Shown: in pieces, positions 1-38,025 of the stretch
Numbering within the stretch: the first letter of the stretch is position 1
Layout: each line of letters opens with the position of its first letter
Source: Candidatus Woesearchaeota archaeon
Lineage (GTDB): Archaea; Nanobdellota; Nanobdellia; SCGC-AAA011-G17; JACPNG01
Direction of reading: 5' to 3'
Length of the DNA stretch: 38,025 nt
Assembly (NCBI GenBank): GCA_017609525.1
Contig: JAFCDT010000008.1
Location: forward strand, 1-38,025
The notes under the pieces: generated by a model
What the model saw: the letters and a program-made list of their open reading frames with translations, nothing else
Database searches by the model: none
What the model was told of the DNA's origin: nothing
Position numbers and translations under genes: made by a program

Positions 1-45
1 TAAATAGAAAACTTTTTAAAGAAAAATTAAAGAAAACTTACTAAA

Positions 46-255
46 ATGACTAAGAAAGTTGGTTCTACAGGAAGATTTGGAGCAAGGTATGGAAAGAAGG
101 TAAGAAGAAAAGTTTTGGATATTGAGAAAATACAAAGAAAACCGCATCAGTGTCCTTATTGTTCAAGCTTAAGAGCTAAAAGAATAGCTTCAGGAATTTG
201 GTATTGTAAAAAATGTGATGCTAAATTTACCGGGAGGGCTTATACTGTAAAATGA
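46..255 (+). CDS. rpl37ae: 50S ribosomal protein L37Ae (eL43)
   Basis: [15 protein letters not shown]-terminus and CPYC...CKKC zinc ribbon. Confidence 0.97.
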
Positions 256-389
256 AATCATACAAATGTTTTGATTGCGGGGCAAGCGTAAAACAAGATT
301 ATCTTAAGAAGAAAATCAGATGCCCTTATTGTGGAGGAAAGATATTATATAAACCCAGAACTGTTGTATCTAAAGTAAAAGCAAGATGA
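252..389 (+). CDS. rpoP: DNA-directed RNA polymerase subunit P (Rpo12)
   Basis: Not in ORF track. Manual translation [45 protein letters not shown] (45 aa) with YKCxxC and IRCPYCG..ILYK motifs; ATGA overlaps with both neighbours; usual position after rpl37ae. Confidence 0.95.
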
Positions 390-712
390 AGAAGGAAATT
401 GAAGAAAAAATAAACCAGCTACAGATTATTGAACAAAATCTACAAGAATTTTTTATGCAAAAGCAAAACTTTCAGAATCAACTAATGGAAGTAAATTCTG
501 CTTTAGGGGAATTAAATAAAAGCAAAGATGATTGTTATAAGCTAGTTGGAAATGTGATGTTTAAAGAAAAAAAGGAAAATTTAATTAAGGAATTAAAGAA
601 TAAAAAAGATATTCTAGATTTAAGAATTAAAAACATAGAAAAACAAGAAAAAAAAATAAAGGAACAAGCAACTGAACTACAAAAAGAGGTTGTTAGTTCA
701 ATGGAAAAATGA
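386..712 (+). CDS. pfdB: prefoldin beta subunit
   Basis: Coiled coils flanking a YKLVGNVM beta-hairpin; usual context. Confidence 0.92.
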   Translation: MKKEIEEKINQLQIIEQNLQEFFMQKQNFQNQLMEVNSALGELNKSKDDCYKLVGNVMFKEKKENLIKELKNKKDILDLRIKNIEKQEKKIKEQATELQKEVVSSMEK

Positions 713-945
713 TGGGCGAGGCAGTAAATCTTTTGATACAGATTGAAGAGGATATGACTGTTCCGAAAAATATTAGAACAAAAATTAGAGAGGCCATTTC
801 TATTTTAAATAGTGATGATGAAGAAGCAATAAAATTGGATAGATCTTTACAACACTTGGATGGCCTGACTGATGACCCCAGTGTGCCGAGCTATACCCGG
901 GCACAGATATTAAATATTGTTAGCCTATTAGAGAGTAATGAATAG
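709..945 (+). CDS. UPF0147 family protein
   Basis: EDMTVPKNIR and DDPSVPSYTR..ILNIVSLLE motifs. Confidence 0.85.
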   Translation: MMGEAVNLLIQIEEDMTVPKNIRTKIREAISILNSDDEEAIKLDRSLQHLDGLTDDPSVPSYTRAQILNIVSLLESNE

Positions 946-995
946 AAATCTTTATATATTTGTTCATTATTTTTAAATACTACTGGAGTTTTAGG

Positions 996-1394
996 ATGAA
1001 ACGAGTGATTTCACAACTTAGGGATAAATTTCTTGGTAAAGGTGCTAATGTTGACTATAGTGATTTAGATGAGGAAGACTATTTAGAGATTGACGCTGGC
1101 AAGGATATTGGAACTAAACAAAAAATCGTTGTTAAACCTTTTGTTGTCGAGGAATTTGCTCATGTTAAACCTGCATTAGATGCTCTTAGAGAGGGCTATA
1201 CTATTGCTTTGATTAATATTAAGCCAATAAAAGATAAGGACATTGTTGAATTAAAAAGAGCAGTTAATAAATTAAAAAAAACATGTGATGCTATTGAAGG
1301 TGATATTGCTGGTTTTGGTGAGGATTGGATTGTTGTAACTCCAAATTTCGCAGAAATTTACAGGACTAAACAGATTGAAGAATTGGAGGAGTAA
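996..1394 (+). CDS. sepF: cell division protein SepF (archaeal type)
   Basis: C-terminal LKRAVNKLKKTCDAIEGDIAGFGEDWIVVTP; ATG 996 preferred over TTG 960, which abuts the TATA box at 951-958. Confidence 0.85.
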   Translation: MKRVISQLRDKFLGKGANVDYSDLDEEDYLEIDAGKDIGTKQKIVVKPFVVEEFAHVKPALDALREGYTIALINIKPIKDKDIVELKRAVNKLKKTCDAIEGDIAGFGEDWIVVTPNFAEIYRTKQIEELEE

Positions 1395-1402
1395 TTCTTT
1401 TT

Positions 1403-1579
1403 ATGATTGAACTAAAAGAATTTACAAAAGAGGAGAGGCTTATTCTGGGTTTGGACATAATTAAGTTTTATAGAGACAAGAAAAGAGGACTCACTAAAGC
1501 TCGGGAAAAACAATTTAAAACTAAACTAAAAGCATTAAAGAAAAAGAGGGACAAGTATCTAAAGGAACTAAAAGGTTAA
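1403..1579 (+). CDS. small basic hypothetical protein (58 aa)
   Basis: Manual translation MIELKEFTKEERLILGLDIIKFYRDKKRGLTKAREKQFKTKLKALKKKRDKYLKELKG; fills the gap after sepF; GGAGG upstream; T-rich tract downstream. Confidence 0.65.
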   Translation: MIELKEFTKEERLILGLDIIKFYRDKKRGLTKAREKQFKTKLKALKKKRDKYLKELKG

Positions 1580-1605
1580 TTCTCTTTCTTCTATTTTTGC
1601 AAACC

Positions 1606-1664
1606 TTTATATATAAGTTTTATTTCTTTTAATAAATATTAAAAATTGTATAAATATTAAAAAT
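1606..1664 (+). promoter_or_regulatory. TATA box plus candidate operator of GbsR-like regulator
   Basis: TTTATATA 1606-1613; inverted repeat TTTTAATA-aa-TATTAAAA 1627-1644; direct repeat ATAAATATTAAAAAT at 1632 and 1650. Confidence 0.5.
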
Positions 1665-2154
1665 GTTAAAACTTGATGAAATAGACAAAGATTTTATTGA
1701 ATTTTATCAGTCTATGGGTGAGGCCCATGGCATGGATAATTTGTTAACAAAAATCTTTGCCATACTTTATATTAAATCAAAGGAAGTAGCTATGGAAGAT
1801 TTAGCAAAAGAAACTGGCTATAGTTTAGCTACAATAAGTAACAAAATCAAATTTTTCGAGAACTTTGGCATAATTTCAAAGACCAATAAGCCTGGAACAA
1901 GAAAAATCTTTTTACGTGTAGACAATGATATGTTAAAAATTTTAAAAGAAACCTTAATGAAAAAACAACAATATGGAATCAATACTGCTAAGTCTAAACT
2001 TCCCACAATAATTAAAAAACATAAATCAAAAGCAAAAACTCTAGAACAAAAAAGAAAATTGAGAGTAATCGAAAACTATTATAATCAGGTTTTAAAGATT
2101 GAAAAGGTCTTTAAAGATTTTATAGGGAAACTCAACCAATTAGAAAATGAATAA
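1663..2154 (+). CDS. GbsR/MarR-family transcriptional regulator
   Basis: winged HTH: KIFAILY...MEDLAKETGYSLATISNKIK...KPGTRK. Confidence 0.85.
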   Translation: MLKLDEIDKDFIEFYQSMGEAHGMDNLLTKIFAILYIKSKEVAMEDLAKETGYSLATISNKIKFFENFGIISKTNKPGTRKIFLRVDNDMLKILKETLMKKQQYGINTAKSKLPTIIKKHKSKAKTLEQKRKLRVIENYYNQVLKIEKVFKDFIGKLNQLENE

Positions 2155-2836
2155 AAACATTATAAGATTGGATAGTGTATGGAAAATATATAAAATGGAT
2201 GAGGTAGAGGTTCCTGCTTTGCGTGGTTTGGACCTAACTGTTAAAAAAGGAGAATTTTTGGCTGTTCTTGGTCCTAGTGGAAGTGGAAAAAGCACTGCAT
2301 TGAATATGATTGGCAGTCTAGACACACCCACTAAAGGAAAGATCTATCTGGATGGCATAAATATTTCCACTTTAAACGAATCAGACCTAGCCCAGTTAAG
2401 AGGAAGGAAGGTTGGTTTTATTTTTCAGGTATTTAATTTAATTCCAAGTTTAGATGCTGTTGGCAATGTGGCTTTGCCAATGGTATTTCAGGGAGTTTCC
2501 AGAGAAAGCAGGATTAAAAGAGCCAAAAATCTTTTGATTAAACTTGGATTGGGGCATAGGCTAACGCACAAACCAAGCCAACTAAGTGGAGGAGAAAGAC
2601 AAAGGGTTGCAATTGCCAGATCCTTAGCTAATGATCCAGAAGTAATCCTTGCTGACGAGCCTACTGGAAATTTAGACTCCAAATCTGGATTAGAGGTTAT
2701 GGAAATATTAAAGAACCTGCACAAAAAAGAAAATAAAACAGTGATTTTGGTTACACATGACCAGAAGCTGGTAAGATATAGCCAAAGAATCTGCTATTTA
2801 ATGGATGGGAAAATTATAAAAACTAGAAGGATGTGA
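2147..2836 (+). CDS. ABC transporter ATP-binding protein (LolD/MacB-like)
   Basis: GPSGSGKST, LSGGERQR, ILADEPTGNLD, VTHD. Confidence 0.95.
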   Translation: MNKNIIRLDSVWKIYKMDEVEVPALRGLDLTVKKGEFLAVLGPSGSGKSTALNMIGSLDTPTKGKIYLDGINISTLNESDLAQLRGRKVGFIFQVFNLIPSLDAVGNVALPMVFQGVSRESRIKRAKNLLIKLGLGHRLTHKPSQLSGGERQRVAIARSLANDPEVILADEPTGNLDSKSGLEVMEILKNLHKKENKTVILVTHDQKLVRYSQRICYLMDGKIIKTRRM

Positions 2837-2843
2837 TAATGCT

Positions 2844-4220
2844 ATGAAAAAAGGGGCTTTTTTGTTAATATTTTTAGTATGCATGATTTCTGTTATGGCT
2901 ATTGAACAGGATACAACAAGCAGCTGGCTTAATAGAACAAGCAGTGTAGGAAATTACCCCCAAATTGATGTTGTTTCTTTAAAGTATGAACCCTATCCAG
3001 TTGAACCAGGGCAGTACTTTACTCTGTGGTTAAAGATTAAAAATTTAGGCAATGTAAAGGCAGATAATGTCGAGGTTGAACTAATTGAAAAAGAGCCATT
3101 TTCAATTGGAGAAAATAAACAAATAATTGGAAGTTTGGGCAGCAGACAGGAATATTTATTGAAGTTTGAGAATATTAAAGTTAGCGAGGATGCTGTTGAA
3201 GGAGATAACACTTTAGAGATTAGATCAACAGCTGGCGGAGGTTATTCTAATGAATTTAAGATTAAGAAGATAGATATAAGGATACAGAGTGTTAGCCCTG
3301 TTTTAGATATTTCTGTTAAATCTGAACCTGAAATGATCCCGCAAGGAGGAACTGCAAACATTACCTTAACTCTAAAGAATACTGCCAAGTCTCTGCTGAA
3401 GGACATAACTGTTAAATTAAATTTGCCTGATGAATTAGTTCCTGTTAATTCTGTTGCTGAAAAGAAGATAGACAGAATTAAACCAGGATTTGAAAAAGAT
3501 CTTAGCTTTAATATTCTTGCTTTGTCTGATGCTGCTGCTAAGGCATATAAAGTTGGAATGAATATTACCTATTATGATGAAATTGGCAATGTTTATGACA
3601 AAGATAATGTGATGGGTTTGTTGGTTGGTTCTAGCCCCGAGTTTGCAATTTATGTTGGGGATAATGAGATTTTGAAAAGGGGGGAGGTTGGAAATATTTT
3701 CTTTGACGTTTATAATATTGGACCAAGCGATATAAAATTTGTTAATATAGAGCTTATTCCTACTAAAAATTACGATGTTGTTTCTGTTCCCAAACTCTAC
3801 TTAGGCAATATTGATTCTGATGACTATGAAAGCGGGGAATTTAAGGTTTATGTTAATCGTTGTTTCATGTGCGAGAATGAAATTAAATTCAAAGTTTTTT
3901 TAGAATATAGTGACAGCTATAATAATCAAAAACAAGAAATCATTTATGTTCCTTTAAAACTTTATTCTGGGAAAGAAATTAAGGCATTTGGTTTGAGGAA
4001 GGTTGGAAATGGCTATTCTCCCATAATCTATCTGATTGTTATAATATTTATATACCTAGCTTACAAGGGCTATAGGAAAGAAAAGGAATTGCCCAAGGCA
4101 TTGAAGTATGCGGCTCTTCGTATGCTTACTTATGTTGTTAAATTTGTACGCAAGCTTAGGTGGAGGTACATTAAAAGAGTACCAAGGAAACTAAAGCACT
4201 TTTTCAGAAGCTTACGATGA
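2844..4220 (+). CDS. COG1361-type exported S-layer-domain protein
   Basis: Signal peptide, repeated Ig-like modules (YEPYPVEPG, YLGNIDSDDYES), C-terminal TM helix and basic tail; usual partner of archaeal MacB-type ABC operons. Confidence 0.75.
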   Translation: MKKGAFLLIFLVCMISVMAIEQDTTSSWLNRTSSVGNYPQIDVVSLKYEPYPVEPGQYFTLWLKIKNLGNVKADNVEVELIEKEPFSIGENKQIIGSLGSRQEYLLKFENIKVSEDAVEGDNTLEIRSTAGGGYSNEFKIKKIDIRIQSVSPVLDISVKSEPEMIPQGGTANITLTLKNTAKSLLKDITVKLNLPDELVPVNSVAEKKIDRIKPGFEKDLSFNILALSDAAAKAYKVGMNITYYDEIGNVYDKDNVMGLLVGSSPEFAIYVGDNEILKRGEVGNIFFDVYNIGPSDIKFVNIELIPTKNYDVVSVPKLYLGNIDSDDYESGEFKVYVNRCFMCENEIKFKVFLEYSDSYNNQKQEIIYVPLKLYSGKEIKAFGLRKVGNGYSPIIYLIVIIFIYLAYKGYRKEKELPKALKYAALRMLTYVVKFVRKLRWRYIKRVPRKLKHFFRSLR

Positions 4221-5446
4221 TAGCAGATTATTTTATTTATTCTTTTAATGGTATAAGAAATAGAAAACTAAGATCATGGATGACTGTAACCGGTATATTT
4301 ATTGGAATATTTGCTGTTGTTTCTTTATTAAGTCTGAGCGATGGTTTAAAGAATGCAATTAACAGCCAGTTTGAGAGTGTGGGTGCAGATAGGATAATTG
4401 TTAAGCCTGGGGGAGGAGACTTTGCTGGTTCAACTCCTGTTACAGGTGAGTGGTCTGCCGCCAAACTTTACGAAGATGATTTGGATGTGGTTAAAAAAAC
4501 AAAAGGGGTAGATCTTGCTATTGGAATAATAATACAAAACGGAAAGGTTGAGTTTAATGATGAGGTAAAGTATCTTAATATTGGCGGAGTTCCTACTGGT
4601 AAAGATGTTCAGGAGATGGCAGATAAAACAGATTTTTTACAAGTATCAGATGGGAGATTTTTTAAAGAGGGGGATCGAAATAGGGCGATTATTGGCCATG
4701 GAATGATGAATGACCTCTTTGGTAAAAGTCTTAAGGTTAGAGATACAATTTTAATAAAAGATGAGAAATTTAAAGTTATTGGAGTTTTTAAGAAATCGGG
4801 AAATCCAGTTAATGATTACGTTGTTAGGATACCAATAGAGGATGCAAGAGAACTATTTGATTTAGAAGAGGAAGGGCTTTCTACTATTATGGCAGTTACA
4901 AATAAAGGATTAGATCCAGAAATTGTTAAGAAAAATATTGAGAAAGAATTAAGAGAACATAGGGATGTTAAGGAAGATGAAGAGGATTTCACTGTTACAA
5001 CTTCAAAACAACTTATCCAAGGTTTTAATACTATACTGGATGTTGTCCAGTTTGTTATTGTTGGAATTGCAGCAATAAGTTTGCTGGTTGGAGGCATTGG
5101 TATAATGAATACTATGTATACCAGTGTTTTGGAAAGAACCAAGGAAATAGGAACTATGAAAGCCATTGGTGCTAGAAACAAAGACATTCTTACAATTTTT
5201 ATGATTGAATCTGGATTTTTTGGATTGGTTGGTGGTTTTATAGGAACTGTTCTTGGGCTTTTAATGAGCAAGGGCGTTGAATTTGGAGCCGCTAGTGCTG
5301 GTTTTGACATATTAAAGGCATCTGTTAGTCCTTTTTTAGTGATTGGTGCTTTGTTATTTTCGTTCTTAGTTGGATGTGTATCTGGGATATTTCCAGCTAT
5401 GAAAGCTGCTAAATTAAAACCCGTGGATGCTTTGAGGTATGAATAA
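4217..5446 (+). CDS. MacB/FtsX-family ABC permease
   Basis: RSWMTVTGIFIG; GGIGIMNTMYTSVLERTKEIG; PA..AAKLKPVDALRYE. Confidence 0.93.
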   Translation: MIADYFIYSFNGIRNRKLRSWMTVTGIFIGIFAVVSLLSLSDGLKNAINSQFESVGADRIIVKPGGGDFAGSTPVTGEWSAAKLYEDDLDVVKKTKGVDLAIGIIIQNGKVEFNDEVKYLNIGGVPTGKDVQEMADKTDFLQVSDGRFFKEGDRNRAIIGHGMMNDLFGKSLKVRDTILIKDEKFKVIGVFKKSGNPVNDYVVRIPIEDARELFDLEEEGLSTIMAVTNKGLDPEIVKKNIEKELREHRDVKEDEEDFTVTTSKQLIQGFNTILDVVQFVIVGIAAISLLVGGIGIMNTMYTSVLERTKEIGTMKAIGARNKDILTIFMIESGFFGLVGGFIGTVLGLLMSKGVEFGAASAGFDILKASVSPFLVIGALLFSFLVGCVSGIFPAMKAAKLKPVDALRYE

Positions 5447-6368
5447 TGAATCAATATGTTAGATTAAGCTGGGAAAGCATAAAACATAGGAAGGTTAGAT
5501 CTTGGTTAACTATGTTGGGAATATTTGTTGGTATTGCTTCTATTGTTGCCTTGATTAGTTTGGGTCAAGGAATGAGTAATGTGGTTAATGAGCAGTTTGA
5601 AATGATGGGCGTTGATAAGATAATGATAATGCCTGGTCAAAATCTTCAAAGTATGGGATTGGCTGGAGAGGTGCTGTCGGAAGACGATGTTGAATTTATT
5701 GAGAAAATTAAAGGTGTAAAGTTGGTTGCTCCTATGTTATATAAAACTGTAAGGTTGAAATATAAGGATCAGATGGAGTTTGGTTTTGTTATAGGTTTGC
5801 CGACAGACGAAAGCATGGATATTATTATGAGTATGGGAAATTTTAATATTGAAAATGGAAGAAAACTAGAAAAAAAAGATAAAAATAAGGCAATGGTTGG
5901 TTGTAGACATACTAATGGAGACTTATTTGATAAAAAAGTTAGAATCGGGGATAAAATATATGCAGAAGATCAAGGATATACTGTTGTTGGTTCAATGGAA
6001 TGTATTGGTAGCAAACCCGATGATGGACAAATTTATATCCCTTTAGATTCTGCAAGGGATTTACTTAATGAGCAGACGAAAATAGATGCTATGTATGTTC
6101 AGGTTAAAGATGGATTTAATCCTAGCGAGGTTGCTGAAACAATTAAGAAAAAGATGAGAAAAGATAGGGATTTAGAAAAAGGGGAGGAAAATTTTAACAT
6201 ACAAACCTCTGAACAGTTAATGGAATCTTTTGGAGTCATTCTCGGTGTTGTACAGGCAGTTTTGATTGGTATTGCAGCAATAAGTTTGCTGGTTGGCGGT
6301 ATTGGAATAATGAATATTATGTATACCAGTGTTTTGGAAAGAACCAAGGAAATAGGAGTTATGAAAGC
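5066..6368 (+). repeat. 98-nt near-identical block shared by the two permeases (5066-5163 and 6271-6368)
   Basis: Manual alignment 92/98 identical, with exact runs of 26 and 40 nt. Confidence 0.85.
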
Positions 6369-6648
6369 TGTGGGTGCGAGAAATAAGGATATAATGATGA
6401 TCTTCCTGATTGAGTCTGGTATGATGGGCTTGGGGGGAGGGGCTATTGGAGTAGTTATTGGTATAGCTATTGGAAAGTTTATTGAGTCAATTGCTGCTAA
6501 GACAGGTTATGTTTTTTTAAAGATAACTTTTGATCCTGGGTTGATTATTGGTGCTCTGGCTTTTTCTTTTGTTGTGGGTGCTTTATCTGGTTTATTGCCT
6601 GCCAGAAGGGCTGCAAAATTAAAACCTGTGGATGCTCTGAGATACTAG
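5446..6648 (+). CDS. MacB/FtsX-family ABC permease (second paralog)
   Basis: Same motifs as the upstream permease. Confidence 0.93.
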   Translation: MNQYVRLSWESIKHRKVRSWLTMLGIFVGIASIVALISLGQGMSNVVNEQFEMMGVDKIMIMPGQNLQSMGLAGEVLSEDDVEFIEKIKGVKLVAPMLYKTVRLKYKDQMEFGFVIGLPTDESMDIIMSMGNFNIENGRKLEKKDKNKAMVGCRHTNGDLFDKKVRIGDKIYAEDQGYTVVGSMECIGSKPDDGQIYIPLDSARDLLNEQTKIDAMYVQVKDGFNPSEVAETIKKKMRKDRDLEKGEENFNIQTSEQLMESFGVILGVVQAVLIGIAAISLLVGGIGIMNIMYTSVLERTKEIGVMKAVGARNKDIMMIFLIESGMMGLGGGAIGVVIGIAIGKFIESIAAKTGYVFLKITFDPGLIIGALAFSFVVGALSGLLPARRAAKLKPVDALRY

Positions 6649-7212
6649 CTTTTTTAATAATTTCTTATCTTTTTCAAATATAATTGCTTCTATTTCTTTT
6701 AAGTTTTCTTCTGGTTTTTTTGATGTGTCCAGAATGTATTGATATTTTTTAGCTATTTCTAATTCTTTTTTAATTGATCTTAATCTTGCCTTTTCATTTG
6801 GATCTCCTTTTTTCTCTATTCTTTTCTTAAGTATTTCAAATGGAGGTGATAAAAAGATAGTTATTATTTTTTCTGGAAGTTTGTCTTTATTTTTCATCAA
6901 AGTTAAAAATCCCTGGACGTCTATTACAAGTATGGGTATTTTATCTTCTTCTATTACTGAGTAGAGATCTTTTTTTTGGGTACCATAGTAATCTGTATGA
7001 ACTTTGGCAATTTCAAGAAACCTTTCCTTATTTTCAAATTCTTTCTTTTTTAAGAAGTGATAATCTTTGCCATTAACCTCTCCGGGTCTTGGTTTTCTAG
7101 AAGTAGATGTAATTACTCTTTTAAGGTTGTGGTGTTTTGCTAATAGTAAATTGACCTGGGTGTTCTTTCCTGATTGAGAAGGCCCTGAAATGATGACAAC
7201 CTTTTCTTTCAT
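6619..7212 (-). CDS. gmk: guanylate kinase
   Basis: IISGPSQSGK P-loop; TSRKPRPGEVNGKDYHF; YYGT; IDVQG. Confidence 0.9.
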   Translation of the reverse strand: MKEKVVIISGPSQSGKNTQVNLLLAKHHNLKRVITSTSRKPRPGEVNGKDYHFLKKKEFENKERFLEIAKVHTDYYGTQKKDLYSVIEEDKIPILVIDVQGFLTLMKNKDKLPEKIITIFLSPPFEILKKRIEKKGDPNEKARLRSIKKELEIAKKYQYILDTSKKPEENLKEIEAIIFEKDKKLLKKLVSQSIHRF

Positions 7213-7736
7213 TTTTTCTTTATTATCCCTTCTTTTGTTATTAATGAATTTGGGATATGAATGACTTCTTTATCTTTATTTTCAATTTTTGTTTCTAACA
7301 AATTAATTTCTATTACTTTTCCTTCTAGGTTTTTTACTTTTATTTTATCTCCGACATTGATTTTGTTTTTTTTATGAATTATAAATCCCGAGATTATATT
7401 TGGCACAAAATCTTTTATTGATAATAAAATTGTTGTAACGATTACTACCATAATTCCTATAAATATAACATAGAGAATCTTGGTTGTTATTCCTAATTGG
7501 TTTAGTGCCAGGATTATTGTTATGAAATAAATTAAGTATTTTAATGTTCCTGAGATTATGTTTTCTATTGGTAATTTTATGTTTAGTTTTGTTTTGAGGA
7601 TCTTATTTACTTCTAATTCTTTTAGAAGTTTTTTTGTTAGTTTGCTTAGTATATTAGCTACTATTATTCCTGCCAAAAACAGTATTATTGCAGCTATGGT
7701 TCTTAGAAGGGTGTTATTTATTTCAATTAGATTCAT
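7209..7736 (-). CDS. short MscS-family mechanosensitive channel
   Basis: TM helices followed by NIISG...VGDKI...GKVIEINLLETKI...IPNS; C-terminal domain absent. Confidence 0.85.
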   Translation of the reverse strand: MNLIEINNTLLRTIAAIILFLAGIIVANILSKLTKKLLKELEVNKILKTKLNIKLPIENIISGTLKYLIYFITIILALNQLGITTKILYVIFIGIMVVIVTTILLSIKDFVPNIISGFIIHKKNKINVGDKIKVKNLEGKVIEINLLETKIENKDKEVIHIPNSLITKEGIIKKK

Positions 7737-7812
7737 TGTGCAATTAAATATCTTATTTAGTTTAAAAAGATTATGGAAAACTATTTAAAAATGGTAAGCC
7801 ATATTACTAGTT

Positions 7813-8649
7813 ATGCCAGTTAATCCAGGAATTCATTATCAAAAAGCAGAAGAAGAGTATAGAGAAGCCGTTACTATACAAGATAAATTAAAAGCTCTAA
7901 AAAAGATGATGGCTCTGGTGCCTAAGCATAAGAGTTCAGAGAATTTACAGAGAGAAATCAAGGAAAGAATATCCCGATATACTAAGATATTACAAAAGGA
8001 AAAACAACAAAAAAAGGGGAAAAAATCTAAATTTTCTATTAAAAAAGAAGGAGCTGCCACTGTTGTTATTGTGGGAACAACTAATTCGGGAAAAAGCACT
8101 TTATTGAGTAAATTAACTAATGCTAGACCAGAGATTGCCGATTACCCTTTTACAACTAAAAAACCAGAAATTGGTACCATGGATTATGAAGGTATTAAAA
8201 TACAGATTGTTGAGATTCCTGCCATCTTTGAACATTTTGAAGCAAGCCAGGATGGTTTAGCTTTAATGAGCATTATTAGATTAGCAGATTTAGTTATTTT
8301 AATGTTTAATAATGAGGAAGAAAAAAGATTATTAAGAAAGGAATTGGAAGAAGTTTTAGGTGAATACATTGAGTTTGAGAAAGTTAAGGGACTAAAAGAT
8401 TTGATTTGGAGAAGATTAAGGTTAATTAAGGTTTATACCAAGGTTCCGGGAGGCAAAAAACAGTTTCCACCATTGGCTTTGAAAAAAGGAGATTGTATTA
8501 AAGATATGGCTGAGCATATTCATAAAGATTTTATTAAAAAATTTCATTTTGCTAGGGTTTGGGGGAAAAGCGTTAAGCATCAGGGAATTAGAGTTAATTT
8601 AGATCATGTTTTGGAAGATAATGACTTGGTTGAATTACATATGAAATAA
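7813..8649 (+). CDS. DRG/Obg-family GTP-binding protein with TGS domain (degenerate G3-G5)
   Basis: PKHKSSE N-terminus, GTTNSGKST, DYPFTT, C-terminal TGS (ARVWGKS...DHVLEDNDLVELH). Confidence 0.85.
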   Translation: MPVNPGIHYQKAEEEYREAVTIQDKLKALKKMMALVPKHKSSENLQREIKERISRYTKILQKEKQQKKGKKSKFSIKKEGAATVVIVGTTNSGKSTLLSKLTNARPEIADYPFTTKKPEIGTMDYEGIKIQIVEIPAIFEHFEASQDGLALMSIIRLADLVILMFNNEEEKRLLRKELEEVLGEYIEFEKVKGLKDLIWRRLRLIKVYTKVPGGKKQFPPLALKKGDCIKDMAEHIHKDFIKKFHFARVWGKSVKHQGIRVNLDHVLEDNDLVELHMK

Positions 8650-8688
8650 AGAAGCAAATTATTTAAATTCTTAAAACAAGTTAATATT

Positions 8689-9462
8689 ATGAAAGAGGCG
8701 ATATTTAGTGATTTAGATGGAACTTTGTTAGATCATAAAACATATTCTTATGTAAAGGCAAAAAAATCTATTAATTTAATAAAAAGAAAAAAAATTCCTT
8801 TGGTTTTTTGTACTAGTAAAACAAGAGCAGAGGTTGAATTTTATAGAAAAAAATTAGGAATTAAAGATCCTTTTATTTCTGAGAATGGGGGAGCTATTTT
8901 TATTCCTAGAAATTATTTTGATTTTAGATATAAATGTAAGAAAGGCAAGTATAATATTATTGAAGTGGGTGTTGGATATCAAGAATTACAAAAAATTGTT
9001 GATAAAATTAAAAGAAAAGGAATAAAGATTATTACCTTTAAAGACCTAACAGCAAAAGAGGTTGCTAAAGATGCTGGCTTAAAGTTAGAAAGAGCAAGAT
9101 TGGCCAAAAAAAGAGAATATGATGTTGTTTTTAAGGTTAATAAAAAAGATATAAAAAAAATAGAAAAAATTGTTAAAAAAAATAAATTAAAATTGTTAAA
9201 AGGGGGGAGGTATTATCATATAAATAAGAGCGATAAAGGAAAGGCAGTAAGAATTTTAACAAAAATGTTAAAAAAGAAAATTGGAAAGATAAAAACAATA
9301 GGTTTTGGTGATTCAGAAAATGATTTTGATATGCTGGACAATGTTGATGTTCCTTATTTGGTCAAAAGGCCAAACAATAAATATAAAAGCAAGAGATATA
9401 ACAAAGCTAATGGGATTGGACCTGTTGGTTTTAATAAAGTTATATTAGAGGTGTTAAAATAG
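8689..9462 (+). CDS. HAD-IIB mannosyl-3-phosphoglycerate phosphatase-like protein
   Basis: FSDLDGTLL, CTSKTRAE, PFISENGGAI, GGRYYH, GDSENDFDML. Confidence 0.85.
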   Translation: MKEAIFSDLDGTLLDHKTYSYVKAKKSINLIKRKKIPLVFCTSKTRAEVEFYRKKLGIKDPFISENGGAIFIPRNYFDFRYKCKKGKYNIIEVGVGYQELQKIVDKIKRKGIKIITFKDLTAKEVAKDAGLKLERARLAKKREYDVVFKVNKKDIKKIEKIVKKNKLKLLKGGRYYHINKSDKGKAVRILTKMLKKKIGKIKTIGFGDSENDFDMLDNVDVPYLVKRPNNKYKSKRYNKANGIGPVGFNKVILEVLK

Positions 9463-10634
9463 TAAATAGGAAAAAAGCAGAACAAATTTATCGGGAGAGT
9501 TTAAAGGTTTTAAAGAAGGTTCAGTTAAAAAATGGTGGTTGTTTAGCGACACCTATCGGAGAGAGATATCCCTATGTTTACCCAAGAGACCATGCCTTTT
9601 GTATTTTGGCATTTAATTCTGCAAAAAAATTTAAAGAAGCTAAAAAAGCCTTAAAATTTATTTTAAAAAGTCAGTTGGATAGCGGGGCATTTCCACAGAG
9701 ATTAAATGAGAAGGGCAAGGACGCTAGCTATAAACCAATACAGATTGATGGTTCTGGTCTAACGATTTATGCTTTTTGTGATTATGTGAAAAAAAGCGGC
9801 GATTTGGCATTCGGTAAAAAACACTGGAATTGTGTTACTAAATTTTTTAAATATGTTAAGTCAGCATTAGATACTGGAAGGGGTTTGGTTTTTACCCCTA
9901 ATTCTGTCCATGAATTTCCTCCCACTGAAGAAGGATTGGAGTTGTGGGCAAATGGTGTTTGTAGTGCGGCTTTTAGAGAAGCTTTTGATGTTTCTAAATT
10001 AATTAAACAAGAGAACGAAGAACTATTGAATATGGCTAATAAAATAAAAGAAGGCATTGATAAATACATGTGGAATTCAAGGGTTAAAGGTTACATTAAA
10101 AACATAAGGTTAAGGGAATCTAGTTCTATTATTGCTCATGTGGATGTGGCTGTTCTGGCTTTATCTGAATTTAATGTTTTTCCTGTAAGTTGGAAGAGGG
10201 TGAGATTAAGCATACAGAGAGTACAAAAATTCCTTTGGAATAAAGAATTAGGAGGAATTTGCAGATATCCAAAATTTGAGGGAAGGAATAATGGCGGATG
10301 GGGTCCATGGCCACACTTTACTTTGATGATGGCTGATTATTTTATCTTTGTCAAGAATAAGAAAAAAGCTGAGAAATATATTAATTGGGTTTTAAAAATA
10401 GCTTATAAGAATAAGCTACCTGAACATCTTGCTACTGTTAAAGAATTTAATGAATATGTTACTGATTTTTCCGAAGCTGCGATTTTAAGACCTGACAGGT
10501 TGACAATGATTGAAAATACTAAAAAAAATCCCCTGTTTAAGAAAGGGATAGCTTATGTTACTTTGCCACTAGCTTGGCCCCATGCCCAGTTTATTATAAC
10601 TTGGAATTTATATAAGAATAAGTTTATAGCTTAA
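9459..10634 (+). CDS. GH15-like (glucoamylase family) glycoside hydrolase; probable ATA start
   Basis: Frame open from 9438; residues upstream of the ORF-track start include NGGCLA..YPYVYPRD (GH15 WxRD region); also QIDG, GGICRY, LPEH, PLAWPHA; GAGGTG SD at 9448-9453 precedes ATA 9459. Confidence 0.8.
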   Translation: MVNRKKAEQIYRESLKVLKKVQLKNGGCLATPIGERYPYVYPRDHAFCILAFNSAKKFKEAKKALKFILKSQLDSGAFPQRLNEKGKDASYKPIQIDGSGLTIYAFCDYVKKSGDLAFGKKHWNCVTKFFKYVKSALDTGRGLVFTPNSVHEFPPTEEGLELWANGVCSAAFREAFDVSKLIKQENEELLNMANKIKEGIDKYMWNSRVKGYIKNIRLRESSSIIAHVDVAVLALSEFNVFPVSWKRVRLSIQRVQKFLWNKELGGICRYPKFEGRNNGGWGPWPHFTLMMADYFIFVKNKKKAEKYINWVLKIAYKNKLPEHLATVKEFNEYVTDFSEAAILRPDRLTMIENTKKNPLFKKGIAYVTLPLAWPHAQFIITWNLYKNKFIA

Positions 10635-12045
10635 GACCGTCTTTTTTTTCTTTTTCACTTATGTATTGCCTATAATCAAATACTTCTTGTTTTTTTGTTT
10701 CAATTAATTTACTAAGCACATCTTCTCCAATTGTATTGCGCAAGACTTCGCTTTTTTCTGCTTCCTCTACTGCTTCACAAAGATCACGTGGAAGAGATTC
10801 TATTTGGATGCCCCTTTCTTCTGCTCTTTTTCTTTCTATCCCTTCATATAAATCAAAGGTCAGCTCTTCTCCTGCAGACCTTTTGTGTTCTATTCCATCT
10901 ATTGATGCACCAATGATCACAGAAAAAGCAAGATAGGGGTTACAAGCAGCATCTGGAGATCTGAGTTCTATTCTCGTAGCTTCTTCCTTTCCTGGCCTGT
11001 ACTCTGGTATTCTTATTAAGGCAGATCTGTTTCGTCTAGCCCACGCAATATAGACTGGAGCTTCACACCCCGGAACCAATCTTTTAAATGAATTTTCCCA
11101 TTGATTAAGAATTAATGTAATTCCCCTTATGTTGTGCTTTATACCCCCAATAATGTGCTTAGTTATCTCAGAAAGACCGCCGTCTTGTCCTTCATCAAAC
11201 ATCACATTATTATCTTTGTTCCAGTACGAGACATGAATATGCATGCCAGAACCATTCTCTGAAGCTAGGGGTTTAGGCATGAAAGTTGCATGAACTCCTG
11301 CTCTGCTTGCTATTTCTTTTACTAACCACTTATAGGTTATTAAGTTATCCGCCATTGTTAATGCATCTTTATATTTAAGATCAATTTCATGTTGAGAAGG
11401 AGCAACTTCATGATGCTCATATTCAACAGGAATGTCCATAGATTCTAATGCAAAGATTGTTAGTTGTCTTAAATTGTCACCATCTCTTAAAAAAGACATA
11501 TCGAAATACCCTTCGTTATCTAATGGCTCTGTACTTTCAGAATCTCTAAAATAAAAATATTCAGCTTCTGGACCTACATTCATCTGAGTTATTCCGTGTT
11601 TTTTTAGTTTTTTTAAATTCTCAATTAAAATATTTCTTGGATCACATTCATAAAGAGATTCATCAGGACTCCTTATTTGTGCAAACATTCTTATTGTTGG
11701 TGATCCCCCTACTTGAAAGGGGAGGAGTTGGGCTGTTTCTATTAGTGGGAGGGCAACCATGTCACTTTCATGTATTCTTCTATAGCCTTCTATTGAAGAA
11801 CCGTCAAAACCCATACCTTGTTCAAAAGCTTTTTTTAGCTCAGAGGGCCTTATTGAAAAGACCTTGAGGTTTCCTAAGAAGTCAGTGAACCAAATTTGGG
11901 TAGAAATTGATTTGCTTTTTACATAGTCTATGAATTCTTTTTGATCTCCTTTAACTTTATGGATTTGAGAAATCTCGATTTCTTCTAGAAGACTTTCAAT
12001 ATTTCCTTTAATCTCTTCTGTCCTTTTTCTGAGAGTATTGTGCAT
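10624..12045 (-). CDS. glnA: glutamine synthetase type I
   Basis: FDGSSIEG, GPEAEYF, HHEVAPSQHEI, ATFMPKP..GSGMH, NRSALIRIP, RIELRSPD. Confidence 0.93.
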   Translation of the reverse strand: MHNTLRKRTEEIKGNIESLLEEIEISQIHKVKGDQKEFIDYVKSKSISTQIWFTDFLGNLKVFSIRPSELKKAFEQGMGFDGSSIEGYRRIHESDMVALPLIETAQLLPFQVGGSPTIRMFAQIRSPDESLYECDPRNILIENLKKLKKHGITQMNVGPEAEYFYFRDSESTEPLDNEGYFDMSFLRDGDNLRQLTIFALESMDIPVEYEHHEVAPSQHEIDLKYKDALTMADNLITYKWLVKEIASRAGVHATFMPKPLASENGSGMHIHVSYWNKDNNVMFDEGQDGGLSEITKHIIGGIKHNIRGITLILNQWENSFKRLVPGCEAPVYIAWARRNRSALIRIPEYRPGKEEATRIELRSPDAACNPYLAFSVIIGASIDGIEHKRSAGEELTFDLYEGIERKRAEERGIQIESLPRDLCEAVEEAEKSEVLRNTIGEDVLSKLIETKKQEVFDYRQYISEKEKKDGLKL

Positions 12046-12074
12046 ATGTAATACTATTTATGGTATTATATAAA
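12046..12074 (-). promoter_or_regulatory. glnA TATA box with overlapping imperfect inverted repeat
   Basis: TTTATATA on minus strand at 12067-12074; ATGTAATACTA-ttta-TGGTATTATAT 12046-12071. Confidence 0.45.
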
Positions 12075-12177
12075 TCTTTTTTATATTTCCTATTACGAAT
12101 ATATATAAAAAGACTGAAAAACTATGTTTTCGTTTAGATTAATGACAATATACTAATCTTTTTTAAACAAATGTAAA

Positions 12178-12621
12178 ATGAAAATTGATGATACTGACCT
12201 AAAAATATTGAATTTTTTAGCAAATAATTCTAGATTGTCTTACAGGCAGATTGCTAAAAACATTGGTTTGAATGTTGTCACAGTAATTAATAGGATGAAA
12301 AAGTTAGAGGAAAATAATATAATAATAAAGTACGGAGTTAATGTGGATTATGAAAAATTGGGATATGATCTAAAGATCTTAATTGATTTAAGGGTGGCTA
12401 AAGGGAAATTATTTGAAGTTGAAAATAAAATAGCTAAGCATCGGAATGTTTTGGCTGTTTATGATGTTACTGGAAATTTTGATGTTTTAATAGTTGCTTG
12501 CTTCAAGAATAGAAAAGCAATGGATAATTTTATAAAAAAGATACAGACTTATGATTTTGTTGAAAGAACAGAAACAAAGCTGGTTTTGAATACTATTAAA
12601 GAAAATTCTTTACTATTTTAA
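12178..12621 (+). CDS. Lrp/AsnC family transcriptional regulator
   Basis: IDDTDLKIL..NSRLSYRQIA HTH; YDVTGNFD RAM domain. Confidence 0.93.
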   Translation: MKIDDTDLKILNFLANNSRLSYRQIAKNIGLNVVTVINRMKKLEENNIIIKYGVNVDYEKLGYDLKILIDLRVAKGKLFEVENKIAKHRNVLAVYDVTGNFDVLIVACFKNRKAMDNFIKKIQTYDFVERTETKLVLNTIKENSLLF

Positions 12622-12659
12622 TTAAGAAGTTTTTTATATCAGCACTTTTTGATTTTTGG

Positions 12660-13367
12660 ATGCTAAAATTAGATTTGCATATCCATACAAGAAGTTTTGT
12701 CAAATGGGAAGGGAATATAACTCCTAAAGAACTAATTGACAGGGCCAGTAAATTGAATTTTGATGTCCTAGCCATAACAGAGCATGCCACTTTAAATAGA
12801 TATGTCAAAGGTGTTAAATTTTTTGATGCTTTAAAAACCTATAGAAATTATAAAGACTATGCTAAACAAAAAGGAATTTTGTTGTTGCCTGGCTTTGAGG
12901 CGCATATTGAAGGCAAGGAGGTTTTGTTTATTGATTGCTTAGAAGATATCAGAAAATACAGGACTTTTGAGAGTTTGTATGATTTGAAGGATAACTGTTT
13001 TATTATTGCACCACATCCTTTTTTGTTTAAGGATTCTTGCTTAAAGGAGAAATTAGTTGAGCATATTAAGTTATTTGATGCCGTTGAGCATACGGCCAGT
13101 TACTTGCCATGGCTTAATAGCAATATCAAAGCAGAAGAAGTTGCCAGAAAATTTGATAAGCCTTTTATTGCTACTTCTGATTCCCACTGGTGGTTTCAGT
13201 TTGGAAGGAATTATAGTTTAGTTGATGCTGAGAAGAATAAGGATGATCTTTTAGAAGCTATAAGAAAGAAAAAGATAAAAAGAGTTATTGATCCTTTAAA
13301 ATTTCATGAGGCCTTGTTTTTTGCTGCTAGGTTTCCATATGCACATTTGATTAAAGAGTTTGAATGA
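12660..13367 (+). CDS. PHP-domain metallophosphoesterase
   Basis: DLHIHT, AITEH, APHPF, SDSH. Confidence 0.88.
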   Translation: MLKLDLHIHTRSFVKWEGNITPKELIDRASKLNFDVLAITEHATLNRYVKGVKFFDALKTYRNYKDYAKQKGILLLPGFEAHIEGKEVLFIDCLEDIRKYRTFESLYDLKDNCFIIAPHPFLFKDSCLKEKLVEHIKLFDAVEHTASYLPWLNSNIKAEEVARKFDKPFIATSDSHWWFQFGRNYSLVDAEKNKDDLLEAIRKKKIKRVIDPLKFHEALFFAARFPYAHLIKEFE

Positions 13368-14777
13368 TTATTTCATATATTTATTTATCAAGGAAGCAGC
13401 TTCTCTTCCATTAATTTTTCCTCTAAATCTTTTCATTACCTCTCCCATTATTGCATTGAATCTTAGATGTTTGTATTTGTTTACTATTTCTTTTATTTCT
13501 TTTTCTAGTTTTTCTTTAGAAACTACTTTGTATTTGTTTATATCAATCTTTTTGTTTTTAGAAATTTCCAATAAAGCCTCAAATACCGCATCTCTTGTTA
13601 TTTTTTTAGAATCAAAATAGGAGAGGATTTCTTCCACATGTTTGTCAAGTACTTTGAGATTATATCTTGATTTGATTTCTTTTGGATATTCTACTAATAC
13701 TTTTGCAATAAATCTCGGATCTGTTTTTGGAAGTTTTTTAACTAGGAATTTAAAGAATTTTTGTTTAGGTACCAGTTCGTTAGCTAGTTGAGAAGAAAGT
13801 TTAAACCCTTTTTCAAGTTTTATTGCCCTTTCTGTTAATAGCTCTGGAATTTTTATTTTTTTAAGCATTGCTGGAGTAATCTCAATTGTTCTAATGTCTG
13901 TTTCTGGGTACAAACGGGCAGAGGTAGACATTGGCCTTAAAAAAGTTGTAGAAAAATCAGGATTTGCTTTTCTTACATGAGGTGTTGTTTTTCTTTTGTC
14001 TTTTATTTGCCTTTTAACTTCTTTTTCAATAACTTTGGGCATTGATCTTAGATCTTGGAAACCTTTTATTTCTACTCTTGGATGCGTTCTTATGTTGATA
14101 TTTACATCTTGTCTTATTGTTCCTATGCCTCTTTTTACTCTTTCTGTGGACCTCAATATCATTCCGAGTATTGAGGCTGTTTCTTTAACATGTTCTGGAT
14201 CTTTTAGGCTTGCATCTGTTGTTATTTCTATTAAAGGAACCCCCAACCTGTCTAAACTATAAACTATTTCTGTTGGTGTTTCTTTTATTTTTTTGGCTGC
14301 CTCTTCCTCTAACATTATTGTTGGAATTCTTACCTTTCCTTTAGAGGTTTCTATTTCTCCATTTGTTGCAATTAATCCTGTTCTCTGAAACCCAGAGGTT
14401 ACTGAGCCGTCTATAATTGTTTTTCTCATAAACTGTATCTTGTCAACTATTTTGGCTTTGAGAAGTAATGCAACCTGTAGTGCGGTTTCTAGGGCATCTT
14501 CGTTGATGTTGTGTGGAGGATCTTCATCTAACTCTACTAGACATGAAGATGTTTTCTTTGCTTCATAAATTACCCATTTGTCCTTTTTTCTTTCGTATTT
14601 AGCGGCCTTGTCTATTTCTTTTGTTTCTCCTTCTACAGCCCTTAATTTTCTTTTTATTATATTTGTTGTAGGATTAGGATCATTAACTAATGAAGGACAA
14701 GAACAGAACAATTTATGCGATTCTAGTTGTTGGTGAATTTCGATTCCTGCTTTAAAACCAAGTCTTTGATAGTTCAT
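13368..14777 (-). CDS. gatE: Glu-tRNA(Gln) amidotransferase subunit E (short form)
   Basis: GIEIHQQL..KLFC, MRKTIIDGSVTSGFQRT, LDRLGVPLIEI, RGIGTIRQDVN, RLYPETD. Confidence 0.93.
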   Translation of the reverse strand: MNYQRLGFKAGIEIHQQLESHKLFCSCPSLVNDPNPTTNIIKRKLRAVEGETKEIDKAAKYERKKDKWVIYEAKKTSSCLVELDEDPPHNINEDALETALQVALLLKAKIVDKIQFMRKTIIDGSVTSGFQRTGLIATNGEIETSKGKVRIPTIMLEEEAAKKIKETPTEIVYSLDRLGVPLIEITTDASLKDPEHVKETASILGMILRSTERVKRGIGTIRQDVNINIRTHPRVEIKGFQDLRSMPKVIEKEVKRQIKDKRKTTPHVRKANPDFSTTFLRPMSTSARLYPETDIRTIEITPAMLKKIKIPELLTERAIKLEKGFKLSSQLANELVPKQKFFKFLVKKLPKTDPRFIAKVLVEYPKEIKSRYNLKVLDKHVEEILSYFDSKKITRDAVFEALLEISKNKKIDINKYKVVSKEKLEKEIKEIVNKYKHLRFNAIMGEVMKRFRGKINGREAASLINKYMK

Positions 14778-15256
14778 TTTGTGAATATCCTCTTTTTAAA
14801 ATCAACTAAGTAATCATGGTCTGGTTTGGGATTATTTACTGTTAATACTTTAAGTTTTTTATTTCCAATATTTACCAGTCTGTGTGCGCTATTTTTGGGA
14901 ATGATGACTGGTTTGTTTGGCTTAAGATCGATAATCTTTGGTTGTTTATCTTGGATTATTAATTTACCTTTGCCATGCACTAGCGCGCATAATTCTGCAC
15001 TTGATTTTTTGTGCTTATGCCCATGTGTCATATGAAATTCCTTACCAATGGTTCCAGGGTTTATTACTGTTAAACCATACTTAACTTTTCCAGATTTTGC
15101 AATAAATCTCTCATAAATTACTGGATTTTCGGTTTTTAGGATTCTTTGGACTTCTCTTTGATTATGATAAACATGTTTTAGACCATGGAGAGTTCTTGTT
15201 AATTTTTCGTCAAATTCTCTTTCTAAATGTTGACAAAGTTTATTTAATTTCATCAT
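14774..15256 (-). CDS. cupin-type glucose-6-phosphate isomerase-like protein
   Basis: GLTVINPGTIGKEFHMTHGHKH..E...GKG...AHRLVNIG, resembling euryarchaeal cupin PGI. Confidence 0.8.
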   Translation of the reverse strand: MMKLNKLCQHLEREFDEKLTRTLHGLKHVYHNQREVQRILKTENPVIYERFIAKSGKVKYGLTVINPGTIGKEFHMTHGHKHKKSSAELCALVHGKGKLIIQDKQPKIIDLKPNKPVIIPKNSAHRLVNIGNKKLKVLTVNNPKPDHDYLVDFKKRIFTK

Positions 15257-16527
15257 ATCCCACTTGGTTGCAATCTTTCGTTTATCTCCCCTTTAAGATT
15301 GGTTACCATTAAATCCTTTATTTTATCTTTGGGATAATTGGCAAGCAACCATGAAAGTTTAATGAATGCTGTTTCTGTTGTCATGTCTTCACAAGGAACA
15401 ACTCCAGCCTCCAATAGTTTTATCCCATTTGAGTAAACATTGAGATTTACTTTTCCAAAGATTGTTTGTGTAGATATTGCCACTATGCATCCTGCCTTAA
15501 CTAGCTTTTTAATTGCATTTAGGATCTTGATATGCTCTTTTGTTCCAACTGGAGCATGGCCTAAACCAGTGCCTTCTATTATTAATCCTTTGTAGTTTTT
15601 ATAAAATAAGAATTGTTTTTCTGACATGTTTGGGTGCACTTTTAATATTGCCACTTTCTCTTCCATTTTTGGTTTTATTTCTAATCCATTCTTTATTGAT
15701 ATTATTGGTTTAAACAAAGTAATTTGCTTTGTCATGTAGTTGATTTTTGCTATTGGTGTGTCATTAACCACTTTAAATGCGTCTCTTCTGGAGCTATGAA
15801 GCTTTCTAGCTTTGGTTCCAGGAAGTATGATGGAGAATGTATCATTAATGGTTTCATGCATGCAAATTGCGACCCCTGTGTAATCTGTTTTTGCTATGAA
15901 TAATGCAGCACAGGTTAAATTCATTGCAGCGTCTGAACTCCCTCTGTCAGATGATCTTTGTGCTCCCACTAATATTACTGGAATTGGACATTTTTTGAGC
16001 ATAAATGATAAAGCTGCAGAAGTGTAATGGAGGGTATCTGTCCCATGAGTTATAATTATCCCTTTTACTCCTTTCTTATATTGTTTTTCGATTTCTTTAA
16101 CTATTTTGATGTAATCTTTAAAACACATGTCTTCAGAAAGCATGTTGCTTATGAATTCTGATTTAATGTTAGCAATTTTTTCCAGTTCTGGAAACATTGC
16201 GACTATTTCTTCTGGTGTAAATCTTGCTATCACTCCTCCTGTTATATAGTCTACTTTGGAAGCAAAAGTTCCCCCTGTGTGTAGGAGAGCAATTGTTGGA
16301 AGATTTTTATGAATTTTAAGCTTCCTGGTTATTGTTTTTTCTTTTTTGTATTTTTTTATTATCTTTACTTTCTTTATTTTTGTTTTTTTAATCCCAATAT
16401 TATATCCTGAATTTAATTTAAGAAAAATGTATTTTTTATCTTTGCTTGGCATTACAATTCCTTTATATTTTTCAGAAGATGTAATCACCTCTATTGTATC
16501 TAAGACGCTATGCTTTGTCATGTTCAT
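15253..16527 (-). CDS. gatD: Glu-tRNA(Gln) amidotransferase subunit D
   Basis: KLNSGYNIG N-domain, TGGTFAS, HGTDT, GAQRSSDRGSSD, GTGLGH. Confidence 0.95.
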   Translation of the reverse strand: MNMTKHSVLDTIEVITSSEKYKGIVMPSKDKKYIFLKLNSGYNIGIKKTKIKKVKIIKKYKKEKTITRKLKIHKNLPTIALLHTGGTFASKVDYITGGVIARFTPEEIVAMFPELEKIANIKSEFISNMLSEDMCFKDYIKIVKEIEKQYKKGVKGIIITHGTDTLHYTSAALSFMLKKCPIPVILVGAQRSSDRGSSDAAMNLTCAALFIAKTDYTGVAICMHETINDTFSIILPGTKARKLHSSRRDAFKVVNDTPIAKINYMTKQITLFKPIISIKNGLEIKPKMEEKVAILKVHPNMSEKQFLFYKNYKGLIIEGTGLGHAPVGTKEHIKILNAIKKLVKAGCIVAISTQTIFGKVNLNVYSNGIKLLEAGVVPCEDMTTETAFIKLSWLLANYPKDKIKDLMVTNLKGEINERLQPSGI

Positions 16528-16591
16528 GGATAATTATGTTGGTTAAATAATTATTTATATACTCTAACATATATATCAATATTAAATAATG

Positions 16592-16876
16592 TTTAAATAG
16601 TAATCTGTTATTTGATTTTTTAGTAAATAAAATAGAATAAGACCGTATCATCATTAATTTGGTTTTGTTTGGCGGCTAAACCAAATATTGGCAGTTGATG
16701 AATTGGTTTCGAATTGAATTTCTCTTTTAAGTTATTTGGAAATATATTCCACTGAAAAAGCTTAACTTGGCGGGATAAACTTTTTCTAAAAAGGAGGGTA
16801 GCAATACTCAAATATAAATTTTATGGTATTGGAGTATATACCTTATTAATTAAAAACAAAAAAGGGGGAAAGATAA
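16592..16876 (+). promoter_or_regulatory. ftsZ promoter and long structured 5' leader (candidate cis-regulatory RNA)
   Basis: TTTAAATA 16592-16599, several hairpins in about 250 nt of non-coding DNA, GGGGG SD-like motif at 16864-16868. Confidence 0.45.
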
Positions 16877-17947
16877 ATGGAATTTATCATACAAAATGCA
16901 ATAGACACACAAAAACAAGAAGGACCCGCTGTGGAGGTTGGTCAGGCAAACATAAAGGTTGTTGGTGCTGGAGGGGCAGGATGTAATGCAGTGAACTGGT
17001 TATATAAAAAAGGCGTTCAAGGTGCTGAGATTGTTGCTATGAATACAGATCAACAGCACTTGAATATAATTAATTCTGATAGAAAGGTTCTGATTGGAGC
17101 AGAACTTACTCGCGGTTTGGGTGCAGGAGGATACCCGAATGTAGGTAGGGAAGCTGCAAAAGAATCTATCAATGAAATCAAAGACTCATTAAAAGATGCA
17201 GATATGGTCTTTATTTGTGCTGGGGAAGGAGGTGGTACTGGTACTGGTGCAGCTCCTGTTATTGCTCAAGTAGCTAAAGACTCTGGAGCTATTGTTATTG
17301 GTACCGTAACTATGCCCTTTGATATTGAGAGGGCAAGAGTTGATAAAGCTGAATTTGGCTTGCAACAATTAAGAGATGTCTGTGATACTGTTATTGTTAT
17401 AGATAACAATAGATTAGTTAGTATTGCAGGAAACTTGCCGGTTGAACAGGCTTTTGCAGTTGCAAATGAGTTGATAAGCACTATGATTAAAGGCATTGTA
17501 GAAACAATTGCTGTGCCTAGCCTAGTAAACTTAGATTACGCAGATGTTAAAGCTATAATGGCTAATGGAGATGTTTCTGTTATTGGAATTGGAGAAAGCG
17601 ATTCTGAGCATAGAGTTGAAGAGGCTGTAAGAAGAGCTTTGACAAATCCATTGCTGGATGTTAGCTATCAAGGCGCAACTGGAGCATTGATACACATAAG
17701 TGGAGGCGCTGATTTATTGCTGGATGAAGTAAGTAAAGTGGGAGATATGGTAACAGAAGCATTAGACGTTGATGCTAATGTAATCTGGGGAGCTAGGATA
17801 CAGGAAGATCTTAAAGGAAAATTAAGAGTTATGACCATAGTTACTGGCGTAAACTCTCCATATATCTTAGGTAAGTCCCGAAGTGGTGAGGTCCACACAG
17901 ATCAGGCAAAACAGATAACTAGTGAACTAGGAATAGATTTGATTTAA
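16877..17947 (+). CDS. ftsZ: cell division protein FtsZ (probably FtsZ2 clade)
   Basis: GAGGAGCN, GGGTGTG tubulin signature, PSLVNLDYAD. Confidence 0.97.
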   Translation: MEFIIQNAIDTQKQEGPAVEVGQANIKVVGAGGAGCNAVNWLYKKGVQGAEIVAMNTDQQHLNIINSDRKVLIGAELTRGLGAGGYPNVGREAAKESINEIKDSLKDADMVFICAGEGGGTGTGAAPVIAQVAKDSGAIVIGTVTMPFDIERARVDKAEFGLQQLRDVCDTVIVIDNNRLVSIAGNLPVEQAFAVANELISTMIKGIVETIAVPSLVNLDYADVKAIMANGDVSVIGIGESDSEHRVEEAVRRALTNPLLDVSYQGATGALIHISGGADLLLDEVSKVGDMVTEALDVDANVIWGARIQEDLKGKLRVMTIVTGVNSPYILGKSRSGEVHTDQAKQITSELGIDLI

Positions 17948-17991
17948 TCTTTATGGGCAGACCCCCCTAAGTGAAAGCCCTTCTTTGTTTT

Positions 17992-18020
17992 GCTGGTGCC
18001 TTTTGGCATCGGCTTTTTTT
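17992..18020 (+). terminator. hairpin plus T-tract terminator between convergent genes
   Basis: GCTGGTGCC-tttt-GGCATCGGC (9 bp, 2 G-U) followed by T7. Confidence 0.7.
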
Positions 18021-18639
18021 ATTTTTTAAATTTTTTAAGAATTCTTTTTAAAAAAGGAGTTTTTGCTGGTGGTTCTTTACAAAGTCCAAAACTTTGTTGA
18101 GGATATTGTCTTCTGGAACCCCATGTCTCGTAAAATGCAATGTCTTGACAGGTAAACCTTATGGGAGCATTTGGCTTTTCATCTGCGTAACCTATTGTTA
18201 TGATTGCTTCTGGTTTTATTCCTGAAGGCAAATTTAAACATCTTGACATCGCATTATCATCAAAAGCACCCACCCAACACGTTGCCAGGCCATGTGCTGT
18301 TGCCATTGTCAATATGTTCTGAATAAAGGCTGCACAGTTTTGAATACTATAAAGGTTTTTTCCCCTTTCTCCATACATTCTTTCTACTTCAGCTATTCTG
18401 TTACAGACTGCAATTAAAACCGGTGCTTGATTCATCCAGTTTTGTTGTAGACAACAATCACTTATTTTTTGTTTTATTTCCTCATCTGTTATTATCACAA
18501 CATGCCAGTTTTGAACATTACCTGAAGAAGGAGTATAACGTGCTGCATCAAGTATGTCATTTATTATGCCCTGATTTACTTTTTTATCTTTGTAGGCCCT
18601 TATTGACCTTCTTTTTGTTATTGCAGATTTAACATCCAT
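18019..18639 (-). CDS. nitroreductase family protein
   Basis: RRSIRAY, PSSGNVQNW, GLATCWVGAF. Confidence 0.92.
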   Translation of the reverse strand: MDVKSAITKRRSIRAYKDKKVNQGIINDILDAARYTPSSGNVQNWHVVIITDEEIKQKISDCCLQQNWMNQAPVLIAVCNRIAEVERMYGERGKNLYSIQNCAAFIQNILTMATAHGLATCWVGAFDDNAMSRCLNLPSGIKPEAIITIGYADEKPNAPIRFTCQDIAFYETWGSRRQYPQQSFGLCKEPPAKTPFLKRILKKFKK

Positions 18640-18678
18640 ACCAAAATCTTTAAATCTTTCAAATATTTATAACTTTCT

Positions 18679-20421
18679 ATGAAGTATAGTTTGTTGGTTC
18701 AGTCCTATGATGCTCTTGATAAAACTACTAAACGTTTAGAAAAAACTAAAATTTTATCAGACTTAATAAAAAAAACACCCAAAGAGGAAGTTGAGAAAGT
18801 AATTTATTTGCTACAAGGAAGAGTTTTTCCAATTTGGGATGAAAGAAAGATAGGCATGAGTTCTCAATTGACTGTTAAGGCTTTGGTACTTGTTACTGGA
18901 ATTTCTAAAAAAAAGATAGAAGAACTATGGAAAAAAGAAGGAGATTTGGGAAAGGTTTCAGAGATAATTATGAAAGAAAAAACCCAAAGAACTTTAGGGA
19001 ATTATGAATTAACTGTGAAAAAAGTTTTTGAAAACATAAGGGCTTTGGCTGAATTAGAGGGAAAGGGCACTGTAGATAAAAAAATTAAACTTGTTTCTGA
19101 ATTATTAAGTTCTTCAAAACCCAAAGAGGCAAGATTTATTGTAAGAACAATTTTAGATAATTTACGTATTGGAGTTAAGGAAGGAATTTTAAGAGACGCT
19201 TTGGCGTGGACTGTTTTTCCAATTAGATACGATCCAGATGAAAATAAAATAGAATTCAAGAAAGGTTCACGCGAAGATTATAATGAAGTTATAGGAAAGA
19301 TACAACATGCTTATGACTTAACCAATGATTTTGGATCGGTTGCTGTTTCTCTTAAGGAAAAAGGACTCAAAAACTTGGAAGGAATTTCAATAGAGTTAGG
19401 CAAGCCAATAAATTCGATGTTGGCCATTAAGGAAGATGGTATTAAAGAAGCTCTCAAGGCTGTAGGTGCACCTGCTTTATTTGATTATAAGTTAGATGGA
19501 TTTAGGTTGCAGATACATAAATTCAAGAATAAGTATTACTTTTTTACTAGGAGACTAGAGGATGTTACTAAACAGTTTAAGGAATTGGTTCCAATTTTAG
19601 ACAAATATGTTAAAGGAAAAAATTATATATTGGATTCAGAATTGGTTGGTTATGATGTTAAAACTGGCAGATATTTGCCGTTTCAAAGTATTTCTCAAAG
19701 GATAAAAAGAAAGCACAATATTGACAAAATTGCTAAAGAATTTCCTGTTGAAATAAATGTATTTGATATTCTTTATTATAATAATAAAAACTATATGAAT
19801 CAACCTCAGAAAGAAAGAAGAAAACTTATAGAAAAGATAATAAAAAATAAGAAGAAAAAAATAGTATTAACGAAGAAGATTATTTCTAAAGATATTAAAA
19901 AAATAAAAACATTTTATAATGAAGCGCTTAAAGAAGGATATGAAGGGCTGATTGCTAAGAACCTCCATAAGGAATATTCTCCTGGCAGAAAGGTGGGAGG
20001 CTGGGTAAAATTAAAACCAGTGATGGAACCTTTACAATTAGTAGTTATTGGTGCTGAGTGGGGGGAAGGAAAAAGGGCAAATTGGTTAAGCAGTTTTATT
20101 CTTGCTTGTAAAAAAGGAGATAGTTTTTTGGAAATTGGAAAAGTTGGAACAGGAATTAAGGAAAAAGGAGAAGGATCAACTTTTAAGCAGTTAACTAAAA
20201 TGTTTAAACCATTAATAGAAAAAGAAGATGGAAAACATGTTATTATAAAGCCTAAAATCTTATTGGATGTAAGTTATGAAGAGATTCAAAGAAGTCCAAC
20301 CTATAAAAGTGGCTATGCTTTAAGATTTCCAAGATTAAATAGTGTGAGAAATGACTTAAAGTTAGAAGACTGTGATGACATTGAAAGAATTAAAAGATTA
20401 TACAAAAAACAGAAAAAATAG
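18679..20421 (+). CDS. lig: ATP-dependent DNA ligase
   Basis: YKLDGFRLQIH (motif I), EGLIAK, WVKLK, ALRFPR. Confidence 0.96.
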   Translation: MKYSLLVQSYDALDKTTKRLEKTKILSDLIKKTPKEEVEKVIYLLQGRVFPIWDERKIGMSSQLTVKALVLVTGISKKKIEELWKKEGDLGKVSEIIMKEKTQRTLGNYELTVKKVFENIRALAELEGKGTVDKKIKLVSELLSSSKPKEARFIVRTILDNLRIGVKEGILRDALAWTVFPIRYDPDENKIEFKKGSREDYNEVIGKIQHAYDLTNDFGSVAVSLKEKGLKNLEGISIELGKPINSMLAIKEDGIKEALKAVGAPALFDYKLDGFRLQIHKFKNKYYFFTRRLEDVTKQFKELVPILDKYVKGKNYILDSELVGYDVKTGRYLPFQSISQRIKRKHNIDKIAKEFPVEINVFDILYYNNKNYMNQPQKERRKLIEKIIKNKKKKIVLTKKIISKDIKKIKTFYNEALKEGYEGLIAKNLHKEYSPGRKVGGWVKLKPVMEPLQLVVIGAEWGEGKRANWLSSFILACKKGDSFLEIGKVGTGIKEKGEGSTFKQLTKMFKPLIEKEDGKHVIIKPKILLDVSYEEIQRSPTYKSGYALRFPRLNSVRNDLKLEDCDDIERIKRLYKKQKK

Positions 20422-20588
20422 TGATTTGTTATCTGCCGGGAATAAAAAGATATTTTTTACTATAATAATCTTTAAATACTAGTGCTATTACCATTAAGGT
20501 ATAGTTTATATTTTAGTTAAGTAGAAAAAGAATATGAATACTTAGCAGTTACTAAAAAAAGAGGTGATCCTCGGGAGGCACAGGTACT

Positions 20589-21413
20589 ATGATTGTAAAG
20601 GAAGAGTTTTTAAATAAACTTAGGCGTTCTTTTGGTCTAAATTTATATGAGGTTAAAATTTGGACTGCTCTTTTATCTCGGGGGGTTTCTACTGCGGGGG
20701 AATTAAGTGAGATTGGCGATGTGCCAAGAAGTCGAGCTTATGATGTTCTAGAAGGTTTGGAGAAGAAAGGTTTTGTAGTGATGAAACTTGGCAAACCGAT
20801 TAAGTACATTGCGGTGGATCCAAGAGAGGTGGTTGAAAGAGCAAAGAAACTTGTGAAACAAAATGCAAATGAAAGTGTTAATAGACTTGAAGAATTAAAA
20901 GGAACTTCTGTTTTAAACGAGTTGGAACTTTTACATAAAGAGGGAATTGAATTTGTTGAACCGTCTGATTTGAGCGGGGCTATTCGTGGTAGACATAATC
21001 TTTATTCTCACTTAGAAACAATGATAAAAGCAGCTAAGAAAAGTGTTACAATTATGACAACCTCAAAGGGAATTCTAAGAAAGATAGATGCATTAAAAAG
21101 TGAACTAGAAAGGTTACACAAGAAAGGTGTAAAAATTAAAATTGCTGCACCTATTACTAAAGATTCTGCCAGCGCGGTTAAAGACCTAATGAAGATTGCA
21201 GATGTAAAGCATATTGATAAGATTAATGCAAGGTTTTGTGTAGTTGATGATAAAGATATGATGTTTATGGTGATGGATGATACTGAAGTACATCCGACAT
21301 ATGACTTCGGTGTTTGGGTAAATACACCCTATTTTGCTTCTGCACTGTCAAATATGTTTAATCTAGCGTGGAAAGATATGACTAGCGCCGACAAGGTGAT
21401 GGCTAAGTTTTAG
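20589..21413 (+). CDS. TrmB-family regulator/chromatin protein
   Basis: GLNLYEVKIWTALL..VPRSRAYDVLEGLEKKG winged HTH plus PLD-like C-terminal domain. Confidence 0.9.
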   Translation: MIVKEEFLNKLRRSFGLNLYEVKIWTALLSRGVSTAGELSEIGDVPRSRAYDVLEGLEKKGFVVMKLGKPIKYIAVDPREVVERAKKLVKQNANESVNRLEELKGTSVLNELELLHKEGIEFVEPSDLSGAIRGRHNLYSHLETMIKAAKKSVTIMTTSKGILRKIDALKSELERLHKKGVKIKIAAPITKDSASAVKDLMKIADVKHIDKINARFCVVDDKDMMFMVMDDTEVHPTYDFGVWVNTPYFASALSNMFNLAWKDMTSADKVMAKF

Positions 21414-21478
21414 TATATCTTTTAATTCTTTTTTTTTATTACACAAATCTTTATAAATATGGATTCTACTAAACGGAT

Positions 21479-21703
21479 ATGGTTAAGAAGAAACCAACAA
21501 TGGAGTATAGGGATGAGAAAGGAAATACCCTATATGGCTTTTCTCAGACCAGTTTGGATCAGACTAATGCTAAGTTAAATAATGTAGTTTTAGGATTAAA
21601 GATTTTAATTATTTTGTTTGTTATTTTTCTAATAGGTGTTGGTTTAATAATTGGTTGGATATCTTATTACGATGTCATAACTAGATTGATTTATGGTTAT
21701 TAG
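21479..21703 (+). CDS. small single-pass membrane protein
   Basis: Own TATA box at 21450-21457; one C-terminal TM helix. Confidence 0.7.
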   Translation: MVKKKPTMEYRDEKGNTLYGFSQTSLDQTNAKLNNVVLGLKILIILFVIFLIGVGLIIGWISYYDVITRLIYGY

Positions 21704-21763
21704 TTTTAACTGCCTTGTTTTCTTAACTAAAGATTTATAAATTAATTGTTTTTACCATTTGGT

Positions 21764-22204
21764 ATGATTTGCATTGTTGCTTTGGTAGTTTTTGCAGTAT
21801 TGGCTATTTTTAGTGCAAGATATAGGCCTTTGGCTAAGGAAGCCTTTGATTGTACTTTTAGAAAAATTACTTTTAGGAAATGCAAGACTAATTTAGACCA
21901 ACGAATAAGAGCAAAGTTAACTGGAAAGTTAATGAGGGTGCCAAGAGTAGCAAGATTTACCTATAAACATTTCCAGATCTTATCTTTTATTTTTACAACT
22001 CTTTTTATTTTAAGCATAGTTTTTACAGGAACGGCTGTATACAATTATGCAGTTTATGGAAACTGCAATGGTCCAAATAGCGATGGTTTTTGTATTTTTA
22101 ATCCTCTGGATTTAGGAGATTGCAATCAAAGCAATTGTACTGCTGAAGATTGTAATTGTGAAAATGTTGGCGAATGCGATTGTCCTGATGGCGGTTGCAA
22201 ATAA
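21764..22204 (+). CDS. membrane protein with Cys-rich C-terminal tail
   Basis: Two hydrophobic segments; tail CNQSNCTAEDCNCENVGECDCPDGGCK; ATG 21764 lies 22 nt after TATA 21734-21741. Confidence 0.75.
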   Translation: MICIVALVVFAVLAIFSARYRPLAKEAFDCTFRKITFRKCKTNLDQRIRAKLTGKLMRVPRVARFTYKHFQILSFIFTTLFILSIVFTGTAVYNYAVYGNCNGPNSDGFCIFNPLDLGDCNQSNCTAEDCNCENVGECDCPDGGCK

Positions 22205-22206
22205 AA

Positions 22207-23317
22207 ATGTATAATGTTGAGAGAATTAGAAAAGATTTTGAAGTTCTTAATAAGAATGTTGTTTATCTGGATTCTGCTTGTATGGCTCTTAAACCTAATC
22301 AGTAAGAGAGTTACATCAGAAGTTGAAGAATCCAGGAAGACCATTAAGAAATTTTTGAATGCTAAAAAAGGTGAGTTAATATTTACTAAAAATACTACTG
22401 AGAGTATTAATTTGGTTGCTAATTCTTTAGGTTTTCAAAAAGGAGAAATTGTTGTGAGCAGTGATAGAGAACATAATTCTAATTTATTGCCATGGCAAAT
22501 ATTGGAAAAGAAAAAAGGAATTAAAAGAAGAATTGTTGATGAAAAACAAGACCACTCTTTTGATTTAGATGATTTTAATGAAAAGGTTAAGGGTGCCAGA
22601 CTGGTTTCTGTTGTTCACACTTCTAATTTAGATGGGTATACATTGCCTGTTAAGGATATTATAAAAATAGCCCATGAAAATGATGCTTTGGTTTTGTTAG
22701 ATGGAGCACAAAGTACACCACATAAAGAAATCAATCTCAAAAAATTAGATGCAGATTTCTTTGCTTTTTCTGGACATAAAATGCTAGGACCTACTGGGGT
22801 TGGTGGGTTGTATGGAAAGAAAGAGTTGTTAGAAAAGCTAGAACCTTTTATTGTTGGAGGAGATACTGTTACTGAAACAACATATGATAAACAAGAATTT
22901 GCAGATGTTCCTCATAGATTTGAGGCTGGTTTGCAACATTATGCTGGAATAATTGGTTTGGGTGAGGCTGTTAAATATCTAATGAGGTTGGGATTGAAAA
23001 ATATTGAGAAGCACGAAATTAAATTACAGAGATTTATTGTTGATAATCTGAATAATGAAAAGATTGAAAGGATTGGTTTCAAAGGTGAAACCGGAATATT
23101 TAATTTTAATATTAGAAAGATGAGCCCGCACAACGTGGCAATGATATTGGATGAAACAGAGAATATTATGATTAGAAGTGGAGCCCATTGTGTACATAGC
23201 TGGTTTAATAAATATAACCTACAAGGCAGCGCAAGGGCTTCCTTATACTTGTATAATAACAAAGAGGACTGTGAGAAGTTTATTAAAGGTGTGAATAATA
23301 TTATAAAGCTGGGCTAG
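22207..23317 (+). pseudogene. sufS: SufS-type cysteine desulfurase disrupted near the 5' end (or assembly artefact)
   Basis: True N-terminus MYNVERIRKDFEVL..VYLDSACMALKPNQ stops at 22305; the body (NTTESIN, EHNSN, DGAQ, SGHKMLGP, RSGAHC) is in another frame. Confidence 0.8.
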
Positions 23318-23342
23318 TTTTGTAAATTAAAAAGAGGTGAAT

Positions 23343-24827
23343 ATGAAACTAAGTATTTTGTTTGGTGGTAAGGCTGGTTTGGGCCCCAATATTCTGGGAA
23401 GCATTTTAGGCGAGGCATTAGTTAAGCAAGGCTATTATGTTTTTTATTCCAGAGATTATCAATCTTTAATTAGGGGGGGACATAACTTTAATGTTCTAAC
23501 TTTTTCTGATAAACCTGTTTATAGTAATGAAACTAAAATTGATATTTTGGTCGCTTTGGATGAAAACACAGTAAGAATTCATAAAAAAGATCTGAAAAAA
23601 CGAGCAGAGATTATTAAAGGAAGTCATGTGAATATGTATTTTGCTGGGGCTTTGTTTAAGGTTCTTGGTTTGGATTTTAAGATTTTGAAAAACAGACTAA
23701 AAAGTTTAAGAAATTTTGAAGAAAATCTGAAAAGTGCTAAAAAAGGTTATATTGAAGAAAAGGAGAGGTATGAGATAAAGAGATTAAAAAGAAAAAAATT
23801 AACTTTTATGAATGGAACCCAAGGAATAGCACATGGGGCAATTAGGTCTGGTTTAGATGTTTACTATGCTTATCCTATGACTCCTGCAACTCCTTTGTTG
23901 GGTATTCTTGCTCAAAAACAAATTGAGCATAATTATTTGGTTTTGGAACCAGAAAATGAAATTGCAGTTATCAATGCAGCGGTTGGTTCTGCGATTACTG
24001 GTGCGAAGAGTATGCTGGGAACATCTGGGGGAGGTTTTGATTTAATGACAGAAACGTTGAGTATGTGCGGGATGGTAGGCATACCTTTAGTGATTTATCT
24101 AGCTCAGAGACCGGGTCCTGGTACAGGGGTCCCAACTTACACAAGACAAGGTGATTTAAATGATGCGAGACATGCCGGACATGGGGAATTTCCTAGAATT
24201 GTTTTGGCTCCGGGAAATCCAATTGAGGCAGCAGAGTTAACTAGCGAGGCTTTTTATTTTTCTCAAAAATATAAAATTCCCTGTATTGTTTTGAGTGATA
24301 AACATTTAGCAGAAAGTTTTTACACTTTTACTAGGAAACCTAGGATAAAAAGATCTAATAAATCAACAAAGTTGATAAAGTACACTAGTTATGAGCATTT
24401 TAAAAAAGGAGTGTCTACAGAGGATGCAAAGAAAGTAAGGAAAGGAGTTGAAGAAAGATTAAAGAAAAATAAGAAAATTAAAAAAGAGGCTGAAAAATTC
24501 AGGATGTTTAAAATTTATGGCAATAAAAAAAGTAAAAATTTAATTATAGGTTGGGGATCAACGAAAGGGGCAATTTTAGATGCAATCAAGGGACTTAACT
24601 GTAAATTTTTACAAGTTTTGTATATTGAACCTTTTTCAATTAAGATTAAAAAGCATTTAAAGAGAGCAAAAAATGTAGTGGTTGTTGAGAATAATTCTAC
24701 TTCACAATTATCAGATGTTATTGCTGAGAAAACTGGTTTTTTAATTAAAAATAAAATTTTGAAATATGATGCAAGGCCGTTTTTTGGTGAAGAATTGAAT
24801 AAATTAATCAGGAAAAAGTTAAAATGA
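23343..24827 (+). CDS. 2-oxoacid:ferredoxin oxidoreductase alpha subunit (gamma-alpha fusion)
   Basis: YQSLIRGGH, YPMTPAT, TSGGGF, QRPGPGTG; GAGGTG SD before ATG 23343. Confidence 0.93.
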   Translation: MKLSILFGGKAGLGPNILGSILGEALVKQGYYVFYSRDYQSLIRGGHNFNVLTFSDKPVYSNETKIDILVALDENTVRIHKKDLKKRAEIIKGSHVNMYFAGALFKVLGLDFKILKNRLKSLRNFEENLKSAKKGYIEEKERYEIKRLKRKKLTFMNGTQGIAHGAIRSGLDVYYAYPMTPATPLLGILAQKQIEHNYLVLEPENEIAVINAAVGSAITGAKSMLGTSGGGFDLMTETLSMCGMVGIPLVIYLAQRPGPGTGVPTYTRQGDLNDARHAGHGEFPRIVLAPGNPIEAAELTSEAFYFSQKYKIPCIVLSDKHLAESFYTFTRKPRIKRSNKSTKLIKYTSYEHFKKGVSTEDAKKVRKGVEERLKKNKKIKKEAEKFRMFKIYGNKKSKNLIIGWGSTKGAILDAIKGLNCKFLQVLYIEPFSIKIKKHLKRAKNVVVVENNSTSQLSDVIAEKTGFLIKNKILKYDARPFFGEELNKLIRKKLK

Positions 24828-25639
24828 AAAAATTAGATACAGGAGAAAAATCAACTTGGTGTCCTGGATGTCCCAACTCCCTTATTTTAGAAGGAGTTAA
24901 GCAAGCGCTTGCTAAAAGAACCAATGTAGCAATTGTTTCTGGCATTGGATGTCATGCCAAGATTTTTGATTATCTTAATCTGCCTGGTTTGAATAGCATA
25001 CATGGAAGGGTTTTGCCAACTTGTTTAGGTCTTAAAATAGGAAATCCTAATCTAAATGTTGTTGGTTTTTCAGGTGATGGGGATGCTTACCAAGAAGGAA
25101 TAAGCCATTTAGTCCATGCAGCGAGGTATAATTCTGATTTTAAGTACCTAGTTCATAATAACCAGGTTTTTGCATTGACTGTTGGTCAGCCTACTGCAAC
25201 TACTGAGATTGGTTTTAAGGACAAGACAACTATGCCTTTTGGTTCTAAGATTGTGCCATTAAATCCAATAAAATTGATGCTGGCTTGTGGTGCTAGTTTT
25301 GTTGCCAGAGTGTTTGCTGATATAAAACAGGTGAGATGGATTCTAAATGAGGCATTTAAGCATAAAGGTTTTGCTTTTGTTGAGATAATACAACCGTGTA
25401 TTACTTTTCATCCAGACACTGGTTATAAAGAGAAAACATATTCTTTAGAGAAAACCGGACATAATAAGAGAGATTTAAAAGCAGCTTTTAGAAAGGCAGA
25501 TGAATTTGATTATAATACTGTGAAGAAGATCCCTTTAGGAATATTTTACCAGGAAAAAAGAGAAACTTTTGAAGAGAAATATCCCCAATTGGTTAAATTA
25601 AAGAAAAAGGAGATTTCTTGGAGAAACATAAAGAGGTAA
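24824..25639 (+). CDS. 2-oxoacid:ferredoxin oxidoreductase beta subunit
   Basis: TWCPGC, SGIGC, HGR, GDGD TPP motif, QPCITF. Confidence 0.94.
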   Translation: MKKLDTGEKSTWCPGCPNSLILEGVKQALAKRTNVAIVSGIGCHAKIFDYLNLPGLNSIHGRVLPTCLGLKIGNPNLNVVGFSGDGDAYQEGISHLVHAARYNSDFKYLVHNNQVFALTVGQPTATTEIGFKDKTTMPFGSKIVPLNPIKLMLACGASFVARVFADIKQVRWILNEAFKHKGFAFVEIIQPCITFHPDTGYKEKTYSLEKTGHNKRDLKAAFRKADEFDYNTVKKIPLGIFYQEKRETFEEKYPQLVKLKKKEISWRNIKR

Positions 25640-25693
25640 TATTATTTTAAAGAGCAGTTAATTTTATAAAGCTTTAATCTAGATTTTTCTTTT

Positions 25694-26587
25694 ATGTTTG
25701 ATGTTATTATTGTTGGTGCCGGACCTGCAGGTTTGAGTGCTTGTCTAGAAGCTAAAAAAAATAATTTGAATTACTTGTGTTTAGAGCAGAATAAAATAGC
25801 AAATACAATTAGAAATTACCCCAAAGGCAAAAAGATACAGAAAGATTATATGGGGGTTAGTTTAGAAAAAGAAGGAGAATTATTTTTTGAAGAAGTTAGT
25901 AGAGAAGAACTTATTGAGAAATGGGAAAGGATAGTTCATGAGGAAAAATTAAATATTAAAGAAAACGATAATGTGCTGGATATTAAAAAAGAAGATGAAA
26001 CCTTTAAGGTGATTGCCAATTCTGGCGAATATAAAACAAAAAATGTTATTTTGGCTATTGGAAGGATGTCAAGCCCTAGAAAACTGGAGGTTGTTGGAGA
26101 GGATCAAAATAATGTTTTCTATAGATTAGATGATCCTGGAGAATACAGTGATAAAAATATTTTAGTTGTAGGAGGAGGAAATAGTGCTATTGAAGCTGCC
26201 TTATTATTAAGTAAAAAGAATAAAGTTACTTTAAGTTATAGGAAATCAGAGCTTTTTAGATTAACTAATGAAAATCAAGAGGGAATAGCTAAAAATGAGA
26301 ATGTTAATGTTATTTTTGAATCTAATGTAGAAGAGATCAATGGTAAAGAAGTAAGTTTAAATATTAAAGGCGAGATAAAAAAATTAGAATTTGACTATGT
26401 TTTTATATTGGTTGGATTTAACTTACCTACAGAGTTCCTGGACAGAATTGGAGTTGAGGTTGGTGAGGGCATAGAAAGCAATATAAAAGGGATATACTTA
26501 ATAGGTGATATAAAGGAAGTTAAGAATATTACTCATGCTATAAATGATGGAAAAAAAGCAATCGAGGTGCTTAAGAATGGATTATAA
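25694..26587 (+). CDS. TrxR-fold FAD/NAD(P) oxidoreductase lacking CxxC (YpdA/FNR-like)
   Basis: GAGPAG, GGGNSA, SYRK, IGD; no CxxC before the NADPH-binding motif. Confidence 0.85.
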   Translation: MFDVIIVGAGPAGLSACLEAKKNNLNYLCLEQNKIANTIRNYPKGKKIQKDYMGVSLEKEGELFFEEVSREELIEKWERIVHEEKLNIKENDNVLDIKKEDETFKVIANSGEYKTKNVILAIGRMSSPRKLEVVGEDQNNVFYRLDDPGEYSDKNILVVGGGNSAIEAALLLSKKNKVTLSYRKSELFRLTNENQEGIAKNENVNVIFESNVEEINGKEVSLNIKGEIKKLEFDYVFILVGFNLPTEFLDRIGVEVGEGIESNIKGIYLIGDIKEVKNITHAINDGKKAIEVLKNGL

Positions 26588-27770
26588 TAAAGAAGCAATA
26601 AAAATGCATAAGGAAAAAAAAGGCAAAATTGAAGTAGTGAGTAAGGTCGAATTAAAAAATAAAGATGATATGTCTATTGCTTATACTCCTGGAGTAGCAG
26701 AACCTTGCAGAGAAATCGCTAAAGATAAGAAGAAAGTTTATGATTATACTGCTAAGGGCAATATGGTTGCTGTTGTTAGTGATGGTTCAGCAGTATTGGG
26801 CTTGGGAAATATTGGAGCTGAGGCGGCATTGCCTGTTATGGAAGGCAAAGCAATACTGTTTAAGGAATTTGGTAATGTAGATGCATTTCCAATTTGTTTG
26901 GATACTCAGGATACAGAAGAGATAATTAAGGCTGTTAAGCAAATTGCGCCTGTTTTTGGTGGTATTAATCTGGAAGATATTTCTGCTCCCAGATGCTTTG
27001 AGATTGAGGAGAGACTGAAGAAAGAGTTGGATATTCCTGTTTTTCATGATGATCAACATGGTACTGCAATAGTTGTTTTAGCTGGATTGATAAATGCCTT
27101 GAAATTAACCGGTAAGAAAAAAGAAGAGATTAAGGTTGTTGTTTCTGGCGCCGGGGCTGCTGGCATAGCAGTGACTAAGATCTTGCTTAGTTATGGTGTT
27201 GAAAATATTGTGTTAACTGACAGCAAGGGGGCCATTTATAGTTGTAGGGATCATTTGAATCTTACTAAGAAGGAAATTTCTTTTGTTACAAACTCTAAAT
27301 GCGGACATACCGAGTTTCAGAATAGTGAAAAATGTAAGACCTGCATTAGAGGAAGTTTAAAAGATGCATTGAAAGGAAGTGATGTTTTTATTGGACTAAG
27401 TGTTGCTGGGATCGTTGATAAGGATATGGTCAAGAGCATGAACAAAGACCCCATTATTTTTGCTATGGCCAATCCTACTCCGGAAATTATGCCTGATGAG
27501 GCCAAGGAAGCTGGAGCCAAGATAATAGCCACAGGTAGAAGTGATTTTCCTAATCAGATAAACAATGTTTTGGCTTTCCCTAATATTTTTAGAGGAGCAC
27601 TAGATGCTGGGGCTAAGGATATAACAGAAGAGATGAAGGTTAAATCTGCAGAGGCTTTAGCTGATTCTGTTGATGATTTAAGTGAGGAAAAGATAATTCC
27701 AAATGTGTTTGACAAGGGTTATAGGGAAACAATAATAAAAGCTGTGAAGGATTGTGTTAAAGAAACTTAG
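26577..27770 (+). CDS. NAD(P)-dependent malic enzyme
   Basis: [40 protein letters not shown]; GAGGTG SD at 26564 supports ATG 26577. Confidence 0.94.
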
Positions 27771-29070
27771 ATAAAGAAGTTACTGCATTCTTAGGAAAAC
27801 CATAACAAGGAATATTGTGGCGTTCTAATTTTCTTTTTATTATTTCTGTTTTATTCCCTCCTGTTGCGATTACTATCGTTGGTTTTTTATTGTTTTTTAT
27901 TATAATGTCTGTTATGTCTTGGGTTAGTGTTGAAGTCTGATACAAGATGATTATAAGGAGAATGTTTATGTTCTTGTCCTTATTCGCTAATTTTATTGCT
28001 TTTTCATACCTTTTTGTTGTGGCATCTCCCACCAGGTCTAAGGGATTTCTAATGTTAACTGTTTTCGGCATTGTTTTTTTAAGAGCCATCCTTGTTTGGG
28101 GAGACAGTTCTGCCAGTTCTAATTTTGATTTATCTATCTCATCTGATGTAATAATTGAGTAGCCTCCCCCGTTTGTTATTACTAGTATTTTCTTTCCTTT
28201 TGGTTTTTTTAATTTAGAAAAAATCTTAGCAATATCAAATAACTCTTCTATTGAGTTGGCTTCTATTATTCTATTTTGTTTAAAGACTGCAGAATAGATT
28301 TTTGAATTTCCTGCTAGAGAACCAGTGTGAGATAAAGCAGCTTCAATACCTTTCTTTGTTTTTCCTCCTTTTAGGATTATAATTGGTTTTTTTATTTTAT
28401 TTATTGTTTTTATGAATTTTTTTCCATTTTGCACTGCTTCTATGTACATGCAGATCACTTTTGTTTTCTTATCTTTGTTTAGGTAGTTTAGTAGATCTGA
28501 TTCATCTGTGTTTGTTGCATTTCCATAGCTAATGAACTTTGCAAAACCATAATCTTGTTCTGAATAAAGATCTAAAATTGCCGCACCTATTGCACCTGAT
28601 TGACAGATAAAGGAGATATTTCCCTTTTTTGGCCTTTTTAGTTTGTTTTGAGGGAGAAATAATGTGTCTAGATTGTTTTCTGTATTCAGTATTCCTAAAC
28701 AGTTTACACCAATGCAGGTTATTTTGTATTTGTTTAGTATTGTTTTAACTTTGGTTTCTAGTTTAATGTTTCCTGTTTCTTTAAACCCGGATGAAATTAT
28801 TATTATGTTTTTGATCTTTTTTCTTCCACATTCCTCCATTATTTTCGGAACTAATTGTGCTTTTGTTGTTATAACTGCCAGATCTATTTTTTCTTTTACT
28901 TTTTTAACTGATGGAAAGGTTTTTTTCCCCAAGATTTCTTTGGTATTGGGATTTATGGGTATTACTCTGAAATCTTTTAGAAGATTCCTAAAGATTACAT
29001 TGCCTACTTTGTGTGTATGTTGTGAAGCCCCAATAACTGCAATTGTTTTAGGATAGAATAAAGATTTCAT
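27757..29070 (-). CDS. acetate--CoA ligase (ADP-forming) alpha subunit
   Basis: PKTIAVIGAS, GVNCLG, QSGA, AALSHTGSLAG (phospho-His), TNGGG, NPLDLVGDA. Confidence 0.92.
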   Translation of the reverse strand: MKSLFYPKTIAVIGASQHTHKVGNVIFRNLLKDFRVIPINPNTKEILGKKTFPSVKKVKEKIDLAVITTKAQLVPKIMEECGRKKIKNIIIISSGFKETGNIKLETKVKTILNKYKITCIGVNCLGILNTENNLDTLFLPQNKLKRPKKGNISFICQSGAIGAAILDLYSEQDYGFAKFISYGNATNTDESDLLNYLNKDKKTKVICMYIEAVQNGKKFIKTINKIKKPIIILKGGKTKKGIEAALSHTGSLAGNSKIYSAVFKQNRIIEANSIEELFDIAKIFSKLKKPKGKKILVITNGGGYSIITSDEIDKSKLELAELSPQTRMALKKTMPKTVNIRNPLDLVGDATTKRYEKAIKLANKDKNINILLIIILYQTSTLTQDITDIIIKNNKKPTIVIATGGNKTEIIKRKLERHNIPCYGFPKNAVTSLSKFL

Positions 29071-29123
29071 ATCACCTCTTTATTGATAGTTTCTGGTTAT
29101 TTATATATTTTGCTCATAAAAAG

Positions 29124-29366
29124 CTAATTTAGATGCAAAAGCTCTTTAATTTTTGTTTCATCAAAACCAACAACAATCTTTCCATCGATCTCAATTACTG
29201 GAACACCCATTTGACCTGATTTTTCCACCATTTCTTTTGCTTTTTCTTGATCTTTTCCTACGTTAACATCTTCAAACTCAATGTTGTGCTCTTTTAAGAA
29301 GTCTTTAGCTTTATGGCACCATGGACAGCTATCGGTTGAGTAAACTATTACTTTATGTTTTTCCAT
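29124..29366 (-). CDS. glutaredoxin/NrdH-like protein
   Basis: CPWC, SGQMGVPVI..GFD. Confidence 0.92.
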   Translation of the reverse strand: MEKHKVIVYSTDSCPWCHKAKDFLKEHNIEFEDVNVGKDQEKAKEMVEKSGQMGVPVIEIDGKIVVGFDETKIKELLHLN

Positions 29367-29429
29367 TTTAAATCCTCCTTGGGTTTGATAAAAATTTTCT
29401 CTTTATATATTTTATTATTAGACTTAATT

Positions 29430-30413
29430 TTAATATGGATTCTCTATTGTTGTTAGTGTTGTTTCTATTTCTGTTTCATTTCTTATTAATTTAATCTTTG
29501 CTTCTTGTCCTGGTTTAACCCATGCTATTATATTTCTTAGATGATTTATGCTTTCTATTTTTATACCATTTATCTCTGTTATTAAATCCCCTAGTTGGAT
29601 TCCTGCTTTATCTGCTGGACCATCTTTGAGAACTAAAGCCACTAATGCCCCTTTGGCTATATGGCCTTCTCCTCCACTATCGAGGACAAATTGATTCTGA
29701 CCACTTATTCCCATATAGCCCCTAACGATTCTCCCACTTTCAATAAGTTCATTCATCACTTTCTTAGCTAAGTTACTGGGGATTGAAAATCCCAGTTCCC
29801 CTCCAATTAAATCAGAAACAATGAAGGTATTGATCCCCACTAATTCTGCATTTAGATTTAGTAAAGGTCCTCCTGAGTTTCCTGGGTTAATAGAGGCGTC
29901 TGTTTGTATGAAATCCCTGTAGTCTGTTGGCCCCTGGTCACGATGTTTTGCAGAAATTATGCCTGAGGTAACAGTAAAATCATATCCATAGGGATGACCA
30001 ATGGCAATTACTTCTTCACCAATTTTTAGTTTTTCTGAATCTCCGAACTTGATGGTTGGAAGATTTGTGTCGTTTACTTTTATTACTGCAAGATCTACTT
30101 TCTCATCTATTCCAACCACTTTTGCTTTCCTTATCCGATTATCTGAAAAAATCGCATGTAATTTTGTAGCGTTTTTTATAAGGTGAGCATTTGTTAAAAT
30201 AAAACCATTTTCTTTTACTATCACACCGGAACCTGCTTTTCCGTCTGCAGTTATTGATACAACAGATGGGGTTGCTATTCTAGCTACCTCTTCGGGGGTA
30301 TTTTCTTTTAATGTATTCTTTGTTTGACTGTAAGTTATTAGAAGTCCTATTTGTAGCAAGATTACAATACCCAATAATACAACTATTGTTTTCCTTAAGG
30401 TTTTTCTTCTCAT
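29430..30413 (-). CDS. HtrA/DegP-like serine protease with one PDZ domain
   Basis: TNAH, DLAV, QTDASINPGNSGGPL; N-terminal membrane anchor. Confidence 0.93.
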   Translation of the reverse strand: MRRKTLRKTIVVLLGIVILLQIGLLITYSQTKNTLKENTPEEVARIATPSVVSITADGKAGSGVIVKENGFILTNAHLIKNATKLHAIFSDNRIRKAKVVGIDEKVDLAVIKVNDTNLPTIKFGDSEKLKIGEEVIAIGHPYGYDFTVTSGIISAKHRDQGPTDYRDFIQTDASINPGNSGGPLLNLNAELVGINTFIVSDLIGGELGFSIPSNLAKKVMNELIESGRIVRGYMGISGQNQFVLDSGGEGHIAKGALVALVLKDGPADKAGIQLGDLITEINGIKIESINHLRNIIAWVKPGQEAKIKLIRNETEIETTLTTIENPY

Positions 30414-30437
30414 CTTAAATTAAAAAAAGAAAAGAAA

Positions 30438-30782
30438 CTAATATCTCTTGAATTTGATTCTTTCTTCGAAATAATCAGAAATTCTTGAGCCGTCTGCGTT
30501 TCGTATATCTGTTCTGCTTTTTGTAAAGTATTCATATTCAAATCTGTACCTTTGCCTATAAAATGGTGTGTTGTAGTAGTAGTTTCTATTATGGTAAGAT
30601 GGGTAGTAGTGCTGTGTGTATGGATAGTATCGATAGTTTGGATCATACTGATAATATTTGTGATATGCTGGATAATCTGATGTGTACCTGCCATTTGGCC
30701 CTGTTGGAGCATAGTAATATGCTGAAGCAAAACTAGATATCACAAATATGCTCAAGATTAAGCACATAATCAATTTTTTCAT
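30438..30782 (-). CDS. secreted tyrosine-rich low-complexity protein
   Basis: MKK + hydrophobic stretch + ASA signal peptide; about 25 Tyr; GAGGTGA/GGAGG SD upstream. Confidence 0.75.
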   Translation of the reverse strand: MKKLIMCLILSIFVISSFASAYYYAPTGPNGRYTSDYPAYHKYYQYDPNYRYYPYTQHYYPSYHNRNYYYNTPFYRQRYRFEYEYFTKSRTDIRNADGSRISDYFEERIKFKRY

Positions 30783-31369
30783 TTAGCTCCTCCCTCACCT
30801 CTCGCATTTTTAGATGCATTCTCTTTTAAAAATCTTTTGATTAGGGATCCTATCAGGATTATGGCTAGAGATAGCAAAAAGGCTTGAATTAGGAAGAGAA
30901 TAGCAAATTTGTGAAAGAAGCTCAATGGGTATATATCAAGCAATAGTGAGCCTTTGGGAAGAAGCCATAAGTTGTTTCTGAAGAGGATATAATGCATGCT
31001 GATAAATATTGGCTTAAAAAAAGCTACAATAAGAATTAATAAGCCAACTATTACAAATAAAGAGAGTTTCCCCGCTTTCAGTACTGTTTTTTGAATATTT
31101 GGTTTAATATTAAATAACAATAGACCGTAAATAGTCAGTAAAAAATAAAAGATTAAAGATATTTTATTTATTATTGATTTTACATCTTTTAGATGTAATT
31201 TTTCTCTTTCTGAGAAATTATCATTAAGTTGTGCTTTGTTTTTTAAATAGTCTATTACATTTTTTGCATCAGGACTTTTGGAAGAATAATTAATTTCAAA
31301 AAGAGTTAGTTTAAATGATAGTAAAAGAATTATAAAAGGAGTTAGGATGATGAGTAATTTATTCTTCAT
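30779..31369 (-). CDS. DUF1461 / Lit (lipoprotein intramolecular transacylase)-like membrane protein
   Basis: FSEREKLHLKDVK and FISMHYILFRNNLWLL..LL..YPLSFF motifs; four TM helices. Confidence 0.8.
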   Translation of the reverse strand: MKNKLLIILTPFIILLLSFKLTLFEINYSSKSPDAKNVIDYLKNKAQLNDNFSEREKLHLKDVKSIINKISLIFYFLLTIYGLLLFNIKPNIQKTVLKAGKLSLFVIVGLLILIVAFFKPIFISMHYILFRNNLWLLPKGSLLLDIYPLSFFHKFAILFLIQAFLLSLAIILIGSLIKRFLKENASKNARGEGGAK

Positions 31370-31751
31370 TTAAATTACATTCAGATATTGCAGAAAGCCT
31401 ATTTAAAGACTGTTCCCCTACATATTTTTGTCCATTTATTATCCATGTTGGATAGCCATTGATACTGGCTTCTTCGCATTTTTCAGGTTGTGCGTTCTTT
31501 CCTCTTGGATCACATTCAATGTAGCCCCCTAATGAATCAAATATTTTAAATGAACTCTTAAACATTTCTTTCTGGTTTTTACAATGAGGACACCAATATG
31601 CACCATACAACTTTGCATCTTTTTCTATTAGACAGGTTACAAAGTTGTCATAATCTTTGTTGTTGGTTGTTAAGCCTGTCATCTTAAACGGAATGAATAT
31701 ACCTATTATCAGAACAACTGCTACAATTAAGACAATCCATGTTTTTTTCAT
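31359..31751 (-). CDS. membrane-anchored thioredoxin-like protein (VKOR-partner type)
   Basis: YGAYWCPHC..QK..F, YIEC, C...INGYPTWIING. Confidence 0.85.
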   Translation of the reverse strand: MKKTWIVLIVAVVLIIGIFIPFKMTGLTTNNKDYDNFVTCLIEKDAKLYGAYWCPHCKNQKEMFKSSFKIFDSLGGYIECDPRGKNAQPEKCEEASINGYPTWIINGQKYVGEQSLNRLSAISECNLNEE

Positions 31752-31836
31752 AGGTTTTTTAGATTATGGGTAATATAAATACCTTTCTATTTAGGGATAA
31801 CATAATTTTATAAAGAGAAAAACTGAATATTACGGC

Positions 31837-32580
31837 ATGTTTTATCATAACATCAGTCCTGTTTTATTTCATATTTTTGGTCTAGAGGTTAGGTATTATG
31901 GCTTATTTTATTTGTTAGGATTTGTAATAGCTTATTTTTTTATGAAGTTTTTGGCTAAAGAAAGAAAATTAGACTTAAAAAAAGAAGAAATACTTGATTT
32001 TCTTTTTTATATTTTGATAGGCGGAATAATTGGAGCTAGGATTGGCTATGTTCTTTCACATCTGTCGAGTTATGTTGAAAATCCGCTGTCTGCTTTGTAT
32101 ATTTGGCAGGGGGGATTGGCTTTTCATGGTGGTTTGATAGGAGCACTAATTGTTGCTTTGTTCTTTTGCAAGAAAAAGAAAATCAGCTTTTATAAGTTAG
32201 CGGACATTACAGTGATTCCCTTTTCGTTAGGCATTGTTTTGGTTAGGTTGGCTAATTTTACTAATGGCGAACTTTATGGCAGGATAACTGATGTTGCATG
32301 GGCGGTTAAGTTTAAAGGTGTTGAAGGTTTTCGGCATCCTTCACAAATATATGCTTCTATTAAAGGTTTGGCCATATTTCTTATTTTGTTTTTAACAAGA
32401 AATAAAAAACATAAAGATGGTTATATTTTTTGGCTATTTATCACCTTATATGGTTTATTTAGATTTTTTGTCGAATTTTATAGGGAACAAATCTACCTGT
32501 TTTTGGGAATATCTTTTACGCAAATTTTAAGTATTATTATGTTTTTAGTAGGGATATACTTTGTTTTTAAAAAGAGGTAA
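31837..32580 (+). CDS. lgt: prolipoprotein diacylglyceryl transferase
   Basis: RYYGLFY, GARIGY, GGLAFHGG, RLANFTNGELYGR, RHPSQIY, YGLFRFFVEFYR. Confidence 0.93.
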   Translation: MFYHNISPVLFHIFGLEVRYYGLFYLLGFVIAYFFMKFLAKERKLDLKKEEILDFLFYILIGGIIGARIGYVLSHLSSYVENPLSALYIWQGGLAFHGGLIGALIVALFFCKKKKISFYKLADITVIPFSLGIVLVRLANFTNGELYGRITDVAWAVKFKGVEGFRHPSQIYASIKGLAIFLILFLTRNKKHKDGYIFWLFITLYGLFRFFVEFYREQIYLFLGISFTQILSIIMFLVGIYFVFKKR

Positions 32581-32583
32581 ATA

Positions 32584-33150
32584 ATGAAAGAGAGCATTAG
32601 AAGAGACATTTTGCATGTATTGCAGGATAGTTTGAAAGCAATACAGGAAAAAGATGCCCTGAAATTAAGAGAGGTTAGTGATCATGTTATACATGATTGT
32701 ACTGTTTCTCAGGAAAGCGAGGTTGTTTCTGTTGCAGTAATTATTTATTCTTTATCTAAAATTTTTGACAAATGGCAGCATAGAGATGATAAAAAGTGGA
32801 AAAAATTCAAGATAAGGGTTGTTAATGACCTAAATAAAGCATTGCAGTTTCTTAAAGAAGGGAATGTCACCAAGTATAAAACTATTTTACAGGGATTTTT
32901 TAAAGCCATTGGAGATATTGATAATAAACTGGGCTTGTATATAAGCAAGGTTATAAGTCAAGCAAAAATTAAGAAAGGTTCGAGAGTTTATGAACATGGT
33001 TTGTCTGTTTCAAGGGCAGCTGAGATATTAGATATTTCTATTTGGGAATTGATGAGTTATTTAGGCAATACTAAAATTGTTGACCAAGATCCGGTATTAA
33101 CTAAGAAAGTTAAAGAAAGATTGATTTTTACAAGGGGGTTATTCACATGA
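32584..33150 (+). CDS. helical protein with C-terminal UPF0175-like HTH
   Basis: HGLSVSRAAEILDISIWELMSYLG. Confidence 0.7.
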   Translation: MKESIRRDILHVLQDSLKAIQEKDALKLREVSDHVIHDCTVSQESEVVSVAVIIYSLSKIFDKWQHRDDKKWKKFKIRVVNDLNKALQFLKEGNVTKYKTILQGFFKAIGDIDNKLGLYISKVISQAKIKKGSRVYEHGLSVSRAAEILDISIWELMSYLGNTKIVDQDPVLTKKVKERLIFTRGLFT

Positions 33151-33863
33151 GGGCCATGGTTTTTGATTCAAGTTCAATAATAACTTTGGCTACGAATAAT
33201 TTATTATGGACCTTAAAACATTTGAAAGAGAAGTTTCAAGGCAATTTTTACATTACAGAAGGGGTTAAAGAAGAGGTAATTGACCGTCCTCTAAAAACAA
33301 GAAAGTTTAAACTAGAAGCCATGCAAATTTTAGCTTTGGTTTCTGAAGGTATTGTAGAAATCTATAGCAATAAAAGGGTTCAGGAAAGGGCAGCTTATTT
33401 TTCTAATTTAGCCAATAATATTTTTGAAGCACATGGGAATTTTATTAAGATTGTTCAAAAAGGAGAAATGGAAAGTTTGGCTTTGGTTGAATATTTGAGT
33501 GCAAACGCTTTTGTAATTGATGAAAGAACCACCAGGGTATTAATAGAAGAACCCACGAGGTTAGCAAAACTTTTTTCCCATAAGTTGCATACTCCTATCA
33601 AGGTCAATAAAAATGGTTTAAGAGCATTTAAAGAATTAGTGAATGTTAATGTGATTAGGAGTGTGGAGCTGATGACCATTGCATATGAAATGGGACTTTT
33701 GAATAAATATCTTAATGAGAAAGAAAAAGAAATTGCTAATATTGATTTGAATAAGACTTTGTTAGAGGGTTTACTTTGGGGATTAAGATTAAAAGGTTGT
33801 GCGATTTCTACTAATGAGATAAATGAAATTATGAGATTGAAGGGTTTTAGTGGGCGAGGGTAA
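33147..33863 (+). CDS. PIN-domain protein
   Basis: VFDSSSII, V.EEV, GEMESLAL, IDERTTR acidic motifs; ATGA overlap with upstream gene. Confidence 0.75.
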   Translation: MRAMVFDSSSIITLATNNLLWTLKHLKEKFQGNFYITEGVKEEVIDRPLKTRKFKLEAMQILALVSEGIVEIYSNKRVQERAAYFSNLANNIFEAHGNFIKIVQKGEMESLALVEYLSANAFVIDERTTRVLIEEPTRLAKLFSHKLHTPIKVNKNGLRAFKELVNVNVIRSVELMTIAYEMGLLNKYLNEKEKEIANIDLNKTLLEGLLWGLRLKGCAISTNEINEIMRLKGFSGRG

Positions 33864-33898
33864 GATTTATATATTCTAGCTTAAATCTTTTTCTTTGC

Positions 33899-33972
33899 GG
33901 GGGCGTAGTTTAACTTGGCTAGAGCACGCGGCTCCAGACCGCGAAATGGGGGTTCAAATCCCTCCGTCCCCA
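33899..33972 (+). tRNA. tRNA-Trp(CCA), intronless, CCA end not encoded
   Basis: Acceptor stem GGGGGCG/CGTCCCC, anticodon arm CGCGG-CTCCAGA-CCGCG, T-arm GGGGG-TTCAAAT-CCCTC; TATA box 33866-33873. Confidence 0.95.
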
Positions 33973-34110
33973 TATCACTTCTAATGATGATAAGATTAGA
34001 ATAAATGGATTCTGATGTTGGTTTTAATTCTTTTATAATATATTTTTTACCATCCAAAAGTTTATATATGCTTCTTAACTGTTGGATAATAAATATTTTA
34101 GGGGGGAATT

Positions 34111-35382
34111 ATGATGAAAAAGATCTTATTTGCTTTAATTGCTTTGGTTGTTTTAAATATAGCCCTTGCCCAAGATTATGTTCTAGATAAGGTAGAAATT
34201 GATGGAGCAACTGTTCTAGAAGATGGTTTGGTTGTGGGGAGCGGAGCAGTTTTTCTTGAAAGAGGGAGTACAGCAGATATAGAGGTTTTTGTTAAAAGTT
34301 TAGATGGTGTTGATTTTGAGGCTATAAAGGATGTTAAAGTTAAAGCTTGGATTGGTGGATATGAGTATGGAGATGTAGAAGAAACAAGCGAAATCTTTGA
34401 CATTAATGCACCAAATGTAGTTTATAAGAAAACTTTAAGATTGGATATTCCAAATGACCTTGATGTAGATGAAGGGGACTATACACTATTTGTTAAGGTT
34501 TTTGATAGAACCGATAGTGTAGAAGAAAGCTTTGATGTTTTTCTTGAAGAAAAAAGACATCTTTTGAAGATACAAGATGTTATTCTAAGGCCAACAAATG
34601 TTGTGGATGCAGGAGCACCTCTTTTTGTTGTTGTGAGAGTGGAAAATCTAGGTGATAAAAAAGAAGAGGATATTAGAGTAAGCGTTAGTATCCCAGAACT
34701 AGGTCTTAGCACAAGGGACTACATAGATGAATTGGCTGCACATGAAATAGACAATGAGGATGAAGAAGATTCTGAATCAAGTAATGAGATTTTCCTAAGA
34801 ATACCAAAAGATACTGCAAGTGGTTTATACACATTAAAGGTTGATGTTGAATACGATAGAGGACATAAAACAGTAAGTAAACAAGAAACCATTAATGTTC
34901 TAGGTAAGGAAAAAGAAGAAGTTAAAAAACCAGCAGAAGCAATGGTCGTTGTTGATAGTTCTAGCCAGAGCGTTAGAGGCGGAGAGGAAGCATTGTATAG
35001 ACTTACCTTAATGAATACTGGCGAAGAAGCAGAACTGTATTCTCTAGAAGTTAGTGGAGAGAAATTATTTGCAAGTTCAAGAGTCGATCCTGGATTTGTA
35101 TTAATCAAAGGAGGAGAAAGTGCTTCTTTTGATGTTATAGTCAGGGCGAACGAGAATGCAGACGGCATTAAGAACTTTGTTGTTAAGGTTAAGGCTGGAG
35201 AAACTATTATTAAGGAACTACCACTTAGCTTAGAAGTGACTGGAAGATCTTATGATTTAGGTACTGTTTTGGTTGCAGGTTTTATTGTGTTGATTGTGGT
35301 TTTGATTATTTTAGGAGTAGTACTTTTGGCAACCAAGAGTAGACCTGAAGAACCTGGATCAGAAGGACAAAGCTATTACTAA
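34111..35382 (+). CDS. acidic exported Ig-like/CARDB surface (S-layer-like) protein
   Basis: Signal peptide, beta-rich repeated modules (VRVENLG, LMNTG), C-terminal TM and short tail ending YY; GGGGGG SD-like motif. Confidence 0.7.
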   Translation: MMKKILFALIALVVLNIALAQDYVLDKVEIDGATVLEDGLVVGSGAVFLERGSTADIEVFVKSLDGVDFEAIKDVKVKAWIGGYEYGDVEETSEIFDINAPNVVYKKTLRLDIPNDLDVDEGDYTLFVKVFDRTDSVEESFDVFLEEKRHLLKIQDVILRPTNVVDAGAPLFVVVRVENLGDKKEEDIRVSVSIPELGLSTRDYIDELAAHEIDNEDEEDSESSNEIFLRIPKDTASGLYTLKVDVEYDRGHKTVSKQETINVLGKEKEEVKKPAEAMVVVDSSSQSVRGGEEALYRLTLMNTGEEAELYSLEVSGEKLFASSRVDPGFVLIKGGESASFDVIVRANENADGIKNFVVKVKAGETIIKELPLSLEVTGRSYDLGTVLVAGFIVLIVVLIILGVVLLATKSRPEEPGSEGQSYY

Positions 35383-35435
35383 TTTCTTTTTTTCTTTTTC
35401 ATAATTCTTTTAAAGATTTAACGATTAACTAATTT

Positions 35436-36374
35436 ATGCATAAATTCCCCAAACTAAAGAACAAAACCATCCTAGCTCCAATGAGCGGTGTAACTGATAT
35501 AGCTTTTAGGGTTCTGGCTAAAAAATATGGAGCTGGTTTAACATATACTGAGTTTGTGAGCGGTGCTGCCTTGGTAAGAAATTCTAAGAAAACTTTTGAT
35601 ATGCTCGTGGTTGATCCAACAGAAAAGCCTGTTGCTGTGCAGTTGTTTGGAAGTAATGCCAAAGAAGTTGTTGAAGCAGCAAAATTAGTCGAGAACAAAT
35701 TTGATGTTATTGATATTAATTGTGGATGCCCTGTGTATAAAGTAATTAAAAAAGGTGCGGGAAGTGCTTTACTAAAAAAACCAGAGAAGATTTCAGAGTT
35801 GGTTAGCAAGTTGGTTAATGTAGTAAATAAGCCTATTACCGTAAAGATTAGGTCTGGTATTGATAAAAACCACATTAATGCTGTTGAAGTGGCTAGGCTA
35901 GTTGAGGATAGTGGTGCTAGTGCTATAACAATACATGGCAGAACTCAAAAACAGAGATATGGTGGAAAGGCAGATTGGGAAATAATAAAAAAAGTTAAAG
36001 AAAGTGTTAATATCCCTGTTATTGGAAATGGGGATGTAGATTCTCCTGAAGTGTTTAAGAAGAGATTGGAAGAAAGTAAGGTTGATTACATTATGATTGG
36101 GAGAGCAGCTATGGGCAATCCCTATATTTTTAAACAGATTAATGATTTCCTGCATAAAGGAAAATACAAAGAAGAAGATAAAATTGAATTGTTTTTTGAA
36201 TATTTGGAATTAGCTAAGAAATACAAAATAAAATATAACCTTATTAAGGCTCATACTATTCAGTTAACCAAGAGTCTTCGTGGTAGCAGAAAATTAAGGA
36301 GCGAATTAGTTATGGCTGATTCTGTTAAAGAGGCTTTGAAAATAATAAATAAACACCCTTTGGGTTATAATTAA
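35436..36374 (+). CDS. dusB: tRNA-dihydrouridine synthase (DusB-like)
   Basis: LAPMSGVTD, QLFG, DINCGCP, TVKIR, IHGRT, GNGDV, MIGRAAMGNP. Confidence 0.9.
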   Translation: MHKFPKLKNKTILAPMSGVTDIAFRVLAKKYGAGLTYTEFVSGAALVRNSKKTFDMLVVDPTEKPVAVQLFGSNAKEVVEAAKLVENKFDVIDINCGCPVYKVIKKGAGSALLKKPEKISELVSKLVNVVNKPITVKIRSGIDKNHINAVEVARLVEDSGASAITIHGRTQKQRYGGKADWEIIKKVKESVNIPVIGNGDVDSPEVFKKRLEESKVDYIMIGRAAMGNPYIFKQINDFLHKGKYKEEDKIELFFEYLELAKKYKIKYNLIKAHTIQLTKSLRGSRKLRSELVMADSVKEALKIINKHPLGYN

Positions 36375-38025
36375 ATCTTTAGGCTAACAACTTTAGAAAT
36401 TTCGTTTTGCATTGATACTCCATAAATTTGATCTGCTTCTGTAATTACTGCATCATTATGAGAAATAACAATGTATTGTGAGTTATTTGCATATTTCTGA
36501 ATTAGCTTAGATACGATCTCAGAATTCTTCTTGTCCAGTGCTGCATCAACCTCATCAAAGAAATAAAAAGATGATGGAGAATATTCTTGTATGGAAAAGA
36601 TAAAGGCCAGGGCCGCCATTGTTTTTTCTCCTCCAGATAGGGATCTTATATCCAGGAATTTATTACCAACTATCCTAACTTTAATATCCAAGCCTGCATC
36701 AAAAATTGTTTCTGGTTCTTCTAATTCCAGGTGTGCTGTTCCTTTTGTTGAGAGTTCTTGGAAGATTCTTTTGAAATTATTATTTATTTCATTATAGGTT
36801 TTCATGAATAGGTCTTTCTTTTTACTGTCGATTTCTTGCATCATATCAAGAACATCATTTTTCTCTAGTTTTAGTTTTTCTACTTTGTCTACTATTTTTT
36901 GGTATTCTTTTTCAATATCTTTATAGACCTCTAATGCTTTTAGATTAACATTGCCTAATCTATTCAGAGAAGCTTCTGCATTTCTTATTCTATACTTTAA
37001 TTCCTCTAAACTTAATCCCTTTTTCAGCTTAACATCAATAAAATCTTCAAATTCTTTATTTAATCCTTCTAATTCTGCTGTTATTTTTGCTTTTTCTAGA
37101 GACAGATTATTTTTTCTATATTCTAAACCCTTTATTTTTTCCTCTTCTCTGACTATCTTTGTTTCTTTTTTGTTTATTTCTTCATTAAGCTTGTTTCTTT
37201 TTGAGAACATATTCTTAAAATTCGAATAGAATTTCTTTTCTGTTGTTTGATTTTGTTTTAGCTTAATCGTTTGTTCTTGTATTAGCCCTTTAAGTTCTTT
37301 GAGTTGTTGTATAAAGGTTTGTTTTTCTTTTTCTTGATCTTCTATGATTTTATTTATTCTTTCTTCTTCTTTTTTATAGATATTATTGATTTGCATATCT
37401 ATATTCTTGATATTTGTTCTTATTTCAGTTAGTTTATTACTAATTCTTTCTTTTTCTTGTTCTATTTTATCTAGATTGCCAGGTTTATCTCTTTGGAATT
37501 TTTCTTTGATATTCTCTTTTGATGACTTTAGGCTGTCTAATTTAGTTAGCGATGATTTTAGTTCTGAAGTTATTTTTGAAAGTTCCTTATTTGTTTGAGA
37601 AAGTTCTTTTTCAATATTTGCTGATTTACTTTTTAATTCTTTTATGTTCTTAAAATCTCCAATTTTTTCAAATTTGATAATTTCCCCTTCTAGCTCGGAT
37701 TTTTTCTGCTTTAATTCATGCATAATGTTCTCGTTTTCTAATCTTCTTTTTTCAAGTATATCAATAGATTCTTTTATTTTACTAACTTCTTCTTTTAATT
37801 TATTTAAATTGGAAGATATTTCTTTTTGTTTGAATCCTACTCCTGGTTTTCTATGGCCCCCCATCATTGCTCCGCTAGTTTCTAACAAAGTTCCATCCAA
37901 GGTTACCATTCTCGCTTTGCCAATACCTACTTTTCTTGCTGTTTCTAGATTTTCCAGCACCAATGTTGAACCAAATACATAACTGAAAATATTTTTGAAT
38001 TTATGATCAAAATCAATTAAATCTA
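36371..38025 (-). CDS. smc: chromosome segregation protein SMC, C-terminal half (5' end beyond the window)
   Basis: Frame open to the window edge (DLIDFDHKFKNIFSYVFGST); hinge RMVTLDG..SGAMMGG, coiled coil, LSGGE, FFDEVDAALD. Confidence 0.95.
   Translation of the reverse strand, partial: DLIDFDHKFKNIFSYVFGSTLVLENLETARKVGIGKARMVTLDGTLLETSGAMMGGHRKPGVGFKQKEISSNLNKLKEEVSKIKESIDILEKRRLENENIMHELKQKKSELEGEIIKFEKIGDFKNIKELKSKSANIEKELSQTNKELSKITSELKSSLTKLDSLKSSKENIKEKFQRDKPGNLDKIEQEKERISNKLTEIRTNIKNIDMQINNIYKKEEERINKIIEDQEKEKQTFIQQLKELKGLIQEQTIKLKQNQTTEKKFYSNFKNMFSKRNKLNEEINKKETKIVREEEKIKGLEYRKNNLSLEKAKITAELEGLNKEFEDFIDVKLKKGLSLEELKYRIRNAEASLNRLGNVNLKALEVYKDIEKEYQKIVDKVEKLKLEKNDVLDMMQEIDSKKKDLFMKTYNEINNNFKRIFQELSTKGTAHLELEEPETIFDAGLDIKVRIVGNKFLDIRSLSGGEKTMAALAFIFSIQEYSPSSFYFFDEVDAALDKKNSEIVSKLIQKYANNSQYIVISHNDAVITEADQIYGVSMQNEISKVVSLKI

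Follow-up and report, generated by a model that had tools for sequence, protein, structure and literature searches.

The closest described counterparts of the system reported here are the Lgt, LspA and Lit enzymes of bacteria and the AliA/AliB proteins of Haloferax volcanii. Roles have been described for residues H103, Y26, Y235, R239 and E243 of E. coli Lgt (Mao 2016; Hong 2025). The signature motif of this enzyme is G142-R-L-G-N-F-I-N-G-E-L-W-G154, and its first residue is reported by Mao (2016) to be essential, the G142A, G142I and G142V mutants being inactive. For Lit, whose fold was novel when solved, residues H85, V89, H153 and F157 have been defined (Olatunji 2021). The AliA/AliB story was built on the presumed absence of Lgt-type enzymes in archaea; passages in papers of 2025–2026 state that archaea are without such lipoprotein enzymes, and Hong (2025) gives lipoproteins as predicted to be prevalent in DPANN. 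In the texts searched, DPANN, Woesearchaeota and Nanoarchaeota are connected with Lgt, diacylglyceryl transferase or lipoprotein signal peptidase only through such statements of absence; supplementary tables (Castelle 2021; Hong 2025, Data 1-3) may list such families or the presence of AliA in DPANN. The main text of Castelle 2021 contains 0 occurrences of ‘lipoprotein’ and of ‘signal peptidase’.

The DNA analysed here (hereafter the window) is an archaeal contig of 38,025 nucleotides. Bacterial-type maturation of lipoproteins probably takes place in this archaeon as a complete pathway of three enzymes, two of them encoded in the window and the third on another contig of the same genome (Table 1).

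Table 1. Genes discussed in the text and the matches that identify them
Feature	Position	Strand	Support
Lgt, prolipoprotein diacylglyceryl transferase homolog, 247 aa	31837..32580	+	Pfam, TIGR00544, 5azb
Two overlapping genes, 188 and 238 aa, straight after Lgt	32584..33863	+	No Pfam/NCBIfam match
Membrane-anchored exported thioredoxin-fold protein (Trx-like), WCPHC, of the type fused to bacterial VKOR	31359..31751	-	3kp8, E=2.7e-22
Lit-like (DUF1461/PF07314), four-helix membrane protein, 196 aa	30779..31369	-	Pfam, 7b0o, AF2/Foldseek
Small secreted Tyr-rich protein, type-I-like signal peptide	30438..30782	-	No Pfam/NCBIfam match
HtrA/DegP-type serine protease, PDZ domain, N-terminal membrane anchor	29430..30413	-	Trypsin_2, PDZ_2
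Glutaredoxin-like (Grx), YruB family, CPWC, no signal peptide	29124..29366	-	TIGR02196
Archaeal-type markers: prefoldin, GatD/GatE, ATP-dependent DNA ligase, TrmB, SepF+FtsZ	same contig		
LspA, 133 aa	contig C22, G000:C22:21048-21410		PF01252 and motifs

Lgt and its archaeal host

The Lgt gene product matched Pfam LGT (PF01790) with 246.6 bits (cut-off 24.9) over positions 1-239 of the 240-position profile and TIGR00544 with 181.1 bits (cut-off 118.9), and it matched E. coli Lgt (5azb) at E=6.6e-38. The original prediction had described a full Lgt with the motifs YG, FHGG, RxxNFxNxExxG, RHPSQxY and YxxxRFxxE, and all of these are present. Y21 and the FHGG histidine H97 correspond to Y26 and H103 (HGGL motif) of the E. 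coli enzyme, the signature residues R137, N140, E145 and G148 to R143, N146, E151 and G154, and Y205, R209 and E213 to Y235, R239 and E243; RHPSQ is also kept. Judged by sequence, this is an unambiguous, true member of the Lgt family. In the alignment, V136 occupies the position of E. coli G142, where 46 of the 48 aligned sequences (24/26 archaeal and 22/22 bacterial) carry glycine; the valine is confined to two close genera, and the archaeal clade otherwise keeps glycine. The gene pair that follows Lgt also adjoins it in three relatives (G011, G012 and G014) and is found in G005 as well.

Archaeal marker genes are co-located with the Lgt and Lit-like genes on the contig, and the nearest named Lgt loci came from Woesearchaeota, Nanoarchaeota and Nanoarchaeia MAGs, in agreement with the expected host, a small-genome DPANN-type archaeon. 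The host genome (G000) is a fragmented, MAG-like assembly of 66 contigs and 785 kb; it is 86% complete, so gene absences in it are provisional. The reading frames are intact, without internal stops. In an Lgt tree of 26 archaeal and 22 bacterial sequences, built by a quick method and with bacterial rows limited to those that peptide patterns of the window protein had picked up, one well-supported clade without archaea held 20 of the bacterial sequences, and two long-branch bacterial rows fell among archaea without strong support. Archaeal Lgt may have a single origin, which this tree would allow. NCBI already labels such archaeal proteins as Lgt.

A Lit-like protein with a retained active site

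The second protein had been assigned to DUF1461, with both histidine motifs kept, and this match holds. PF07314 was matched with 64 bits (cut-off 24), but only over profile positions 50-176, and the scores lay under the NCBIfam cut-offs for TIGR01906 (53.4 versus 74.8) and for the Lit equivalog NF051877 (23.8 versus 400). Against B. cereus Lit (7b0o), the match had E=2.6e-6, with H59 (HLKDV) and H126 (MHYILFRNNLW) aligned to H85 and H153, and V63, F122, F130 and W135 corresponding to V89, F149, F157 and W162, respectively. H59, V63, H126 and F130 were invariant in all 39 archaeal homologs, W135 was kept in 37/39 and F122 in 36/39, and F152 formed a further invariant column; the alignment of archaeal homologs contained no conserved cysteine. 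The AF2 model (pLDDT 94, pTM 0.87) showed a four-TM fold with an extracytoplasmic cap, and a Foldseek search of this model against the PDB gave 6 matches at E<=1e-3, all of them B. cereus Lit (best TMq 0.77).

Gene neighbourhood

As the open reading frame coordinates had indicated, Lgt is divergent from the Trx-like and DUF1461 genes. The Trx-like gene, whose product resembles the Trx domain of Synechococcus VKOR and gave a weak match to Pfam Thioredoxin, overlaps the Lit-like gene by 11 nt, and its orthologs lie directly upstream of the Lit-like gene in five relatives (G001, G011, G006, G043 and G009), with a lipobox in G011 and G001. A VKOR with which the Trx-like protein might pair was not found in the 86% complete genome. 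The gene for the Tyr-rich protein overlaps the Lit-like stop by 4 nt, and the only homolog was found in G011. It is followed by the genes for HtrA (Trypsin_2, 121.8 bits; PDZ_2, 50.5 bits; TIGR02037, 321.9 bits, under the cut-off of 416) and Grx (TIGR02196, 102.9 bits; cut-off 88.55). This minus-strand run, read beforehand as an envelope module from its secreted protein and HtrA, does resemble an envelope maturation and quality-control operon.

Thiol-redox genes are the steadiest neighbours of the Lit-like gene. Of 39 Lit-like loci, the window counted, 20 had a same-strand Grx homolog no more than 2 kb downstream, at 100 bp or less in 11 of them; an exported Trx-fold gene, often encoding a lipoprotein, lay no more than 0.8 kb upstream in 12.

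LspA and lipobox substrates

The observation that neither LspA nor a lipobox substrate is visible stands for the window and fails for the genome, which encodes LspA on contig C22 and at least eight lipobox precursors. LspA scored 107.3 bits against PF01252 (cut-off 25) and matched S. aureus LspA (6ryo) at E=3.4e-15, with the GNLIDR and FNIADS motifs aligned; these motifs presumably hold the catalytic aspartates.

A loose lipobox scan gave no clean enrichment (13 hits with C, against 84 with S, 49 with A and 50 with G) and was superseded by one that was stricter and was controlled residue by residue. The strict scan found 8 precursors in the 785 kb of G000. Cysteine was the most enriched residue at position +1, with 6.4 hits per % frequency; Trp came second with 4.4, and most of the others stood at about 1.5. 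Genome-wide prediction indicates that lipobox proteins exist in this archaeon, and the Pfam families among them are rhodanese, DUF411 and PEBP. In the relatives, 401 kb of sequence around Lgt and Lit genes yielded 21 ORFs with a strict lipobox, 20 of them distinct, and the genes immediately upstream of Lit-like were among these. A genome without Lgt (G112, 491 kb) had 2 strict lipobox ORFs, 1 of them convincing, versus 8 in G000; the difference goes in the expected direction and, at n=1, is indecisive, and the number of lipobox precursors is itself modest. G112 might use AliA instead of Lgt.

Distribution across the phylum

The trait is not peculiar to this one cell but near-universal: Lgt was present in 338 of the 401 genomes sampled from the phylum (Nanoarchaeota, in the Woesearchaeota/Pacearchaeota sense), single-contig genomes included. 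The three families co-occur across the relatives: of 61 genomes from the same family or order, Lgt was found in 54, LspA in 58 and Lit-like in 38; genomes of one phylum are non-independent samples. Among relatives at least 90% complete, the counts were 34/35, 35/35 and 23/35, respectively. Conversely, nine genomes that were 95-100% complete and without Lgt had neither LspA (0/9) nor Lit-like (0/9), and four archaeal control genomes gave no match to any of the three families. G108, from a family in which 41 of 42 genomes carry Lgt, has both LspA and Lit-like. The Lit-like gene is dispensable, since it was not found in 12 of the 35 good relatives, mostly ones with Lgt and LspA.

The clustering of Lgt and Lit-like genes holds for the window and for 9 of the 38 Lit-positive genomes, where the two lie within 3.4 kb in several arrangements, the number staying at 9 with a limit of 5 kb; it does not hold as a rule. 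In G021 and G041 the Lit-like gene follows immediately after LspA, giving 11/38 genomes in which it is Lgt- or LspA-linked, and it overlaps Lgt in a further MAG locus (L018).

Lipid supply

Searches of the 86% complete genome for GGGPS, CarS, CDP-alcohol phosphatidyltransferase, PlsC, PlsY and UbiA gave no hit, so that no lipid-synthesis gene is seen in it, and GGGP synthase was found in 0 of 40 good relatives. This gene content suggests a cell that cannot synthesise its own glycerolipids and therefore probably scavenges the lipid donor. Some relatives can at least modify lipids: 15/40 encode CDP-alcohol phosphatidyltransferases and 4/40 encode PlsC-type acyltransferases.

Discussion

The three families, with their catalytic residues, shared distribution and candidate substrates, probably constitute a working bacterial-type pathway in which lipoproteins mature through Lgt, LspA and the Lit-like protein in turn, using a scavenged donor lipid. 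If the proteins are active in this order, Lgt would attach a glyceryl-lipid moiety from a phosphatidylglycerol-type donor by a thioether to the lipobox cysteine of exported precursors, and LspA would cleave the signal peptide ahead of the lipid-bearing cysteine. The His59/His126 dyad of the Lit-like protein, on the outer membrane face, would then remodel the new N-terminus, most likely giving the lyso-form by transfer of the sn-2 acyl chain from its ester linkage to the alpha-amino group. Putative substrates are exported thiol oxidoreductases, cupredoxins, a PEBP protein, a rhodanese and a DUF411 protein. Lit2, a paralog of Lit in Listeria and Enterococcus, is copper-induced, which would fit the cupredoxin and DUF411 lipoproteins found here. 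The Lit-like gene itself would belong to an operon for envelope protein folding and stress that comprises the exported Trx-like protein, the Lit-like protein, the secreted protein, HtrA and Grx. Several observations weigh against the pathway as a whole: V136 in Lgt, at a position where substitutions inactivate the E. coli enzyme, the NCBIfam scores of the Lit-like protein and its partial Pfam coverage, its absence from 12 of 35 good relatives, the modest number of lipobox precursors together with the lipobox-like ORFs of Lgt-less G112, and the lipid-modifying genes of some relatives.

As to the nature of the lipid, a membrane of ether-linked isoprenoids derived from an archaeal host would offer no substrate for Lit chemistry. 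We infer that the absent lipid genes and the invariant Lit active site favour ester-linked bacterial lipid anchors. A tentative extension, which may well prove wrong, is that this archaeal phylum builds its surface with bacterial-type ester glycerolipids obtained from bacterial partners and carries diacylglyceryl and lyso-form lipoproteins. If so, these archaeal cells would belong in part to the bacterial side of the ‘lipid divide’, and the genome would reveal, through the retained Lit active site, both this membrane chemistry and a bacterial host.

It is unlikely, though the best of the alternatives, that Lgt and LspA have instead adapted to archaeal lipids and move an archaeol diether from the archaetidylglycerol of an archaeal host, the Lit-like protein doing another job at the membrane surface such as transferring some other acyl group, or an acetyl group, onto the N-terminus, or handling lipids. 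The organism is an archaeon, haloarchaeal lipoproteins are reported by Hong (2025) to carry thioether-linked archaeol, and Lgt chemistry as described by Mao (2016) breaks the C-O-P bond and not the chain linkages. The dispensability of the Lit-like protein and its score below the Lit equivalog cut-off agree with such an adaptation. However, its active-site residues are invariant in 39/39 homologs, as in bacterial Lit, which is hard to explain if the reaction has been lost, and GGGPS in 0/40 relatives leaves no sign that archaeal lipids are present. V136, adjoining the lipid-binding R137, could reflect an altered pocket, but it is limited to two close genera, with 24/26 archaeal Lgt proteins keeping glycine.

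By analogy with CcdA/DsbD and VKOR, the Lit-like protein could also be the membrane part of a thiol-redox relay from cytoplasmic Grx to the exported Trx-fold protein. The flanking Trx-fold (12/39) and Grx (20/39) genes point this way, as does a Trx-like protein of the VKOR-partner type in a genome where VKOR was not found. We regard this as improbable because the Lit-like family has no conserved cysteine; its invariant residues are H59, V63, H126, F130 and F152, a pattern that matches the site at which B. cereus Lit carries out acyl transfer, and the gene shows linkage to Lgt and LspA and is missing wherever both are absent. Finally, an artefact, whether a bacterial contig mis-binned in an archaeal MAG or genes in decay after being transferred recently, has a negligible probability despite the 66-contig assembly and the typically bacterial nature of all three families: contamination is rejected and mis-binning effectively refuted by the archaeal markers on the same contig and the phylum-wide presence of the genes (Lgt in 338/401), the reading frames are intact, and 20/22 bacterial Lgt sequences form a clade that excludes every archaeal one.

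Genes for a canonical Lgt, for LspA and for a Lit-like protein, linked in genomes and accompanied by lipobox substrates, are near-universal in one large archaeal phylum. This is relevant to the proposed descent of AliA from Lgt, to how Lgt acts in archaeal membranes, to the lipids of uncultured symbionts, and to whether some of them live on bacteria.

Comparison with known systems

The archaeal Lgt shares with E. coli Lgt, the phosphatidylglycerol:prolipoprotein diacylglyceryl transferase (5AZB/5AZC), a full-length HMM match, the equivalents of Y26, H103, R143, N146, E151, G154, Y235, R239 and E243, and co-occurrence with LspA and lipobox precursors. It differs in having Val at the essential G142 position and a host in which no lipid-synthesis genes were found, and it is ~40% identical to the nearest bacterial sequences retrieved. 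The archaeal LspA has the GNLIDR and FNIADS motifs in common with S. aureus and P. aeruginosa LspA (6RYO, 5DIR); unlike these, it is shorter (133 aa) and belongs to an archaeon.

With B. cereus Lit, the lipoprotein intramolecular transacylase (7B0O/7B0P), the Lit-like protein shares the four-helix fold with its cap, the catalytic dyad H85/H153, and V89, F149, F157 and W162; the archaeal gene is, moreover, linked to Lgt and LspA genes. However, the identity is ~19-20%, the N-terminal third of the archaeal protein is divergent, the score is far below the NCBIfam Lit equivalog cut-off, and the gene sits between exported Trx-fold and Grx genes. The AliA/AliB proteins of Haloferax volcanii (arCOG02177/02178) carry out the same task, lipidation of the lipobox cysteine in an archaeon; the similarity of AliA to Lgt is described as marginal (HHpred 29%), whereas the protein described here is unambiguously an Lgt.

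Lgt and Lit-like proteins

Translation of the window returned the open reading frames at the coordinates of the original prediction. The Lgt matched the Pfam LGT profile over its full length (246.6 bits, profile positions 1–239 of 240) and exceeded the cut-off of the NCBI Lgt equivalog TIGR00544 (181.1 and 118.9 bits, respectively), and it aligned with E. coli Lgt (5azb) at E = 6.6e-38. The proposed catalytic motifs were present: Y21, H97 (in FHGG), R137, N140, E145, G148, Y205, R209, and E213 corresponded to E. coli Y26, H103, R143, N146, E151, G154, Y235, R239, and E243, the roles of which are described by Mao 2016 and Hong 2025. The exception was V136 (codon 32242–32244), which stands in for the essential G142 of the E. 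coli enzyme, whose G142A, G142I, and G142V variants are inactive (Mao 2016). This column was Gly in 24 of the 26 archaeal and all 22 bacterial aligned sequences; since the only other non-Gly residue was Ile in G011, a genome of the closest genus, the change is lineage-specific.

The assignment of the Lit-like protein to DUF1461 was borne out by PF07314 (64 bits, cut-off 24; only profile positions 50–176 covered), while its scores fell below the cut-offs of TIGR01906 (53.4 and 74.8 bits) and the Lit equivalog NF051877 (23.8 and 400 bits). B. cereus Lit (7b0o), which was aligned to it by phmmer (E = 2.6e-6), has the catalytic dyad H85/H153 and conserved V89, F149, F157, and W162 (Olatunji 2021); the equivalents are H59/H126, V63, F122, F130, and W135, and both predicted His motifs are thus kept. 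H59, V63, H126, and F130 were invariant in 39 archaeal homologs, with W135 and F122 retained in 37 and 36 of them. An AlphaFold2 model built from an alignment of 36 of these homologs (A1; pLDDT 94, pTM 0.87) gave six Foldseek matches in the PDB at E ≤ 1e-3, every one a B. cereus Lit chain (best TMq 0.77).

Features in the window and at related loci
Feature	Position	Strand	Remarks
Glutaredoxin	29124-29366	-	YruB family
HtrA	29430-30413	-	PDZ domain
Small secreted Tyr-rich protein	30438-30782	-	4-nt overlap with Lit-like gene
Lit-like	30779-31369	-	196 aa; PF07314 (Lit, formerly DUF1461)
Trx-like	31359-31751	-	Membrane-anchored thioredoxin fold; WCPHC
Lgt	31837-32580	+	247 aa; Pfam LGT, TIGR00544
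Two overlapping genes	32584-33863	+	No family match
tRNA-Trp	33899-33972		Precedes 34111-35382
Secreted protein	34111-35382	+	C-terminal membrane anchor; PACE-CTERM putative S-layer model
LspA	G000 C22:21048-21410		107 bits
DUF411 lipoprotein	G000 C14:8090-8554	-	Beside the ATPase below
CPC-motif P-type ATPase	G000 C14:4057-5184	-	
Copper-related lipoprotein	L078:5128-5550	-	Near pathway genes
Copper-related lipoprotein	L071:2991-3434	-	Near pathway genes

Host and origin of Lgt

The genome of the window organism (G000) comprised 785 kb in 66 contigs and was 86% complete. The 38-kb contig carried archaeal markers (prefoldin, GatD, GatE, ATP-dependent DNA ligase, TrmB, and SepF with FtsZ), and the nearest named Lgt loci in a species-representative collection came from MAGs titled Candidatus Woesearchaeota, Nanoarchaeota, and Candidatus Nanoarchaeia archaeon (44–58% identity; about 41% or less for the nearest bacterial loci). 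The host was therefore a DPANN-type archaeon, as proposed, and contamination or mis-binning was excluded. The PACE-CTERM match on this contig (85 bits) was below the cut-off of 110.

Lgt sequences from archaea (26) and bacteria (22, a small and biased sample) were placed in a maximum-likelihood tree by a quick method, and 20 bacterial sequences formed one clade with 100% support. The tree may reflect a single archaeal origin, and it pointed to no donor of horizontal transfer. The titles of four records (L015, L016, L020, and L022) appeared to be erroneous: ‘uncultured Methanosarcinales archaeon’ was the title given to three MAG contigs whose Lgt genes grouped with Woesearchaeota/Nanoarchaeota sequences, and the Lgt of a 3.2-kb contig titled ‘Lactobacillus sp.’ fell inside an alphaproteobacterial clade. 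Some relatives had several Lgt-family matches (4 in G034 and 6 in G239); the extra matches in G034 scored 73–77 bits only and may thus be diverged paralogs. The gene pair downstream of Lgt also adjoined Lgt in G011, G012, and G014 and was present in G005.

Distribution of Lgt, LspA, and Lit-like genes

The predicted lack of LspA held for the window, but the gene was present elsewhere in the genome, retaining the GNLIDR and FNIADS motifs in comparison with S. aureus LspA (6ryo). Among 61 genomes of the same family or order, Lgt, LspA, and Lit-like were found in 54, 58, and 38, respectively (34, 35, and 23 of the 35 at least 90% complete). In a sample of 401 genomes of the phylum, including six flagged as unpublished (G428, G393, G283, G284, G368, and G357), Lgt was present in 338 genomes, 337 of the 400 good ones, and 237 of 281 genera. 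Neither LspA nor Lit-like was found in nine Lgt-less genomes of 95–100% completeness (families f45, f50, f62, and f71); G108 had both and belongs to a family with Lgt in 41 of 42 genomes. The three genes thus come and go together, in line with the co-occurrence originally sought, a descriptive pattern as the genomes are kin and not independent.

The clustering of Lgt with Lit-like stood for the window but was a minority arrangement elsewhere, as only 9 of 38 Lit-positive genomes had them within 5 kb, in differing arrangements (G000, G001, G011, G023, G025, G031, G051, G056, and G057). The two genes overlapped on the same strand in a MAG locus (L018), and Lit-like was the immediate downstream neighbour of LspA in two genomes (G021 and G041).

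Redox neighbours

Thiol-redox genes were steadier neighbours of Lit-like than Lgt was. As predicted, the Trx-like gene and Lgt are transcribed divergently, and the same-strand run reaches the secreted protein and HtrA; the glutaredoxin gene then follows. The spacer between the Trx-like gene and Lgt measures 85 bp, and the Trx-like gene overlaps the Lit-like gene by 11 nt. The small protein, very rich in Tyr (Y and YY runs accompanied by N, P, and R), matched no family and had a homolog in G011 only. The Trx-like protein belongs to a type that in bacteria is fused to VKOR (3kp8, E = 2.7e-22); a profile search of the 86%-complete G000 did not find VKOR (PF07884). Orthologs of the Trx-like protein in G011 and G001 bear a lipobox, whereas in the window the protein is held by a membrane anchor that is not cleaved. 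In 12 of 39 loci, Lit-like was preceded on its own strand, at a distance of no more than 0.8 kb, by an exported thioredoxin-fold gene of one of three types (VKOR-partner, as in the window; WCPHC; and DsbA-like), and 8 of the 12 proteins carried a lipobox. The most conserved neighbour was the YruB-family glutaredoxin gene, with same-strand homologs downstream within 100 bp in 11 of the 39 loci, spanning five families (L047, L049, L051, L054, L055, L060, L061, L067, L068, L072, and L073), and within 2 kb in 20, the window counted.

Lipobox proteins and lipid supply

The genome-wide prediction envisaged originally, under strict rules (basic n-region, uncharged hydrophobic h-region, lipobox, and polar mature start), yielded eight lipobox precursors in G000, including a rhodanese, a PEBP protein, and the DUF411 protein. 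In a control allowing any residue at +1, Cys had the highest frequency-normalised count (6.4; Trp 4.4; median about 1.5). Applied to 401 kb flanking Lgt and Lit-like in relatives, the strict scan gave 21 matches, 20 of them distinct, including upstream thioredoxin-fold proteins, CuA-type cupredoxins, and a hydrolase adjoining Lgt, and the Lgt-less G112 had two, one convincing, in 491 kb. In G013 and G056, a gene adjoining Lit-like encodes a cupredoxin-like lipoprotein with a C-x3-C-x3-H-x2-M motif.

Searches of the 86%-complete G000 for GGGP synthase, CarS, CDP-alcohol phosphatidyltransferase, PlsC, PlsY, and UbiA gave no match, with controls positive as expected, and GGGP synthase was found in none of 40 good relatives; thus, the donor lipid of the putative Lgt pathway is most likely scavenged. 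CDP-alcohol phosphatidyltransferase occurred in 15 of the 40, and PlsC-type acyltransferase matches in four (G030, G033, G043, and G044) hint that some members handle ester-type lipids.

Proposed pathway and comparison with bacteria

Judging from sequence, a functioning pathway is probable, in which Lgt, LspA, and the Lit-like protein would process lipobox proteins, with the Lit-like gene most likely belonging to an envelope folding and stress operon. Given the invariant Lit active site, at least some anchors would carry an ester-linked acyl chain; that these derive from bacterial-type lipids, perhaps of bacterial partners, is a tentative suggestion. The main alternative, that Lgt uses ether lipids of archaeal hosts and the Lit-like protein has another role, is rather unlikely, as the same active site argues for ester-linked chains on some anchors. 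A Lit-like role in a redox relay is very improbable because the alignment of archaeal homologs contained no conserved cysteine.

Among the papers searched, none contradicted the stated absence of such enzymes in archaea; Castelle 2021 treats bacterial systems in DPANN, with lipoproteins unmentioned in its main text. NCBI nr holds four accessions named ‘prolipoprotein diacylglyceryl transferase [Candidatus Woesearchaeota archaeon]’; thus, archaeal Lgt homologs were already annotated yet, as far as we found, undiscussed. In bacteria, Lit2 is linked to copper, and the copper-related lipoproteins encoded near the putative pathway genes may echo this link.
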